DNA from: Alphaproteobacteria bacterium
GTDB taxonomy: Bacteria > Pseudomonadota > Alphaproteobacteria > SHVP01
Assembly: GCA_038121105.1 (NCBI GenBank)
Contig: JAYONB010000007.1
Coordinates: 119,365 to 183,364 of the forward strand
Reading direction: 5' to 3'
DNA: 64,000 bases
Within the stretch, counting starts at the first letter, position 1, and the number at the start of each line of letters is the position of its first letter. Shown in pieces: positions 1 through 64,000 of the stretch. The notes under the pieces are model-generated. The model saw only the letters and a list, made by a program, of their open reading frames with translations. It was not told the origin of the DNA and ran no database searches. The translations under genes and the position numbers were made by a program.

Positions 1-450
1 AAGGTCCAGCGCTGCGGCTTTCGCCTGCGCCTTTTCGCGCACCAACCTCACCACGGTTTCCAAGGCCTGCACCACGGCCGCGAAATCGTCGCGCCCGCGC
101 GCCTCGCGCCAAATCATCTCGCACGCCGAGTTGGCGTGACTGAGGGCGGTGACCAATTCGCCCGGCAGCGCCGTCGCATGCCGCCACAGCCGCCGCATTT
201 CCGCGAGGTTGGCCCGTTGCCAGACCGACAGCTCACCCGCGCCCTCCGCCGCCGCACCCAACAGATCGGCCATCTCCGGCGCGGTCATCAGGTCGTGTTC
301 CAGCAACGACAGCTCGGCAAGCTGGTCCGAGCGCGCCGTCGCCCCGCCCGGCGGCATCATCACCGCCCGGTCCCAATGCAACACCTGCTCCACGCCGCCC
401 AACACGCCCAGCCGGCGAAAGCGCGCTTCCAAATCTTGATAAGCGTTCAT
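1..450 (-). CDS. M32 carboxypeptidase (Taq-like metallopeptidase), N-terminal part only; the gene runs off the window start
   Basis: Reverse-strand translation from the ATG at 450 gives MNAYQDLEARFRRLGVLGGVEQVLHWDRAVMMPPGG..., which matches the conserved N-terminus of M32 carboxypeptidases. There is no stop in the window, so it is absent from the ORF track. Confidence 0.5.
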   Translation of the reverse strand, partial: MNAYQDLEARFRRLGVLGGVEQVLHWDRAVMMPPGGATARSDQLAELSLLEHDLMTAPEMADLLGAAAEGAGELSVWQRANLAEMRRLWRHATALPGELVTALSHANSACEMIWREARGRDDFAAVVQALETVVRLVREKAQAKAAALDL

Positions 451-496
451 CCGACGCAACCTCTACGGCACGGGGCCGTAACCCGCCTAGGCCGCC

Positions 497-1243
497 CTAG
501 GATTGCTGCTCGCGCATCCGCTTGCGGTTCCACGCGACGTAAACCACCACCAACGTCAGGGCCAGCAGGTACCACGTAATCGCGTATTGCAGATGATCGT
601 TGGGAATATCAAGCCGGGTTTGCCCGCCGATCGGAAAGCCGCCGGGGTTCGGCGTGGCATCGGCATCGATCACCACGGGCTGCAAATCGCGCCCGACCGC
701 CGTGCCCATCGCCGCGTAGTCGACCGACAGCCAAAAATTGGTCGCCGGATCGTTGTCCGGCGTAAAAGCGTTGCGCCCCGCCCCGGGGGTCACCAAGCCC
801 ACCACCGTCACGGGGCCGTCGATCTGTGCCTCGGGCCGGGCGGAGGGCGTACGCCGGTCGTCCGGCACCCACCCGCGATTGACCAGCACCACGGGCCCTT
901 CGTCGCGCACGAGCGGCGTCAACACGTGCGAGCCGACATTGCCGCGTTGCGAGCGCGCCGCGAGGAGGAGTTCCTTGTCGTGGAGAAACCGCCCGGTTAG
1001 CCTCACCGGGGCCCACATCGCGGCCTCTAGTTCGGCATCTTCGGTGGGCAGCGCGATGGGCGGCGCCTCGAGGCGCGCGGTGCGCTCGGCGATCAGATCG
1101 GTTTTCCAATCGAGTCGCACCAATTGCCAGCTCCCCAGACCGACCAGAATGGCAAAGACGACGATCGCCCCGATCGTCGAGCCCAACGTCGGGCGAAACT
1201 CGTTCCAGGGGATGGGCGCACCTTGGGGTTCTTCGAAGCTCAT
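497..1243 (-). CDS. surf1: SURF1 family cytochrome oxidase assembly protein
   Basis: Contains the GSWQLVRLDWK motif and sits at the end of the cta cluster. Confidence 0.85.
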   Translation of the reverse strand: MSFEEPQGAPIPWNEFRPTLGSTIGAIVVFAILVGLGSWQLVRLDWKTDLIAERTARLEAPPIALPTEDAELEAAMWAPVRLTGRFLHDKELLLAARSQRGNVGSHVLTPLVRDEGPVVLVNRGWVPDDRRTPSARPEAQIDGPVTVVGLVTPGAGRNAFTPDNDPATNFWLSVDYAAMGTAVGRDLQPVVIDADATPNPGGFPIGGQTRLDIPNDHLQYAITWYLLALTLVVVYVAWNRKRMREQQS

Positions 1244-1605
1244 CGCAAATCCGGGCGTCGGGCATAGTTGATGGCATAGAACACCGCCTTAAGCGGCCTC
1301 AAGAGGCCGAGCGACAGCGCAAAGATGAGCGGAATCCAAAGCAAGGCATGCACCCAAAACGGGGGTTGGTAGGAAACTTCGACGATCAGCGCCGCGGCAA
1401 CGACCAAGGCGCCCACGAACAACACGACGAAGACCGCCGGCCCGTCGCCGGTATCCCGCGCTTTCAGCTCCAACCCGCAATGCGTGCAGGTCTCGGCGAC
1501 TTCCAGAAACCCGGCGAACAGCTTGCCCGCGCCGCAACGCGGGCAACGGCTGGTCAGGCCGGCCTTGATCGGGGAGACGGGCGGCGCGTTGCCTTGGTCC
1601 GTCAT
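1240..1605 (-). CDS. DUF983 domain protein (zinc-ribbon plus membrane protein conserved in cta clusters)
   Basis: CPRCG...CTHCG zinc ribbon followed by two transmembrane helices, in the typical position between ctaE and surf1. Confidence 0.7.
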   Translation of the reverse strand: MTDQGNAPPVSPIKAGLTSRCPRCGAGKLFAGFLEVAETCTHCGLELKARDTGDGPAVFVVLFVGALVVAAALIVEVSYQPPFWVHALLWIPLIFALSLGLLRPLKAVFYAINYARRPDLR

Positions 1606-1620
1606 CCCCGTTGGGTCGAT

Positions 1621-2433
1621 CTAGCCGTGTACGACGCTGCCCGCGCCCCACCAGTAGATGGAGACGAACAGGAAGATCCATACCACGTCGACGAAGTGCC
1701 AGTACCAAGCGGCGGCTTCGAGACCGAAGTGCTGGTTCGGCTTGAAGTGCCCCTTATGGGCGCGGATCAGGCACACCAGGAGGAAGATCGTGCCGATGAT
1801 CACGTGCGCGCCGTGGAAGCCGGTTGCCATGAAGAAGGTCGAACCGTAGATCCCGCCGGTGAACGAGAACGCCGCCTCGGCATACTCGATCCCTTGGATG
1901 ATCGAGAATATGACGCCCAGAATCACGGTGATCAGCAGACCCAGCTTGAGCCCACGGTAATCGCCATGGCGCAACGCGTGATGCGCCCACGTGACCGTGG
2001 TCGAGGAGGTCAGCAGAATAATGGTGTTGAGGAACGGCAGATCCCACGGGTTGAAGGTGATGACGCCTTCCGGCGGCCACATGCCGCCCATCGCCTCGGT
2101 CGGGAACAGCGCCGCGTTGTAATAGGCCCAGAACCACGCGACGAAGAACATCACCTCTGAGGCGATGAACAAAATCATGCCGTAGCGCAACCCAAGCTGC
2201 ACGATCGCGCTGTGGTGCCCCTCGTGTTCGGCCTCGCGGGTCACGTCGCGCCACCACATCATCATGGTGTAGCCGGTCATGACGAGGCCGACGACGAAGA
2301 CCCAGACCGTCACGTCCCGCATGAACATGACGAACCCTGCGGTCAACACAAGCGCACTAAGTGCACCGACGATCGGCCATGGGCTCGGATCGACGAGATG
2401 GTAGCTGTGTCCTTTTGCGTGTGCGTCGGCCAT
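1621..2433 (-). CDS. ctaE: cytochrome c oxidase subunit III
   Basis: Strong similarity to CoxC (HSYHLVDPSPWP, HHALRHGD, multiple transmembrane helices). Confidence 0.95.
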   Translation of the reverse strand: MADAHAKGHSYHLVDPSPWPIVGALSALVLTAGFVMFMRDVTVWVFVVGLVMTGYTMMMWWRDVTREAEHEGHHSAIVQLGLRYGMILFIASEVMFFVAWFWAYYNAALFPTEAMGGMWPPEGVITFNPWDLPFLNTIILLTSSTTVTWAHHALRHGDYRGLKLGLLITVILGVIFSIIQGIEYAEAAFSFTGGIYGSTFFMATGFHGAHVIIGTIFLLVCLIRAHKGHFKPNQHFGLEAAAWYWHFVDVVWIFLFVSIYWWGAGSVVHG

Positions 2434-2499
2434 AAGCCTTACTCCTGTCTCAACCGTTACCGGTTAGTTCACGTCGTTCGTTTTGGTTTCATTGCCAGC

Positions 2500-3063
2500 C
2501 TACGATAGCTGGAACTTCCGAATCTCTTCCTCCGTCATGTCTTGGCGGAAGAAGGTGTAGGACAGCGTGATCGTGGTCACGTCGTCCATATTGGGATCGT
2601 CGAGCATTTCCGGATCGACGAAAAACGTCACCGGCATATTGGCGCGTTGCCCCGCCGCCAGGATCTGTTCGTTAAAGCAAAAACACTGAATCTTGCTGAA
2701 ATAGCGTCCCGCTTTGGCGGGCGAAACGTTGAACCCGGCCTGGCCCATCACCGGCCCGTCGCTCAGGTTCTCGGCCTCGTAGAACGCCAGACCTTCTTCG
2801 CCCACCTTCAACGCGACCTCGCGCTGCTTGGGCCGAAAGCGCCAGGGCAATGCAGGATCGGTGTTGGCGTCGAATTGCACCTTGATCGTCCGGTCGCTGG
2901 CCACCGCGGGCACCGAATGAGCGCGCTGGGTCGTGCCGCCGAACCCGGTGACTTGGCAGAACAGTCGATAAGCCGGCACCGCGGCATAGGCGGCACCGCC
3001 CATCCCGACGACAACGCCGCCAAGCATCAACGCCGTAAAACGTCGCTTGCTCTGATCGACCAA
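2500..3063 (-). CDS. ctaG: cytochrome c oxidase assembly protein CtaG/Cox11
   Basis: Cox11 family with the CFCF copper-binding motif. The start appears to be TTG at 3063. Confidence 0.9.
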   Translation of the reverse strand: MVDQSKRRFTALMLGGVVVGMGGAAYAAVPAYRLFCQVTGFGGTTQRAHSVPAVASDRTIKVQFDANTDPALPWRFRPKQREVALKVGEEGLAFYEAENLSDGPVMGQAGFNVSPAKAGRYFSKIQCFCFNEQILAAGQRANMPVTFFVDPEMLDDPNMDDVTTITLSYTFFRQDMTEEEIRKFQLS

Positions 3064-3064
3064 C

Positions 3065-3184
3065 TCAACCTCCTCGCATCTGAGCCATGGCGCCGAGAAA
3101 CACCAGAACCACGAACGCGATCAACGCGGCGCCGAGCGCAAAATTCTTGCCTCGGCGTTTTTTGTGTTCCTCACTGAGCGGCAT
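3065..3184 (-). CDS. small 39-aa membrane protein (CoxF-like ORF between ctaB and ctaG)
   Basis: ATG at 3184 gives MPLSEEHKKRRGKNFALGAALIAFVVLVFLGAMAQMRGG, then TGA. It has one transmembrane helix and sits in the conserved ctaB-ctaG gap; it is too short for the ORF track. Confidence 0.45.
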   Translation of the reverse strand: MPLSEEHKKRRGKNFALGAALIAFVVLVFLGAMAQMRGG

Positions 3185-3193
3185 CCCTACTCG

Positions 3194-4126
3194 CTACGCA
3201 CCCGGCGCCCAACCGAGCGCATGGTCCGCCAACAAGAGCGCAAAAATGAGAAACAAATACAGAATCGAAAACCCGAACAACCGCTTCGCAGCGCGGTGCC
3301 CGTCGGCTTCCGCGGCGGCTTCGTCGCGCCGCCATACGCCGATCGCCAACGCCACGAACGCCGCGCCAAGAATGGCCACCGTCGCGCCGTAGAACGCGCT
3401 GGCCCCGCCCAGCAACCACGGCGTCACCGCCAGAGGGGCGAGCAACAGGCTGTAGAGCAGGATCTGGCGCCGCGTCTCGCGGTCGCCCTGCACCACCGGC
3501 AGCATCGGCACCCCGGCCTTGGCGTAGTCGCCGCTGCGGTAGAGCGCCAGGGCCCAAAAATGCGGCGGCGTCCAAAAGAAGATGATCGCGAACATCATGA
3601 TCGGCAGTAGCGAGATCTCGCCCGTCACCGCGGCCCACCCGATCATCGGCGGCAACGCCCCGGCGGCACCGCCGATGACGATGTTCTGCGGCGTCCGCCG
3701 CTTGAGCCACATCGTGTAGACGAAGACGTAGAACCCGATCGTCAGTGCGAGCAAGCCGCCGGCCAACCAATTGACCAGCGACCCCATGACCATGACCGAC
3801 AAGAGTGCGATCACCACACCGAATGTCAGCGCTTCCGCGCGCTGGACCCGACCGGCCGGGATCGGGCGTTGGGCCGTGCGTTTCATCACGGCGTCGATAT
3901 CGGCGTCGTACCACATGTTGATCGCACCGGAGGCACCTGCCCCCAAGGCGATCGCCAGCAGCGCGATCACCGCAGTCACCGGATGGATCGCGCCCGGCGC
4001 CACCACCAAACCAACCAGACCGGTGAACACCACCAGCGACATCACGCGCGGCTTGAGCAGCGCGACATAGTCGCGCACGCCGGCTACGGCGACGCCGTCG
4101 TTTTGGCTGATGCTGAGATCGGTCAC
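3194..4126 (-). CDS. ctaB: protoheme IX farnesyltransferase (heme O synthase)
   Basis: UbiA-fold CyoE/CtaB sequence. The track ORF (to 4222) overlaps ctaD, so the real start is probably near 4126, just after the ctaD stop at 4140. Confidence 0.88.
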
Positions 4127-4139
4127 GGTCGTTCTCTGC

Positions 4140-5774
<1,635 letters not shown>

Positions 5775-6686
5775 TTAGTTGGCGGTCGGGACTTCGCCGG
5801 TTTCCTCGAAGCGCGCTGCAATTTGGCGCGCTTTCTCGGCACGGGCCGCGGCAAAATCCTTGGGCGCGCCGGGCTTGCCCTCGTAGGCGAATTCTTCTTT
5901 GGCTTCCTCGACCCATCTCGCGTACTCGGCCTTGCTGACCGCACGCACCATGATCGGCATGAAGCCATGGCCCGAACCGCAAAGCTCGGAGCACATGCCG
6001 TAATAAACGCCTTCCTTTTGGATCTCGACCCAGGTCTCGTTGATGCGGCCCGGCACGGCGTCGATCTTGATGCCGAGGTTGGGCAGGGCCAACGAATGAA
6101 TCACGTCGGTCGCCGTCGTCAGGATCCGGATCTTAGTGTTGACCGGCAGCACCACGTCGTTGTCGGTGGTGAGCAACCGGACTTGGCCATCTTCCAAATC
6201 CTCGTCTTCGACGATCACGGCATCGAACGTCAGGTTGTCGCTATCGGGATATTCGTAGCTCCAGAACCACTGATTGCCGATCGCCTTGATGGTCATTTCG
6301 GCGTCGACCGCGCGGTCGGAGAAATACAACAGCCGGAACGACGGCACCGCGATCACCACCAGGATGACGATCGGGATCACCGTCCAAAGGACTTCCAGCG
6401 CCGTGTTGTGGGTGTTGGTGCTCGGGTTCGGGTTCTTCGAGGCCCGGAAGCGCAGCATGATGTAGACCATCAGCAGCAGCACGAATGCCGCGATCACGGT
6501 GATGATGACCAACAACAAGTTATGGAAATCGTTGATCCGCTCCATCGTCGGCGAGGCCGCTTCGCGCAAGCCCATTTGCCAGGGCGCCGAGGTGCCTTCA
6601 AAAGCCTGCGCCAGCGCCACCCCCGTCGTCAGTGCAAAGGTGGCAAGCAGCGCGACCGCTGCGGTAACAATGCGTGAAATCGACAT
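5775..6686 (-). CDS. ctaC: cytochrome c oxidase subunit II
   Basis: Signal peptide, two transmembrane helices and the CuA site CSELCGSGH. Confidence 0.95.
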   Translation of the reverse strand: MSISRIVTAAVALLATFALTTGVALAQAFEGTSAPWQMGLREAASPTMERINDFHNLLLVIITVIAAFVLLLMVYIMLRFRASKNPNPSTNTHNTALEVLWTVIPIVILVVIAVPSFRLLYFSDRAVDAEMTIKAIGNQWFWSYEYPDSDNLTFDAVIVEDEDLEDGQVRLLTTDNDVVLPVNTKIRILTTATDVIHSLALPNLGIKIDAVPGRINETWVEIQKEGVYYGMCSELCGSGHGFMPIMVRAVSKAEYARWVEEAKEEFAYEGKPGAPKDFAAARAEKARQIAARFEETGEVPTAN

Positions 6687-7031
6687 GCCGTAGACCCGTT
6701 TCTGGTCGTTCCCGAATGGCGCACGGCCCCCGAGAGGGCCGCACAGGCCGCAGTTTTACTTCATCCCGCGGCCCCAGCGCCAGCATGCGTCCACGGACCA
6801 ATCGCCGCAGGGCACGCCCCGCCGCGACGATCCCGCCGCGTTTTCCTCGCTCACGGCGCTAACACATTGTTTTTACATAGTTAATCTGGTTTTGGTCAAG
6901 AATCGCCCCGCGCGACGGCCAAAACCGCCGTTTTCCGCGTCATTATGTCGCGGGGCCGTCCCGCCCTGGTTCGCACCGGGCCTTGGGACTCCCTATATTC
7001 CGGGTCACCCTCAAACCCGGAGCCCCGTTGC

Positions 7032-8462
7032 ATGAGCCAGCCTTCGCCCCAAGAACTCTTTTTTACCCGCACCGGCCTCGACGAAAAGCGTGTCGAAGGC
7101 CTCGTCGGCGAGGCCCTGCACGGCATGGATGACGGCGAGATTTTCCTGGAATACCGCCAGTCCGAGAGCTTTTCCTTCGATGACGGGCGGCTCAAAGCCG
7201 CGGCCTACGACACCGACCAAGGTTTCGGCCTACGCGCGGTTTCCGAAGATTCCACCGGCTACGCCCATGCCGCCGAGCTTTCCGAGGACGCCATCAAACG
7301 CGCCGTCTCCACGGTGCAAGCCGTGCGTGGCGGCAATGTGGGCACCGCCGCGGCAGGTCCTGCGCGCACCAACAACACGCTCTATGTCGACGACAATCCG
7401 CTCAACGAGGTGCCGTTCGAAGACAAGATCAAGCTGATGCAAGACATCGACGCCTATGCCCGCGCCAAAGACCCGCGCGTGCGCCAGGTCTCGGCCTCGC
7501 TCGCCGGATCGTGGCAGGTCGTCCACATGATCCGCGCCGACGGCCACCAGGTCGGCGACATCCGCCCCCTGGTCCGTCTCAACGTCTCGGTCGTGGTCGG
7601 CGACGGCGACCGCCAGGAGACCGGCTCGCACGGCACCGGCGGCCGCACCGGTTACCTCGGCTATATCGATCCCGCGGCTTGGCAAGGCCAAGTCGACGAA
7701 GCCTTGCGCCAGGCCCTGGTCAATCTCGAAAGCATCGATGCGCCCGCCGGTGAGATGACGGTCGTACTCGGCCCCGGCTGGCCCGGCATCTTGTTGCACG
7801 AAGCCATCGGCCATGGCCTCGAGGGCGACTTCAATCGCAAAAAAACCTCCGCCTTCGCCGGCTTGATGGGCGAACAGGTCGCCGCCAAGGGCGTCACCGT
7901 CGTCGACGACGGCACGCTCACGGATCGCCGCGGCTCGCTCACCGTCGATGACGAAGGCACGCCGACCAACCGCACGGTCCTGATCGAAGACGGCATTCTC
8001 ACCGGTTACCTGCACGACCGGCTCAACGCGCGGCTGATGAACATGGCGCCCACCGGCAACGGTCGCCGCCAGTCCTACGCGCACATGCCGATGCCACGCA
8101 TGACCAACACCTACATGCTGTCGGGCGATCGCGATCCCGCGGAAATTCTAAGCGGCGTGAAAAACGGTCTCTATGCGGTGAACTTCGGCGGCGGCCAGGT
8201 CGACATCACCTCGGGCAAGTTCGTCTTTTCCTGCACCGAGGCCTACATGGTCGAAGACGGCAAAGTCGCCGCCCCGGTCAAAGGCGCCACCCTGATCGGC
8301 AACGGTCCCGACGTGCTGACCAAGATCAGCGGCATCGGCACCGACATGGGCCTCGATCCGGGCATCGGCACCTGCGGCAAAAACGGCCAAGGTGTTCCCG
8401 TCGGCGTCGGCCTCCCCACCATCCGCGTCGACGGCCTGACGGTCGGCGGCACCGCGGCCTAG
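7032..8462 (+). CDS. tldD: metalloprotease TldD
   Basis: TldD/PmbA family with the HEAIGHGLEGD motif. The start was chosen at MSQPSP (7032) inside the longer track ORF. Confidence 0.9.
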   Translation: MSQPSPQELFFTRTGLDEKRVEGLVGEALHGMDDGEIFLEYRQSESFSFDDGRLKAAAYDTDQGFGLRAVSEDSTGYAHAAELSEDAIKRAVSTVQAVRGGNVGTAAAGPARTNNTLYVDDNPLNEVPFEDKIKLMQDIDAYARAKDPRVRQVSASLAGSWQVVHMIRADGHQVGDIRPLVRLNVSVVVGDGDRQETGSHGTGGRTGYLGYIDPAAWQGQVDEALRQALVNLESIDAPAGEMTVVLGPGWPGILLHEAIGHGLEGDFNRKKTSAFAGLMGEQVAAKGVTVVDDGTLTDRRGSLTVDDEGTPTNRTVLIEDGILTGYLHDRLNARLMNMAPTGNGRRQSYAHMPMPRMTNTYMLSGDRDPAEILSGVKNGLYAVNFGGGQVDITSGKFVFSCTEAYMVEDGKVAAPVKGATLIGNGPDVLTKISGIGTDMGLDPGIGTCGKNGQGVPVGVGLPTIRVDGLTVGGTAA

Positions 8463-9229
8463 ATCACGCGGACCGATGCCCGCGCAGTGTCGCACTCGGC
8501 GCAGCCCTCGGCGGTGGCGTGCAGAAACAACAACGGATCGTCCTTGAGCGCCGCGCACGCCAACCTCACGACATCGCGTGACCGAAACAATCGCGCCGTC
8601 GCACGGCCGACCGTCCCTTCGTGCTGCAATCCCTCGACACGCAACAAATCGTCGGCCAACGCAAACCGCGCGCAGCACGAATCGTTTTCGCCGTAGTCGA
8701 TCCGCGTCGGCACCCCGTCTTCGAGAACCGTGATGTGATGCGGAATGCGATAGGGCACCCCAGCCTTAAGCTCGGCAAGATGTAAACTGGTGTCGGCATC
8801 ATGCCCGACACCGAGCAACAGCACCTGGCCGCCCAGATCGTGTACCCGACCGACCGCGCTCTCAGGGCCGTGCGGCGGCAGGGTCATCGGCACGTCGACG
8901 ATCTCCTTCGCGCGCGGCCCCACCGCCGCCCAGGCAAAGGGATGATCGCCGCGCCGCGCGTCGGGCCGTCGCCACAACGTCTGCGCCACCACACCGAGAT
9001 CGAGGTCGGCGGGCGTGGTGGCCGGGTCGAACACATGATCGTCGTCCCCGGTCCACGACGGCATCACCACCGTGCCGTCCGGTCCGACCGTCATCAACAA
9101 CGCCTCGATCAGCCCCGCCGGTCCGCCGTCCACCGGCCGTACCGCGCGAAACGAGGTGTGCACCTGCACCACCGCGCCGGTCATCACGCCCAACGCACGA
9201 AGTTGATCGGCGATCGCGCTGGGGGTCAT
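8459..9229 (-). CDS. aminoglycoside N(3)-acetyltransferase family protein (AAC(3)-like, Antibiotic_NAT)
   Basis: Collinear similarity to AAC(3)-IV-type enzymes: VHTSFRAVRP, VMPSWTGDDD, FDPATTP, LHLAELKAGVPY, DYGENDSCCARF. Confidence 0.8.
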   Translation of the reverse strand: MTPSAIADQLRALGVMTGAVVQVHTSFRAVRPVDGGPAGLIEALLMTVGPDGTVVMPSWTGDDDHVFDPATTPADLDLGVVAQTLWRRPDARRGDHPFAWAAVGPRAKEIVDVPMTLPPHGPESAVGRVHDLGGQVLLLGVGHDADTSLHLAELKAGVPYRIPHHITVLEDGVPTRIDYGENDSCCARFALADDLLRVEGLQHEGTVGRATARLFRSRDVVRLACAALKDDPLLFLHATAEGCAECDTARASVRVI

Positions 9230-9249
9230 CGTGTTGGTTGGCTGGCCGC

Positions 9250-9939
9250 CTAGCGCAGCTCGAACGTCACCGCGAGGTCCATCGACAGCGTGGACGTACC
9301 CGCCGCAACCGGCACGCTCGCCAACGCTTCGGACCGGAAGCGCGCCGGTGCGGGCCCGCCGCCACGCCCGGTTTCCGAAATCGTCATGACGCGGCCCAAC
9401 CGGGCCCCGGCCGCTTCCGCCATCATGGCCGCTTTGCGTTGCGCGTCTTTGACCGCGGCAATGCGCAAGCGGTCTTGCACGGCCTCGTCGGGCGCAACGA
9501 AGAACGTCACGCCGTTCAGCGAATTGGCGCCGCCTTTGATCAACGCATCGAGCGTGTCGCCGACGATCGCCGTGTCGCGCACCAGGGCCGTCACGGTGTT
9601 CGTCGCCCGATAGCCGACGATCCGCCGCGCCTGCCCCCGCCCCTCGACCTGATCGAACACCGGCGAGACGTTGAACCCCGAGGTTTGGATATCCGCCTCG
9701 GCCACCCCCGCGGCGCGCAAGGCGGCAAATACGCCGCGCATCGCCGCGCTGTTTTGATCGACCGCCTCGCCGGCGCTCTTGGCTTGGCTCACCACACCGG
9801 CGCTGACGCGCGCGCGGTCCGGCGTCGCGTCGACCTCGGCATGACCGCTCACCGAAATCGTCCGCGCCGGTTCCGCGGCGTGGGCCTCGGCCGATAGCCC
9901 CACCGTCATCGCAACGAACGCAATCAAAAAGGCTCGCAT
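9250..9939 (-). CDS. SIMPL domain (DUF541/BP26-like) periplasmic protein
   Basis: Signal peptide MRAFLIAFVAMTVGLSAEAHA plus the SIMPL fold motif TISVSG. Confidence 0.8.
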   Translation of the reverse strand: MRAFLIAFVAMTVGLSAEAHAAEPARTISVSGHAEVDATPDRARVSAGVVSQAKSAGEAVDQNSAAMRGVFAALRAAGVAEADIQTSGFNVSPVFDQVEGRGQARRIVGYRATNTVTALVRDTAIVGDTLDALIKGGANSLNGVTFFVAPDEAVQDRLRIAAVKDAQRKAAMMAEAAGARLGRVMTISETGRGGGPAPARFRSEALASVPVAAGTSTLSMDLAVTFELR

Positions 9940-10002
9940 GGTTTTACTCCCATTGATGTCGGGCCACGATGCCATGCCCGCACCCTGGTGCGCGACTCTC
10001 GT

Positions 10003-11190
10003 TTAGCGAAACGCTTCCTCGCGCAGTGCCGCGATCACGGCCTCAACAGTCATCGCCTCTTGCACGCCATCGCGGCGGCGCAGTGTGATCTGATCGCCGG
10101 CGGCCTCACGGGCGCCCACCGCGGCCAACAACGGAATGCCGGCGTCGCGCGCATCGACCACCTTGCGCGCCAACCGCTCTGGGCGCACGTCGGGCACCGC
10201 GCGATAGCCCGCCGCCGCCAACCAGTCGACGACGGATTTGGCGTAGGCCACCTGCGCATCCGTGATGCTCGCCACCACGATTTGATCGGGCGCGAGCCAC
10301 AGCGGCAGATTGCCCTCGTGGTGTTCCAGCAACATGCCGATGAACCGCTCGACGCTCCCCAACACCGCATGATGGATCATCACCGGGCGGACCCGACCGC
10401 CCCCGGCATCGACGTAGGCCGCGTCCAGGCGCTCGGGTAGCACCATATCGAGCTGCACCGTCCCGCATTGCCATTCGCGCCCGTGACTGTCGCGTAAGTG
10501 AAAGTCGAGCTTGGGGCCGAAGAACGCGCCCTCGCCCGGATCGACGCGGTAGGCAATTCCGGCGGCTTTGGCCGCGGCCTCGAGCCGCGCCTCGACTGCA
10601 TCCCACGCCGCATCGTCGCCGGCCCGCACCTCGGGCCGCGTCGAAAACGCGACCTGCACATCGTCGAACCCGAAGTCGGCATAGACCTTGTGCAACAGGC
10701 CGCAAAACCGCGCGACCTCGTCCTCGATCTGGTCCTCGGCGCAAAAGATATGCGCATCGTCCTGCACGAAGCTGCGCCCGCGCATCAGGCCCATCAGCGC
10801 CCCGGAGGGTTCGTCGCGATGGTACATACCGAACTCGCTATAGCGGATCGGCAAATCGCTAAACGAACGCACGCGTTTGTTGAACACCTGCACGTGCCCG
10901 GGACAACTCATCGGTTTCAGGGCCCGCGATTGGCCGCCGTCTTCGAACGCAAACATGTTGTCGCCGAACTTTTCCCAATGACCGCTACGCTCCCACAGCT
11001 TTCGGTCCAGCAGCACCGGCGTGCGAATCTCACGAAAGCCGAGCCCGCGCATGCGCGCCCGGATCGTCTCTTCGACGATGCGAAACAGGGCAAAGCCGCG
11101 GGGGTGCCAAAACACCATGCCCGCCGCTTCCTCCTGCTGATGCCAAAGGTCCATGCGGTTGGCGATTGCGCGATGATCGTGGTCGTCCAT
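10003..11190 (-). CDS. threonyl-tRNA synthetase paralog: catalytic core and anticodon-binding domain only, lacking the N-terminal TGS and editing domains
   Basis: The ORF begins exactly at the DHR(K/A)xG catalytic-domain boundary (MDDHDHRAIANRMDLWHQQEEAAGMVFWH...MSCPGHVQVF...GTVQLDMVLPERL...), near-collinear with E. coli ThrRS residues ~240-642. There is no room upstream for N1/N2 domains: 233 bp separate it from the next gene. Confidence 0.8.
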   Translation of the reverse strand: MDDHDHRAIANRMDLWHQQEEAAGMVFWHPRGFALFRIVEETIRARMRGLGFREIRTPVLLDRKLWERSGHWEKFGDNMFAFEDGGQSRALKPMSCPGHVQVFNKRVRSFSDLPIRYSEFGMYHRDEPSGALMGLMRGRSFVQDDAHIFCAEDQIEDEVARFCGLLHKVYADFGFDDVQVAFSTRPEVRAGDDAAWDAVEARLEAAAKAAGIAYRVDPGEGAFFGPKLDFHLRDSHGREWQCGTVQLDMVLPERLDAAYVDAGGGRVRPVMIHHAVLGSVERFIGMLLEHHEGNLPLWLAPDQIVVASITDAQVAYAKSVVDWLAAAGYRAVPDVRPERLARKVVDARDAGIPLLAAVGAREAAGDQITLRRRDGVQEAMTVEAVIAALREEAFR

Positions 11191-11239
11191 GTCGTTTTCT
11201 CCTCATCAAAAAAGCCGGGAGAAGACGGGCACCAGACAC

Positions 11240-11271
11240 AAAAAAGGCCCCGTCCGGATACCGGCGGAGCC
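11240..11271 (-). terminator. candidate attenuator terminator: 11-bp GC stem GGCUCCGCCGG-UAU-CCGGACGGGGCC followed by U6
   Basis: Seen on the minus-strand transcript between the Thr leader ORF and the ThrRS-like start. Alternative pairings with upstream segments are possible. Confidence 0.5.
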
Positions 11272-11294
11272 TGGGGTGGTTATTGATGCTGTAC

Positions 11295-11372
11295 TTAGCG
11301 CACGTCAAAACCCCACGGCCCGCCGCTGCGGGTCGTGGTGGTGGTGTTCAGTGCCTGAAGCATCATCAACAT
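11295..11372 (-). CDS. candidate leader peptide (25 aa) with five consecutive Thr codons
   Basis: ATG at 11372 gives MLMMLQALNTTTTTRSGGPWGFDVR*, with the run ACC ACC ACC ACG ACC. It lies 52 nt downstream of the methyltransferase stop and 105 nt upstream of the ThrRS-like ATG. Confidence 0.5.
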   Translation of the reverse strand: MLMMLQALNTTTTTRSGGPWGFDVR

Positions 11373-11423
11373 GGCGCGGACCCTAAGTCCGGTCGCGAAA
11401 GGGTTCAATGTTCTATTGGTCTG

Positions 11424-12245
11424 CTAGGACAAAAGCGTCCGTTTGACGATGAGCCCCTGCCCCGTGGGGAGCTCCAAAATCCGTTGGCTGCGCGCGGCAA
11501 ACCAGGCCTGGTAGGCATCGAACATGGGCTCGTATTCCGACCGCCCGAAATCGTCCAGCAAGATCACGCCGTTCTCGGGAATGCGATCGTAAAAGAACTC
11601 AAGCGCGGCGATCTCCGCCCCCGCGCAGTTCATATCCAAATGTAGGAACACAACTTTCTCCGGGGCGGTCTCGGTCAAGACGTCCGGTACCGTGCCCGCC
11701 ACGACATGCACGTTAGGCCAAGGCGCAAAGCGCGCCCGCACTTGCGCTTCCAATCCGTCGGCGGAGAACGTCGGCCCCGACAAGCGCATTTCCGTCTCGG
11801 TGGCATAGCGACTGTCCAGTCCTTGGAACGTATCGTAAAGGTAGAAGTCGCGATCCGGCGCGATGGCCGAGCCCAACGTGCCCAGCGCGGTCACCGCATA
11901 AAGCCCTTCGTAAACCCCGCATTCGACCAACGCCCCCTCATGACCCAACGAGGTCGAGATCGCCCAACAATACGTATGCAGCCGCCACAGTTTGTGCAGA
12001 TCTTCGGGTTGTTGGCACGCGTTGCCCGCGACTTCCATGAACGTGCGGTCGCGGGTGAAACCGAGATTGCGTGCAATGGCAATGAGGTTGTCCGCCATAA
12101 AGGTGCGCACACCGTGCTCTCGACACACACGCTGCATGTCGTGCGCGCTTTCGCGGACGCGGCTACGCGCGGTGAGCGGAAGGCCCACCGAATAAAAGCT
12201 CATGGCCTCGTAATCGGGCACCGGGGATTCTGTCATGTGCCGCAC
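11424..12245 (-). CDS. TylF/MycF-like (macrocin O-methyltransferase family) class I SAM-dependent methyltransferase
   Basis: LVECGVYEG and LYDTFQG motifs typical of PF05711-type O-methyltransferases. Confidence 0.65.
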   Translation of the reverse strand: MRHMTESPVPDYEAMSFYSVGLPLTARSRVRESAHDMQRVCREHGVRTFMADNLIAIARNLGFTRDRTFMEVAGNACQQPEDLHKLWRLHTYCWAISTSLGHEGALVECGVYEGLYAVTALGTLGSAIAPDRDFYLYDTFQGLDSRYATETEMRLSGPTFSADGLEAQVRARFAPWPNVHVVAGTVPDVLTETAPEKVVFLHLDMNCAGAEIAALEFFYDRIPENGVILLDDFGRSEYEPMFDAYQAWFAARSQRILELPTGQGLIVKRTLLS

Positions 12246-12278
12246 GCTAGGCCGTCTTGGTGAACAAACCCTTAAGGG

Positions 12279-12971
12279 CTAGGACGGCGGGGCCGAGACC
12301 TCGGCGCGCGCCAAATTGTCGAGCAACGTCGGATCGTCCGGAAAGCGCTTCAGCGCCTCGCGGTAGTCCGCCACCGCCGAGGCATAGTCCCCAGTCGCAT
12401 GATGCGCCAAGCCGCGCGCGAGATAGCCGAACCCGTCGCCGTAGCGGATCAAACGGCTCGCCTCCTCGCGCAGTCGGGCATGATCGCCCAGGCGCAATAA
12501 CGCCTCGACGCGGGTCCGCACCGCCAAGTCAGGAACGATGCCTTCGATCACGGGCGTCTCGGCACAGCGCGTCAGGGCCGCACGTTCCAGCGCCACGCGA
12601 CAGATCACCTGAATCTGGCGCAAGGCCTGCGCCGCGATTTCGGTGTTCGCCGGATCGCGTCGCGCGTCGGGCGACCCGGTGGCGTGGGCCACCGTCTCGT
12701 GGCAGGTGTCGATCATCGCAGCGCCGTCTTGGGTTGGGCTGCCTTGGATGCACGCGCTCAGCGAGTCGCGGGCCGCGGCCGCCGGGTCGGAGTCGAACAC
12801 GCCCAACCACCACAGCCCGGCTGCGACGATCAGCACGTCCACCACGATCCCGCCGACGATAAAGTAGGTGAGATAGCGCCGGTTCATGCTGCGCATCTTG
12901 GCCATCGCCGTCTGGAATAAAGACGGTGGGTCGGTCTTGGGATCCTCGGGTTCGCTCACGGGCGGCATCAT
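12279..12971 (-). CDS. membrane-anchored TPR-repeat protein (hypothetical)
   Basis: N-terminal transmembrane helix (YLTYFIVGGIVVDVLIVAAGLWWL) followed by TPR-like helices (DYASAVADYREALKRFPDD). Confidence 0.5.
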   Translation of the reverse strand: MMPPVSEPEDPKTDPPSLFQTAMAKMRSMNRRYLTYFIVGGIVVDVLIVAAGLWWLGVFDSDPAAAARDSLSACIQGSPTQDGAAMIDTCHETVAHATGSPDARRDPANTEIAAQALRQIQVICRVALERAALTRCAETPVIEGIVPDLAVRTRVEALLRLGDHARLREEASRLIRYGDGFGYLARGLAHHATGDYASAVADYREALKRFPDDPTLLDNLARAEVSAPPS

Positions 12972-13001
12972 AGCCGTCCCGTGACGCCAAGGGGCCAGGC
13001 A

Positions 13002-13238
13002 TTAGTTCAGCGGCCAACGCCACCACGGCGTTTGGGACACCGACCTTACCTCGCCGGCGGTCACCCCGATATCGCGCCGCCCGCGGGCATCCAGCAGGCC
13101 CAGCGCGGCTCGGTCGCGACGCGCTTTGACCCAGCGTCGCGCCAACACCGCCAAGACCTTGGTGAGACGCGGCATGGCACCCCGACGGGGCTCAATCCGG
13201 TGGGTTTCGGTAAGGTCGCCCATTGCAATCTCGGCCAT
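13002..13238 (-). CDS. DUF1127 domain small protein
   Basis: C-terminal motif RRDRAALGLLDARGRRDIGVTAGEV matches DUF1127. Divergent from a LysR gene, which is a common arrangement. The start is uncertain (alternatives at 13223 or 13175). Confidence 0.5.
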   Translation of the reverse strand: MAEIAMGDLTETHRIEPRRGAMPRLTKVLAVLARRWVKARRDRAALGLLDARGRRDIGVTAGEVRSVSQTPWWRWPLN

Positions 13239-13392
13239 CGGTCTATCCTTTTGCGCCCGCATTTCTGCGGATTTTCGGGAATCTCGGGCGGTAGGCCCAC
13301 CTGGTTCTTGCGCCTCAAATAAGGGGCAGACCCGCCCATCAATCAAACGAATTGATTTGAAGCCACCAATCAGAATTGCTTATGTCAGGGTC

Positions 13393-14316
13393 ATGCACCG
13401 CAATCTCGATATCGACCTCCTGCGCACTCTCGTGGCCATCGCCGAGACCGGCTCGTTCACCGCGGCGGCCGATCAGATCGGGCGCACCCAATCGGCGATC
13501 TCGATGCAGATGAAGCGATTGGAAGAACAGATCGAGCGCCCGCTTTTTGTCCGCGACGGGCGCACCAGCACGCTCACCCCGGCCGGCCATGACTTGCTCG
13601 ACTACGCGCGCCGGATCTTACGATTGCAGGACGCCGCCCTGTCGTCCCTCCGCGAACCGGAGATGGAGGGCGTGGTCCGCGTCGGCATCCCCGACGATTA
13701 CGTCGGCGTGTTCATGCCGCCGATCCTTGCCCGTTTCGCGCGATCCCATCCGCGCGTCCAAGTCGATCTGCGCTGCGAAACCTCCGACCGGTTGCGCGAT
13801 TCCCTGTTGGCCGGCGAAATCGATTTGGCGGTCGTCACCTGCGGCGCATTGACCGAAGAAAGCCAGCCGCTCAAAAAAGAAGCCGTCGTGTGGGCTGCCC
13901 CGCGCGAGCATCGCGTCGAAGACGAACCCGTTCTGCCGCTCGCCCTGTTCGCGGCCCCGTGTCGGGTGCGCGAATCGACCATCCAAGCGTTCGACAAAAT
14001 GGATCGCGACCATCGCATCGCGTACGTCTCGCCCTCGCTGATGGGATTGTTCGCCGCGGTGAACGCCGGGCTCGCCGTCACCACCATCGGCCGCAGTGCG
14101 CTGACCTCGGGAATGCGTACGCTGACCGAGGAAGACGGCTTTCCGCCGCTGCCCGACATCGTCCTGACGTTGGAGCGTACCCCGCGCGAACGCTCCGCTG
14201 CGGTCGAAGCGCTGGCGACGCACATCATCGAATCGTTTCGCGACGAAGCGAACGTCCCGCGGGTCCCGCCCAACGCGGGCCCGGAATATTGGCAGCGCCC
14301 CAGCGCCGCCGAGTAG
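13393..14316 (+). CDS. LysR family transcriptional regulator
   Basis: N-terminal wHTH (LRTLVAIAETGSFTAAADQIGRTQSAISMQMKRLEE) plus a LysR substrate-binding domain. The ATG at 13393 was chosen inside the longer track ORF. Confidence 0.9.
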   Translation: MHRNLDIDLLRTLVAIAETGSFTAAADQIGRTQSAISMQMKRLEEQIERPLFVRDGRTSTLTPAGHDLLDYARRILRLQDAALSSLREPEMEGVVRVGIPDDYVGVFMPPILARFARSHPRVQVDLRCETSDRLRDSLLAGEIDLAVVTCGALTEESQPLKKEAVVWAAPREHRVEDEPVLPLALFAAPCRVRESTIQAFDKMDRDHRIAYVSPSLMGLFAAVNAGLAVTTIGRSALTSGMRTLTEEDGFPPLPDIVLTLERTPRERSAAVEALATHIIESFRDEANVPRVPPNAGPEYWQRPSAAE

Positions 14317-14320
14317 CGAT

Positions 14321-15688
14321 CTAGTAGGCTTCTTCCTCGAAGACGGGGTCGACGTTGCCGCCCCAGGCGCCGGCGTAACGCACCAGCAGACCTTCGGCCG
14401 GCGCCTTGCCGCTGCGTTGAATGACGTCCAGCGGATCGAGGAACCCCGCTTCGTCGGTCCCCATGCCGTCGAGTCGGCCACGGTCGCGCAATCCGCCCCG
14501 CGCGATCTCCAGCACGCGGCCGGCAAGATCACCCACCGTGCCGTTGCGGAACGGCGTCTTCAGCGCCGTCTTGGGCACTTCGGCGCGCAAATACTCATGC
14601 TCTTCCAGCGTGAAGTCTTTGACCAAATCCCACGCCGCATCGAGGGCGGATTGCGAATAGGTCAGCCCCACCCACAACGCCGGCAACGCGCAGATGCGGC
14701 CCCACGGCCCGCTATCGGCGCCGCGAAACTCCAAAAACCGTTTCATGCGCACTTCGGGGAACAACGTCGTCATGTGGTCTTCCCAGTCGCGCAGCGTCGG
14801 CTTCTCGCCCGGTAGCGCGGGCAACTTGCCGTCGAGAAAATCGCGAAAGCTTTGGCCCGAGGCATCGAGATACGTGCCGTTGCGATAGACGAAGTACATC
14901 GGCACATCGAGCACATGATCGGCGTACCGCTCGAAGCTCATGCCGTCCTCGAACACGAACGGCAGAATGCCGCAGCGATCGGGATCGGTGTCCGTCCACA
15001 CATGACTGCGCAGCGACAAGAACCCGTTCGGCTTGCCTTCGGTGAAGGGCGAGTTGGCGAACAGCGCCGTCGCCACCGGCTGCAACGCCAGGCCGACGCG
15101 GAACTTCTTCACCATGTCGGCTTCGGATTGGAAGTCGAGGTTCACCTGCACCGTGCAGGTGCGAAACATCATATCGAGCCCCATCGAGCCCTTGGTCGGC
15201 ATGTAGGCCATCATGATGCCGTAACGCCCTTTGGGCATGACGTGGACATCCTCGCGCCGCCACTTGGGATTGAAGCCCAATCCCAGCATCCCCGATCCGG
15301 TCTCCGCGCCGATCTCTTTGACCTGCTTGAGATGCGTGTTCACCTCGACGCAGGTCTCGTGAATGTTCTCCAGCGGCGCACCCGACAATTCGAACTGTCC
15401 GCCCGGCTCCAGCGTGATGCTTTGCCCGGCCATGGTCAGCGCGATCGGGTTGCCGTTCTCAAGGTGCGGCTCCCAGCCGAACCGCGTCAATCCGTCCAAC
15501 AACGCGCGAATCCCGGGCGTACCCTCATAGGGCAACGGGCGCAGGGTCTTGAGGTCGAACGCGAATTTCTCGTGCTCGGTGCCGATGCGCCAATCCTCGG
15601 GCGGCTTGCATCCCGATTCGATGAAATCGACCATCTGTTGCTTGTTCTCGACCGGAATCCCGGGGTCGTCTGCCGGTGGCGCCGACAT
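14321..15688 (-). CDS. gshA: glutamate--cysteine ligase (GCS2/plant-alphaproteobacterial type)
   Basis: Full-length similarity to GshA type 2. Confidence 0.9.
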
Positions 15689-15831
15689 AGCTAGTCGGCC
15701 ACCCGGCGGGGCGTGTCACACGCGTTCATCGATGATCTTCCGAAGTCGTTACCGATTGTTGGCCCGCAGTATTGCCGCCCTCGATTCGGAATGCAAAGCA
15801 GGTAAGTCCGTCGCGCAACCCTGCCATGCGC

Positions 15832-16575
15832 CTAGCGCCAGTCTCCCAGATGAGCCTGCACCATCGTCAGCGCGGCGATCGCCGCTGTATCGGCGCGCAG
15901 CACGCGCGGGCCCAACGCGACCGCTACCGCAAAAGGCTTGGCCGCGATCATGGCGCGCTCGTCTGCCGAGAACCCGCCCTCGGGCCCGATCAGGACCGCC
16001 CACGGGCCCGGCGCTTCGCCCGCCAACGCGGTCGCGATCGGGGTGCCGGTGCCGGACTCGTCGCAAAACAGCAAACGCCGCGCCGCCGGCCAGGCATCCA
16101 GCACCGTCGCCAACGGCGCGATCGGCACGACCTCCGGCACGGTCATGCGCCCGCATTGCTCGGCCGCCTCGATCACCAAGGCTTGCGCCCGGGAGTGGTT
16201 GAGATCGCGCACGCTGGTGTGCGCGCTCAGCACCGGCACCAGCCGCGACGCCCCCAACTCCGCCGCCTTCTCGATCGTCACGTCGAGCCGCGCCTTTTTG
16301 ATGGGCGTGAAGACCAGCCACAAATCGGGCTCCTCGATATGCCCTCGGACCAACTCGCCCACCTGCAACGTACCGTCGCGGCGTCCGAGCGCCTCGACCG
16401 CGGCGCGCCACTCACCGTCGCGCCCGTTGAAGACCAACAGCGCATCGCCCGGCCCCAGCCGCATCACGTTCTTGAGGTAGTGCGCCTGTTTTTCGTCCAA
16501 CGGCACGGTCGCGGCCGCGGCCAAATCGTGCGGGACATAAAGGCGGATGGACGGCGCGGGGTGCGGGGAAGCCAT
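15832..16575 (-). CDS. rsmE: 16S rRNA (uracil1498-N3)-methyltransferase
   Basis: RsmE family (IRLYVP...GDALLVFNGRDGEW). The start was chosen at MASPHP (16575). Confidence 0.85.
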   Translation of the reverse strand: MASPHPAPSIRLYVPHDLAAAATVPLDEKQAHYLKNVMRLGPGDALLVFNGRDGEWRAAVEALGRRDGTLQVGELVRGHIEEPDLWLVFTPIKKARLDVTIEKAAELGASRLVPVLSAHTSVRDLNHSRAQALVIEAAEQCGRMTVPEVVPIAPLATVLDAWPAARRLLFCDESGTGTPIATALAGEAPGPWAVLIGPEGGFSADERAMIAAKPFAVAVALGPRVLRADTAAIAALTMVQAHLGDWR

Positions 16576-16590
16576 GCTAGAACCATAGCA

Positions 16591-17544
16591 ATGACTTCGC
16601 CCGACGACACCGTCCTTCCCGACTCCGTGCGCGGCCACTGGGTCGACCGCAGTCCGGCCCGCCTACGCCCTTACCTGCGCCTGTCGCGCCTCGACCGCCC
16701 GATCGGCACCTGGCTCCTGGTATGGCCGGGTTGGTGGGCCATTGCGCTGGCCGGCGCGCTCACCGCCGGCGCCCCCGACACGCGACCCTGGTTCGGCCTA
16801 CCCGATCTGTTTTTGCTGGCGCTTTTCGGCATCGGCGCGCTCGCCATGCGCGGCGCGGGGTGCACCTATAACGACATCGTCGACCGCGACATCGATGCGC
16901 AAGTCGAACGCACCCGTGGCCGCCCGATCCCGTCGGGCGCCGTCTGCGTGCGCGCCGCCGTGGCGTGGCTGATCCTCCAAGCGCTGATCGGCTTTGCCGT
17001 CCTCGTCACGTTCAACGCGTTTGCGATCTGGCTCGGCGTCGCCTCGCTCGCTTTGATCGCGGCCTACCCGTTCATGAAGCGCATCACCTGGTGGCCCCAA
17101 CTGTGGCTCGGTCTCGCCTTCAACTACGGCGCGCTGTTGGGTTGGGCCGCGGTCACCGGCGGCCTCTCCGCCGCCCCGATATTGCTGTATGTGGGCGGCA
17201 TCTTCTGGACGTTGGGCTACGACACCATCTACGCCCACCAAGACACCGAGGACGACGCCCTCGTCGGCGTCAAATCCAGCGCCCGCTGGCTCGGCACCCG
17301 CACCCGGCCCTTTCTTTTTGTCGCCTACGCCGCCACCACGATCCTGATCGCCGCCGCCGGCGCAACGGCCGGGCTCCACTGGCTGTTCTACCCCCTGCTC
17401 GGCCTCGCCGCGTTGCATCTCGCCTGGCAGGCCCGCGCCCTCGACATCGAAGACCCTGCCGACTGCCTCGCCAAGTTCCGCAGCAACCACCACACCGGCG
17501 CCTTGGTATTCCTGGCGATCGTCGTCGGCAGCGTCCTGGCCTAA
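16591..17544 (+). CDS. ubiA: 4-hydroxybenzoate polyprenyltransferase
   Basis: UbiA motif YNDIVDRDIDAQVERTRGRPIPSG and about nine transmembrane helices. ATG at 16591; the track ORF from 15772 is an antisense-overlap artefact. Confidence 0.9.
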   Translation: MTSPDDTVLPDSVRGHWVDRSPARLRPYLRLSRLDRPIGTWLLVWPGWWAIALAGALTAGAPDTRPWFGLPDLFLLALFGIGALAMRGAGCTYNDIVDRDIDAQVERTRGRPIPSGAVCVRAAVAWLILQALIGFAVLVTFNAFAIWLGVASLALIAAYPFMKRITWWPQLWLGLAFNYGALLGWAAVTGGLSAAPILLYVGGIFWTLGYDTIYAHQDTEDDALVGVKSSARWLGTRTRPFLFVAYAATTILIAAAGATAGLHWLFYPLLGLAALHLAWQARALDIEDPADCLAKFRSNHHTGALVFLAIVVGSVLA

Positions 17545-17570
17545 CCCCCCAACGCCGCACTTCTAGGATG

Positions 17571-17865
17571 TCATCCTGAGGAGGCGCCAAAGGCGCCGTC
17601 CCGAAGGGCCCGCCGACGCACCGCAAGGCGTCCGCATTCTTCCGCGGACGCCGCGCGCACCGCACACCCGCCCCCAACAAACTCCTCCCCCTCTTGGAGG
17701 GGGAGGCCGGGAGGGGGTCTTCGCCCTAATGGATTCCGGATGCCACCAACCCCCTCCTCAATCCTCCCCCTGCCAAGCAGGTGGAGGAGGCTCGAGGGCC
17801 CAATCGCCTCAATTGTCGTCATCCTGAGGAGGCGCCAAGGGCGCCGTCTCGAAGGGCGCCGCAAA
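17571..17865. repeat. composite intergenic repeat cluster: A-module (GTCATCCTGAGGAGGCGCCAARGGCGCCGTCYCGAAGG) x2, internal hairpin, and B-module polypyrimidine/polypurine hairpins x2
   Basis: A at 17571-17610 and 17818-17860; hairpin GGCGTCCGC-attcttcc-GCGGACGCC at 17627-17653; B at 17682-17720 and 17743-17790. Confidence 0.8.
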
Positions 17866-17874
17866 GCAAGATCG

Positions 17875-18648
17875 CTACTGCAGTGTCGGCAGCAACTGCT
17901 TGTAGCCCTTGAGCTTTACCTTCACCCCGTTCTTGTGAAGCCGCGCGGTGTACGCCGCCCGCGCCTCGGGGTTGGTCGCGGCCTCAAGCAAAAACGCCTC
18001 CAGCGTCATCTCCGGCGCGATGCCTTCGTGGGCCGCCTGCAACACGCGCTCGTGCCCGTAGGTCTGAAAATTGCGCTCGCGCGCCTCGACTTCGCTGTAG
18101 CCGACCAGCGCGCCGTCGTGCCCCATCGCGGGCGCGGCGCTCTGGTACATATAGACCTCTTCGCGAAGCCCGACCGCATCGATCATCGCCAAGATGCCGG
18201 TCAGTTTGCCGAAGGTGTAGGCCGAGCCGTCGCCGTCCGGACCCAACTCGGTGTCGTGCATGACCTCGAGCTGTTCCTCGGTCAACCACGTGACATACGT
18301 CGTCAACCGCGTGCCGGGCGAGGGCGCCAGCATCGCGGGGATCGCGCCGTAACTCGAAAACCGCGCCGAATAGACCACGTCGAACCCGGTCAGCGCCGTC
18401 TTAAGCACCGGGATGCCTTCCTCCTCGCCCAGGTCGGGGTACTTGTTCACCAGTTGCTGGGGCGAGGCGTTCGAGCCATAGGCCAGGACCGGAATGCGCT
18501 CGGCCGTATCGTCGGGCGGGTTCATGCGCTTCAACGGCACCGGCGCGCCCTGAAACAAGATGTAGCTCGATTTCGGCACGTCGTAGGGATAGCTCTTGGC
18601 GCGGACCAGCCGTTCGGCGTCGCTCGGTTCTGTCATGTCTTGCCTCAT
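17875..18648 (-). CDS. hypothetical protein, possibly with a gamma-glutamylcyclotransferase/AIG2-like fold
   Basis: A VLAYGSN motif is reminiscent of GGCT-like proteins. I have no strong match. Confidence 0.35.
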   Translation of the reverse strand: MRQDMTEPSDAERLVRAKSYPYDVPKSSYILFQGAPVPLKRMNPPDDTAERIPVLAYGSNASPQQLVNKYPDLGEEEGIPVLKTALTGFDVVYSARFSSYGAIPAMLAPSPGTRLTTYVTWLTEEQLEVMHDTELGPDGDGSAYTFGKLTGILAMIDAVGLREEVYMYQSAAPAMGHDGALVGYSEVEARERNFQTYGHERVLQAAHEGIAPEMTLEAFLLEAATNPEARAAYTARLHKNGVKVKLKGYKQLLPTLQ

Positions 18649-18700
18649 GCCCTTGTTTGGCCGGTGTTGTACAGGATTTACGCGCGCGCTGCGCGCCGGG

Positions 18701-19249
18701 TCAATCGAGCGGCTTGGCCCCGCCCGGCACCGGCACCTCGAACGTGTTCAGCACCATGCTAATCAGGGTGTAATAGCCGCACAGACCGACCAAATCGGTC
18801 ACCCCGGTCTCGCCCAGTTGGGCGGTTGCCTCGGCGTAGGTCGCGTCGTCCACGACGTGATCGCGGTGCAGCGCGCTTGCAAAGTCGTACACCGCCTTTT
18901 CGTCGGCCTGCATCGACGCGCGCGGATCCTCGCCCGCCCGGATCGCCTCGATGATCGCCTCGCTCAGCCCGCCCTTGGCGGCGAACTTGGCATGCTCGTG
19001 CCACTCGAATTGCGCCGACCAAAACCGCGCCGTCACCAGGATCGCCAATTCCGACAACCGTGGCGGTAGCGCCGAATCGAAGCGCAGATAAGCCCCGAGC
19101 GATTGCGCTCGGGCGCACAATTCGGGGCTCCGCAACAGCGGATGGAACGGCCCGACCACGGCGCCGCGCGGGCCCGCCACCATGGCGTCAAACACCACGC
19201 GCTGTGCGTCGGTCAGGGTCTTAGGATCGGCTTCGGCAAAGCGGCTCAC
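18701..19249 (-). CDS. carboxymuconolactone decarboxylase (CMD/AhpD-like) family protein
   Basis: CMD-family layout. GTG start at 19249 is preceded by GGAG. Confidence 0.7.
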   Translation of the reverse strand: MSRFAEADPKTLTDAQRVVFDAMVAGPRGAVVGPFHPLLRSPELCARAQSLGAYLRFDSALPPRLSELAILVTARFWSAQFEWHEHAKFAAKGGLSEAIIEAIRAGEDPRASMQADEKAVYDFASALHRDHVVDDATYAEATAQLGETGVTDLVGLCGYYTLISMVLNTFEVPVPGGAKPLD

Positions 19250-19332
19250 GGTGTCACTCCGGTTGATCGATTTTCGGTGATATACCATGCGCTGCCCCTT
19301 GGGGGCCAAACGACACGGGATTACCTCCAAGC

Positions 19333-20829
19333 ATGTCCTTCGCCACGCTCCGCGACTTTATCCAGCACCTCGACTCCCGGGGCGATCTGGTGCGCGTGCG
19401 CGAACCGGTCTCGACGCATCTCGAGATGACCGAGATTCAGACCCGCCTGTTGGCCGAGGGCGGCCCCGCCGTCTTGTTCGAAAACCCGATCGATGCCGAG
19501 GGCAACCCCGCCGCCATGCCGGTGCTCACCAACCTGTTCGGCACCGTCGCCCGCGTCGCCGCCGGCATCGGGCGTACGCCCGAAGATCTCCGCGCCGTCG
19601 GCGAAACGCTCGCCTTCCTGCGCCAGCCCGAACCGCCCGGCGGCTGGCGCGAGGCCGTCGCCATGTTGCCGATGGTCAAAACCGTCATGGCGATGAAGCC
19701 CGCCGCCGCCGCCCACGCGCCGTGCCAGGACGTGGTGTGGACCGGCGACGACATCGACCTCGGCAAACTGCCGATCCAAATGTGCTGGCCCGGCGAACCC
19801 GCCCCGCTGATCACCTGGCCGTTGGTCGTGACGCAAGGCGCGGACGAGAAATTCAATCTCGGCATCTACCGCATGCAAGTCACCGGGCGCGACACCACCT
19901 TGATGCGCTGGCTCGCCCATCGCGGCGGCGCGCAGCACTTCGCGCGCTGGCAACGCGAACACCCGGGCGAACCGATGCCGGTCGCCGCCGTCATCGGCGC
20001 CGACCCCGGTACCGTCATCGCCGCCGTCACCCCGGTGCCGGAAACCTTGTCCGAATATCAATTCGCCGGATTGCTGCGCGGCAAGAAACTCGGCCTCGCG
20101 GACTGCGTCTCGGTCCCGCTCAAAGTCCCGTCCGAAGCCGAGATCGTCATCGAAGGCCACGTGCTGCCCGATCAATCGGGCGACGAAGGCCCTTACGGCG
20201 ATCACACCGGCTACTACAACGCGGTCGAACGCTTCCCCGTGTTCAAAGTCTCGGCCGTCACCATGCGCCGCGACCCGATCTATCTCTCCACCTTCACCGG
20301 CCGCCCGCCGGACGAGCCCAGCGTGCTGGGCGAAGCGCTTAACGAAGTCTTCGTCCCTCTGTTGCAACAACAGTTCCCCGAGATCGTCGACTTCTGGCTG
20401 CCGCCCGAAGGGTGCAGCTATCGCATTGCGGTGGTCTCGATGAAAAAGGCCTACCCCGGCCACGCCAAGCGCGTGATGCTCGCGGTGTGGTCCTACCTGC
20501 GCCAGTTCATGTACACCAAGTGGGTCATCGTGGTGGACGACGACATCGACGCACGCGATTGGAAAGACGTGATGTGGGCGGTCTCCACCCGCATGGACCC
20601 GGCGCGCGACATCACCGTCATCGAAAACACCCCGATCGACTACCTCGATTTTGCCTCGCCCCAATCCGGCTTGGGTTCCAAGATCGGGCTCGACGCCACC
20701 AATAAACTACCGCCCGAGACCAAGCGCGAGTGGGGCACCAAAATCCGCATGTCCGACGACATCGTCGAAACCGTCACCGAAAAATGGCCCCGCCTCGGCC
20801 TGCCGGGCACCGGCAAACCGATCTGGTAG
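19333..20829 (+). CDS. ubiD: UbiD family decarboxylase (3-octaprenyl-4-hydroxybenzoate carboxy-lyase)
   Basis: Full-length UbiD similarity, with ubiA nearby. Confidence 0.92.
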
Positions 20830-20877
20830 ACTGGTCGATGCACCGCGCCGTCACCACATAAGCGACGCAAACCCCGC

Positions 20878-22199
20878 ATGGCCGACACCCACCCCAAAAC
20901 CGACCCCATCGATACCGCCTTTGCGGACGAAGAACTTTACGCCCGCCGTCTATCGTTCCGCGTGCGCGTCGTCCTCGTCGTCGCGGTGTTCTGTTTTTTG
21001 CCGTTCATCGTCACGCCGACAACGCTGCTGCCGTATTTCTATGGGCTCAGCCTGTTGTTTCTGGTCTCGAGCTGGCTGCACTACCGCATCGCCAAGGCCG
21101 GCGATCACAGCGCGGTGTGGTCGTATCTCTTTTCGGCGCTCGATGTCTGCCTGATCGTTTGGATCGTCGTCGTCCCGCCGCCGTTCGTCGAACCCTTCGT
21201 GCCGGTCAGCGCCCAACTGTGGTTCGGCAATCAAACCTACATGTACATCTTCCTCGCCGCGGCGGTGTTCACCTACAGCCCCTGGGTCGTGGTCGGGACC
21301 GGCGTGGTCGGCGCGGCGGCTTGGTGGGTCGGCGTCTTTTGGATTCTCCAGCAACCGGGATCCTATGTGCTGAGCGACACCACGCCGCTCCTCACCATGA
21401 CCCCCGACGAGCGGATCGACTATCTCGCCGATTACCGCCGGGTCGACCTCGGCGTCCATGCCCAAGCCGCCTTTCTCTTTATCGTGGTCTCCGTCGGCTT
21501 GGCCGCCTTCGTCTGGCGCGTCCGCAAGCTCGTGTACGACAGCGCAACCTCGGAACGCGCGCGCGGCAACCTCGCGCGCTTTTTTCGCCCAACATCGTCG
21601 CCGAGCTTTCCAACCACGACGAACCGTTACGCGCCGGACGCCGCCAAGACATCGCCATCATGTTTGCCGACATCGTCGGCTTTACCGAACTAGCCGAGGG
21701 CCGGTCGCCGGACGACGTGCTCAAATTGCTGCGCGACGTCCATGGCATCGCGGCCCGCCAGGTCTTCGCCCACAACGGCACGCTGGACAAATATCTCGGC
21801 GACGGGGTGATGGCGACCTTCGGCACCCCGCGCACCGCCGACGACGATGCCGACCGCGCCCTAGCTTGCGCCAAGGCCATCCTGCAAGACCTCGCTCGGT
21901 TCAACGCCGCACGCGCCGGCCCGCCGGTGCGCCTTGGTATCGGGCTGCATTACGGCGACGTCGTGCTGGGCGACATCGGCAGCAGCGAGCGCCTCGAATA
22001 CACCGTCATCGGCGATACCGTGAACGTCGCCAGCCGCCTCGAACGCCTCACCCGCGAGATCGGCCAAGACCTCGTCGTCAGCGACGCGCTCTACCAGCGC
22101 CTCCATGATCCGTCGCTCGCCGAGGGACTTACCAAGGGCGAACCCCGCCGACTGCGCGGCCGCGAAGAACCCGTCGCCTTCTGGACCCAAACCATATGA
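20878..22199 (+). pseudogene. membrane-anchored class III adenylate/guanylate cyclase, interrupted by a +1/-1 frameshift in a T6 run
   Basis: The six-TM N-terminal ORF (20878-21693) and the CHD cyclase-domain ORF (21117-22199; FADIVGFTELAE...GDGVMATFG) are in different frames. The protein would read ...GNLARFF/SPNIVAEL... across T6 at 21580-21585. Confidence 0.7.
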
Positions 22200-22330
22200 G
22201 CCGCCGCCCTGCGGACGGGTCGACCCGTGCCCGATCAAGACCTGCGCGATGGGCTGGAAACGGCGGGTGAGAAGACGGTCAGGGGCCGGGACGGCACCCT
22301 AACTCTTTGGTCGTTGCACGAAGCGTCGGG

Positions 22331-23551
22331 CTAGACCGACGCGGCCTCGCGCCGCGGCGCCAGCACCCAGAACGACAACGGCACACCTACCGCGAGCACC
22401 GCCATGGGCACCAACACCGACATCACGGTGCCGTCGAACAACAGGCCGGCCGCCGCACTCATCCCGGCGGCAAACGTGCCTTGCGAAAAACCGATGAGCG
22501 CCGACGCCGTCCCGGCAACTTCCGGATGCGGGGCCAACGCGCCGGCCATGCCAAGCGCCACGACAAACCCCATCGCAAATCCGATCGCGCCCAACAACAC
22601 GATCAATACTGCGATCGAGGCGCCCCCGGCCCACCCGATCCCGGCCATCGCCACGCTGATCGTCGCCACGGCCACCGCCGCCGCCACGAACATGCGCCGC
22701 CGGTCGACCCGACGCGCCAGCGACCCCGCGAGGAACGAGCCGAGCGCGAGACTGCCCGATATGGCGGTGAACACGAACCCGAAATGCGCGGGTGCCATCC
22801 CCAACACCTCAACGAACATGAATGCGCCCGCCGAAATGAACGTGAACATGCTGCCGAACATGAAACAGATGCTGGCCGTGTAGGAAAGAAACACGCGGTC
22901 GGCGATGAGCCGCACCATCCCGCGGCGCGTGATTGCGACTTGGCGGGACAGCGATTCGCGTACCGGGATCGTTTCGGTGAAGCGTCGCCAAATCAGCACG
23001 AAGAAGATCAGCGCCAGCACGACATGCAGCGCAAAGACGACCTCCCATCCCAACCACACCGCCAGGAACCCGCCCGCCACCGGCGTGATCGCCGAGGTTA
23101 GCCCGATCACCACCATGGTGAAGGCCAGCATGCGCGCGGTGCCCGCCGGGTCGTGGGTATCGCGAATCACCGCCCGGCCCGCCACCTGGCCGACCGACAC
23201 GGCCAGGGCCTGCACGAAGCGCGCAATGGTTAGGGAGTCGATCGAGGGGGCAACGATACAGATCGCACTGGCAGCCGCGATCAGCACCATGCCGCCCAGC
23301 AACAAGGGCCGCCGCCCGAACACGTCGACCAACGGCCCCGACACCAGCTGCCCAATGGCGAATCCCGCAAGGTAGACGCTCACCGTCAATTGCGCCGGCC
23401 CCGCGCCGACCCCGAACGCTTCCGCCACCAGCGGCAGGGTCGGGACGTACATCTCCAAGGTCAGGGGCCCAAAGGCCAACAGCCCGCCAACAAATAGAAT
23501 GAAAGAAAGAGAATTGGGTCGCAGCACGCCGGCGACCCTAGTGCCTCCCAC
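22331..23551 (-). CDS. MFS transporter, Bcr/CflA drug-resistance subfamily
   Basis: Twelve-TM MFS protein with a Bcr/CflA-like N-terminus (LAFGPLTLEMYVPTLP...GRRP). Confidence 0.85.
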   Translation of the reverse strand: MGGTRVAGVLRPNSLSFILFVGGLLAFGPLTLEMYVPTLPLVAEAFGVGAGPAQLTVSVYLAGFAIGQLVSGPLVDVFGRRPLLLGGMVLIAAASAICIVAPSIDSLTIARFVQALAVSVGQVAGRAVIRDTHDPAGTARMLAFTMVVIGLTSAITPVAGGFLAVWLGWEVVFALHVVLALIFFVLIWRRFTETIPVRESLSRQVAITRRGMVRLIADRVFLSYTASICFMFGSMFTFISAGAFMFVEVLGMAPAHFGFVFTAISGSLALGSFLAGSLARRVDRRRMFVAAAVAVATISVAMAGIGWAGGASIAVLIVLLGAIGFAMGFVVALGMAGALAPHPEVAGTASALIGFSQGTFAAGMSAAAGLLFDGTVMSVLVPMAVLAVGVPLSFWVLAPRREAASV

Positions 23552-23567
23552 ATCCTAGGGCGAGACG

Positions 23568-23693
23568 CTCTTATAAACACTATTAATTGTGTTAAATAAT
23601 TAAATATCCATTTGACTAGTGTGATTTAACTCATACATTCAACTCATACTGTGTTTTAGAAACGCGCCCTGGGCGCCCATCGGCAGGCAGGCG
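23568..23693 (+). promoter_or_regulatory. AT-rich promoter island upstream of cysG with candidate sigma70 elements, a direct repeat and a palindrome
   Basis: About 90 bp at under 30% GC in a ~67% GC genome. Contains TTGACT (23612-23617), a 16-nt spacer and TACATT; AACTCATAC at 23628-23636 and 23641-23649; and GCGCCCtGGGCGC just before the cysG ATG. Confidence 0.4.
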
Positions 23694-25088
23694 ATGAAGA
23701 CCTTTCCGATCTTTCTTACGTTGCAGGGTCGGCCCGCACTGGTCGTTGGCGCCGGTGCGATGACCGTCGCCAAGGCGCGCCTGCTCCATGCGGCCGGTGC
23801 GCGGGTGACCCTAATCACCAACCGGGACACGCCGGACGCCGAATTGCCCCAAGACGACGCGGCCCGAATCCTCGACCGCCCCTTCCGCAAGGTCGATGCA
23901 CCCCGGTACGCCCTGATCTACAGCGCCACCGGCGATGCCGTGGAGGATGCCCGCGTGGCCGCCGCGGCCCGCGCCGCCGGCATTCCGGTCAATGCGGTCG
24001 ACCGGCCGGACTTGTCGAGCTTCATCACCCCGGCCATTGTCGACCGCGATCCGATAACCATCGCCATTTCCAGCGCCGGTACGGCGCCGGTCCTGGCGCG
24101 CCAACTGCGTATGAAACTCGAGGCCGAACTGCCGCGCCGCCTCGGTCGTCTCGCCGCATTCGCAGGCAGCTTTCGCAACGCGGTCAAAAGTGCCGTCAGC
24201 GACTTCGGCGCGCGCCGCGCGTTGTGGGACGGCCTGTTCAACGGCCCGATCGCGGACGCGGTCTTGCGCGGCGACGAGGCCGAAGCCCGCGAGCGCATGA
24301 TCTCGACGATCAACCGACCCGTCGCGCCCCCGCGCGGTATCGTGCATATCGTCGGCGCCGGCCCGGGCGATCCGGAACTCCTCACGCTCAAGGCGCTCCA
24401 GGCCCTCCAGCGCGCCGACGTCGTGTTCTACGACCGGTTGGTCAGCGCCGAGGTTTTGGACTTCGCCCGGCGCGATACCGAGCGCGTGTTCGTCGGCAAA
24501 ACGCCCGGCAGCCCGACGATGCCGCAACACGAAATCAACGCCTTGCTCGCGCGTCGCGCCCAAGCGGGCGAACGCGTCGTCCGCCTCAAGGGCGGCGATC
24601 CTTTTATTTTCGGTCGAGGCGGCGAAGAAGTCGCCCATCTCACGGCCCGCGGAATCGAAGTCGTCGTCGTCCCCGGCATCACCGCGGCCGCCGGTTGCGC
24701 CGCCGCGGCGCAAATCCCGCTGACCCACCGCGACCATGCCACGGCCGTCACCTTCGTCACCGGACACGCTCAGGACGGCGAACCCGATTTGGACTGGCGC
24801 GCGCTCGCCTCGTTCGGCCAGACGCTCGCCATCTACATGGGCATCGCCCAGGCCAAGGTCATCGCGACGCGCCTGATCGACGCCGGCCGCGACCCCGCCA
24901 CCCCCGTTTCCGTCGTCGAAAACGGCACCACCCATCGACAACGGGTCGTCTCCGGAACCTTGCGCGGGCTTGCCCGTCTTATCGCCGGCAACGACATCAC
25001 CAGCCCCGCACTTCTCATCATCGGGGCCGTCACCTTGGCCGCTGCAGATGCCGACCGACCGGCCGAAGCGCTGCAAGCCGCCGTCTAA
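23694..25088 (+). CDS. cysG: siroheme synthase (uroporphyrinogen-III C-methyltransferase, precorrin-2 dehydrogenase and ferrochelatase)
   Basis: N-terminal Rossmann fold (LVVGAGAMTV) plus C-terminal SUMT domain (VHIVGAGPGDPELLTLKA). Confidence 0.92.
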   Translation: MKTFPIFLTLQGRPALVVGAGAMTVAKARLLHAAGARVTLITNRDTPDAELPQDDAARILDRPFRKVDAPRYALIYSATGDAVEDARVAAAARAAGIPVNAVDRPDLSSFITPAIVDRDPITIAISSAGTAPVLARQLRMKLEAELPRRLGRLAAFAGSFRNAVKSAVSDFGARRALWDGLFNGPIADAVLRGDEAEARERMISTINRPVAPPRGIVHIVGAGPGDPELLTLKALQALQRADVVFYDRLVSAEVLDFARRDTERVFVGKTPGSPTMPQHEINALLARRAQAGERVVRLKGGDPFIFGRGGEEVAHLTARGIEVVVVPGITAAAGCAAAAQIPLTHRDHATAVTFVTGHAQDGEPDLDWRALASFGQTLAIYMGIAQAKVIATRLIDAGRDPATPVSVVENGTTHRQRVVSGTLRGLARLIAGNDITSPALLIIGAVTLAAADADRPAEALQAAV

Positions 25089-25099
25089 AGGAGAACGCC

Positions 25100-25393
25100 A
25101 TGGCCACCCAAGTCGTTTCAGCCAACCGCCTCGACAACGGACGCGTTGTCTATCTCGCCCCCAGCGGCCAATGGGTCGGCGCCCTCAGCGAAGCCGAGGT
25201 CGCCAAGGACAAGCCCACCGCCCAAGACCTTCTGCAGCGCGCCGAAACTGCCGTCATCGAAAGCCACATCGTCGGCCCCTATTTGATCGACGTCACCGCG
25301 GCGAGCGCCGCACAGCGCCCGCAGCGCCTGCGCGAACTGATCCGCGCCACCGGGCCGACGGTTCAACCCGCCACTTCGACCCCCGCCCTCTAG
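25100..25393 (+). CDS. DUF2849 domain protein
   Basis: Small ORF with an AAGGAG RBS between cysG and cysI, the conserved position of DUF2849 in alphaproteobacterial sulfite-reduction clusters. Confidence 0.7.
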   Translation: MATQVVSANRLDNGRVVYLAPSGQWVGALSEAEVAKDKPTAQDLLQRAETAVIESHIVGPYLIDVTAASAAQRPQRLRELIRATGPTVQPATSTPAL

Positions 25394-27054
25394 TGGCGGC
25401 CACCTACCACTACAACGCCGCCGACCGCACCTTGGTGCGCGAGCGGGTGGCGCAGTTTCGTGATCAGGTGAACCGGCGCCTGGCCGGCGACCTCACCGAG
25501 GACGCCTTTCGCCCGCTGCGGCTGATGAACGGGCTCTACCTGCAACTGCACGCTTACATGCTGCGCGTGGCCATTCCCTACGGCACCTTGTCGGCAGCTC
25601 AGATGCGCAAGCTGGCCGATATCGCGCGGCGCTACGACCGCGGATACGGTCACTTCACCACCCGACAGAACATCCAATACAACTGGATCGACCTCGAACA
25701 AACGCCGGATCTGCTGGACGAGCTTGCCGATGTCGACATGCACGCCATTCAGACCAGCGGCAACGTGATCCGCAACGTCACCGCCGATCACTACGCCGGC
25801 GCGACGGCCGACGAGGTCGACGATTCGCGCATCTACGCCGAGATCATTCGGCAGTGGTCGACGCTGCATCCCGAGTTTTCGTTCCTGCCACGCAAGTTCA
25901 AGATCGCCGTCACCGCAAGCCCGACCGACCGGGCCGCCCTCAAGGTCCACGACATCGGCGTTCGATTGCATCTCCAGGGCGATGCGCGCGGCTTCGAGGT
26001 GATGGTCGGCGGCGGCCAAGGGCGCACCCCGATGCTCGCCAAGACGATCCGCGATTTCCTGCCCGAGCGCGACCTACTCAGCTATCTCGAAGCGATCTTG
26101 CGCGTCTACAACCGGCTCGGACGCCGCGACAACAAATACAAGGCCCGCATCAAAATTCTGGTTCACGAACTTGGCGCGGACGACTTTGCCGCCATGGTCG
26201 AGACGGAATGGCAGGCCATCAAGGATGGGCCGCTGGCGTTGCCGGCCGAAGAAATCACCCGCATCCGCCGCCATTTTCATCCGCCGCCGTTCCTCGACCT
26301 CGATGCCCCGAACGCGTTGCGGGCCGCCAAAGAGCGCATCGATTCGGCGTTCAACCGATGGCTCAAGGTCAACACCAAGCCGCACAAACACCCGGGCTAC
26401 GCCATCGTCGATATCTCGCTGAAACCGACCGGCGGCATTCCGGGCGACGCAACCGCCGATCAAATGGATGCCGTCGCGGACCTCGCGGCGCGCTACAGCT
26501 TCGACGAGATTCGCGTCACCCATACGCAAAACCTCGTCCTGCCCCATGTCGAAGAAGGCAAACTTTACGATCTGTGGCAGGCGCTCGACCGGTTCGGGCT
26601 TGCCACCCCCAACGTCGGACTCGCGGGCGACATCATTTCGTGCCCCGGATTGGATTATTGCTCGCTCGCCACCGCCCGCTCGATTCCCATCGCCCAAGCG
26701 ATCAGCACCCGCCTTGCCGATGTCGGCTTGCAAGAAGACCTCGGCACGTTGGGAATCAAGATCTCGGGCTGCATCAACGCTTGCGGCCACCACCATGTCG
26801 GCAATATCGGCATTCTCGGCCTCGAAAAGAACGGCGAGGAATTCTACCAACTCACCCTCGGCGGCGACCCCGGCTCCGATGCCTCATTGGGCGAGGTCGT
26901 CGGCAAATCGTTTTCGGCCGAGGGCATCGTCGATGCCGTCGAACAGATCACCCATGCCTATCGCGACCTGCGCGGCCCCGGCGAAACCTTCATCGCTACC
27001 TACCGGCGGGTCGGCCCCGCCCCCTTCAAGGAGACCCTCTATGCCGCTGCTTAA
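25393..27054 (+). CDS. cysI: sulfite reductase hemoprotein (nitrite/sulfite reductase family)
   Basis: NiR/SiR ferredoxin-like and 4Fe-4S/siroheme domains (CPGLDYCSLA...CINACGHHH). The GTG start at 25393 overlaps the DUF2849 stop. Confidence 0.88.
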   Translation: MAATYHYNAADRTLVRERVAQFRDQVNRRLAGDLTEDAFRPLRLMNGLYLQLHAYMLRVAIPYGTLSAAQMRKLADIARRYDRGYGHFTTRQNIQYNWIDLEQTPDLLDELADVDMHAIQTSGNVIRNVTADHYAGATADEVDDSRIYAEIIRQWSTLHPEFSFLPRKFKIAVTASPTDRAALKVHDIGVRLHLQGDARGFEVMVGGGQGRTPMLAKTIRDFLPERDLLSYLEAILRVYNRLGRRDNKYKARIKILVHELGADDFAAMVETEWQAIKDGPLALPAEEITRIRRHFHPPPFLDLDAPNALRAAKERIDSAFNRWLKVNTKPHKHPGYAIVDISLKPTGGIPGDATADQMDAVADLAARYSFDEIRVTHTQNLVLPHVEEGKLYDLWQALDRFGLATPNVGLAGDIISCPGLDYCSLATARSIPIAQAISTRLADVGLQEDLGTLGIKISGCINACGHHHVGNIGILGLEKNGEEFYQLTLGGDPGSDASLGEVVGKSFSAEGIVDAVEQITHAYRDLRGPGETFIATYRRVGPAPFKETLYAAA

Positions 27055-27469
27055 AGACGGCGCCCTTACCGAAGATCCCTGGCAACACGTTACCGGCGTG
27101 CGGCTCGACCTCGCGACATGGCAAGCCGACCGCGATGCGCTCATCGCCCGCGCGGTGCCGCTGGGACTGACCCTCGGTCCCGAGGACGCGATCGAGCCGC
27201 TCGGCCCCGATATCCATCGTTTCAGCCTGATTGCCCTGGACTTCCCCGCCTTCACGGACGGGCGGCCCTATTCGGCGGCCCGCCTGCTGCGCGAACGCTT
27301 CGGCTATCGCGGCGAATTGCGCGCCACCGGCGACGTGCAACGCGATCAAATGGCGTTCATGGCGCGGTGCGGCTTCGATGCCTTCGAGGTAGCCAACGAA
27401 CAGGCCGCCAGAGACTTCGCCGCCGCGCAGGCCGAGATCAGCGTCACCTATCAACCCCCCGCGGCTTAG
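27041..27469 (+). CDS. DUF934 domain protein (companion of cysI)
   Basis: AAGGAG RBS; the ATG at 27041 overlaps the end of cysI, the conserved position for DUF934. Confidence 0.7.
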   Translation: MPLLKDGALTEDPWQHVTGVRLDLATWQADRDALIARAVPLGLTLGPEDAIEPLGPDIHRFSLIALDFPAFTDGRPYSAARLLRERFGYRGELRATGDVQRDQMAFMARCGFDAFEVANEQAARDFAAAQAEISVTYQPPAA

Positions 27470-27512
27470 ACCCGCAACGCCGCCACACCTGAACGGTCCA
27501 GGGCCGCGCGGT

Positions 27513-28058
27513 TCAGTCCGCGTTCGCCTCGTCGGCGGTCGACGTTTCGGGCGACGCCAACGCCACCACGGGCACCGACTCGTCCTCGGCGCGCGCGGTA
27601 CGCGTCAAGTCACCGGTCACGCACCCCCCCTTCTCGACCTCCAACGCATCGTAGATCACCGTCCCGGTCACCTGGCCCGAGCGGCGCACGCTCAGGCATC
27701 CCCGCACCGTCAATTGGCCGTCAAAATGACCGTCGATTTCGGCGGCCTCGACCTCGGCGCTTCCTCTGACCTGACCGGTGGCCGAAATCGCCAAAACCCG
27801 CGCCGCGATCGTCGCCTCGACATCGCCCTCGACCGTCAGCCGATCGCACGAACTCACCTCGCCCTTCAAGCGCAAGCCACGGCCGACATGCAAATTGGCG
27901 TCCTCCCCCGGCTCGACCGCCACGGCCGGCTCGTCCGGCCACCAGCCGGGTTTGGGCTTCTCCGGTAGCCCGGTGCTTTGTCGTGTCGTGTCGGCGTTAG
28001 GGGCTTCGGCCCCGCCGCGTTGACGAAGCGATTTGAATCCTAGGGGTGATCTTTCCAC
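27513..28058 (-). CDS. bactofilin family cytoskeletal protein
   Basis: Repetitive beta-helical DUF583-like motifs (VEGDVEA, GQVRGSAEVEAAEIDGHFDG). Confidence 0.55.
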   Translation of the reverse strand: MERSPLGFKSLRQRGGAEAPNADTTRQSTGLPEKPKPGWWPDEPAVAVEPGEDANLHVGRGLRLKGEVSSCDRLTVEGDVEATIAARVLAISATGQVRGSAEVEAAEIDGHFDGQLTVRGCLSVRRSGQVTGTVIYDALEVEKGGCVTGDLTRTARAEDESVPVVALASPETSTADEANAD

Positions 28059-28154
28059 GATGCTGTCTCCCTGCGTGGTGAGGCGAAGGACGACAGCGTG
28101 TCAGGGGAATGGGGCGCGAGTGGGATGCCAACAAGGCGAATCCGTGGCACGTCG

Positions 28155-28901
28155 TCAGATCAACAACGCCGCGGCCCCCGACCCGAACAACATCACCAAG
28201 GAGACCTTGCGAAACCAGGTCAGCGGCGCCCGCGCGAACAACCGCGCCCCGAACCATGTCGCCGCCATGAACATCGGCGCCAGCGCCAGCGCGCGGGTGA
28301 TGCTCACCGCGACCGCGCCCCCGGCGACCAGCAACGACACCTGCACCACGATCAGTCCGGCAAACACCGCCAGCACGATGCGCGCGCGTTGGATCTCGGG
28401 ACGCTCCGGCGCTGACAGGAAATACGCCACCAGCACCGGACCGGTGATCCCGGCAATGCCGCCCATGAACCCGGCGATGCCACCCGCCGTTGCCCGCATC
28501 ATCGGCCCGCGGCGGCCATGATAGGTCCAGCCCGACGCCAACAGCACGCCCGACAGCAACACCAACACGCCGATGATTCGCCGCACTAAGGTCGCGTCCA
28601 ACGAGACCAACAACGCCGCCCCCACCGGCACCATGACCATTTGCGCGATCATCAGGGGCGCCATACGGCGCCAGGACACCAGCCGCATCGCCGCCGGCAC
28701 CATTTGCGCCGAGCCCAGCAACGATGTCAGGCTGCCCACCGCGATCCCCCCCACCGGGCCAAACAGCAAGGCCAGCAACGGCACCGCGAACAGCCCCGAA
28801 CCGAACCCGCCGGTATAACCGTGCATGACGCCCGCGATGGCGAATACCAGTGCGGCGTACAGGAACGAGAGGTTAAAGGCCTCGGCAAATAGCTCGGGCA
28901 T
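28155..28901 (-). CDS. TauE/SafE (DUF81) family sulfite/anion exporter
   Basis: Eight-TM protein with two GG-rich halves. The start was chosen at MPELFAEAF (28901) within the longer track ORF. Confidence 0.75.
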   Translation of the reverse strand: MPELFAEAFNLSFLYAALVFAIAGVMHGYTGGFGSGLFAVPLLALLFGPVGGIAVGSLTSLLGSAQMVPAAMRLVSWRRMAPLMIAQMVMVPVGAALLVSLDATLVRRIIGVLVLLSGVLLASGWTYHGRRGPMMRATAGGIAGFMGGIAGITGPVLVAYFLSAPERPEIQRARIVLAVFAGLIVVQVSLLVAGGAVAVSITRALALAPMFMAATWFGARLFARAPLTWFRKVSLVMLFGSGAAALLI

Positions 28902-28920
28902 CGGGCTCACAAAGCGGTGG

Positions 28921-28938
28921 GTTGGCGCGCGCGCCAAC
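28921..28938. promoter_or_regulatory. perfect 18-bp palindrome GTTGGCGCGCGCGCCAAC in the divergent TauE/pmbA promoter region
   Basis: Seen directly in the sequence. It lies 20 bp from the TauE start and 45 bp from the pmbA start. Confidence 0.35.
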
Positions 28939-28983
28939 AGACTTATATAACCGGGACGCCTGAACCCAGGAGAATCAGCGCCC

Positions 28984-30339
28984 ATGACCCAATCTCGCGA
29001 CGCCGAGGCCCGCACGCTTTCGTTCCTGAGCGACCTCGTCGCCCGCGCCATCAAGGCGGGCGCCGATACCGCCGACGCCATCGCCGCCGAAAGCATCTCC
29101 CTAGGGGTCTCCCAACGGCTCGGCAAACGCGAAGACCTGGAGCGCGCCGAATCGGTCGATCTCGGCTTGCGCGTCATGCTGGGCCAGCGCCAGGCCATGG
29201 TCTCTTCCACCGACCGGTCCGAGACCGCAGTCGAGGAGCTCGTCACCCGCGCCGTTGCGATGGCCAAGATCGCACCGGAAGACCCCCATATCGGCCTAGC
29301 CGACCCCGACCTCATCGCCACCTCGTGGCCCGATCTCGAGCTGATGGATCCCTACGAGCCCAACCCCGAAGAGCTTTACGCCCGCGCCGCCGAGGCAGAA
29401 GACGCCGCGCGCGCGGTCAAAGGCGTCACCAATTCCGAAGGTGCGGATGCGAGCTGGGGCCGCAGCACCGTGGCGCTCGCCACATCGGGCGGGTTCGCCG
29501 CAGCCTATAGCGGCACCTCGCATTCGGTCTCGGCGTCGGTCATCGCCGGCGAAGGCACCGACATGGAACGCGACTACGACTATTCCTCGGTGCGTTTTCT
29601 CAAAGATCTCGACGACCCCGCGACCATCGGCCGTCAGGCCGGCGAACGCGCGGTCAAACGCCTCAACCCGCGCAAGGTCAAATCCGGTGCCGTGCCGGTG
29701 GTGTTCGATCCGCGCGTTTCCAACGGCTTGCTCGGACATCTGGCAAGCGCCATCAACGGCGCGGCGGTTGCCCGCGGCACCAGTTTCTTGCGCGACAAGA
29801 TGGACGAAAAAGTGTTCGCCGTGGGCATCGTCATCGTCGACGACCCGCACATCAAAGCCGGGCTCGCCTCGCGACCCTTCGACGGCGAAGGCGTCGCCAA
29901 TCGCCGCATGAACCTCATCGAAGACGGCCGGCTCACGACCTGGCTCTTGGATACCGCGACCGGCCATCAACTCGGCCTTAAATCCACCGGCCATGCCAGC
30001 CGCGGTGCGTCCTCGCCGCCCTCGCCCAGCCGCTCCAACCTTTACATGGAACCGGGCCCGCACACGCCCGAGGCCCTGATGGCCGATATCGCCTCCGGGC
30101 TCTACGTCACCGAACTGATCGGCTTCGGCGTCAATGCGGTGACCGGCGATTACAGCCGCGGCGCGGCGGGCTATTGGATCGAGAACGGCGAGATCGCCTT
30201 TCCGGTCAGCGAACTCACCATCGCCGGCAACCTCAAGGACATGTTCCTCAACACCACCGCAGCGAACGATCTCGAGTTTCGCTACGGCGCCAATGCGCCG
30301 ACGATCCGTCTCGAAGGCCTCACCGTGGCCGGCGCGTGA
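28984..30339 (+). CDS. pmbA: metalloprotease PmbA (TldE)
   Basis: Full-length PmbA/TldD-family similarity. Confidence 0.9.
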   Translation: MTQSRDAEARTLSFLSDLVARAIKAGADTADAIAAESISLGVSQRLGKREDLERAESVDLGLRVMLGQRQAMVSSTDRSETAVEELVTRAVAMAKIAPEDPHIGLADPDLIATSWPDLELMDPYEPNPEELYARAAEAEDAARAVKGVTNSEGADASWGRSTVALATSGGFAAAYSGTSHSVSASVIAGEGTDMERDYDYSSVRFLKDLDDPATIGRQAGERAVKRLNPRKVKSGAVPVVFDPRVSNGLLGHLASAINGAAVARGTSFLRDKMDEKVFAVGIVIVDDPHIKAGLASRPFDGEGVANRRMNLIEDGRLTTWLLDTATGHQLGLKSTGHASRGASSPPSPSRSNLYMEPGPHTPEALMADIASGLYVTELIGFGVNAVTGDYSRGAAGYWIENGEIAFPVSELTIAGNLKDMFLNTTAANDLEFRYGANAPTIRLEGLTVAGA

Positions 30340-31136
30340 CGGCAACGCCCGCCCCCCAAGACGACCTCGGTCCCGACCACCTGCTGCTGCTCGAAGCCGT
30401 CCGCGAGGCGGGCGCGCTGGCGCTCAAGTATTTCCGCACCGACGTCGAGTCCTGGGACAAATCGCCCGACAACCCGGTCAGCGAAGCCGACCTCGCGGTC
30501 GACAGATTGCTCCGCGAGCAACTCACCGCCGCGCGACCCGACTACAGCTGGCTGTCCGAAGAAACCGAAGACAATCCCGAGCGCCGCGGCAAAAGCCACG
30601 TCTGGATCGTCGATCCGATCGACGGCACCCGCGCCTTCTTGCGCGGCACCCCGCAATTCGCGGTCTCCGCCGCGCTTGTCGTGGACGGCCGCCCGGTGCT
30701 GGGCGCCGTGTTCAATCCCGCCCAAGACGAGATGTTCGAGGCCGTCAAAGGCGGCGGCGCGCGCCTCAACGCCGCCCCGATCCATGTCTCCGGCAACACC
30801 GACCCGACTTGCGCGCGCCTCCTCGCCGCCAAAAAGACCTTCCGCACCCACGGCTGGCCCGAGGTCGCCGAGGGCGCCGAGTTCCACTTCGTCAACTCGA
30901 TGGCCTACCGCATGGTCGTCGTCGCCGACGGCCGGTACGACGCCACCATCACCACCACCAACAAAAGCGAATGGGACATCGCCGCCGCCCACCTCATCGT
31001 CGAAGAAGCCGGCGGCGCCGTCACCAACGTCGACGGCACCCCCCTCACCTACAACCGCGAACACGTCCACCACGACAACGTGCTGTGCGCCGGCAAGAAA
31101 CTCCACGACGTGTTGGTTGCTGGGCTAAAGAGCTAA
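30336..31136 (+). CDS. inositol monophosphatase family protein (CysQ/SuhB-like 3'(2'),5'-bisphosphate nucleotidase)
   Basis: IMPase motifs WIVDPIDGT and EEAGG. The GTG start overlaps the pmbA stop. Confidence 0.78.
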   Translation: MTATPAPQDDLGPDHLLLLEAVREAGALALKYFRTDVESWDKSPDNPVSEADLAVDRLLREQLTAARPDYSWLSEETEDNPERRGKSHVWIVDPIDGTRAFLRGTPQFAVSAALVVDGRPVLGAVFNPAQDEMFEAVKGGGARLNAAPIHVSGNTDPTCARLLAAKKTFRTHGWPEVAEGAEFHFVNSMAYRMVVVADGRYDATITTTNKSEWDIAAAHLIVEEAGGAVTNVDGTPLTYNREHVHHDNVLCAGKKLHDVLVAGLKS

Positions 31137-31173
31137 CGCGCGCTCGGATTCCGGGTCCCACACCCCAGCGTCT

Positions 31174-31432
31174 CTCATCCTGAGGAGGCGCCGGACGGCC
31201 AAAGCCTGCCATGGGCCTGCCGAATGGTCCCGAAGGACGCCCACCCAATTGCCGGGGCCGAAACCCGCAAAGCGTCCGCTGGCCTCCGCGGACGCTTTGC
31301 GCGCGGCACCTTTACCCCCACCCAACTCCTCCCCCTGCGCGTCAGGGGGAGGCCGGGAGGGGGTCGCCGCGAACAACGCGCGGTACCGCCAACCCCCACC
31401 TTCATCCTCCCCCTCAAGAGGGAGAGGAGATG
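31174..31432. repeat. second copy of the composite A-hairpin-B repeat, plus a B-module variant
   Basis: A-like at 31174-31245; hairpin AAAGCGTCCGC-tggcctcc-GCGGACGCTTT at 31268-31297; B at 31325-31363; B' at 31401-31432. Confidence 0.8.
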
Positions 31433-31433
31433 T

Positions 31434-32315
31434 TCAATGCGTCGATGGGGGTGACGCCACCATCAACGCATCATCCACCACCTCGATCTCCACCGGCGTC
31501 GTCAACCGGTTGTCGCCGTCCAACTGCACGGGCTTGCCCGCGGGCGCCGCAATGCGCATCCGCTGCGCTGGGACGATCCGCACGTCCGGCAAGGCATAGA
31601 GGTTGCCGCGCATATAGGCCGCGCCGTAGCGCATCAGGTTCCACCGCCCGTGCCGCAGGCCGATCAGCACATGAAGGTCGCGCCCCGTCAGCCGCGCCGC
31701 GGGCGCGACGACCTTATCGCCGGCATAGCGCGCCGCATTGGTGACGATTACCGAAGACACGCGATGGACCGCGCCGTCGATCTCGACATCGAACACCGTG
31801 TCGCCTTCGGCGATCAGCGCCCGCACCAGCGCGATGTAATAGGCGGTTTGCCCGAGCCGTTTCTTCAATCCGGGCGAAAGAAACTTCACCGCCGCCGCGT
31901 CGGCACCCGCACCGGCCGTCAGTATGAAATGCCGCCCGTTGGCGCGGCCCACCGTCACCGGGGTCAACGACCCGTCGGCCAGAACGGCGGCGAGCCCCGC
32001 CGCATCGCCGGGCAGCCCGAGTTCCAGCGCCAACACGTTGATCGTCCCCAGCGGCAACGTGGCGAAGCCGGGCCGCGCCCCGTCGCGCCTCATCAGCCCT
32101 TCCACCACTTCGTTGATGGTCCCATCGCCGCCGGCCGCCACCACGAGATCGGCGTCGGCCGCCCGGGCCACGTCGGTCGCATGATCCGGCCCCTCCGTAG
32201 CAACGACCTCAGCTGCCACCCCGCGCGCGCCCAGCGCCGCCACCACCCCGTCCAGCAACGCGGTGCGCCGCTTGCCGGCGGTCGGGTTGTGAATGATCAG
32301 AATGCGCCGCGTCAT
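31434..32315 (-). CDS. diacylglycerol kinase catalytic-domain lipid kinase (YegS/BmrU family)
   Basis: GGDGT motif and DAGK_cat layout. Confidence 0.75.
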   Translation of the reverse strand: MTRRILIIHNPTAGKRRTALLDGVVAALGARGVAAEVVATEGPDHATDVARAADADLVVAAGGDGTINEVVEGLMRRDGARPGFATLPLGTINVLALELGLPGDAAGLAAVLADGSLTPVTVGRANGRHFILTAGAGADAAAVKFLSPGLKKRLGQTAYYIALVRALIAEGDTVFDVEIDGAVHRVSSVIVTNAARYAGDKVVAPAARLTGRDLHVLIGLRHGRWNLMRYGAAYMRGNLYALPDVRIVPAQRMRIAAPAGKPVQLDGDNRLTTPVEIEVVDDALMVASPPSTH

Positions 32316-32328
32316 CGCGGCCCAGGCC

Positions 32329-34410
32329 TCAGGCGATTTTCAGCCAGACCGCGGTGTCGTGGAACGCGGCCCCGCCGTTGGGCGGCGGCGAATCCGCCCC
32401 CGTCAGCGCGTTGATCCCAATCCCATCGACGAACGCCTTGTTGGGCCAAATCCCTTCAACGATCACGACGTCGGGCTGCACGCCGTCGAACAGCTGGGCA
32501 TGCACCTTCACTTCGCCGCGCTTGTTGCCCAGCACCACCAACGCCGCGTCGGTCACGCCGAGCCCAGCGGCGGTGTCGGGATGGATCATCACCTTGGGCC
32601 GGCCTTCGCGCTTGGTCGAGGTCGGCGTTTCGGTGAACGACGAATTGAGATAGCTGCGCGCCGGGGCCGTCACCATGCGCAACGGATGCGCGTCGTCGAC
32701 CTCCTCGATGACCTCTTGATGATCGGGCAACGGCGGCATCACCGCGGCATCGGGCCCCAAGTCTGCCCAACGCGGCGCGAAATGAAACTTGCCGTCGTCA
32801 TGGGGAAAGCCGTTGACGAAATGCGCGGTGTCGAAATCGGGCATGCAATCTATCCAGTTGTCGTCCCACGCCGCCGCTTCGGGCCACCCCGAGGCGCGCA
32901 ACGTCGCATCGACCAGTTCGCGCGCGGTCATCCCAAAACCGGGATGCTCGGCACCGACCCGCGCGGCGATGCCTTGCAAGACTTCGTGGTTGGAGCGCGA
33001 CTCGGCCAATGGCTCGATGGCCTGCAAGCCAAGCTGCAAGTACGAATGCCCCCCGCCGATGTAGAAATCGTCGTGTTCGAGGAACGTCGTCGCCGGCAGC
33101 ACCAGATCGGCGGCCTCGGCCGTTTCGGTCATGAACTGCTCGTGCACGCACACGAACAAATCGTCGCGGGCAAAACCCTGGCGCACCAAATTGTGCTCCG
33201 GCGCCACCACGACCGGGTTGGTGCTCTGGATCAACATCGCCGTCACCGGCGGTCCGTCGCCGAGATCGCGTTTGTCGCCGGTCAGCACCGGCCCGATACG
33301 CGACATGTCCAACGTCCGGATCGACGGATCGATCGCATCCAAGCCTTCGATCAAGGTCGAATCGAGATGGTAGATATCGGAATTGCTGAAGAACGCGCCG
33401 CCGCCCGGCACCAGCCATTTGCCGGTCACGCTCGGCAGGCACGAGACCGCATGCACGTTGGCCGCCCCGTTGCGCGAGCGCGAAAAACCGTACCCCACGC
33501 GGATGAATGCCCGTTCGGTGGCGCCATAGGCGCGAGCGAAACCGACGATCTCGTCGACGCTCAACCCGGTGATGCGCGCCGCCCATTCGGGCGTCCGGGT
33601 CTTGAGGTGTTCTTCCAGCTCGTCCGGCACGTCGGTGTAGCGCGCCATGTAATCGCGATCGGCATAGCCTTCGGCAAACAGCACATGCATCATCGCCGCC
33701 GCCAGCGCGCCGTCGGTGCCGGGCCGCAAGCAAATATGCTGATCCGCCACTTCCGCCGAACCGTTGCGATAGGGATCGACCACGATCAGCTTCGCCCCGC
33801 GTTCCTTGCGCGCCCGCGCCACGTGGTTCATCACGTTGACTTGCGTCGCCACCGCATTGGTGCCCCACAGGATGACCATGTCGGCCTCGGCCATCTCGTA
33901 CGGGCTTGCGCCCATGAACGCGCCGACGCCGGCCTTCCAACCGGGATGCACCGTGCCGGTGCAAATCGTCTTCTTCATGCCCGAATAGCGCATCACGTGG
34001 CGCAACCGGTTGATCCCGTCGCGCTGCACCCGGCCCATCGTGCCCGCGTAGTAGTAGGGCCACACCGCTTCGCTGCCCAACGACTGCGTCGCTTGCGTGA
34101 ACTTCTCAGCGACAAGATCGAGCGCATCGTCCCAGCCGATCGGCGCAAACCCGCCCCCGGCTTGTTTGAGGAGCGGCGTCGTCAGTCGATCCGGGTGATG
34201 CACGCGCTCGGCATAACGCGCGACCTTGGCGCAGACCACGCCGTCGGTATAGCGCTGGGTCTTGGCCCCGCGCACCCGCCCGATCGTCTGGGCATCCAAC
34301 CGCTCGATCTCCAGCGCACACTGGCTCGGACAATCGTGCGGACACGTCGAAAAAACCGTCTGGGGCATATCCATGGCGGCCACGTTAATTGGGGCACTCC
34401 GGAGCGGCAA
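32329..34410 (-). CDS. molybdopterin oxidoreductase family protein (MopB superfamily)
   Basis: N-terminal 4Fe-4S CPHDCPSQC motif followed by a molybdopterin-binding domain. Length 693 aa. Confidence 0.75.
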   Translation of the reverse strand: MPLRSAPINVAAMDMPQTVFSTCPHDCPSQCALEIERLDAQTIGRVRGAKTQRYTDGVVCAKVARYAERVHHPDRLTTPLLKQAGGGFAPIGWDDALDLVAEKFTQATQSLGSEAVWPYYYAGTMGRVQRDGINRLRHVMRYSGMKKTICTGTVHPGWKAGVGAFMGASPYEMAEADMVILWGTNAVATQVNVMNHVARARKERGAKLIVVDPYRNGSAEVADQHICLRPGTDGALAAAMMHVLFAEGYADRDYMARYTDVPDELEEHLKTRTPEWAARITGLSVDEIVGFARAYGATERAFIRVGYGFSRSRNGAANVHAVSCLPSVTGKWLVPGGGAFFSNSDIYHLDSTLIEGLDAIDPSIRTLDMSRIGPVLTGDKRDLGDGPPVTAMLIQSTNPVVVAPEHNLVRQGFARDDLFVCVHEQFMTETAEAADLVLPATTFLEHDDFYIGGGHSYLQLGLQAIEPLAESRSNHEVLQGIAARVGAEHPGFGMTARELVDATLRASGWPEAAAWDDNWIDCMPDFDTAHFVNGFPHDDGKFHFAPRWADLGPDAAVMPPLPDHQEVIEEVDDAHPLRMVTAPARSYLNSSFTETPTSTKREGRPKVMIHPDTAAGLGVTDAALVVLGNKRGEVKVHAQLFDGVQPDVVIVEGIWPNKAFVDGIGINALTGADSPPPNGGAAFHDTAVWLKIA

Positions 34411-34472
34411 GGCGGACGCGGGTCAATACCGACGGCCCAATGGATCAGCACTCGGACGCACGGCTCCGAGCC

Positions 34473-34515
34473 AACTCCTCCCCCTCACCGAGGGGGAGGG
34501 CAGGGAGGGGGTTGG
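34473..34515. repeat. B-module hairpin repeat (AACTCCTCCCCCTcaccgAGGGGGAGGGCAGGGAGGGGGT)
   Basis: Same polypyrimidine/polypurine palindrome as at 17682 and 31325. Confidence 0.75.
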
Positions 34516-34559
34516 TCACATCTCGCCAAAGCGAAGGGTTTGGCCCGGATTCCGCCGCC

Positions 34560-36398
34560 ATGCTATGGTCCGCCGCAACGACCACGGGAGTTGCATTGAC
34601 CTCCACCAGCCCCGGCCCCGCGGCGAAGGGCACGACCAAGGCCCTCCTGGCCCGGCTCTTTCGCGGCTATATCGGCAAGCATTGGCGCAAACTGACGGTC
34701 GCGATGATCGCGATGGCGGTCGTTGCCGCGACGACGGCGGCCTATGCCCGAATCATGCAGCCCCTCACCGACCTCGTGTTCGTCGACCGCGACGCCACCG
34801 GGATGATCGTGGTGCCGCTGATCTTCATCGGCATCGCCGTCGTCAAGGCCGCCGCCACCTACGTGCAGTCCTATCTGATGGGCGTGTTCGGCCAGCGCAT
34901 CATCGCCGATGTGCAAAACGCGCTGTTCGCCCACATCATTCGCGCCGACATCGCGTTCTTTCATTCCACCGCCACCGGCGGGCTGATCTCGAACTTCCTC
35001 AACGATGCGAACCTGCTGCGCGAAGCCCTCAACAAAGCCCTCACCGGCATTTCGAAGGATTCGCTCACGCTGATCTTCCTCGTCGGCGTGTTGTTCTGGA
35101 CCGACTGGAAGCTCGCCTTCATCGCCACCGTGGTGTTCCCGCTCGCCATCTTGCCGATCCGCACACTAGGCAAACGCATGCGCAAGGCGTCGACGCAAAA
35201 CCAAGAACGCACCGGCGCGTTCAGCGCGCTGTTGGGCGAGACGTTCGCCGGCGCCCGCCACATCAAGGCCTACGGGATGGAGGCGCACGAGACCGAACGC
35301 GCCCGCCAATCCAACGAACACCGCTTGGCCGCCATGTTCAAAGTGATCCGCGCCCGCGCCGCCGCCACCCCGGCCATCGAAATCTTGGGCGGCATCGCCG
35401 CCGCGGCTGTGGTGTTCTACGCCGCCGGTATCGGCGATGTTCAAAACCGCATGACCGCGGGCGAATTCTTTACGTTCATCACCGCGCTCGGCCTCGCCTA
35501 CCAACCCTTGCGCTCGATCGCCAATCTCAATAGCGCCCTACAAGAAGGCCTCGCTGCCGCGCAACGCATCTTCTCGATGCTCGATACCGAACCCACCATC
35601 CAAGACGCCCCAGACGCCAAACCGCTCGACATCGCGGGCGGCGCGGTGCGCTTCGAGGGCGTTACCCATGCCTATAGCGACGGCGCACCTGCGTTGCGCG
35701 ACATCTCCTTCGATGTCCCGGCAGGCCAGACCGTCGCGTTGGTCGGTCCGTCGGGCGCCGGCAAATCGACCGCGCTCAATCTCATCCCGCGCTTCTACGA
35801 TACCGAGCACGGCCGCGTGACCATCGACGGCCAGGACGTCAAAACCGTGATCCAGGCCAGCCTGCGCGCCGCCATTGGGTTGGTCAGCCAAGAATCGACC
35901 CTGTTCAACGACACCATCCGCGCCAACATCGCCTACGGTCGGCCCGGCGCCTCGGACGACGAGATCGAAGCCGCCGCGAAGGCGGCCGCCGCACACGACT
36001 TTATTTCCGACCTGCCGCAGGGCTATCACACCCCGGTCGGCGAATCCGGCCTCAAACTGTCGGGCGGCCAACGTCAACGCATCGCCATCGCCCGCGCCGT
36101 CCTCAAGGACGCCCCGATCCTGCTGTTGGACGAAGCCACCTCGGCGCTCGACGCCGATTCCGAGCGCCAAGTGCAAGACGCCCTCAAGCGGCTCAGCACC
36201 GGCCGCACCACGCTTGTCGTCGCGCACCGGCTGTCCACCGTGATCGACGCCGACCGCATCATCGTGCTCGACGACGGCGCCATCGTGGCCGCCGGTACCC
36301 ATAACGATTTGCTTGCCCGCGGCGGGCTCTACGCCAAACTCTACGCGTTGCAGGGACAACCCGATTCTCCGGACGCACCCGCCCGCGCGCAGGGCTAA
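34560..36398 (+). CDS. msbA: ABC transporter permease/ATPase, MsbA-like lipid A exporter
   Basis: Six TM helices plus an NBD with Walker A GPSGAGKST, signature LSGGQRQR and Walker B LLLDEATSALD. ATG at 34560. Confidence 0.85.
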   Translation: MLWSAATTTGVALTSTSPGPAAKGTTKALLARLFRGYIGKHWRKLTVAMIAMAVVAATTAAYARIMQPLTDLVFVDRDATGMIVVPLIFIGIAVVKAAATYVQSYLMGVFGQRIIADVQNALFAHIIRADIAFFHSTATGGLISNFLNDANLLREALNKALTGISKDSLTLIFLVGVLFWTDWKLAFIATVVFPLAILPIRTLGKRMRKASTQNQERTGAFSALLGETFAGARHIKAYGMEAHETERARQSNEHRLAAMFKVIRARAAATPAIEILGGIAAAAVVFYAAGIGDVQNRMTAGEFFTFITALGLAYQPLRSIANLNSALQEGLAAAQRIFSMLDTEPTIQDAPDAKPLDIAGGAVRFEGVTHAYSDGAPALRDISFDVPAGQTVALVGPSGAGKSTALNLIPRFYDTEHGRVTIDGQDVKTVIQASLRAAIGLVSQESTLFNDTIRANIAYGRPGASDDEIEAAAKAAAAHDFISDLPQGYHTPVGESGLKLSGGQRQRIAIARAVLKDAPILLLDEATSALDADSERQVQDALKRLSTGRTTLVVAHRLSTVIDADRIIVLDDGAIVAAGTHNDLLARGGLYAKLYALQGQPDSPDAPARAQG

Positions 36399-36407
36399 GC
36401 ACCACCC

Positions 36408-37127
36408 GTGCTCAAACGTCTGACCCGAAAACCGTTCGTCCAGGCCCTCATCGGCGGGCTTGCCGCGGGCTATCTCCTGCTGGTGCGCTACACCACGCGC
36501 TGGGAAGTGATCGGCGACGACACCGCGGCCGACCTATGGAACAGCGGCCAACCCTTCGTACTCGCCTTCTGGCATGGCCGTTTGTTGCTGATCGGCGCCC
36601 ATTGGCGGCGCAAGGTGCCGATGAACATGCTGATCTCGCAGCACGCCGACGGCGAACTGATCGCCCGCGCGGTCGGCCATGTCGGCATCGGCACCGTGCG
36701 CGGCTCGTCCAAGCGAGGCGGCGCGGCCGCCGTGCGCAGCATGGTCAAGGCGGCCCGGTCGGGCGAATGTCTGGGCTTCACCCCCGACGGCCCGCGCGGG
36801 CCGCGCATGCGCGCCTCCAAAGGCGTGATCGATGTCGCGCGTCTCACCGGCCTGCCCATCATACCGGTCACGTTGTCGACCCGCGGCCACCGCGTGCTCA
36901 ACACCTGGGACCGGTTCTGCCTACCCCATCCCTTCACCCGCGCTGTGGTGATTTGGGGCGCGCCGATGACGGTGGCGCGCGACGCTGATGCGGCGGCCTG
37001 CGAAACCGCACGCGCGACGCTCGAAGCCGACATGATCCGCATGACCGAAGCGGCCGACCAGGCCTGCGGCCGCGCGCCCGTACCGCCCGGCGATCCGGCG
37101 CCCACCCCCGCTTCGGCGACAACCTGA
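36408..37127 (+). CDS. DUF374 (lysophospholipid acyltransferase-like) protein
   Basis: Conserved hypothetical typical of alphaproteobacterial msbA-lpxK regions. Confidence 0.6.
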   Translation: MLKRLTRKPFVQALIGGLAAGYLLLVRYTTRWEVIGDDTAADLWNSGQPFVLAFWHGRLLLIGAHWRRKVPMNMLISQHADGELIARAVGHVGIGTVRGSSKRGGAAAVRSMVKAARSGECLGFTPDGPRGPRMRASKGVIDVARLTGLPIIPVTLSTRGHRVLNTWDRFCLPHPFTRAVVIWGAPMTVARDADAAACETARATLEADMIRMTEAADQACGRAPVPPGDPAPTPASATT

Positions 37128-38107
37128 TGCGCGCACCTGCCTTTTGGTCGCCCGGGCACACCCTACTGCCCACCCTGCTCAGCCCGCTCGGCGCGCTCTA
37201 CGGGATCGCGGGCCGCATCCGGCGCGCCACCGCCAACGCGGTACGCCCACCGGTCCCGGTCATCTGTTTGGGCAACATCACCGTGGGCGGCGCCGGCAAG
37301 ACGCCCGCAACCCTTGCCGTGGCGCGTCACCTCAAAGCTCATGGCCGCAACCCGCACATCCTCACCCGCGGCTACGGCGGCAGCGCCACGGGCCCCTTGC
37401 GGGTCGATCCCAACCACAGCGCCCGCGAAGTCGGCGACGAAGCGGTTCTGCTGGCCCGCGTTGCGCCCACCTGGGTCGGCGCCGACCGGGTCGAGACCGC
37501 GCGCTTCGCGGTGGCGGCCGGGGCCGACATCGTGGTGATGGACGACGGCTATCAAAACCCCGATCTCGCGCAGGATCTGTCCTTCCTGGTGGTCGACGGC
37601 GGCTTCGGTCTGGGCAACGGGCACCTGCTGCCCGCCGGCCCCTTGCGCGAACGCCCCGCCGATGCGCTCGCCCGCGCCACCGCGGTGATCTACATCGTCG
37701 ATCCGGGGGGCGATGCCGCCGGCCCGCCGCCGCCCGGCATCGAACGCGTCCCGGTCTTTCCCGCCCGCCTGGAGCCGACGCCCGAGGCCGCGCTTTTCGT
37801 CGACCACCCGGTCATTGCCTTTGCCGGCATCGGTCGCCCCGCCAAGTTCTTCAACACGTTGCGCGCGATGGGCATTCGCGTGGTCGAAACCTATGGCTTT
37901 CCCGACCATCACGTCTTCACGGCAGACGACATGATGGTCCTGCTCGATGCCGCCGTGGCGCGCGACGCCAAACTCGTCACCACCGAAAAAGACGCCGTCC
38001 GCCTACCGCCCGAAGCGCGCGACATGGTCGAGGTCCTCCACGTCGCCCTGCAGTTCGACGATCCAAAAGCGCTCGACACCCTGCTCTCTCCGGTGCTGGA
38101 TGACTGA
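37127..38107 (+). CDS. lpxK: tetraacyldisaccharide 4'-kinase
   Basis: P-loop GNITVGGAGKTP and full LpxK similarity. Confidence 0.9.
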   Translation: MRAPAFWSPGHTLLPTLLSPLGALYGIAGRIRRATANAVRPPVPVICLGNITVGGAGKTPATLAVARHLKAHGRNPHILTRGYGGSATGPLRVDPNHSAREVGDEAVLLARVAPTWVGADRVETARFAVAAGADIVVMDDGYQNPDLAQDLSFLVVDGGFGLGNGHLLPAGPLRERPADALARATAVIYIVDPGGDAAGPPPPGIERVPVFPARLEPTPEAALFVDHPVIAFAGIGRPAKFFNTLRAMGIRVVETYGFPDHHVFTADDMMVLLDAAVARDAKLVTTEKDAVRLPPEARDMVEVLHVALQFDDPKALDTLLSPVLDD

Positions 38108-38164
38108 CCCCATCTCACCACCGCCCGGTCCTTCCTCCGCCCCCGCGCCGAGGAGGCCGACCGC

Positions 38165-39067
38165 GTGTCCATGACCGACGCCGACACCCGCCCGCCCACG
38201 CGCCGGGTGCGCCACGCAATAGAAGGCCTCGGCGTCTCCGCGCTCGTCGCGCTGTGCCGATTGCTTTCGGTCGATGCCGCCTCCGCCCTCGGCGGCGCGG
38301 TCGCGCGCACCCTGGGCCCGCGCCTCGCGCTCACCCGCCGTGCCGCGCGGCACTATGCCCGCGCCTTCCCCGACGCGACCGAGACCGAGGTCGCGACCGC
38401 GATGCGCGCGATGTGGGACAACTTGGGCCGCACCGCGTTCGAATACCCCAACCTCACCAAGATCGAGTGCTACACCGGCACCCGCGTCACCGTGCGCGGC
38501 GCGGAACACGTCGATGCGCTACGCGACGACGGCCGCACCGGGATTTTCTTCTCGGGCCACATCGCCAATTGGGAAATCATGCCGCTCGCGGTCGCGCAAC
38601 GCGGCTGCGACATCTCGCTGGTCTACCGCGCCGCCAACAACCCGCATGTCGATCAAATGATCCTGCGCGCCCGGGGCGCCATCACCCATACCCACGTGCC
38701 CAAGGGCACCCCCGGCGCGCGGCAAATGGTGCGCCTCATCAAAGACGGTGGCCACCTCGGCATGTTGGTCGATCAAAAACACAACGGCGGCATCGAGGTG
38801 CCGTTCTTCGGTCACCCCGCAATGACCGCGCCGGCCATCGCGCAGCTCGCCCTCAAATACGATCTGCCCCTGGTGCCTTGCGCCGTCCGCCGCACCCACG
38901 GCGCCCATTTTGAGGTCACGATTCATCCGCCGCTGACACACCCCAACACCGGCGATGCGACCGCCGACGTGCGCACCCTGATGGGCACGATCAACACATT
39001 CCTAGAAGACGCCATCCGCGCCAATCCACCCCACTGGATGTGGCTGCATCGGCGCTGGATGGATTAG
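38165..39067 (+). CDS. lipid A biosynthesis lauroyl/myristoyl acyltransferase (LpxL/HtrB family)
   Basis: LpxL family (HIANWEIM acyltransferase motif). Confidence 0.85.
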   Translation: MSMTDADTRPPTRRVRHAIEGLGVSALVALCRLLSVDAASALGGAVARTLGPRLALTRRAARHYARAFPDATETEVATAMRAMWDNLGRTAFEYPNLTKIECYTGTRVTVRGAEHVDALRDDGRTGIFFSGHIANWEIMPLAVAQRGCDISLVYRAANNPHVDQMILRARGAITHTHVPKGTPGARQMVRLIKDGGHLGMLVDQKHNGGIEVPFFGHPAMTAPAIAQLALKYDLPLVPCAVRRTHGAHFEVTIHPPLTHPNTGDATADVRTLMGTINTFLEDAIRANPPHWMWLHRRWMD

Positions 39068-39876
39068 GGCGTCATCGGCCCGACGATCGTCGTGGGATCG
39101 ATCCGCACCTTGAACCAATTGATGCGCCAGTCGAGGTGCGGCCCGGTCGCCCGCCCGCCCGCGCCGACGGTCCCCATCGGATCGCCTTGCGCCAGCACCT
39201 CGCCCACCTTCACCGTCACCGTGTCCATGTGGAGGAACGCCGAGGATACCCCGTGGCCATGGTCGAGAATGATCGTGCCGCCGGTGTAGTAATGATCGGT
39301 CGCCGCCAGGGTCACGCGGCCGGCCGCGGGCGCCACCACCGGCGTGCCGGTCGGCGCGGCGATATCGACGCCGTAGTGCGGCCGCCTGGGTTGGCCGTTC
39401 AAGATGCGCTGCGAGCCGTAAACCCCCGAGATGCGCCCGCGCGACGGCCAAATGAAATCTTGCGCAAACCAGGTCTCGGGCAAATCGTTGGCCCGGGCCG
39501 CGCCGATCTCCGCGTTGTTGCGCCGAATCTGCGCGAGGTCCTCGGCGTTGGGCGTCACTTGGCGCGGCGGCAGCCCGTCGATGCGCTGCACGTCGTAGGT
39601 GCGCTTGGCGACCTCCAAGTTGCGCACCTCTTCGCGACCGTCGGCAAAACGCACGCGCAAACGCACCGGCCCCTCATGATCGCGCCCGAAGCCGAACACG
39701 AACCGCCCCTCGGGCGAGACCCGCAGCGCTCGATCGTCCAAGAAAACATCCGCGCCCGGTCCCGCCGCCCCGCGGATCAACCCGCCCTGCACGAAGGCGC
39801 CGTCCAGCGCGATCTCGGCCGCCACGGCAGGCATCGCCCACAGTAGCGCAACGACAAGACCGGCCAACCCGCGCAT
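39064..39876 (-). CDS. M23 family (LytM-domain) peptidase with signal peptide
   Basis: HxxxD...HLH motifs (YGVDIAAPTGTPV, GPHLDW). The start was chosen at MRGLAGLVVALLWAMPAVAA. Confidence 0.8.
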   Translation of the reverse strand: MRGLAGLVVALLWAMPAVAAEIALDGAFVQGGLIRGAAGPGADVFLDDRALRVSPEGRFVFGFGRDHEGPVRLRVRFADGREEVRNLEVAKRTYDVQRIDGLPPRQVTPNAEDLAQIRRNNAEIGAARANDLPETWFAQDFIWPSRGRISGVYGSQRILNGQPRRPHYGVDIAAPTGTPVVAPAAGRVTLAATDHYYTGGTIILDHGHGVSSAFLHMDTVTVKVGEVLAQGDPMGTVGAGGRATGPHLDWRINWFKVRIDPTTIVGPMTP

Positions 39877-39878
39877 CG

Positions 39879-40094
39879 CTATTTCCGCTGCTGGCGCAAC
39901 TCTTCGGAGCGCTTGAACGAAATATCGGCCGTCGCGTAGGCCTCTTGCACGTCCCAATCCCAATAGCGCAAATCCTGCAAGGTGATTTGCGCACCCGTCA
40001 CGGCGCAAACCACATAGCTGCCCGGTACGATCACATCGAAACTGCCCGAGTGGTATTTCAGTTTGGCTTCGCCGCCGCCTTTCGGTCCGTGCAT
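39879..40094 (-). CDS. small conserved hypothetical protein (71 aa)
   Basis: Compact ORF immediately downstream of xseA on the same strand. Confidence 0.4.
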   Translation of the reverse strand: MHGPKGGGEAKLKYHSGSFDVIVPGSYVVCAVTGAQITLQDLRYWDWDVQEAYATADISFKRSEELRQQRK

Positions 40095-41686
40095 TAGAAC
40101 AAATCTCCTTGTCCGCCTTCCGGCGCTTTGCCGCGCCGCGCGGTTTTGCGCGGCCTGGGCGTTTCCTTTTTGGCGGGCGCTTCGCCGCTCACCGTGGCGC
40201 CGACCGAGCCGTCGGCGAATTCGATCACCACCGCCGCGCCCGCACCGGTCTCCGCCACCCTTTTGATTGGCCGCGCACGATCCGCATCGCGCACCAACGC
40301 AAAGCCGCGCTCCAACACGTTTTGATAGGACAGCGTACGCAACAAACGCACCTGCGCCTCAAGCGCTTCCTCGGCCGAGGCCATGCGCGCAGTCATGTCG
40401 CGCGCCAACGCCGCCGCAACACGCTTGGTGCGCTCTTGGGCTTCTTCCAAGGTCTCCACGACCAGGCGCGGCTGCAAGCGCCCCGCCACATGATCGAAGG
40501 TCGTGCGGTGGTGCCGCACGTCGCCCGCCAACGCCCGCACCAAACCGCGCGCCGCCGTGGCCGTCCGGGTCCGCGCCGCGGCGCTGCGCTCGCGCAACAC
40601 GCTGGGCCGCAAGCCGCTTGCGGCCTCGCGCAAGGCGCCGCGTCGGCGCTCGAGCCCCGCGCCCAAGGCCCGGTCGAGCCGTAACGAAACGTCGTCCAAG
40701 CGTTGCGTCGCCAAGCCCAGCGCATCGCGCGGGTCGCGCAAGCCACGCTTGGCGGCCTGCAGCTCGGACCGCGCTTCGCGCATCCGCCGGTTCAGTCCCC
40801 CCAACAAGCGTTGCTGCAAATTGCTGACGTCGTAAATCAGCTCCGAACGCACCGGCACCGCCATCTCGGCCGCCGCTGTCGGCGTCGGCGCGCGCTTGTC
40901 CGAGGCATAGTCGATCAGCGTCGTGTCGGTTTCGTGCCCCACCGCCGAGATCAGCGGGATATCGCTTTCGGCCGTGGCGCGCACCACCGCTTCTTCGTTG
41001 AAGCACCACAAGTCCTCGATCGAGCCGCCGCCGCGCGCCACGATCAGCACGTCGGGGCGCGGCACGTCGCCTGATCCGTCAATCGCATTGAACCCGCGAA
41101 TCGCGCCCGCGATTTTTTCCGCCGCCGTATCGCCCTGCACCAACACCGGCCAAATCAACACATGACGCGGAAAACGATCGCGCAGTCGGTGCAAGATGTC
41201 GCGAATGACCGCACCCGTGGGCGAGGTCACCACGCCGATCACCTCGGGTAAATAGGGAATGGGTTTCTTGCGCGCCTCGTCGAACAGCCCTTCGGCCTGC
41301 AGCTTCTTGCGCCGCTCTTCCAACAGCGCCATCAGCGCGCCCACGCCCGCCGGCGCAACCGACTCGATGATGATCTGGTACTGCGATTTCTTGGCGAACG
41401 TGGTCAGCTTGCCGGTGACCACCACCTCCAGCCCTTCTTCGGGCTGGAACTTCAACCGCGCCCACGAATTGCGGAAGCAAATCCCTTCCAGCACCGCGTC
41501 CGAATCCTTCAGCGTCAAATAGGCATGGCCCGAGGCCGCCCGGTAGATCCGGCCGATCTCGCCCTTGACCCGTACCCGCCCGAACGAGTCCTCGATCTGG
41601 CGCTTCAGCGCGCCCGCGATCTCGCCCACCGAATATTCGGGCACGTTGGGCGCGGCATCGGGGGCGGTGTCGAGGAGGTCTGTCAT
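40094..41686 (-). CDS. xseA: exodeoxyribonuclease VII large subunit
   Basis: OB fold plus ExoVII catalytic domain. The start was chosen at MTDLLD (41686); the track ORF extends upstream through GC-rich repeats. Confidence 0.9.
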   Translation of the reverse strand: MTDLLDTAPDAAPNVPEYSVGEIAGALKRQIEDSFGRVRVKGEIGRIYRAASGHAYLTLKDSDAVLEGICFRNSWARLKFQPEEGLEVVVTGKLTTFAKKSQYQIIIESVAPAGVGALMALLEERRKKLQAEGLFDEARKKPIPYLPEVIGVVTSPTGAVIRDILHRLRDRFPRHVLIWPVLVQGDTAAEKIAGAIRGFNAIDGSGDVPRPDVLIVARGGGSIEDLWCFNEEAVVRATAESDIPLISAVGHETDTTLIDYASDKRAPTPTAAAEMAVPVRSELIYDVSNLQQRLLGGLNRRMREARSELQAAKRGLRDPRDALGLATQRLDDVSLRLDRALGAGLERRRGALREAASGLRPSVLRERSAAARTRTATAARGLVRALAGDVRHHRTTFDHVAGRLQPRLVVETLEEAQERTKRVAAALARDMTARMASAEEALEAQVRLLRTLSYQNVLERGFALVRDADRARPIKRVAETGAGAAVVIEFADGSVGATVSGEAPAKKETPRPRKTARRGKAPEGGQGDLF

Positions 41687-41797
41687 GGCTGAGCGGGCAT
41701 GGTACAAAGGTCCCTCCCAACCACCAAACACTCTCACGGCCCTGCCCCCGCCAGCACCCATCGCGATGCCATCTTTGCCCACCCGCGCTGTCCAAAC

Positions 41798-41931
41798 GCC
41801 TCCCCCTGCTTTCAGGGGGAGGTCGCCCAGCGGCGTAGCCGATGGGTGGGAAGGGGCCGCTACCCGAGCAACCGTCTTCGCCCCTTTGCCACCAACCCCC
41901 TCCCTGCCCTCCCCCTGCCCGCAGGGGGAGG
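41798..41931. repeat. two B-module-like hairpin repeats in the xseA/purD divergent region
   Basis: CGCCTCCCCCTgctttcAGGGGGAGGTCGCC (41798-41828) and CCCTCCCCCTgcccgcAGGGGGAGG (41907-41931). Confidence 0.7.
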
Positions 41932-42004
41932 AAGATGAGATCGGCACAACGCCACAAGGCGTTCAGTTCGATGCATGTGGAGAAGAGAAAGCCATGCCAG
42001 CATG

Positions 42005-43270
42005 AACATCCTCGTCGTCGGATCGGGCGCGCGCGAACATGCGCTGTGTTGGGCCATCGCCCGCTCGCCCCTCACTGATCAGCTCTTTTGCGCGCCGGGC
42101 AACGCCGGCATCGCCCAAGTGGCCACCTGCCTTCCTACCAGCGTCGACGACACCCCCGGCCTCCTCGCTGCCTGCCGCGCGCACGCCATCGATTTCGTCG
42201 TCGTCGGCCCCGAAGGCCCCTTGGTCGACGGGCTCGCCGATGCGCTCACCGAAGCCGGCATCAAGGTCTTCGGCCCCAGCGCCGCCGCCGCGATCCTCGA
42301 AGGCTCCAAAGGCTTCATGAAAGATCTGTGCGCTCAATACGGCATCCCGACTGCCGCCTATGGCCGCTTCACCGAAGCCACCGCCGCCAAAGATTTCATC
42401 GCCCGCACCGGCGCGCCCGTCGTGGTCAAGGCCGACGGCTTGGCCGCCGGCAAAGGCGTGATCATCGCCGAGACGGTGTCGGACGCGCATGCTGCGGTCG
42501 ACAACATCCTGGGCGGCCAATTCGGCGAGGCCGGGGCCGAGTTGGTCATCGAAGAATTCATTGAAGGCGAGGAAGCGAGCTTCTTCGCCCTGTGCGACGG
42601 CACCCACGTGCTGCCGCTGGCGGGCGCGCAAGACCACAAACGCGTCGGCGACGGCGACCAAGGCCCCAACACCGGCGGCATGGGCGCGTACTCGCCTGCC
42701 CCCGTGCTCGACGATGCCATGGCGAGCCGCGTCATGGACGAGATCGTCCGCCCCACCGTCGCCGCGATGACCGCCGAGGGCCGCCCCTACCGGGGCGTCT
42801 TGTACGCCGGCCTGATGATCACCGCCGAAGGCCCCAAGCTGATCGAATACAACGTGCGTTTCGGCGACCCCGAATGCCAGGTACTAATGGCGCGTCTCGA
42901 CTCGGATCTCGTGCCCGCGCTGATGGCCTGCGCCGACGGCGCCCTCGACAAGATCGCGCTCAATTGGAAAGACCAACCCGCCTTATGCGTCGTCATGGCC
43001 GCCAACGGCTATCCCGGCGCCTACGAGAAAGGCAGCGTCATCAAAAATCTTGAGGCCGCCGACGCGCTGGCGGGCGTCACCGTCTTCCACGCCGGCACCG
43101 CCACCAAAGACCACGCCACCGTCGCCACCGGCGGTCGCGTCCTCGGCGTCACCGCCTTGGGCGACACAATCGCTGCGGCCCAACAAAACGCCTACGCCGC
43201 CGTCGACCTCATCGACTGGCCCGGCGGCTTCTGCCGGCGCGACATCGGCTGGCGCGCCCTCGACCGCTAA
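42005..43270 (+). CDS. purD: phosphoribosylamine--glycine ligase
   Basis: [16 protein letters not shown]-terminus and ATP-grasp core. Confidence 0.95.
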
Positions 43271-43305
43271 CGCCGCTCACCCCATAACAAGATTGCTCAT
43301 CCTGA

Positions 43306-43340
43306 GGCGAATCGCGAAGCGTTGCGTCTCGAAGGACGAG
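43306..43340. repeat. solo A-module-like repeat (TCATCCTGAGGcgaatcgcgaagcgttgcGTCTCGAAGGACGAG)
   Basis: Shares the TCATCCTGAGG ... GTCYCGAAGG ends with the copies at 17571, 17818 and 31174. Confidence 0.6.
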
Positions 43341-43486
43341 AAAAGGGGTGGGGACAGAGAACGTGATTCTGCGCACCGCGCATAAACGGGTAGAATCGGC
43401 ATCATGTCCTATTCAAGTGAACCGCATCACACCACCCGGCACAGCGCACGCGCCGCGAAGACCGCCCAACGCCTTCCACCACAGCC

Positions 43487-43556
43487 GTTTTTTGGCTTCG
43501 TTTGTCGCCCAAAAGAGAGGGAGCATTGATTCAAAAAGATTTTTTGGCTTCGTTTG
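43487..43556. promoter_or_regulatory. direct repeat (G/A)TTTTTTGGCTTCGTTTG x2, 52 bp apart, upstream of the kinase gene
   Basis: Copies at 43487-43504 and 43539-43556, in a relatively AT-rich stretch. Confidence 0.35.
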
Positions 43557-43584
43557 GTAATTTCGCACTTCAGGGCCGTCGGTC

Positions 43585-44631
43585 ATGACCGAAAACCCTG
43601 ACGTTTTGCCGGCGCATCGCTTCGACGAGCGCCGCCTCGAAGATTGGCTCGCGGCCAACCTCGAGGGTTTCGCCGGGCCGATGACGGTGACCGAGTTCAA
43701 GGGCGGCCAGTCCAACCCGACCTACCGGTTGACCACGCCGGGGGCGTCCTACGTATTGCGCCGCAAGCCGCCCGGGACGCTCTTGCCCTCGGCGCACGCG
43801 GTTGATCGCGAATACCGTATCATGCATGCGCTGGCCGAGACCGGCGTGCCGGTGCCCCGCACCTATTTGTTATGCGAAGACGAAAGCATCGTCGGCACGA
43901 TGTTCTACGTGATGGATTTCCTCGACGGGCGCATCCTGTTCGACCCGCGCCTCCCCGAGGTCACCTCGACCCGCGACCGTGCGGCGATGTTCGATGCGAT
44001 GAACGAGGTCATCGCCGCCTTGCACACCGTCGATTACCAGGCGGTCGGCTTGGGCGATTTCGGGCGCGAGGGCGGCTACGTCGCGCGCCAGATCGGGCGC
44101 TGGTCCAAGCAATACAAGGCCAGCGAAACCGAGACCATCGACGCTATGGAACGCTTGATGGAGTGGTTGCCCGCGCACCTACCCGCGCACGACGAAACGA
44201 CGCTCGTGCACGGCGACTACCGCTTGGACAATCTGATCTTCCATCCCACCGAACCGCGCGTCATCGGCGTCTTGGATTGGGAGATCGCCACCTTGGGCAA
44301 CCCCTTGGCCGATTTCGCCTATCACGTCATGGCCTGGCGGGTCTCGCCCGACGAGTTCCGCGGCCTGCGCGAGGTCGATATCGAAAGCTTGGGCATTCCC
44401 AACGAGGCCGCTTACACCGCCGCCTACGCCCAACGCACCGGCCGCGAGGCGCTGCCCGATTGGGAATTTTACATGGCCTACAACCTGTTTCGCATGGCGG
44501 CCATCCTGCAAGGCATCATGGGCCGGGTGCGCGACGGCACCGCCGCCAACCCCGAAGCCGCCCGCATGGGCGCCCTCGTCCGCCCCCTCGCCACCCTCGC
44601 CTGGGCGCAAGCCGAAAAGATCGGCGACTAG
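43585..44631 (+). CDS. phosphotransferase enzyme family protein (APH-like kinase, ACAD10/11 N-terminal-domain-like)
   Basis: Protein-kinase-like fold motifs ([16 protein letters not shown]). Confidence 0.8.
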
Positions 44632-45833
44632 GCGTTCGTGTACTGCCGCAACTCGCGCTTGGCGATGCCTTCGGCATGCACCTCGTCGGGCCCGTCGGCC
44701 ATGCGCAGGGCACGCGCCCAGGCCCAGGCATAGGCCAGGCCGTAGTCTTCCGAGAAGCCCCCGGCGCCATGCACCTGCATTGCGCGATCAAGAATGGTCT
44801 GCGTCATCATCGGCACCGCGACCTTGATCATGGCGATCTCGTTGCGCGCTTCTTTGGCGCCGACCTGGTCGATCATCCAGGCGGTCTTCAGCACCAGCAG
44901 GCGCGCCTGTTCGATCTCGATGCGGCTTTGCGCGATCTGCTGGCGCAACGCCCCTTGTTCAGCCAACGGCTTGCCGAAGGCGACGCGTGTGGTCACCCGG
45001 CGGCACATGGTTTCCAGCGCTCGTTCGGCCACGCCGATCTGACGCATGCAGTGATGAATGCGCCCCGGCCCCAGGCGGCCCTGGGCGATCTCGAAGCCAC
45101 GCCCTTCGCCCAGGATCAAGTTCGTGACGGGCACGCGCACGTTTTCGAACGTCACTTCGCAATGGCCGTGCGGCGCATCGTCGAACCCGAACAAACCCAG
45201 CTTGCGCACGATGGTGACGCCCGCCGTATCGCGCGGCACCAGGATCTGCGATTGCTGCTTGTGGCGCGGTGCGGAGGGATCGGTCTTGCCCATCACGATG
45301 AAGATCCTGCAATCGGGATGCGCCGCATTGGTGATCCACCATTTGCGCCCGTTGATCACATAGTCGTCGCCGTCCCGCGTGATCGAGGTTTCGACGTTGG
45401 TCGCATCCGAGGACGCGACATCGGGCTCGGTCATGCAAAACGCCGAGCGGATCTTGCCTTCCAACAACGGCGTCAGCCATTCGGCCTTTTGGGCGTCGTT
45501 GGCGTAGTTTGCCAGCAGCTCCATGTTGCCGGTATCGGGCGCGTTGCAGTTGAACACTTCGGGCGCGAACGGCACCCGGCCCATCACCTCGCACAGCGGC
45601 GCGTATTCCAAGTTGGTCAGCCCCAGCGCCAGCTCGTCGTCGGGCAGGAACAGATTCCACAAGCCCTCGGCTTTGGCCTTTGCCTTCAGCTCCTCCATGA
45701 TCGGCGGCACCCGCCAGCGCTCTTCGTCGAGCTGGGCCGCATAGACGCTCTCGGCCGGATAGACATGCGCATCCATAAAGGCATGCAGCTTGGGCAACAG
45801 TTGTTTGGTTTTTTCCGGATGTTCGACGACCAT
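44628..45833 (-). CDS. acyl-CoA dehydrogenase family protein
   Basis: ACAD N-terminal, middle and C-terminal domains ([19 protein letters not shown]). Confidence 0.9.
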
Positions 45834-45917
45834 GGAAACTCTCTTTGTAGGGCAGACCTGCCGTTTGTATCAGGAATTCTCGGACAAGGCGCATTGACGC
45901 CCCGCAAATTGGCGGCG

Positions 45918-46373
45918 CTACCGCCGGCTCTTGAAAAACTCTTTCAGCAAGGCCGCGGCCCGCGATTCGTCCAAACCGCCGTAGGTTTCCGGCGCATGGT
46001 GGCAGGTGCTTTGGGCAAAGATGCGCGGGCCGTTTTCGACCCCGCCGCCCTTGGCGTCGGCCGCGCCGTAATACAGCCGTCGCAGCCGGGCAAAGCTGAT
46101 CGCCTGGGCGCACATCGGGCAGGGCTCCAGCGTCACGTAAAGATCGCAGTCGTTCAGCCGCTCCGCGCCCAACTTCGCCGCCGCCGTGCGGATCACCACC
46201 ATTTCGGCATGGGCCGTAGGATCGTTATCGGTCCGCGTGCGATTGCCGGCGGCCGCAATCACCGCGCCCGTGGCATCGACCAGCACCGCGCCCACCGGCA
46301 CCTCGCCGGCACGTGCCGCCGCCTCGGCTTCGGCCAAGGCTTGGGCCATGGGGGTTTCGCCACTTGCCGTCAT
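45918..46373 (-). CDS. tadA: tRNA-specific adenosine deaminase
   Basis: CDA motif HAEMVVI...PCPMCAQA. Confidence 0.85.
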   Translation of the reverse strand: MTASGETPMAQALAEAEAAARAGEVPVGAVLVDATGAVIAAAGNRTRTDNDPTAHAEMVVIRTAAAKLGAERLNDCDLYVTLEPCPMCAQAISFARLRRLYYGAADAKGGGVENGPRIFAQSTCHHAPETYGGLDESRAAALLKEFFKSRR

Positions 46374-46459
46374 GCCCCCGACCTTGGGCCCCGCCCCGCC
46401 CAACGGTCAAGCCTGACCGGCAATTGCGTGCCGCGAAAGGCGGCCTTAGTGTCCGCGCC

Positions 46460-47173
46460 ATGAGCAAATCTCCCCTGATCGGCATAACCGTCGATTCCGA
46501 AGAGCCGGGCGCCTACTCCAACAAGCCTTGGTTTGCCTTGCGCCAAAACTACTGCAGTGCGGTGACCAATGCCGGCGGCACCGTCGTGATGTTGCCGCAC
46601 GATGCCGGAGCCGCCGAACGCTACGCCGATCTGTTGGACGGCTTGGTGGTCTCCGGCGGCAACTTCGATGTCGACCCTGCGCTATTCGGCGCCATCGAAC
46701 GACACGCCACCGTCACGACCAAAGACGAACGCACGGCGTTCGAGGCCGACATCACCAAAGCCATGCTGGCGCGCGACAAGCCGGTGCTGGGCATTTGCGG
46801 CGGCCAGCAGCTCTTGCACGTCATCCTGGGCGGCACGTTGGTGCAGCACATTCCCGATGCGGTGCCGAATGCGCTTGCCCACGAACAACCCAACCCGCGC
46901 GACGAACCCGGCCATACCGTTGCAGTCACCCCCGATACCTTGCTGCACCGGATCGTTGGCGCCGACGAACTGCCGGTCAACAGCGCGCACCACCAGGCCG
47001 CCGCGCATGACGGCGAGGCCGTCGTGATCAACGCGGTGGCACCGGACGGCGTGGTCGAGGGTATCGAATCCCCTGCCCACCGGTTTTGCCTGGGTGTTCA
47101 ATGGCACCCGGAATACGACATCAGCGAAGGCGACGCGAAAATCTTCCGCGCCTTCATCGCGGCCGCCCAATGA
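46460..47173 (+). CDS. gamma-glutamyl-GABA hydrolase-like class I glutamine amidotransferase (peptidase C26)
   Basis: GICGGQQ catalytic Cys motif and a conserved His. Confidence 0.8.
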   Translation: MSKSPLIGITVDSEEPGAYSNKPWFALRQNYCSAVTNAGGTVVMLPHDAGAAERYADLLDGLVVSGGNFDVDPALFGAIERHATVTTKDERTAFEADITKAMLARDKPVLGICGGQQLLHVILGGTLVQHIPDAVPNALAHEQPNPRDEPGHTVAVTPDTLLHRIVGADELPVNSAHHQAAAHDGEAVVINAVAPDGVVEGIESPAHRFCLGVQWHPEYDISEGDAKIFRAFIAAAQ

Positions 47174-47910
47174 GCACGTCAGAAGCGGCACCGCCGGGCG
47201 AACGCATCGCCAAGCGCATCGCCCGCGCCGGCCTTTGCTCGCGTCGCGAAGCCGAACGCTGGATCGAACAAGGCCGGGTGGCCGTCGACGGCGTCCTTCT
47301 CACCACGCCCGCGTTCACCGTCACCAAAGACAACAAGGTCATGGTCGACGGCAGGCCGTTGCCTGCGGCACAAGAGACCCGCCTGTGGCGCTATCACAAA
47401 CCGCCTGGCCTCGTGACCACCAACCGCGACGAGTTGGGTCGCGACACGATCTTTGATCATCTGCCCAAGAACTTGCCGCGCGTGCTCACCGTCGGAAGAC
47501 TCGACCTCAACTCAGAAGGACTTTTGCTGCTCACCAACGACGGCGATCTTGCGCGCAAGCTCGAACTCCCCGCGACCGGTTGGACCCGGCGCTACCGCGT
47601 GCGCGTCTATGGCCGGGTCGACCAGGCCAAGCTCGATCCCCTCAAGCGTGGCGTCACCATCGAAGGCGTTGGATACGACTCGATTGTCGCCTCCGTCGAC
47701 AAGCAGCAAGGCAGCAATGCGTGGCTCACCGTCTCGCTCCGCGAGGGTAAGAACCGCGAAATTCGTCGCGTGATGGAGCACCTGGGCTGGCCCGTCTCGC
47801 GCCTCATTAGGCTTGCTTACGGTCCCTTCCAGCTCGGCAACCTCAAAGCCGGCGCGGTCGAACCGGTACCGCACAAGGTATTGCGCGAACAATTGGGCCA
47901 GGGCCGCTAG
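47170..47910 (+). CDS. rluB: 23S rRNA pseudouridine synthase (RluB/RsuA family)
   Basis: S4 domain (ERIAKRIARAGLCSRREAERWI) and PsuS motif VGRLDLNSEGLLLLTNDG. Confidence 0.85.
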   Translation: MSTSEAAPPGERIAKRIARAGLCSRREAERWIEQGRVAVDGVLLTTPAFTVTKDNKVMVDGRPLPAAQETRLWRYHKPPGLVTTNRDELGRDTIFDHLPKNLPRVLTVGRLDLNSEGLLLLTNDGDLARKLELPATGWTRRYRVRVYGRVDQAKLDPLKRGVTIEGVGYDSIVASVDKQQGSNAWLTVSLREGKNREIRRVMEHLGWPVSRLIRLAYGPFQLGNLKAGAVEPVPHKVLREQLGQGR

Positions 47911-48485
47911 TGCTGCGGATCGTTTCCGGCGTCTACAGGGGTCGCAAACTCGAAACCGCTCCTGGTAATGCCTTGCGCCCCACCGCCGAACGCGTGCGCG
48001 AGGCGATCTTCAACAAGCTCACCCACGGCCTGATCACTCAAAGCGGTGCACCGCTGACCGACTTGCAGGTCCTCGATGTCTTCGCCGGCACCGGCGCCCT
48101 GGGATTCGAAGCGCTCTCGCGCGGCGCGCTGCGGGTGGTCTTCATCGAAAACGACGCTGCCACGGCGCGCCTCATCAAACGCAACGCTGAACACCTCGGC
48201 GCCGGGAATACCACCACCGTCGTCCGGCGCGACGCAACGCAACCCGGCGCGGGCCGCACTCCCGCCGGGCTCGTTCTGATGGACGCGCCCTATCGGTCGG
48301 GCCTCACGACGCCCGCGCTCGACGCGCTCAATCAAGGCGGTTGGATCACCCCCGGCGCGATCATCGTGATCGAAGTCGGGCGAGACGAAGAAATCACCCT
48401 GCCGGAAGGCTTTGACGCGATCGACGATCGGCGCTATGGCGCGGCGCGGGTGTTGTATGTGCGTGGGCCGACCGGTCCGGCCTAG
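47910..48485 (+). CDS. rsmD: 16S rRNA (guanine966-N2)-methyltransferase
   Basis: RsmD family motifs VLDVFAGTGALGFEALSRGA and DAPY. Confidence 0.85.
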   Translation: MLRIVSGVYRGRKLETAPGNALRPTAERVREAIFNKLTHGLITQSGAPLTDLQVLDVFAGTGALGFEALSRGALRVVFIENDAATARLIKRNAEHLGAGNTTTVVRRDATQPGAGRTPAGLVLMDAPYRSGLTTPALDALNQGGWITPGAIIVIEVGRDEEITLPEGFDAIDDRRYGAARVLYVRGPTGPA

Positions 48486-48489
48486 TCGC

Positions 48490-50295
48490 TCAACGCCGCC
48501 CGAACAGCCGCTCAATATCAGGCAGCTGCAGTTCGACATAGGTCGGGCGGCCATGATTGCACTGCCCGGAGTTCGGCGTGACTTCCATCTCGCGCAGAAG
48601 CGCGTTCATCTCGGCCGCCGTCATCCGTCTCCCCGCCCGAACCGACCCATGGCAAGCCATGGTGCTGCACACATCGTTGAGCCGTTCGGTCAATGCTGTC
48701 GTGTCGTCCAACTCGGCCAGGTCATCCGCAAGGTCGCGCACCAAACCTTGAATATCGACCTCGCCCAGCAGCGCGGGTTGTTCGCGCACCACCACCGCGC
48801 CAGCGCCGAACTGATCGATCACCAAACCCAATTCGGCCAGCTCGTCCGCGCGATCCAACACCCGGCCCACGGCCGCCTCGTCCATCTCCACCACTTCGGG
48901 GATCAACATGCCCTGCCGCGCGACGCCGTTCTGTAGCGCCTTCTTCATGCGCTCATAGACCAAGCGCTCATGTGCGGCATGCTGATCGACAACGATCAAG
49001 CCGTCGGCGGTCTGGGCCACGATATACGTCTGGTGTAGCTGCCCCACCGCTGCGCCAAGCGGGTAGGACGCTTCGGGCGCCTCCCCCAATCCAACCTCCG
49101 CCGGCCGTGCCGCCGGGGCGAATCCGTCGGGTTCCTCGCCCCGGGCCGGCATGCCAGGCGGCGCCTGATGCTGAAACGCGCTGGCCGCCTCGGACAGCCC
49201 GGTCCGCGACGTTCCCTCGGGACGGGCGCCATAGAACGCGCCCTGCCCGCCCGGTCGAAATGCCGCCGCCGCCTCCGCAGCAACCGTCGAAGAGGCGCGA
49301 TGTCCGGCCCCTGCCAGGGCGCGGCGTACCGTCGAAACGATCAACCCGCGCACCAACGGCTCGTCGCGAAATCGGACTTCCGCCTTCGCGGGATGGACAT
49401 TCACATCCACCGCCTCAGGCGGCACGGAAAGGAACAACGCCACCACCGGGTGTCGGTGCCGCGCCATCAAGTCCTGATAGGCGCCACGCAGGGCACCGGT
49501 GAACAACCGGTCCCGCACCGGTCGTCCGTTGACGAACAGATATTGCGCCTGGGCATTGCCCCGGTTCATCGTCGGCAACCCGGCGAACCCTGTCAGGCTG
49601 ATTCCCTCGCGCTCGGCCTCAACGGACACGCTGTTGTCGACGAAATCGCGCCCCATGACGGCGGCAAGGCGGTCGCGCGCAGCCGCCTCACCGGTGGCCG
49701 CGGCGTAGCTGAAGATCTCTCGCGCCGCCTCACGCAAGCTGAACCCAATGGTCGGGTTCGCCATCGCCAAACGCTTTGTGGTTTCGGTGATCGCCGTCGT
49801 TTCGGACCGATCGGTTTTGAGGAACTTCAAGCGCGCTGGGGTGGCGAAGAAAAGGTCTCGTATTTCGATCCGGGTTCCACCGGGAAGAGAGTCGGGCTGG
49901 AGATCACCCAGCCGCCCGGCATCGACATGCAATTGCCAAGCTTCGTCCGCCCCTCGGGCGCGACTGGTAATCGTCATGCGGCTGACCGATCCGATCGACG
50001 GCAGCGCTTCGCCACGAAAACCCAGATGCGCGATCCGCACCAGATCGTCCTCGGGCAGCTTCGAGGTGGCATGCCGCTCGACCGCAAGCGCCAGCTCGTC
50101 CCGCGCCATGCCATGGCCGTTGTCGGTAATGATGATTTGGTCTCGACCGGCCCCCGCGATGGCAACATCGATCTGCGTGGCGCCGGCGTCAATCGCGTTC
50201 TCGACAAGTTCCTTGACGACGCTTGCCGGACGCTCGACGACCTCGCCCGCCGCAATGCGGTTGACGGTGCCTTCGGGCAGTCGACGGATCGTCAT
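48490..50295 (-). CDS. mutL: DNA mismatch repair protein MutL
   Basis: GHKL ATPase N-terminus ([21 protein letters not shown]) and a C-terminal dimerisation domain. Confidence 0.95.
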
Positions 50296-51611
50296 AACTC
50301 TAGGGCGACCCGCCCCGTCCTGAGGTATTCGCGGGCGCGCACCTTGCCTTCGTCAACAGCCGGTTGGTCGAACGGGTTCACCCCAAGAAGATCCGCAGTG
50401 AGAATGGTCTCAAGCATGAAGTGCATAAACAACCCGCCCATCGCAGCCTCGTCGACGGCGGACAGCGTGATGACCCGAACGGGCCGCTTGTGCGCTACCA
50501 ATGTCTCCACCGTCGCGCGTGCCGAAGCCGCCACAATGTCGCCCGTCGACCGCCCGCCCAGATAGTCGAGCGCGGCGATTCCGGCGACCTGTTCCGGTGC
50601 AACCGTTAGACCCGTCCCTTGCGACGGCGGCAGGAGAACGGTGAAGACTTTGTCGGCGGGACCATCGAGATAAAGCTGCAACTGACTATGTTGATCCACC
50701 GGTCCGAGCGCGGTGACCGGCGTCATACCTCGTCCGTCCTTTCCCAGGCTCTCGGCCCAAAGCTGGGCATACCACTGGGTGAACCATCTCAAACGCTCGT
50801 CATAGGCCAACATAACGGAGATAGGCCGTCCGGCACGGTAGTATCCCGCCACCAAAGCCGCGGCCTCTGCTGCGTCAGAACCGCCCAAAGCCACCGCCGC
50901 CCCCTGCCGGATTGCCGCAACGTCGAGGCCAAGGATCAAGGCCGGCAACATGCCCACCAACGTCAGGACGGAGTACCGCCCTGCCACCGTCGACGGATGA
51001 TCCAGAACGCGAAAGCCCCAGGACAGGGCGAGTGCGCGCAACGGGTGGCCTCCCGGGACCGCAATGCCCAGCACGCGATCCGCAAGCGCGGGGCGCCCAA
51101 TCGCCGCTTCAAGACGCGGCAACACAACCAAGGCCTGCGCCATGACCTCTACCGTCGACCCCGACTTGGAGATAAACAGGAAACCTGTGCGCTTGAGATC
51201 CACGCGCTCCAAAACTTCTTCGAGGCGACCAGGTTGGAGGTTCGCCATCACGTGGAGTCGGCACCCTCGCCCCGGCAACGCCGTCGCAAGCGCCTTGGCC
51301 GCCAAACCCGACCCGCCGATCCCCAGCAATACGACATCATCGAACCGGCGGCGAAAGTCCTCCGCAATGCGTTTCAAGTCGGCGAGATCATCCTCCGAAT
51401 GGGCGGCGCCGATACAATCGAACGTGGCGTCGTCCCCCGCCGCCTCGCGGAGCGTCTCCAAGCGGACCGTCGCGCGCTCAAGGTCATTGACGAGCGCCAA
51501 AGAGGTCAACCCGGCCGACCCAATGGAGTCGGCATAGCAGTGGCGCGTGGCGTGAACGAAGGGTGGGCGCATGGGTGGCGCCAAACTAGCAGAGCAGAAA
51601 CGCCGGTCCAA
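50292..51611 (-). CDS. pgi: glucose-6-phosphate isomerase (short bacterial type)
   Basis: SIS/PGI motifs LLGIGGSGL and GRYSVLT. The start may lie at an internal Met (~51572). Confidence 0.78.
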
Positions 51612-51623
51612 CGACCACTGGAC

Positions 51624-52955
51624 CTAAGGCGTGGTTTCAACGCCCTCGGGGTCGCCGACGACAACGACCGACATCGCATCGACGTCCAGCAGCCGGCGGG
51701 CAACCCTTTTGACATCGTTGAGCGTCACTTGGTTTACCAAGCCGGCGCGGCGATCGAGATAATCGATACCAAGGTCCAATACCTGGAGGGTCACCAACAT
51801 ATTTGCGATCCGGGCGTTGCTGGTCAGGCTAAGAGGAAAAGCGCCGGTGGTATAGGTCTTGGCCGCCTCCAGTTCAGCGGCGGTAATACCCTCGCGAGCG
51901 ATTTTGTCGATTTCATCGCGGATTAGCGAAAGCGATTCGGCGAGTTGACCGTTCTGGGTGCCGACACCTCCCAGGACCAGACCGGAATGCTCATAGGGCA
52001 CTACCGCGCTGTAGACCGAGTAGGCGAGGCCGCGTTTTTCCCGTATCTCTGCGTAAAGGCGCGACGTAAAACTGCCACCCCCCAAGACCCGGTTCATGAG
52101 CGCCGCCGCGAAATAGTCCGGATCGTTTCGCTTGATCCCAGGCATGGCCCAGATCAGGACGCTTTGCGGGATAGGTTGTCTGATGACTTCAACGCCGCCC
52201 CTGGCGGCAGGAACGACCTCAGGCACAACGATCCCGTTCGCCGCCGTCGCAGGTAGATCGCCAAAGGTCTCATCGAGCAAGTTCGCAAGGCGTGATGCCG
52301 AAATATCACCCACCACGCCCACGATAAGATTCTCTTTCGCGAACCTTCGGCCAACGAAGGTACGAAGGTCTTCGACGGAGACCGCAGCGACCGAGTCAGG
52401 TATGCCACGGGTTGGGCGCCCGTAAGGGTGATCGGGATAGATTTTCTTGAAAAGAGTCCGGCCGGCAATTGTATTGGGGTTCTGGGCACGCGATCGAATG
52501 CCGGTAATAACCTGGGATCGAATCCGTTCGACCGGCTCGGGGTCGAAGCGCGGCTGCGTCAACGAAAGCCGCAATAGACGAAATGCCTCGTCGGTATTTT
52601 CGGTAAGGGTTCGCAGGCTTCCGCTGAACCCGTCGCGACCGGCGTCATAGGACAGAGAAATCGCGAGTTCCTCAAGCCGGGCCTGGAAGGCTTGCGAATC
52701 GAGATCGCCTGCCCCTTCATCAAGCAAGCCGGACAAAAGATTCGCCAAACCCTCCTTGCCGGCGGGATCGAGCGACGCCCCGCCGCGGAAATAGACCTCG
52801 ACCGCCAAGATCGGGATCGAGGGCTCCTCGACCAGCCAAGCCGTGATCCCGCCTGGGGAACGCACCTCTTGAATTTCTGCCGCCCACGCGGGCCCGGCGG
52901 ACCACCACACACTCAGTGCGACGAACAGGAAGGCGCTGCGCACCACGGCCTTCAT
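51624..52955 (-). CDS. M16 family zinc peptidase, probably the non-catalytic partner subunit
   Basis: M16 fold with no HxxEH motif. Signal peptide MKAVVRSAFLFVALSVWWSAGPAWA. Confidence 0.78.
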   Translation of the reverse strand: MKAVVRSAFLFVALSVWWSAGPAWAAEIQEVRSPGGITAWLVEEPSIPILAVEVYFRGGASLDPAGKEGLANLLSGLLDEGAGDLDSQAFQARLEELAISLSYDAGRDGFSGSLRTLTENTDEAFRLLRLSLTQPRFDPEPVERIRSQVITGIRSRAQNPNTIAGRTLFKKIYPDHPYGRPTRGIPDSVAAVSVEDLRTFVGRRFAKENLIVGVVGDISASRLANLLDETFGDLPATAANGIVVPEVVPAARGGVEVIRQPIPQSVLIWAMPGIKRNDPDYFAAALMNRVLGGGSFTSRLYAEIREKRGLAYSVYSAVVPYEHSGLVLGGVGTQNGQLAESLSLIRDEIDKIAREGITAAELEAAKTYTTGAFPLSLTSNARIANMLVTLQVLDLGIDYLDRRAGLVNQVTLNDVKRVARRLLDVDAMSVVVVGDPEGVETTP

Positions 52956-52969
52956 CGAACCAACACCCA

Positions 52970-54343
52970 TTAGCTTGGCTGCCGCGTTCGGAGGATACCG
53001 GTCACCGACCGGCGCTTCTCGAAGACATACCGAGCCGCGGCATTGACGTCGTCGAGGGTGACCGCCCTGACGCGATCGGGCCAGCTCTCGGCATCTTCGA
53101 TGCTGCGTCCGTTGGTCAGCGCTTCGCCGAAAATCCGGGCGGCGCCCTGAACATCGTCTCGCGCATAGATCGCCTGGGCGAGGAGGAATTTCTTGGTGCG
53201 GTCGAGCTCGTCCTGCGTAACGCCATTGTCGACCACATCTTCGATCAGCGCTTCCATCCGCGCTTCGATGTCGTCCAACGTGGCGTCGCCACGCGGCACG
53301 GCAAACAAAAAGAACTGACTGGGCCCGACATCGGTTGCAGAATAGAACGCACTCGCCCTGACTGCGATCTGAGTGTCGATCACCATGTTGCGGTATAGCC
53401 GGCTGGTCGACCGGCCACCCAAGATTTGGGCGAGCAGTTGAAGCGGCAAAGCGTGTTGGGTCTCGCCCCACTGGTAACTCGGCGCCAAATAGGAACGGCG
53501 CCAGGTATCTTGGGTGACCTGAGGGTGAAACATCTCAAGTCGCCGCGCCGCGAGCTGCGGCGGCTCTTTCGGTCTGTTACGCACTGGCTGTGCCCGCTGC
53601 GGGATCACGCCGTAGTATTTTTCGGCCAGTGGTTTCAGCTCTTCGAGCGTGACGTCGCCGGCGACGATTAAGATCGCGTTGTTTGGCGTGTAGTAGGTCC
53701 GGTACCAGTCGAGAGCGTCGTCCAGGGTCAGTTCGCGAATTTCGTTCTCCCAACCGATCACGGGAATCCTATATGGGTAAGCAATGTACTGCGCCGCATT
53801 CATTTGTTCGAAGAACAACCCGTTCGGCGTGTTATCAACCCGCGAACTCCGTTCTTCCAAAATGACCTTGCGCTCGGCAAGTACTTGCGCCTCGGTCAAG
53901 GTGAGGTTGGTCATGCGATCGGCCTCTAGCCGCATCACGGTTTCCAGTCGATCAGCCGCCACAGTTTGGAAATAGCCGGTGTAGTCGTAGGACGTGAAGG
54001 CGTTCTCCCGCCCACCGTTGCGAGTCACGACCTCGGAAAATTCACCTGCCGGCACATCCCGCGTGCCCTTGAACATAAGATGCTCGAGAAAATGAGCGAT
54101 CCCCGACTTGCCGATCGGTTCGTCGGCCGATCCGGCGCGGTACCAGATCATCTGAGTGACTACCGGCGCGCGGTGATCTTCGATCAAAACAACTTGCAGC
54201 CCGTTCTCAAGAACGAATGTCTTGGGGTCGAACAGGCCGGCCACGGCAGAGCCTCGGGCCATGAACACGACCACGAGAGCCACGAGCAGGACGACAATAC
54301 GGTGGCGATTCCGCAGGCGTTGGCGGTGGAAAAGGCTGAACAT
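52970..54343 (-). CDS. M16 family zinc peptidase (catalytic subunit)
   Basis: Inverted zinc motif HFLEHLMF. Confidence 0.85.
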   Translation of the reverse strand: MFSLFHRQRLRNRHRIVVLLVALVVVFMARGSAVAGLFDPKTFVLENGLQVVLIEDHRAPVVTQMIWYRAGSADEPIGKSGIAHFLEHLMFKGTRDVPAGEFSEVVTRNGGRENAFTSYDYTGYFQTVAADRLETVMRLEADRMTNLTLTEAQVLAERKVILEERSSRVDNTPNGLFFEQMNAAQYIAYPYRIPVIGWENEIRELTLDDALDWYRTYYTPNNAILIVAGDVTLEELKPLAEKYYGVIPQRAQPVRNRPKEPPQLAARRLEMFHPQVTQDTWRRSYLAPSYQWGETQHALPLQLLAQILGGRSTSRLYRNMVIDTQIAVRASAFYSATDVGPSQFFLFAVPRGDATLDDIEARMEALIEDVVDNGVTQDELDRTKKFLLAQAIYARDDVQGAARIFGEALTNGRSIEDAESWPDRVRAVTLDDVNAAARYVFEKRRSVTGILRTRQPS

Positions 54344-54422
54344 GTCCCTAGGTAGTCATGCCGACCGGCACGTTGCAAGGGGCCAGTGCGGCGGGAACGG
54401 TCACATGATAGTCAGGCCGGGG

Positions 54423-54998
54423 TTAAAACACCCCAGACAGGATCGATCGACTCTTGCGGCGAATGATCGGCGTTTCCTGTTCGCTTGCGCCCGTATTGGC
54501 GGCAGAATCCTGCTGGCGAAGCCGACGCTCTTCTTCCGTGGGATTGACCACCTCGGCATCATCATCGTCGGGTCGAACGCGATCGAGCAAGCGGTCCACG
54601 AAACCGCCCTCTCGCTCGGCCAGTTGGGTGGTTTCTTCGTTCAGGACTCTGCGAATGTCGGGATCGGCATCCTGAGCACGCGCCACCTGCAGCAGGGCCA
54701 CCTCGCCCGGGGTGCGGGCCGCCCCCGGCGCGGCCTGAGAGTCGCCCACAAGTGCCGCTTGGGCGCGGGTCGTCGGGTTCTGCTCTTGGGGGCGTGGCGC
54801 ACCGGGCTGTGGGGGGCGCAAGTTGAAGTCGGGCGGAATAGTCAATGGCGCTTTGCTGACAACGGTGAACTCGTCAGGCGGCTCGGGATCAAGGCCCAGC
54901 GTGCGGCTGGCATTCGAACAGGCTGCCATTGCCAAAGCGGCCAGGACGAGCGTTGCCGCGGTGAGGTGTGGTTTAGGGTTACTTATGGTCATCTCCAT
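54423..54998 (-). CDS. DUF3035-like lipoprotein
   Basis: Lipobox LAALAMAAC and a low-complexity acidic tail. This is the typical neighbour of lspA in alphaproteobacteria. Confidence 0.5.
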   Translation of the reverse strand: MEMTISNPKPHLTAATLVLAALAMAACSNASRTLGLDPEPPDEFTVVSKAPLTIPPDFNLRPPQPGAPRPQEQNPTTRAQAALVGDSQAAPGAARTPGEVALLQVARAQDADPDIRRVLNEETTQLAEREGGFVDRLLDRVRPDDDDAEVVNPTEEERRLRQQDSAANTGASEQETPIIRRKSRSILSGVF

Positions 54999-55461
54999 CG
55001 GCTGTCCCGCGGGATCGGAAGAACAGGCCCTCTGCCAAGATCATAACGACGCCGACGACGATTGCCGAGTCGGCGGCATTGAACGCCGGCCAATGATACC
55101 CCGCGACGTGGAAGTCGAGGAAGTCCACAACGGCGCCATGGGCGATCCGATCGATCGTATTGCCCAACGCGCCGCCAATGACCCCGCCAAGCGCCACCGC
55201 GAGCCACCGTGTCTCCGCACGGCGCATCCAGACCACAAGCGCGATGGCGATCACGATGGCCAAAGCGCTGAACACCCATCGTCCCCAAACCGGGCTCTGG
55301 AACAGACTGAAGCTGATCCCGGGGTTGAACGTCAAAACGAGGTTGAAGAACCCGGTGACCGCAAAACCGGTGCCCGCTTCGATCGCGCCAAGAATCCAAA
55401 GCTTGGTGACTTGATCGACCACGACCACAACGGCGGCCACGGGCAACCCAACCCGCAGCAT
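54979..55461 (-). CDS. lspA: lipoprotein signal peptidase II
   Basis: LspA motifs (NPGISFS, GGALGNTIDR). The ATG overlaps the ileS TGA (ATGA). Confidence 0.85.
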   Translation of the reverse strand: MLRVGLPVAAVVVVVDQVTKLWILGAIEAGTGFAVTGFFNLVLTFNPGISFSLFQSPVWGRWVFSALAIVIAIALVVWMRRAETRWLAVALGGVIGGALGNTIDRIAHGAVVDFLDFHVAGYHWPAFNAADSAIVVGVVMILAEGLFFRSRGTADGDDHK

Positions 55462-58307
55462 CAGGCAGCTTGCTCGTTTAAGCCGGCTACGACATCCGCA
55501 CAGCGACCGCATAGATCGTTATCGGCCTCGGGATCGGTCGCAACTTCAGGCAGAACCTTCCAGCAACGCTGGCACTTCCCGCCCTCGGCCATCGCCGGCA
55601 CCACGGCAATACCCGGCACCTCGTCCAGACGATAGGCGTCCGTCGGCGGCGCATCGGCCACCAGCGAAAGTGCCGAGGTAATACAAAGTTGCGCGAGATC
55701 GATATCGGCACACGCCGCAACGGTTTCTCGATCGGCATAAACCGTTGGCGCCGCTTGCAGCGACGATCCGATCCGCTTTTCGCGACGCTCGATCTCCAAA
55801 GCACCGGTGACGACCCGACGGAGTTGCCGGATTTTTTCCCATTTGTCGGCAAGCGCGTCGTTTTGCCAGTCGGCCGGGATCGCCGGGAACATCTGCAAAT
55901 GCACGCTCTCGTCTTCAGGGTACCGAGCAAGCCACGCTTCTTCGGCGGTGAAACAGATAAAGGGCGCGAACCACGTCGTCAGGCAGCGAAACAGCTGATC
56001 GAGCACCGTACGTGCCGCACGCCGCACGACCGATTCGGCTGCGTCGCAGTAGAACGTGTCCTTGCGGATATCGAAATAGAACGCCGACAAATCGTTGGTG
56101 CAGAAGTTGTAAAGCTGCACGTACATGTCGTGGAAGTCGAAGGCATCACAGCATTGGCGTACGTGACGATCCAGCGCCCACAGCCGATGCAACACCCAGC
56201 GCTCCAGGTCCGGCATCTCTTCCATCGGCAAGCGCTCGTCCTCGCCGAAGCCCGCGAGGTTGCCTAGCATGTAACGCATCGTGTTGCGCAGCTTGCGATA
56301 GGCGTCGACCTGCCGTTTGACGATTTCATCGCCAATACGCAGGTCGTCGGTATAGTCGGACCCGACGACCCAGAGCCGAAGAATGTCGGCCCCGCTTTGG
56401 TTTGCTATATCGAGCGGGCTCACAACGTTGCCCAGCGACTTGGACATCTTCCGCCCTTCGCCATCCATGACAAAGCCATGGGTCAGGACCGATTCGTAAG
56501 GCGCCCGCCCGCGCGTTCCGCATGACTCGAGCAACGAAGAATGGAACCAACCCCGGTGCTGGTCCGAACCTTCCAGGTAGAGCGACGCCGGCCACTGCAA
56601 ATCGGGCCGCTGTTCGAGGACGAAGCTATGGGTCGAACCCGAGTCGAACCACACATCGACGATATCGGAGACTTTTTCGTAGTCCGCTGGATCGTGGTCG
56701 TCGCCCAAGAATCCAGCGCCATCCTCGTCGAGGAACCAGGCATCGGCGCCGCGCTCCTCGAAAGCTGCCGCGATCCGATCGTTGACGCGTTCGTCGCGCA
56801 GCGGCTCACCCGTCTTGCGGTTGACGAAGACGGTGATGGGCACGCCCCAGGCGCGCTGGCGCGAGATCACCCATTCCGGGCGATGCTCGATCATCGAACG
56901 GATACGGTTTCGACCTTGGTCGGGAACCCAACGGACTTCGTCGATCGCCTTTAGCGCTTTCGCGCGGAGGTCGTTAGTCGACATGCTGATGAACCACTGT
57001 GGCGTATTGCGAAAGATGACCGGCGCCTTGGACCGCCACGAGTGCGGATATTGGTGTACCAAGGATCCCGTCGCGAATAAGCCGCCGTAAGTTTCTAGCG
57101 CCTCGATCACAACCCGGTTGGCATCGCCCTCTTTGCCGCTCGGATGCAGAATCTTGTGCCCTGCAAAGAGCGGCACGTCTTCGACATACACCCCTTGAGC
57201 ATTCACGGTTTCAGGTACGGCGATGCCGTGTCTTTGACCCAGGTCGTAGTCGTCCGCGCCGTGGCCCGGCGCTATGTGGACGAACCCGGTGCCTTGATCG
57301 GTCACCACAAAATCGCCGGCAAGGGCCGGGACGGGAAAATCATACCCATGATCGGCAAACGGATGTCGCGCAACCACACCTTCGAGGTCGCGTCCGGGAA
57401 ACGGTGCCGAGAGGGCCCATTCGGTGATGCCCGCCTCGGTCTTCACAGCGTCGGCAAGCGCCGCGGCGATGACGACCTTTTCGCCCGGCACCGCGGTACT
57501 GCCGTCGGCGACGGCGCCTACCTCGGCCACGAGATAGTCGATGTCGGCACCAAAAGCGATCGCCCGATTGCCCGGCAAGGTCCAGGGCGTCGTCGTCCAA
57601 ATGACAATGCTCGCGCCGTTCAACTCCGGCTTTCCCGCGCTGTCGGCCACGGCAAAGCGAACCATGACCGTCGTCGACGTATGGTCGTGGTACTCGACCT
57701 CCGCCTCGGCCAGCGCCGTTTGTTCGACGACCGACCACATCACCGGCTTGGAGCCCTTGTAGAGCCCGCCATTCATCAGGAACTTGCAGATTTCGCGCGC
57801 GATCTGAGCCTCGGCTTTGAAGGCCATGGTCGAGTAGTAGTTGCTCCAGTCGCCGACGACGCCCAGACGTTTGAACTGGTCGGCTTGGACGCCGATCCAC
57901 TTCTCGGCAAATTCGCGGCATTCTTGCCGGAATTGGGCGACCGGCACTTCGTCTTTGTTCTTCCCGGCCTTGCGATAGTTCTGTTCGACCTGCCATTCGA
58001 TCGGCAAGCCGTGGCAGTCCCAACCCGGCACGTAGTTCGCATCCTTGCCCATCATTTGCTGCGAGCGATTAACGACATCCTTGAGCACCTTGTTCAACGC
58101 GGTGCCCATGTGAAGGTGGCCATTCGCGTACGGCGGCCCGTCGTGCAGGATGAATTTCTCGCGGCCCTTGCTCTGTTCGCGCAAGCGTTCGTAGAGCTTC
58201 ATTTCGGCCCAGCGCTCAAGGAACGCCGGCTCCCGTTTCGGCAAGCCGGCACGCATCGGAAAATCCGTCTCGGGCAGGAAGACGGTCGATTTATAGTCTT
58301 TAGACAT
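55461..58307 (-). CDS. ileS: isoleucyl-tRNA synthetase
   Basis: HMGH and KMSKS class I motifs ([19 protein letters not shown]). Confidence 0.97.
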
Positions 58308-58465
58308 CAGAAGAATGGATTCCAGTTAGGGTAAGAAAACGGCAGACGCGGACCGGCCTCGACTAGAGTGCCGGGGTGATAATTCGCGGAATTAGTTGCC
58401 GATTTTGCCTGGACATGGCGGATTTTGTACCAGGGGCTCTGCAGCCTGTCGAGATACCTTGCGAG

Positions 58466-59470
58466 CTAGGGCAAGGGCTCTTCCCGCGCCGGCGCCGGCG
58501 CCCCCGCCTCGAAACGGGCCGGCGCGTAGTCCGGCGCGGCCAAGATGTCGCGGGCGCGTTCGCAATCGGCCCGCATCTGGGCGATCAATCCGTCGATGTC
58601 GGCAAAACGCTCTTCGGGCCGAAGGTACTCGACGAACGAGACATCCATCGTCTTGCCGTAGAGATCACCCGTGAAATCCAGGAGATGGACTTCGAGCAGG
58701 ACGGTCCGCCCGTCGAAGGTCGGCCTCAGACCCAGGTTAGCCGCGGCATCGTACCAAGTCTTTCCCCCTGCCTCGGTGATCCCCGCCCGAACCGCATAGA
58801 TACCAAGCGAGGGTTGAAGATAAGCCCCCATCTCAAGATTCGCGGTGGGAAACCCCAAGTCCCGACCGCGCGCGTCGCCATGCTGCACCGTGCCGTCGAC
58901 CGCCCACCATCGTCCCAAGGCCTCAGCAGCTTCCCGAGGACGCCCGCTTTGCAACAATTCACGAATAGCTCGCGAGGAATAGAGCGCGCCGTTGGCCGCG
59001 AGGTGCGCTTCGACGACGGTCACGCCGAAACCAAAGGTAGCGGCCTTTTCCTTGAGAAAAGCAGTGTCCCCGCGCCGCTTGTGTCCGAAGGCAAAATCGT
59101 GACCCACCACGACGTGACCCACCCCGAGCCCACCGACCAAACCCTCCTCGACGAAAGATTCCGCCGAGGTCGCGGCGAGAGCGGCGTCAAAAGGCACCGC
59201 GACCAGGCAATCCAGCCCCCAGCTTTCGAGGATGGATTGCTTGCGTTCGAACGGTGTCAGCCGAAACGGCGGGTCGTCGGGGCTGAAGTAGTGGCGCGGG
59301 TGGGGCTCGAACGTGATCACGCCGCAAGGTGCGCCCGAGGCCTGGGCGACCTGCTTGGCCCGTTCGATGACGGCCCGATGGCCATGGTGCAGGCCATCGA
59401 AGTTGCCGATCGCAAAGGATCCACCGCGCAGTGCCGACGGCAGGGCATCGAAGCGCCGAACGACCTTCAT
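58466..59470 (-). CDS. ribF: bifunctional riboflavin kinase / FMN adenylyltransferase
   Basis: FAD synthetase N-terminus (GNFDGLHHGH) and riboflavin kinase C-terminus. Confidence 0.92.
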   Translation of the reverse strand: MKVVRRFDALPSALRGGSFAIGNFDGLHHGHRAVIERAKQVAQASGAPCGVITFEPHPRHYFSPDDPPFRLTPFERKQSILESWGLDCLVAVPFDAALAATSAESFVEEGLVGGLGVGHVVVGHDFAFGHKRRGDTAFLKEKAATFGFGVTVVEAHLAANGALYSSRAIRELLQSGRPREAAEALGRWWAVDGTVQHGDARGRDLGFPTANLEMGAYLQPSLGIYAVRAGITEAGGKTWYDAAANLGLRPTFDGRTVLLEVHLLDFTGDLYGKTMDVSFVEYLRPEERFADIDGLIAQMRADCERARDILAAPDYAPARFEAGAPAPAREEPLP

Positions 59471-59483
59471 ACCGAGGAAACCG

Positions 59484-59913
59484 CTAGGCGCGAGAGGGCA
59501 CCATCACGAGCGCCTCGCCCTCGATGACGGCCTTCCCGTTGACCGTGCAGATCGTGCGCAAGGTGACGCGCTTCTTCTCTGCGTTGATATCGGCAATTTC
59601 GGCGCGCGTTACGACCACATCGCCGATGCGCACCGGGGCGCGGAACTTGAGAGATTGGCTCATGTAGACCGCCCCTGGCCCCGGCAAACGGGTACCGATC
59701 ACGGCGGAAATGAAGCTTGCTCCCAGCATGCCGTGGGCGATGCGGCCCTTGAACATCGTGCCGGCGGCGTAGTCTTCGTCGAGGTGGATCGGGTTATCGT
59801 CCCCCGACACGCTCGCGAATTGTTCGATCATCGCTTCGGTGACGGCATTACTCACCTCTTCGGCCATGCCGATGGTGAGATCCTCGATGAAATAACCTTC
59901 GTGATCGGCCATG
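59484..59913 (-). CDS. MaoC-like (R)-specific enoyl-CoA hydratase, hot-dog fold
   Basis: NPIHLDEDYA...GRIAHGM motif. Confidence 0.75.
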
Positions 59914-60183
59914 CGACGCCCCCCGTTCTGTGAGGCGTGTGGCATACCGCCGCCCGCGGCATGATGCAACCGGCTCAATGGCGGGAAACACGCCGGCCTG
60001 GCGGCGTTAGGAAACAGGCCAAGACCAAAATACTGGCCAGGCCGGTGTGAACACTGAGAGAGGCGACCCGTTCCCCTGCCAAGTACGCTTGCAATAACTA
60101 CCCCTGCGCCACCCAAGAGGAGGCGGTTCTGGGGATCGTGCAAGCCCTTGATTTCACAAGGAGTCCCGAAAAAGGACAGCGGA

Positions 60184-60756
60184 TCAGGGAATGACGACGC
60201 CGTTATGGCTGGGCTTGCGGGCGAAAACCTTACGCAACATGGGCTCGAAAAATTCGAGCGGTTTGCTCTCGTAGTCGGGATCGAAAGCCGGCATGTCCCA
60301 TTTCTCGCAAAACTCGTGTGCGGCTTCGAACCACGACTTGCCGCGGTGACGGTCGCGCATGTTGGGATCGGCGCCGATTTTGTCGAAGAAAAAGTAGCCC
60401 TGGAACTCGGGGTGGTAGCGCAGGATGTTGTAATTCTGCTCCGACACGAAGGGCCGCATGATTTCACTGACGAAAGCGCCGTGGTTATCCGGCGCCAGTT
60501 CGTCGCCGATGTCGTGGACCAGCGCACAGACGACCGTTTCTTCATCGACACCGTCGGCGTGGGCCCGCGTCGCGGTCTGCAGCGAATGCTCAAGCCGGTC
60601 GACTTTGAGGCCAGGGCATTGCCCCCCTAATCCGCGCAGTAGCGCCAGAACGCGATCGGCAAGCCGGGCATGCTCGGCCGCCATATGGTGATGCATGATG
60701 GTGAAGTCTTCGGCGGTGGCCTGATCGAGACGCGTAAAGCTCACCTGATCGTTCAT
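60184..60756 (-). CDS. HD-domain metal-dependent phosphohydrolase family protein
   Basis: H...HD motif (ALVHDIGD). Start at MNDQVSF (60756), with GGAGGA upstream. Confidence 0.5.
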   Translation of the reverse strand: MNDQVSFTRLDQATAEDFTIMHHHMAAEHARLADRVLALLRGLGGQCPGLKVDRLEHSLQTATRAHADGVDEETVVCALVHDIGDELAPDNHGAFVSEIMRPFVSEQNYNILRYHPEFQGYFFFDKIGADPNMRDRHRGKSWFEAAHEFCEKWDMPAFDPDYESKPLEFFEPMLRKVFARKPSHNGVVIP

Positions 60757-60856
60757 GATGTCCTCCCTCGTTGGATGCAGTACAGCGAAAGCCGACCACG
60801 TTGACAAGACGCGCAAGCGCATGGGTAGATGCGAGGCGCAGGAGCGGGAGGCATTC

Positions 60857-61645
60857 ATGAGCGACAAACCGGCGATTTACCTCGAAAAAGACGGCCCGAT
60901 TGGTTGGCTCGTCCTCAACCAGCCGTCCAAACGCAATGCGCTATCGAAAGCCATGTGGGCCGCGATACCGGAACTTCTCGAGGATGCCGCCAACGACAAG
61001 TCAATTTGCGTCGTCGTCGTGCGCGGTGTCGACGACCGCGCATTTGCGGCGGGCGCCGACATCAGCGAGTTTGAGGCCGTTCACGCGACGCCCGAGTCCT
61101 CGCAAAGGTACAACCGGATCGTCCAGTTGGCGGAAAAGCAACTCGCCCGTTTTCCCAAGCCAACCATCGCGATGATCCAAGGGCCGTGCGTCGGCGGTGG
61201 CTGCGGCATCGCGGTGGCGTGCGACCTGCGCTTCGCCGACGATACCGCCCGCTTCGGCATCCCGCCGGCAAAACTCGGTCTGGTCTACAGCCTCGATGAC
61301 ACGAAGCTCGTGGTCGACAAAATCGGCCCGGCGCGGGCGATGGACATGCTCTACACCGGACGGCTCGTCGATGCGCCCGAAGCGCTGCAAATCGGCTTGA
61401 TCGACCGGCTTCTGTCGCCGACCGATATCGAAACGAAAACCCGCGACTATTGCGCCACCATCGCGGCGAGTAGCCAGTTCACCGTGCGCGCCACCAAAAA
61501 GATCGTGCGGATGATCCTCGACGGCACCCCGACCGACACCGAAGAAACCCTGAAGATGTTCGATGACGCCTTTCGAGGCGAAGATTATGTCGAGGGACGT
61601 TCCGCTTTCATGGAAAAGCGCAAAGCCAAATTCACCTATTCCTAG
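60857..61645 (+). CDS. enoyl-CoA hydratase/isomerase (crotonase) family protein
   Basis: Crotonase fold with oxyanion hole motifs (AFAAGADI, GPCVGGG). Confidence 0.85.
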   Translation: MSDKPAIYLEKDGPIGWLVLNQPSKRNALSKAMWAAIPELLEDAANDKSICVVVVRGVDDRAFAAGADISEFEAVHATPESSQRYNRIVQLAEKQLARFPKPTIAMIQGPCVGGGCGIAVACDLRFADDTARFGIPPAKLGLVYSLDDTKLVVDKIGPARAMDMLYTGRLVDAPEALQIGLIDRLLSPTDIETKTRDYCATIAASSQFTVRATKKIVRMILDGTPTDTEETLKMFDDAFRGEDYVEGRSAFMEKRKAKFTYS

Positions 61646-63050
61646 ACCCGAGGTCGTCGAGCGCGGCGGGGCGCATATCGTGGCCCGCGGCCAACTCGTA
61701 GGTCCGCGCGTAACGCAAGATCGCGGCTTCGCCAAAAGCATGGCCGAGGAACTGGAGGCCCATCGGGAGACCTGCCGGCGAAAAGCCCATCGGCACCGAC
61801 ACGGCCGGACGGTCCGTTAAGTTGGCTAGGGCCGTCAAGTCGGCCTGATTGTCCGGCACCGGGGCCGAGAAATCGAACGCCGTTTGCAGCGCCGTCGGCA
61901 TGACCAAGGCGTTAAGGTCTGCGAAAGCACGGCGCACGCGCACGCGCGCAGCAGCAATATCGCGTTGCGCTTGGACAACTCGCGTCGCGGGTAGCGACGC
62001 ACCGTAGTTGAGCATCCCCCGAAACGCCTCGGACAAATGCTCTGGTCGATTGGCCAAATCGTCGGCATGGACGACGGCACCCTCGACCTCGGAAATGATC
62101 AGACCGGCGCGGCGCAACCGACCGTAGTCATGGCCTTCCAGTCGCACCGACGTGATCTCGGCGCCAAGATCCGCGAGAAGCGCGACGGCACGCTCAAACC
62201 CGTCGGCAATCTCGGGGGCGATTCCGGCGTCTTCCAACCCCTCGAGCCGACCCAGGCGTACGCCGGAGAGTTTCTTGGGGTCGCCGGGATCGAAACTTTG
62301 ATCGGGGGTCGGCGCCGCCACCGACTCGGCGCAGAGGGGGTCGAAACCGGCCAAGACATTCATCAACAAACCGAGGTCGCGTACCGACGGCGCCAAAGGT
62401 CCGACGTGATCGAACGTCCAGGACAACGGAACCACGCCGCGCGGCGACACTAGGCCGCGCGTCGGCTTGATGCCACTGACCCCGCAATAGGCCGCCGGGA
62501 TGCGCACCGAGCCCAACGTATCGGTGCCTATCGCCGCGAGGCAAAACCCTGCCGCAACCGCGGCGCCCGAACCGCCGCTGGAGCCGCCCGGCGTAAAGTT
62601 CGGCCGGTGCGGATTGAACGTCTTGCCGTAGAGCGGATTGTCATTGGTCGCGCCCAGCGCCGCCTCATGCATGTTGACCTTACCGAGGATCACCGCACCC
62701 GCTTCGCGTAGCCGAGCGGTCACAACCGCATCGATATCGGACACGAGGTGTGCGCGCGAGGCCATTCCCGCGGTTGCCGGCGTGCCGGCAAGGTCGACGT
62801 TATCTTTCAGGGCGATGGGAATACCGTCGAGCGGACCGATTCTCTTCCCCGCGGCACGGCGTTCGTCGGCCGCCGCCGCCTCGTGGCGAGCAGCCTCGGC
62901 GGTCAAGGTCGTCATCACCTTGAGCGTCGCGTCGTGGCGCTCGATTCGCGCGAGACAAGTGTCGGTCAGGGCCGTTGCGGTGATCTCGCCAGCCGCCAAG
63001 GCATCGGACCAAACGGCGAGGTCGCGCGAGAGCGGATCGATGTCGGCCAC
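61632..63050 (-). CDS. amidase-signature family amidase
   Basis: GGSSGGSGAAVAAG signature with a Ser-cisSer-Lys triad context. Confidence 0.85.
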   Translation of the reverse strand: MADIDPLSRDLAVWSDALAAGEITATALTDTCLARIERHDATLKVMTTLTAEAARHEAAAADERRAAGKRIGPLDGIPIALKDNVDLAGTPATAGMASRAHLVSDIDAVVTARLREAGAVILGKVNMHEAALGATNDNPLYGKTFNPHRPNFTPGGSSGGSGAAVAAGFCLAAIGTDTLGSVRIPAAYCGVSGIKPTRGLVSPRGVVPLSWTFDHVGPLAPSVRDLGLLMNVLAGFDPLCAESVAAPTPDQSFDPGDPKKLSGVRLGRLEGLEDAGIAPEIADGFERAVALLADLGAEITSVRLEGHDYGRLRRAGLIISEVEGAVVHADDLANRPEHLSEAFRGMLNYGASLPATRVVQAQRDIAAARVRVRRAFADLNALVMPTALQTAFDFSAPVPDNQADLTALANLTDRPAVSVPMGFSPAGLPMGLQFLGHAFGEAAILRYARTYELAAGHDMRPAALDDLGSRNR

Positions 63051-63058
63051 GCCCGGAC

Positions 63059-64000
63059 TTACTTGAAGCGGTTGTCGATCAGACGCACGGCCTTTTGACG
63101 TTTTTCGACCTGGGTCAGTTCGGCCGTTTCGCCACCGGCGGCCAACTCGACGTTGATCCCGATGCCGAGGCGGGTCTTGAGTTCGGCCGCGATCTCATTG
63201 CGGACGGTTTCGTCGTTCGGATCTTTGACCTCGACCGTGATGGTCATTTCGTCACGCCCTTCGGCATCACGGTCCGCGCGGCAAATGTACTCGCCCGTCG
63301 TCGCTTCATGCTCGTTGGCAATCGCCCCAATGGCAATCGGATAGAGGTTGATGCCGCGTAGTTTGACCATGTTGTCGCTGCGCCCAAGAAAGCCTCGGAT
63401 GCGCCGGAAGCTATAACCCAGCTCCGACGGCTTGGTCTCGAACGCCGTGACGTCTTTGGTGTCGAATCGGATGACCGGATAGATGTCGTCCTTGAACAAC
63501 ACCGTAATGATCATGTTGCCCTCACGACCCTCGGGGACGGGCTGGCCGGTATCGGGATCGGTCAAATCGAGAAGATAGGCGTCTTCGTGGACGTACATGC
63601 CCTCGCGGTCGGCGGCTTCGAAAGCCACGATTCCGGTATCGCCGACCCCGTAGAGATCGTAAATCTCGGCGCCGCCCCATGCCTCTGAGATCGATTCGCG
63701 GCTTTCGCGCCCCATGTGGCCGACGATCATGCGGACCGGAATATCCTTGCCGGGGACGAGCCCCTCGTCACGCGCGACCTGTGCCAATTTAACGATGTAG
63801 TCGGCGAATCCGACGATCACCGTGACCCCGAACCGGGCCATGTTCTGCACTTGTTGAACCGACCGGGTTTCGTTGCCGGTGCCGGCGGAGAGGTAAAGCG
63901 CCGGGCTGTAGTGAACGAATGTTTCGCGGACGTAGTGACCGCCGTTGATCATGCCGTGGCCGTACACCGAATGAACCACGTCGTCGGGCCCGATGCCTTG
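63059..64000 (-). CDS. phenylacetate-CoA ligase (PaaK)-like adenylate-forming enzyme, C-terminal part (N-terminus beyond the window end)
   Basis: PaaK/F390-synthetase-like C-terminal region. Upstream of the track Met the frame continues without a stop to the window edge. Confidence 0.65.
   Translation of the reverse strand, partial: QGIGPDDVVHSVYGHGMINGGHYVRETFVHYSPALYLSAGTGNETRSVQQVQNMARFGVTVIVGFADYIVKLAQVARDEGLVPGKDIPVRMIVGHMGRESRESISEAWGGAEIYDLYGVGDTGIVAFEAADREGMYVHEDAYLLDLTDPDTGQPVPEGREGNMIITVLFKDDIYPVIRFDTKDVTAFETKPSELGYSFRRIRGFLGRSDNMVKLRGINLYPIAIGAIANEHEATTGEYICRADRDAEGRDEMTITVEVKDPNDETVRNEIAAELKTRLGIGINVELAAGGETAELTQVEKRQKAVRLIDNRFK

Follow-up and report, generated by a model that had tools for sequence, protein, structure and literature searches.

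A composite of three palindromic repeat families in the spacer downstream of ubiA in an uncultured alphaproteobacterial lineage

In the 64,000-nt stretch of alphaproteobacterial DNA analysed here (the window), ubiA and the convergent next gene are separated by a spacer of 330 nt that contains five modules in the order A, C, B1, B2, A (all module coordinates refer to the plus strand). The first A-module (17569-17609; tag TGTC, 5' flank TCATCCTGAGG, apex GGCGCC-AAA-GGCGCC, 3' flank GTCCCGAAGGGC) begins 25 nt past the ubiA stop codon. It is followed by the C-module (17620-17664), a GC hairpin, CGCAAGGCGTCCGC/GCGGACGCCGCGCG, with arms at 17622-17635 and 17644-17657, a folding z-score of −3.46 and a conserved 3' extension, CACCGCA. 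B1 (17670-17718) consists of a weak C-rich head, the hairpin CTCCTCCCCCT-cttgg-AGGGGGAGG (17682-17706) and the G-rich tail GGGAGGGGGT (17709-17718), and B2 (17744-17790) of a conserved head, CACCAACCCCCTCC, and the hairpin TCCTCCCCCTGC-caa-GCAGGTGGAGGA (17762-17788). The second A-module (17817-17857; tag CGTC, the same GGCGCC apex) ends 18 nt short of the stop codon of the convergent gene. The content of the interval 17571-17865 is therefore as given in the initial annotation, namely, two A-modules, an internal GC hairpin and two B-modules. The large-scale mirror arrangement proposed there holds for the order of the modules but not for the orientation of the A-modules, which lie on the same strand as direct repeats (86% identical over 51 nt). 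An exact-protein look-up of the neighbouring 257-aa gene returned no record.

A single unit (a C-rich head and a hairpin, or a hairpin and a G-rich tail) is present in B1 and B2 as two inverted copies. The tail of B1, GGAGGGGGT (17710-17718), pairs with its exact complement in the head of B2, ACCCCCTCC (17749-17757), the variable spacer between the two units (17719-17743) being the loop of this tail/head stem; the two units fold jointly into a single long hairpin (17682-17789), an imperfect palindrome of approximately 108 nt. The block as a whole folds much better than shuffled sequence (z = −4.2 for DNA and z = −5.4 for the minus-strand RNA). An H-DNA triplex involving the mirror-like head and the Y-arm of B2 was considered and dropped because elsewhere the head resembles a direct repeat of the Y-arm and is the Watson-Crick partner of the tail of the other unit.

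Across the window, 4 A-modules, 2 C-modules and 7 B hairpins were counted, every one intergenic, with none expected by chance; all five clusters named in the initial annotation are borne out. The A pattern TCATCCTGAGG-N8-38-YCGAAGG matched three times (0.00 expected from 100 shuffles), and the fourth A-module, at 31175, which carries a long insert, was detected via CATCCTGAGG. The B pattern CCTCCCCCT-N0-14-AGGKRGAGG matched at seven sites (17684, 17763, 31328, 31406, 34477, 41799 and 41908; 0.00 expected), and the C pattern GCGTCCGC-N8-GCGGACGC, that of the GC hairpin in cluster 1, was found again at 31272-31295 (0.01 expected). Cluster 2 comprises an A-module with an interior longer by 26 nt (31173-31240), which begins 37 nt past the stop codon of an inositol-monophosphatase-family gene, a C-module with a perfect 14-bp stem, CGCAAAGCGTCCGC/GCGGACGCTTTGCG (31265-31309), a B1 unit (31314-31364; head ACCCCCACC, hairpin 31326-31352, tail GGGAGGGGGT) and a B2 unit (31388-31430; head 31392-31400, hairpin 31406-31427) that adjoins the stop codon of a convergent diacylglycerol-kinase-family gene. 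Clusters 1 and 2 are collinear across some 250 nt (A, C, B1, spacer, B2), the C-to-B1 distance being 32 nt in both and the distance between the B1 and B2 hairpins 79 and 78 nt, respectively. A solitary B unit (34463-34512; hairpin 34475-34499, tail GGGAGGGGGT) is flanked by divergent molybdopterin oxidoreductase and ABC transporter genes. Between the divergent genes xseA and purD there is a B unit with a mini-hairpin insert (41797-41857; hairpin 41799-41822, degenerate G-tail 41844-41857), a variant also present in two other loci (L177 and L211), together with a B2-type unit (41889-41931; head ACCCCCTCC at 41895-41903, hairpin 41908-41931). Finally, a solitary A-module (43295-43340; tag GCTC, apex CGAATCGC-GAA-GCGTTGCG) begins 25 nt past the purD stop codon. 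The tags of the A-modules in the window are TGTC, CGTC, TCTC and GCTC.

The A-module is a REP-type hairpin whose flanks are invariant, whereas its apical stem is hypervariable and covaries. Its conserved base consists of the tag YSTC followed by ATCCTGAGG, which pairs with CTCGAAGGAT around a GA bulge; the stem is bipartite, with about 19 pairs, the GA bulge and one mismatch, and the position of the 'loop' is taken by a variable hairpin of 8-50 nt. In a gap-free, equal-length subset of copies tested with a specified structure, both sides of the apical stem were changed in 37 cells, compared to 18.5 ± 2.5 in shuffles (none of 500 reached 37) and 4-15 in slid controls. Given this excess of two-sided changes, and that the interiors are distinct in 160 of 172 copies, it is the structure of the apical stem that is conserved and not the sequence. 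RNAalifold run on a MAFFT alignment missed the apical stem because gaps were misplaced in that alignment. Hammerhead-like and kink-turn readings of CUGAGG...CGAAGG were also rejected, given that the core does not fit, whereas a stem with a GA bulge fits better. The tags CCTC (75), CGTC (29) and TGTC (27) account for 131 of the 175 distinct copies (75%), and the commonest triplets after CGAAGG are ATG (38), ACG (35) and ATC (34). The stem opens with AT (ATCCT...AGGAT); this A-T closure is lost in both A copies of cluster 1 because the 3' partner there is AGGGC. Elsewhere, A-modules are commonly found as inverted dimers about 30 nt apart; they also occur in Rhizobium and Methylobacterium, and A-type dimers are present in 26 Rhizobium plasmid records. 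A text search of the literature for the A and B sequence strings yielded primer noise or nothing.

The B element is a C-rich/G-rich palindromic doublet of REPIN-like build, with B1 and B2 as its two inverted halves. The arms consist of long runs of G and of C (GGGGGAGG-NN-GGGAGGGGG), to which ATGGGG is added in many Betaproteobacteria; in other genomes the two units are commonly 65-79 nt apart, and the doublet, with its inverted ends, spans about 110-140 nt overall. A 27-nt core of B is exactly conserved across genomes of 36 to 72% GC. The exact core is present in Alpha-, Beta- and Gammaproteobacteria and in Geobacter (Desulfuromonadota), as well as, by MAG labels only, in Spirochaetota, Chloroflexi and CPR bacteria. 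B-like units of a head plus a hairpin occur in pSymB of S. meliloti, and in one Rhizobiaceae-like locus (L011) A dimers adjoin B-like units. BLAST of the whole block against plasmids gave only two short matches to B1, probably because of the low-complexity filter and the shortness of the modules. No gene family was found to recur next to B; the clusters of neighbouring genes obtained could be traced to the viral contigs, which share phage- or GTA-like genes, and to spurious GC-rich ORFs.

The initial annotation had treated the modules as a single family; instead, they belong to three families that are independent of one another and differ greatly in distribution. The C-module, a GC hairpin, is specific to this lineage. 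Among 118 loci selected for B there was no A-module, and among 120 B1-bearing genome loci A was present in one. A universal A+B composite was rejected: the 3' flank of A joined to B at 15-45 nt or 60-90 nt was found in only 3 and 4 viral stretches, respectively. Given the absence of A from the B loci and the rarity of joined patterns, A and B are families independent of each other in all but this lineage. These few viral matches are probably chance occurrences of CGAAGG. A metagenome scan recovered 38 stretches, and the composite A-C-B1-B2 was present in ten copies on nine of them, with differing flanks; with the two copies in the window, it occupies at least seven independent, unrelated loci. 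In this uncultured marine alphaproteobacterial lineage, the order A-C-B1-B2-(A) is fixed and co-oriented, and the linkers of the composite are conserved. The copies are thus not confined to the window, and no repeat family has been described for the genus, which is uncultured.

The ubiA site itself differs among relatives. The spacer between ubiA and the 253-aa gene is 2 nt long in L411 (UbiA 81% identical), and the orthologous spacer is 6 nt long in L407 (85%). In L409 (83%), it is 81 nt long and contains one degenerate A-module; in L001 (89%), 114 nt, with one A-module that has a different apex; and in L410 (91%), 125 nt, with two tandem A-modules that have the GGCGCC apex in common. The window, L379 and L380 all have the 330-nt spacer with A-C-B1-B2-A. 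This series, from an empty site through one A-module and tandem A-modules to the composite, implies that the block is inserted DNA and that the modules were added stepwise to a spacer at first 2-6 nt long. A target-site duplication, which together with terminal inverted repeats and a length of 100-400 bp characterises MITEs, could not be made out in a comparison of the empty, tandem-A and filled sites, the flanks having diverged too far. The ubiA locus is an unusually clean stepwise record of how mosaic repeat clusters form.

Taken together, these observations make a BIME/RIME-like mosaic the probable nature of the block: a permissive spacer between convergent genes, originally empty, was filled stepwise by three kinds of palindromic hairpin repeats that are non-coding and non-autonomous. 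Any influence on the neighbouring genes, for instance through the protection or formation of mRNA 3' ends, would be secondary. The repeats are of an ordinary bacterial kind, as REP and BIME are, and belong to families that are widespread and poorly described. The REP/MITE-like character suggested by the initial annotation is upheld, in that the modules are non-coding palindromes repeated in genome, metagenome and viral-contig collections. BIMEs are intergenic mosaics of short GC-rich palindromes and linker motifs with a fixed grammar, mostly located after genes or between convergent genes, with copy number and content that vary between strains (PMC3333891, PMC2817692). The block resembles the BIMEs of E. 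coli and relatives, with their REP/PU units, in being a mosaic of palindromes with conserved linkers and a fixed order. However, the REPs of BIMEs alternate in orientation, carry a GTAG-type tag and belong to a RAYT (tnpA-REP) system, whereas in the block all of A, C and the B doublet point the same way in one fixed order, so that the alternating orientation of BIMEs is lacking, the A-modules are direct repeats, the three families are unrelated and no RAYT was found. The RIMEs, Sm-repeats and AB/C palindromes of Sinorhizobium and Rhizobium are likewise intergenic palindrome mosaics, of unknown function (PMC2573895). That replicons of Rhizobium and Sinorhizobium contain A-type dimers and B-like units is a likeness to these, whereas the host of the block is not a rhizobium and the C-module and the order of the composite are lineage-specific; it is possible that A, B or both are related to these repeats. 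The PLSDB records carry no repeat annotation.

The initial annotation did not recognise the consensus as RIME, ERIC, BOX or Bru-RS; the tag of the A-module is, however, that of the CGTC REP superfamily. CGTC REPs are mainly alphaproteobacterial, with an unpaired terminal tag that varies from CGTC to TGTC or CCTC and a stem that opens with AT; inverted dimers are frequent, and a dedicated transposase was not found by Di Nocera et al. (PMC3733652). The A-module shares the tag variants and the AT opening. However, the four described families have stems of 8-9 bp, loops of 4-5 nt and a CCA tail (PMC3733652), whereas the A stem is bipartite, with the variable hairpin in place of the short loop, and there is no CCA tail; the REP-encoded peptides VIPAKAGI, VIAGLDPAIH and VIPWLDHGI correspond to different sequences. 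Thus, A resembles the CGTC REP superfamily and lies outside its four described families. In the REPIN-RAYT systems of Bertels and Rainey, two inverted palindromic units are separated by a short spacer (PMC3337134); REPINs are reported to be replicated by single-copy RAYTs and inherited mostly vertically within a lineage. The B1-spacer-B2 doublet, with its inverted hairpins 79 nt apart, and the usual A dimers have this inverted-pair layout. Unlike REPINs, B has the same core in different classes and phyla, a flanking RAYT was not found, and the A pair of cluster 1 consists of direct repeats.

A rather unlikely alternative is that the modules are functional 3'-UTR RNA elements that terminate transcription or shield the upstream mRNA from 3' exonucleases. 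Protection of mRNA 3' ends from exonucleases is known for some E. coli REPs, and several features of the modules would suit such a role: the A-modules after ubiA, the inositol-monophosphatase-family gene and purD start 25-37 nt past co-oriented stop codons, clusters 1 and 2 lie between convergent genes, the predicted hairpins are very stable, and compensatory changes keep the pairing. REPs, moreover, are found mainly downstream of coding regions (Di Nocera et al., PMC3733652). In six of seven independent loci, a gene of the same orientation precedes the composite, but this is not significant, and clusters 3 and 4 lie between divergent genes, in promoter regions. Between tandem genes, neither A (34 vs. 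32 copies in sense and antisense, n = 66) nor B1 (20 vs. 16) shows an orientation bias, a finding that speaks against an RNA role confined to one strand. A conserved U-tract is missing from all hairpins, for which reason intrinsic terminators were rejected, and the sole terminator-like match (B1, minus strand) is not kept in other copies. Relatives, in addition, do with an ubiA spacer of 2-6 nt.

The orientation of A relative to GC skew is strongly biased. With the GC skew of short contigs serving as a proxy only for the direction of replication, the top strand of A is on the C-rich strand in 73 vs. 27 copies (p = 5 × 10−6), in 50 vs. 14 singleton copies (p = 7 × 10−6) and in 32 vs. 6 copies on contigs of the source lineage (p = 2 × 10−5), and the composite is on the C-rich strand in all seven independent loci. 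In the window, the GC skew is negative in every 2-kb bin except one, and 13 of 13 modules are in the negative part. A 300-kb stretch of Methylobacterium bullatum with 14 A copies is uninformative in this respect, given a skew of less than 0.02 and that most copies are arranged as inverted dimers.

The modules might, alternatively, be DNA structures or binding sites (cruciform, G-quadruplex, i-motif, or sites for gyrase, IHF or nucleoid proteins) that serve chromosome organisation, a possibility we consider improbable. Sites for gyrase, IHF and other nucleoid proteins have been described for BIMEs, and the G- and C-runs of the B arms, the imperfect palindrome of the doublet, the exactness of the 27-nt core, which points to sequence-specific constraint, and the independence of module orientation from transcription would all accord with such a function. 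However, the elements are missing from the same sites in relatives, and a symmetric duplex binding site leaves the strand bias of A unexplained.

It is highly improbable that the block encodes an sRNA or acts on a flanking gene in cis, as a riboswitch or attenuator would: the predicted structure is strong, and the CCUCC-rich arms may bear a superficial likeness to the anti-Shine-Dalgarno motifs of alphaproteobacterial sRNAs, but Rfam covariance models gave no match in the whole window at the gathering score and, at E ≤ 10 in 17500-17900, only far-sub-threshold chance matches to unrelated families, mostly eukaryotic miRNA hairpins, no promoter-like site was found in the block, the block is flanked by two 3' ends and is absent from the ubiA locus in close relatives, and the same modules adjoin unrelated genes. 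Just as improbable is an origin by local duplication, gene conversion or slippage without mobility, or by compositional chance: one apex is common to both A-modules of cluster 1, and L410 has them in tandem, and three tandem 5'-halves of A occur in L375, but no matches to the module patterns are expected by chance, and local duplication as the full explanation is refuted by the presence of copies in many genomes and phyla and at no fewer than seven unrelated loci, and could not have set C-B1-B2 between two A-modules at separate loci; it remains one step in the history of the block.

Within the favoured interpretation of the block as a mosaic of inserted repeats, the bias of A to the C-rich (lagging) strand suggests that spread or loss is linked to replication and involves single strands. 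The modules would then spread or survive by a process whose substrate is hairpin DNA in single-stranded form at the replication fork, conceivably akin to that of HUH/Y1 transposases of the IS200/IS605 and RAYT type. IS200/IS605 elements are defined by hairpins, transpose as one strand, use the lagging-strand template and show an orientation bias relative to replication (PMC3333891). The bias of A, about 3-5:1 relative to GC skew, is similar, whereas no TnpA or RAYT gene was found with the modules, and the bias of A could result from orientation-dependent loss (deletion) and not from insertion; G·T pairs in the top-strand hairpin of A become A·C mismatches on the opposite strand. The associated RAYT or transposase for which the initial annotation had proposed a search did not turn up: in a tblastn search of 3.5 Mb of module-bearing loci with one RAYT and one IS200 probe of approximate sequence, there was none in the window or beside any module in these locus fragments, and the one weak match was a RAYT-like ORF (L292, 4523-5026) about 3 kb from the B unit of that locus and not flanking it. 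The strand bias of A is a testable lead on how CGTC-type REPs spread, a question left open in PMC3733652.

We entertain only tentatively two readings that go beyond ordinary REPs, one in which A is a live substrate of ssDNA mobilisation and another in which the B doublet is one cross-phylum palindromic element. In the first, a mobilisation system may act on A while it is single-stranded at replication forks; the putative enzyme would read only the conserved basal stem, the GA bulge and the tag, with the apical stem free to vary provided that it remains paired. If so, the 'orphan' CGTC-type REPs of Alphaproteobacteria would gain a mechanism. In the second, the B doublet may be a single palindromic element common to several phyla, with a core of at least 27 identical nucleotides; if so, it would have spread horizontally by an unseen carrier or be recognised by a universal host factor. 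In genome annotation, such blocks are best masked as repeats, given that predictors of sRNAs and terminators will be misled by them and that they give rise to spurious ORFs; the cluster-1 block itself produces one of 97 aa on the minus strand (17571-17864).

The 330-nt spacer between the stop codon of ubiA (17544) and that of a convergent gene for a 257-aa protein (17875) is filled with hairpin repeat modules, in the order A1 (17569–17609), C, a GC hairpin (17620–17664), B1 (17670–17718), B2 (17744–17790) and A2 (17817–17857), and these make up a genuine, if ordinary, repeat mosaic. This block (cluster 1) and a second intergenic cluster (cluster 2, ~31173–31430) are collinear (A, C, B1, spacer, B2), and the distances between their modules nearly match. 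Across the window (64.7% GC), which carries the housekeeping genes ubiA, ubiD, xseA, purD, mutL, ileS and ribF, module recurrence exceeds chance: the A pattern has three matches (0.00 expected) and a fourth copy with a longer interior, the B hairpin pattern has seven sites (0.00 expected), and the C hairpin has two matches (0.01 expected). All 13 modules fall in five intergenic regions, as the initial annotation had claimed. However, the A modules that it read as mirrored are direct repeats in cluster 1, and its single repeat family resolves into three, with A absent from 118 B-selected viral-contig loci among the matches listed. The B modules are indeed palindromes, but B1 and B2 represent one unit in opposite orientations. 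The C-rich head of B2 is exactly complementary to the tail of B1, which is G-rich, and the pair is predicted to fold into a single ~108-nt hairpin; likewise, the internal GC hairpin is present, but C is also a repeat in its own right.

The closest UbiA relatives are only 81–91% identical, all those traced being from metagenome or MAG assemblies, and named relatives (Minwuiales, Rhodospirillaceae, Oceanibacterium) come no nearer than ~61–63%, which marks the source as an alphaproteobacterium of an uncultured type. Across the 81–91% relatives and the window, the spacer is 2 nt long in L411 (UbiA 81%) and 6 nt in L407 (85%), without any module; 81 nt in L409 (83%), with a degenerate A; 114 nt in L001–L004 (89%), with a single A that has a different apex; 125 nt in L410 (91%), with two tandem A modules 16 nt apart and the same GGCGCC apex as in the window; and 330 nt in the window, in L380, which is this locus in an almost identical strain, and in L379, its ortholog in a related strain, where C-B1-B2 lies between the two A modules. 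This series shows a secondary, stepwise insertion of modules, so that the block is inserted DNA and not an ancestral regulatory region. A came first and was then duplicated, and the insertion of C-B1-B2 followed. Because the two A modules are older than C-B1-B2 at this locus, they do not represent a target-site duplication. The product of the 257-aa gene (17875–18648, minus strand) has no Pfam domain; in the relatives sharing this neighborhood (UbiA 81–91%), the gene keeps its place, with ubiA on one side and a CMD-family gene followed by ubiD on the other, a conserved synteny suggestive of a so far uncharacterised partner for making ubiquinone.

Within the source lineage, the composite stands as a real unit. 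When metagenomes were scanned for the C right arm together with the B1 hairpin, 38 stretches were recovered, nine of which, from estuarine or marine samples with 56–65% GC, carry ten copies of A-C-B1-B2. Alignment of 12 copies reveals co-oriented conserved blocks separated by variable linkers, namely, A with locus-specific apices, CCGCAAGGCGTCCGC-loop-GCGGACGCCGCGCGCRCCGCAC, CCTCCTCCCCCT...AGGGGGAGGGCAGGGAGGGGGTCGCC, and CACCACCAACCCCCTCCTCAATCCTCCCCCT..., often with another A to the right; at least seven independent loci remain once orthologs are merged. The MAG labelled 'Proteobacteria bacterium casp150-mb.32' contains A-A-B1-B2, without C, after an unrelated gene.

Modules are repeated at multiple loci, with at least 120 viral-contig stretches matching the A pattern and at least 120 matching the B pattern. 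The flanks of A are invariant (5′, tag then TCATCCTGAGG; 3′, (G)TCTCGAAGG or CCTCGAAGG, then AT or AC) and the interiors almost never repeat (160 distinct among 172 copies). In a gap-free alignment of 20 equal-length copies, for which we specified basal, middle and apical stems with the GA bulge between the first two, 83.9% of cells pair, compared to 74.1 ± 1.3% in shuffles. Changes on both sides affect 37 cells; shuffles gave 18.5 ± 2.5, with none of 500 as high, and slid controls gave 4–15. The four pairs at the centre of the apex switch between C-G and G-C in about half of the sequences. Sequence is thus constrained at the base of A, and the apex is held to structure only.

Several A variants were observed. 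In L375 (6520–6640), three tandem A 5′ halves plus spacer, AACGTCATCC(C/T)GAGGCGCGGCCCCAACC.GCCGTAAAA.GAA, stand before a complete A, which points to slippage or partial duplication. In two composite copies (L387, ~8060–8130; L381, ~1000–1095, minus strand), the 5′ flank is reverse-complemented (CTCAGGATG instead of CATCCTGAG) and the remainder of A is normally oriented, a short inversion confined to the base of the hairpin. A second subtype, CATCCTGAGCCGG...(long apex)...GTGACGAAGGG, is common in source-lineage contigs (L375, L376, L387, L389, L297, L320); with 10 A-type modules within 4 kb of L376, this lineage is very rich in A. Among named hosts, 26 Rhizobium plasmid records contain A-type dimers, as do 23 places in a Methylobacterium bullatum replicon. 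In M. bullatum NZ_LR743510.1 (L414–L419; linear, 2.83 Mb, though labelled 'plasmid 1'), A reaches ~1 module per 20 kb, nearly all in inverted heterodimers (74 nt start-to-start) of a long apex, GGAGC...GCGG, and a short one, CCGCG.AGCGG.

A genome scan with the B1 core, CCTCCCCCT-N3-9-AGGGGGAGG-N2-3-GGGAGGGGG (27 fixed bases), matched at least 120 stretches. Among the matches listed, which span 36–72% GC, the record titles name Alphaproteobacteria (Devosia, Caulobacterales), Betaproteobacteria (Azoarcus, Dechloromonas, Sulfuricella, Undibacterium), Gammaproteobacteria (Dyella, Rhodanobacter, Cellvibrio, Rahnella, Vibrio cholerae, Aeromonas), Geobacter and Geopsychrobacteraceae, as well as MAGs labelled Spirochaetota, Chloroflexi and Minisyncoccia, labels that mis-binning may explain. 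A downstream inverted partner was detected in 49 of the 137 B1 copies listed, with the layout found in the window (hairpin and G-tail, spacer, C-head and hairpin). In the scans made here, C was found in the source lineage only. One genome locus with 71% GC (L350) has six B1 matches within 8 kb, most of them belonging to complete doublets (hairpin+tail ... head+hairpin) arrayed in tandem every ~150 nt, which shows that B doublets can amplify into arrays. At 41823–41857 in cluster 4, the B hairpin and its degenerate G-tail are set apart by a mini-hairpin, CGCC-cagc-GGCG, with additional bases; this layout, hairpin + GGCGCGAAGCGCC + GGAGGGGGAAG, recurs in the unrelated viral contigs L177 and L211 and is thus a recurring form of B rather than an accident of this site. 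The sequence GCAAGGCGGACGC (34405–34419), which overlaps a possible start of a molybdopterin oxidoreductase ORF and has the solitary B unit 57 nt to its right, resembles C minus one arm and the loop, GCAAGGCG[TCCGC-loop-GCG]GACGC, and could reflect hairpin excision by slippage, or chance. The G-arm AGGGGGAGGGCAGGGAGGGGGT (34491–34512, also in the composite consensus) contains GGGGAGGG and GGGCAGGG, which both fit the E. coli FtsK-orienting motif, GGGNAGGG; because B is palindromic, such motifs lie on both strands, and a polar role is unlikely.

When orientation was compared to GC skew, A showed a replication-strand bias: TCATCCTGAGG is read from the C-rich strand in 73 of 100 copies (p = 5 × 10−6), in 58 of 80 after removal of duplicates, and in 50 of 64 singletons without an inverted partner (p = 7 × 10−6). 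Majority gene direction, taken from our crude GC3-based gene calls, is less strongly associated (31 versus 49, p = 0.057). In source-lineage contigs, where the skew is strong (0.05–0.11), the count is 32 versus 6 (p = 2 × 10−5), a few overlapping or orthologous matches included, and all seven independent composite loci lie on the C-rich strand. Within the window, the skew is negative in every 2-kb bin but one, and all 13 modules are in the negative part; in 300 kb of M. bullatum, the skew is below 0.02 and 12 of 14 A copies are in inverted dimers, so that the bias is unreadable there. None of the 13 modules lies beyond 43340. Between 50000 and 64000, GC drops to ~0.60–0.63, the skew weakens to near zero, and the genes are ordinary core ones (PGI-family, M16 peptidases, ileS-like, ribF, amidase).

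We infer that the modules behave as non-autonomous repeats of the REP/REPIN type, in keeping with the REP/MITE-like family initially proposed, copies of which recur at unrelated loci outside the window. Their spread or survival would depend on hairpins in single-stranded DNA at the replication fork; the lagging-strand template is where IS200/IS605 elements are known to be excised and inserted (PMC3333891). Alternatively, the bias could come from a deletion that depends on orientation and removes the stronger hairpin when it lies on the lagging-strand template, given that G·T pairs in the top-strand hairpin of A become A·C mismatches on the complement. A search of the module-bearing loci for a linked transposase, a check raised by the initial annotation, found none, and Di Nocera et al. 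found none for CGTC repeats either (PMC3733652). In L292 (Pseudoxanthomonas sp.), a 167-aa ORF (4523–5026) with an HWH motif (LMPDHWHGLIE) weakly matches a RAYT probe, ~3 kb from a B unit.

Using gene calls from our own crude GC3-based caller, we observed no transcription-direction bias relative to flanking tandem genes, either for A (34 sense, 32 antisense) or for B1 (20 versus 16). The main rival of the REP/REPIN reading, that the modules are 3′-UTR elements, draws on the start of each solitary or left-hand A in the window 25–37 nt past a co-oriented stop codon and on the co-oriented gene preceding the composite at six of seven loci; we consider it unlikely, because the latter count is not significant and is contradicted by the broad sample, B units also lie between divergent genes (cluster 3, 34463–34512; cluster 4, 41797–41931), and neither a promoter-like site nor a conserved terminator tail was found at the modules.

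Three features merit follow-up, none of which was found in the literature searched: the clean succession of assembly steps at the ubiA locus, the bias of A-type elements towards one replication strand, and the exactly conserved B core in distant bacteria. Like BIMEs, the block is a mosaic of palindromes with conserved linkers; unlike BIMEs, it shows no alternating orientation, and no RAYT was found. A has the tag that defines the CGTC REP superfamily (PMC3733652), with CCTC, CGTC or TGTC followed by AT in 131 of 175 copies. It departs from the rules for stem, loop and tail that hold in families CGTC-1 to CGTC-4, whose REP-encoded peptides also point to different sequences. Among the repeats known from rhizobial genomes are RIMEs, Sm-repeats and AB/C palindromes, all of unknown function (PMC2573895), to which A or B may correspond. 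B-like head-plus-hairpin units are present in S. meliloti pSymB, and A dimers adjoin B-like units in one Rhizobiaceae-like locus.

Follow-up and report, generated by a model that had tools for sequence, protein, structure and literature searches.

A hairpin with slowly evolving arms in a dispersed modular intergenic repeat of an uncultured alphaproteobacterium

A palindrome between convergent genes may be read as a transcription terminator or a small RNA, and differences between two copies that preserve base pairing may be read as the signature of selection on structure. Both readings arise at a locus of an uncultured alphaproteobacterium, a lineage for which metagenomes are the only source of sequence, and the question addressed here is whether the hairpin found there is maintained and, if so, as what. 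The DNA analyzed is a stretch of 64,000 nucleotides (hereinafter, the window) that contains two copies of the hairpin. Copy 2 is flanked, as the preliminary description of the locus correctly recognized, by two convergent genes: an inositol-monophosphatase/CysQ-family gene upstream, which ends at 31136 on the plus strand, and a lipid kinase gene of the DAGK/YegS family downstream, which ends at 31434 on the minus strand.

The hairpin of copy 1 is GGCGTCCGC-ATTCTTCC-GCGGACGCC (17627-17652) and that of copy 2 is AAAGCGTCCGC-TGGCCTCC-GCGGACGCTTT (31269-31298); both sequences had been reported in the preliminary description and are indeed present, although the ends given there (17653 for copy 1 and 31268-31297 for copy 2) were 1 nt off. 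The shared core, GCGTCCGC-N8-GCGGACGC (16 bases, exact match), occurs twice in the window, compared to 0.01 occurrences expected from shuffled sequences. The stems of this hairpin, denoted module B below, are longer than originally reported because an extra CGC/GCG closes the base in both copies: copy 2 has a stem of 14 contiguous base pairs (31266-31279 with 31288-31301), and copy 1 has nine pairs, a 2x2 internal loop (A.G and A.C) and three more pairs (17622-17635 with 17644-17657). As RNA, the two window copies of B fold with energies of -25 to -33 kcal/mol. Against shuffled sequences, the z-scores of the RNA fold are -5.0 (copy 1) and -4.4 (copy 2) on the plus strand and -6.0 and -3.6, respectively, on the minus strand; those of the DNA fold are -5.8 and -3.5.

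When the 5' arms are aligned (CGCAAGGCG vs CGCAAAGCG), a single base differs between copies 1 and 2, and only one pair (G-C to A-T) shows a true double change. In copy 2, the two remaining A-T pairs occupy the places of the A.G and A.C mismatches of copy 1, that is, the change is confined to the 3' arm and the mismatches are repaired. The switch of the stem base from GG/CC to AAA/TTT with complementarity kept, as it was initially described, therefore holds for one pair that changed on both sides but is overstated for the two pairs that represent one-sided repairs; the accompanying difference in the loop (ATTCTTCC in copy 1 vs TGGCCTCC in copy 2) is real. A single double change between two copies is no more than expected by chance.

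Repeat searches and alignment show that hairpin B is embedded in a dispersed, modular, intergenic composite of approximately 250-330 bp with a fixed order of modules: A, B, C+ (a triplex motif) and C- (the triplex motif inverted), with some composites ending in a second module A in direct orientation. Module A consists of CTCATCCTGAGGAG, a variable inner hairpin and GTCYCGAAGGRCG; module B is followed by a conserved 3' flank, GCGCGCACCGCAC; and module C+ consists of CTCCTCCCCCT, a loop, AGGGGGAGG, 2 nt and GGGAGGGGGT. In copy 2 (coordinates on the plus strand), module A spans 31174-31240, with the outer halves CTCATCCTGAGGAG ... GTCCCGAAGGACGC conserved and the inner hairpin variable; its inner part is enlarged by an insertion (approximately 31188-31226) that is also found in the closest relative, L347. 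Module B comprises the 5' arm CGCAAAGCGTCCGC (31266-31279), the loop TGGCCTCC (31280-31287), which is free to vary, and the 3' arm GCGGACGCTTTGCG (31288-31301), followed by the conserved flank GCGC..GCAC. Module C+ (31326-31364), of the BoxC/PIT type, reads CTCCTCCCCCT, the loop GCGCGTC, AGGGGGAGG, CC and GGGAGGGGGT, and module C- (31392-31430), the inverted triplex motif, reads ACCCCCACC, TTCAT, CCTCCCCCT, CAAG and AGGGAGAGG; the stop codon of the kinase gene is located 3 nt beyond its end. Copy 1, also given on the plus strand, starts with a left module A (17570-17610) 25 nt past the ubiA stop codon and continues with module B (17622-17657; CGCAAGGCGTCCGC, ATTCTTCC, GCGGACGCCGCGCG), module C+ (17682-17718; triplex motif with the loop CTTGG), module C- (17749-17790; inverted triplex motif with the loop GCCAAGC and the R block AGGTGGAGG) and a right module A in direct orientation (17818-17858). 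The gap from the B core to C+ is 30 nt in both window copies.

The syntenic loci of relatives were obtained via homologues of the lipid kinase and of UbiA. One further copy, L197, was added by a scan of metagenomes with the pattern GCGCGC-N14-28-AACTCCTCCCCCT, which leaves the stem unbiased; among the 120 matches listed, 118 were chance occurrences in coding sequence, which left L197 and L210 as the real ones. The covariance model derived from the B copies detected no B beyond the known copies in 294 kb (the window and the relatives, of which approximately 230 kb is syntenic DNA of the relatives), and L031, from a GTDB metagenome-assembled genome, was the sole B copy that it recovered from 1.38 Mb of unrelated loci. 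The resulting set includes nine distinct B sequences, all intergenic, at four loci: the ubiA locus (copy 1, L355 and L359), the cysQ/kinase locus (copy 2, L347, L130 and L346), the valS locus (L197) and the locus of an acyl-CoA dehydrogenase gene (L031). Convergent genes flank the element at all four loci, an outcome with a chance probability of 0.25^4 = 0.004 if a quarter of the intergenic regions are convergent. The order and spacing of the modules are the same at all four loci, and the spacers between the modules are homologous between paralogues, which indicates that the composite was copied as a whole unit. Thus, hairpin B forms part of a dispersed modular repeat that has been copied whole to at least four intergenic regions between convergent genes.

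At orthologous sites, the composite has been gained, truncated or lost. The spacer between cysQ and the kinase gene is 297 nt long in the window and 278, 260 and 249 nt long in three relatives with the composite; in a relative with a 90%-identical kinase it measures 60 nt, which fits deletions between the direct repeats GCGCGC and ACCCCCA, and in a 78%-identical relative it measures 86 or 127 nt and consists of two or three tandem A-like units of 41 nt. The ubiA spacer is 330, 368 and 372 nt long where the composite is present, and 125 nt (two modules A), 114 nt (one variant of A) or 6 nt (empty) where the full composite is missing. Six strains of the same species (JGI and Logan contigs, 99.5-99.8% identical to the window and with exact matches to its lipid kinase) are invariant across 31100-31480 and hence uninformative.

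Modules A and B were also sought in plasmids, viral contigs, proteins and the literature. In blastn searches with the composite and with A+B against 72,556 plasmids, a collection that includes many rhizobial replicons, only module C was found (Azospirillum, Rahnella), all hits of A or B having E >= 0.9. A scan of viral contigs with the 5' arm of B yielded 88 chance matches and no family member; the six-frame translations of four copies, used as a single protein query, retrieved nothing at E <= 10; and a literature search for the sequences of the element returned only unrelated primers. Modules A and B are lineage-restricted, although the element belongs to a familiar kind.

The enlarged set of copies permits an analysis of pairing across nine B sequences, which are related to each other, and 14 pairs. 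All nine copies keep the hairpin, and 86.5% of the cells of the alignment are standard pairs compared to 20-51% when the 3' partner is slid by 1-3 columns. Six of the 14 pairs are invariant, two are changed on both sides, two are changed on one side to a wobble, and four depart from pairing only by unpaired cells. Each of the two double changes has a G.U-type intermediate that is present in a relative: at pair 8-33, six copies have G-C, L130 has G.U, and both copy 2 and L347 have A-U; at pair 10-31, seven copies have C-G, L359 has U.G and L355 has U-A. Uncompensated changes fall in four core pairs, namely G.A in L346, T.T in L197, C.T, which closes the loop, in L355, U.G in L130 and G.U in L347. 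The observed values were reached by shuffles in 17 of 500 cases for the covariation score, 19 of 500 for the double-changed cells and 95 of 500 for the double-changed pairs, and the relatedness of the copies causes these figures to overstate significance. With substitutions counted per lineage, approximately 0.2 double changes are expected by chance over the nine copies, and the probability of at least two is 0.018. Covariation in B is accordingly suggestive but not established. Of the original argument that compensatory changes point to selection on secondary structure, to be checked by collecting copies and building a covariance model, the two double-changed pairs out of 14 remain; nine copies have now been gathered and the model has been built, but by shuffling the covariation is borderline and four of the core pairs carry changes that are not compensated.

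Module A, for which 14 copies were compared, may be a better candidate than B for a structure under selection. Its base is conserved and its inner helix is variable yet always paired; three pairs are double-changed, each in 2-5 of the 14 copies, and at two pairs G.U alternates with G-C or U-A.

The evidence from substitution rates is stronger than that from covariation. Between copy 2 and L130, the four-fold degenerate sites of the flanking genes differ by 32% and the spacers between the modules by 39%, with 2 of 26 positions changed in the arms of B and 4 of 8 in the loop; the respective values are 27.5%, 34%, 4 of 28 and 3 of 8 for copy 2 and L346, and 26.5%, 29%, 3 of 28 and 2 of 8 for copy 1 and L355. 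Thus, orthologous arms of B are 8-14% divergent vs 27-32% at four-fold sites (P=0.007, two independent contrasts pooled), and the loop (25-50%) and the spacers (29-39%) evolve at the neutral rate. The loop of L031 has shrunk from 8 to 3 nt, yet its arms are identical to those of copy 1. Where the composite is kept, the arms of B evolve two to three times slower than neutral sites, and both the sequence and the length of the loop are free. Because the arms are slower than four-fold sites and the loop and spacers are neutral, the pattern argues for constraint rather than decay, and the original contention that the repeat is not a dead one undergoing neutral decay is borne out by these rates. Paralogous copies are as alike as orthologous ones, so that conversion or recent copying may mimic part of this constraint; in module C-, the loop is common to different loci.

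The triplex modules are even better conserved. In the same kind of comparison, they show no differences in 32-43 nt where approximately 9-12 are expected (P 1e-5 to 1e-7), and the close relative L347 has two changes in one arm of C+. Both C modules have the defining layout of a G/C-rich, purine-motif intrastrand triplex element: a C-rich block and its complementary G-rich block on either side of a loop, then a short loop and a mirror-repeat G-rich block. The C+ pattern, CCTCCCCCT-N5-7-AGGGGGAGG-N2-GGGAGGGGG, is found at 17682-17718, 31326-31364 and 34475-34512, and the inverted motif at 17749-17790, 31392-31430 and 41891-41933. A scan of genome contigs with AACTCCTCCCCCT-N4-8-AGGGGGAGG identified more than 119 loci in very diverse phyla (Devosia, Dyella, Cellvibrio, Rahnella, candidate phyla and others), among which exact patterns detected neither A nor B; the covariance model subsequently recovered one B, that of L031. 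The matches across diverse phyla and plasmids identify module C as a known, widespread motif. The BoxC/PIT/TM motif of Escherichia coli has the consensus CCCTCNCCC N3-6 GGGNGAGGG N3 GGGNGAGGG, and the stems of intrastrand triplex motifs are 8-15 nt long (Holder et al. 2015, PMC4666352). The C+ and C- modules resemble BoxC/PIT/TMECO in their 9-nt blocks in the defining layout and in their intergenic location, but differ from TMECO in the blocks themselves (CCTCCCCCT, AGGGGGAGG and GGGAGGGGG compared to CCCTCNCCC and GGGNGAGGG) and in the loops (5-7 and 2 nt compared to 3-6 and 3 nt). By these sequence features, modules C are to be classified as a G/C-rich class II motif related to TMECO and not as TMECO itself. 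This likeness concerns modules C and not hairpin B.

The whole element folds with z-scores of -4.18 and -4.20 on the two strands; for B (nine copies), the fold of the minus strand is the more stable one by 0.7 kcal/mol on average, and module A is more stable on the plus strand in 6 of 14 copies. Read as wobbles, the transitions in the B stem number four on the plus strand and one on the minus strand, which is not significant. Across wobble counts and folding energies (9 copies of B and 14 of A), no systematic strand asymmetry was detected, and the equal folding of the two strands does not discriminate between RNA and DNA. No terminator-like site (a stem-loop followed by a U tract) was detected on either strand of 31000-31600, and the sequence that comes after hairpin B is CGCGGCACC on the plus strand and GGGUUUCGG on the minus strand. 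The terminator-like scan of copy 1 is passed only by the minus-strand hairpin of C+, which has the T-rich tail AGTTTGTTGG, and not by B. A scan for sigma-70-like promoters found no site in either window copy, and a search of the whole window against Rfam gave 0 matches at the gathering score; below the threshold there were only generic hairpin matches resembling microRNA precursors. The suhB RNA motif, considered on account of the adjacent inositol-phosphatase gene, was dropped as there was no Rfam match, and an attC-like site was dropped as there was no integron context.

These results bear directly on the roles originally proposed for the element, a bidirectional terminator or a small RNA. 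A canonical bidirectional intrinsic terminator, or an independently transcribed small RNA gene, would account for the convergent position at four of four loci and for the very stable stems, and the C+ hairpin of copy 1 on the minus strand does resemble a terminator. At copy 2, however, no hairpin is followed by a U tract on either strand, and a canonical bidirectional intrinsic terminator is not supported by the sequence; an independent small RNA gene fares no better, given that neither copy has a promoter-like site or a match in Rfam. Moreover, BoxC/PIT motifs showed neither promoter nor terminator activity in E. coli (PMC4666352). We regard both roles as quite improbable. Still less credible, and indeed very unlikely, is a function in duplex DNA, with the inverted repeat GCGTCCGC-N8-GCGGACGC serving as the binding site of a dimeric protein and the arms kept for sequence recognition. 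Such a site would explain why both arms hardly vary over their upper 8 bp with the spacer sequence free, and why the inner palindrome CCGCGG is present in seven of nine copies (CCGTGG in L347, TCTCGG in L355). In L031, however, the spacer is shortened from 8 to 3 nt with the arms unchanged, which would shift the half-sites by half a helical turn and disfavors a duplex binding site; what is preserved in the two double changes is pairing and not sequence; and the element lies where genes end, at a distance from promoters.

Mutation and mobility provide explanations of a different kind. Template switching, in which one arm of a quasi-palindrome is copied onto the other, could perfect a stem that has no function: it fixes pairing in existing stems and yields compensatory changes of several bases (PMC8794818; PMC7202029), and template switching during replication can mimic covariation without selection on RNA (PMC8794818). 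The lineage of copy 2 and L347 fits this picture, as three nearby changes (G to A in the 5' arm, C to T and G to T in the 3' arm), one of which repaired a pre-existing mismatch, converted an interrupted lower stem into a perfect 14-bp palindrome; quasi-palindrome correction explains both the transition from an imperfect to a perfect repeat and the joint changes of pairs (PMC8794818, PMC7202029). It is, however, a mutational mechanism rather than a repeat family, and it keeps complementarity but does not slow divergence, so that the slowing of the arms to between a third and half of the neutral rate is left unexplained. Furthermore, five copies still contain wobbles or mismatches, which implies that template-switch correction is inefficient, and mutation alone is an improbable source of the pattern. 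A 'compensatory change' in a palindrome known from two copies is weak evidence, since it can equally result from template switching or shared ancestry, and this is a warning for genome scans. A less improbable alternative, although we still hold it to be doubtful, is a selfish non-autonomous mobile element (REPIN- or MITE-like), the hairpins of which would serve, as folded single-stranded DNA, as the substrates of a transposase with its gene elsewhere in the genome, and the arms of which would look conserved only since intact, young copies spread, not as a service to the host. Consistent with this possibility, the whole unit, with homologous spacers, is found at four unrelated loci; its presence at orthologous sites is patchy among relatives with flanking proteins that are 85-91% identical; module A is homogenized within a locus (CATCGC/GCGATG in L359, GCGCC/GGCGC in the window); the triplex motifs form an inverted pair like the two REPs of a REPIN; the DNA strands fold equally well; and an insertion does the least harm between convergent genes. 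Against it, the unit lacks terminal inverted repeats, the two modules A being direct; comparison of filled and empty sites reveals no target-site duplication; no transposase family is present among the Pfam families of approximately 35 kb (window 21.4-42.3 kb and the syntenic ubiA region); and the orthologues remain in place over approximately 27-32% synonymous divergence with neutral spacers and conserved arms, which is unexpected for a copy that is done moving.

Comparison with known repeat families places the element more precisely. As in REP, BIME (bacterial interspersed mosaic element) and REPIN sequences, short G+C-rich extragenic palindromes form a fixed mosaic with other motifs at gene ends and in convergent gaps, the loops are less conserved than the stems, and the presence of the repeat is patchy between strains. 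Module B is a G+C-rich imperfect palindrome within the REP size range of approximately 20-40 nt (36 nt, 12-14 pairs, intergenic in nine of nine copies). However, it lacks the 5' tetranucleotide of the GT(A/G)G type, all copies having CCGCAAGGCG and neither GTAG nor GTGG; there is no sequence similarity to the REP/BIME/REPIN repeats; the mosaic includes triplex motifs; the copies are apparently few (2 in 64 kb) compared to tens to hundreds of REPs per genome; and no RAYT gene was found among the Pfam families for window 21.4-42.3 kb and the syntenic ubiA region. The terminal inverted repeats and target-site duplication of MITEs are both missing, as the modules A at the ends are direct repeats and, between filled and empty or short sites, the microhomologies GCGCGC and ACCCCCA fit deletion between repeats with no clear duplication. 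Other modular families are known: RIMEs (Rhizobium-specific intergenic mosaic elements) are modular intergenic palindromic repeats of alphaproteobacteria, and the BOX elements of pneumococcus consist of the modules boxA, boxB and boxC. The element shares the modular, palindromic and intergenic build of RIME and BOX. On balance, the element is a REP/BIME-like mosaic repeat that incorporates modules of the already described BoxC/PIT type.

Based on the above considerations, the reading that we favor, with about even confidence and on the strength of comparative sequence data, is that a stable stem is under constraint where convergent transcripts meet, in a single-stranded nucleic acid, and would act there in the manner of REP/BIME. 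Stem-loops of this class in enterobacteria have a proposed role in blocking exonucleases and protecting the 3' ends of mRNAs. What counts would be a stable stem of roughly the sequence of B, and the likeliest site of action would be the 3' ends of the two converging transcripts, where stacked strong stem-loops could block 3'-to-5' exonucleases or help the polymerase to end transcription without a U tract. The equal folding of both strands would suit a site that is read from both sides. The double changes presumably arise via G.U-type intermediates, both of which are seen in relatives, and template switching within the palindrome possibly contributes to them. Given that close relatives lack the element at the same sites, any benefit must be small or local. 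A more ambitious version, in which the entire cassette of A, B and the inverted triplex pair would be selected by the host for the convergent junction, with the triplex modules under very strong purifying selection, seems to us unlikely, although the near-invariance of the triplex modules is what such selection would predict. To our knowledge, BoxC/PIT-type motifs have gone without an assigned function since the 1990s, and the latest link made for them is one to genomic instability only. If the more ambitious version were true, it would provide the first evolutionary evidence that these motifs have a function.

The intergenic DNA of bacteria is rich in modular palindromic repeats, but for very few of them has a function been settled. 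The present case offers a small, clean comparison of the arms, loops and spacers of one element across orthologous sites of several relatives, in which the constraint falls on the arms and the adjoining triplex motifs and not on the loops and spacers. If a larger census agrees, this lineage would be suited to asking about the protection or ending of transcripts and about selection on triplex motifs.

Triplex-motif loci are rearranged between relatives, and the motifs, which are found in very many bacteria, are intergenic and without strand bias (PMC4666352); the turnover at the cysQ/kinase and ubiA spacers matches this reported instability. Individual modules also occur alone in the window. 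Triplex motifs without A or B are located at 34475-34512 on the plus strand and 41891-41933 on the minus strand, both in divergent intergenic regions, and a solo variant of module A with a different inner hairpin (43297-43339, plus strand) lies 26 nt past the stop codon of the gene at 41975-43270.

The G/C-rich modules that adjoin the hairpin of the composite repeat (module B) belong to the BoxC/PIT/TM class of intrastrand triplex motifs. The window has this motif in its plus form at positions 17682-17718, 31326-31364 and 34475-34512 (plus strand), in the inverted form on the plus strand at 17749-17790 and 31392-31430, and on the minus strand at 41891-41933, and the exact hairpin part is found at more than 119 loci in very diverse phyla. 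At orthologous sites, the triplex motifs show no changes in 32-43 nt, against a divergence of 27-32% at four-fold sites; such conservation is unexpected for a motif without known function. About 65 nt from the solo minus-strand motif, there is a hairpin, CCTCCCCCT-GCTTTC-AGGGGGAGG (41797-41826), that lacks the third (mirror) block. On the minus strand (17706-17684), AGTTTGTTGG follows the C+ hairpin of copy 1, the composite next to ubiA, and this hairpin passes the scan for terminator-like sites; the equivalent tail of copy 2, located between the cysQ-like and lipid kinase genes, fails it.

Module A is present in the window at 17570-17610, 17818-17858, 31174-31240 and 43297-43339, and in relatives at the loci L355, L358, L359, L197 (valS), L031 (an acyl-CoA dehydrogenase gene) and L133-L135. 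The outer halves are conserved, and the sequence of the inner helix varies among the copies with the pairing kept (GCGCC/GGCGC, CGGCC/GGCCG, CATCGC/GCGATG and CCGACCGG/CCGGGCGG). Both sides are changed at three pairs, in 2-5 of the 14 copies; within one locus, the variants are homogenised. Module A of copy 2 is enlarged by about 25-40 nt of inserted sequence (GCGCCGGACGGCCAAAGCCTGCCATGGGCCTGCCGAATG; 31188-31226) that is common only to the window and the closest relative, L347, and part of this insertion, CCGGACGGC, reappears as the inner stem in the module A variants of L031. Copy 1 has at its left edge a small, perfect palindrome, AGGATG-T-CATCCT (17565-17577), which includes the initial bases of module A; L197 also has an inverted half of the module (CTCAGGATGA).

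In relatives with flanking proteins 85-91% identical, the orthologous sites are empty, partly deleted or otherwise filled (L136 8030-8089; L356 10254-10259; L358 3416-3540; L349 10955-11068), and the 60-nt form in L136 is consistent with deletions between direct repeats of GCGCGC and of ACCCCCA. The cysQ/kinase spacer of a relative with a 78% identical kinase consists of tandem A-like units of 41 nt each, two in one assembly (L133 10904-10989) and three in two other assemblies (L134/L135 10904-11030), which is a copy-number polymorphism.

In two relatives (L130 and L346; proteins P0004 and P0009), the C-terminus of the lipid kinase, encoded by the 3′ end of the gene, consists of repeat-derived residues. 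These kinases end in ...VASFGTAPSGASSG and ...VASVGAASSGASSGERLNISSPS, and that of the window in ...VASPPSTH. The GASSG motif in the kinase endings is the opposite-strand reading of module A; thus, the repeat replaced the kinase C-terminus and, in one case, supplied the stop codon.
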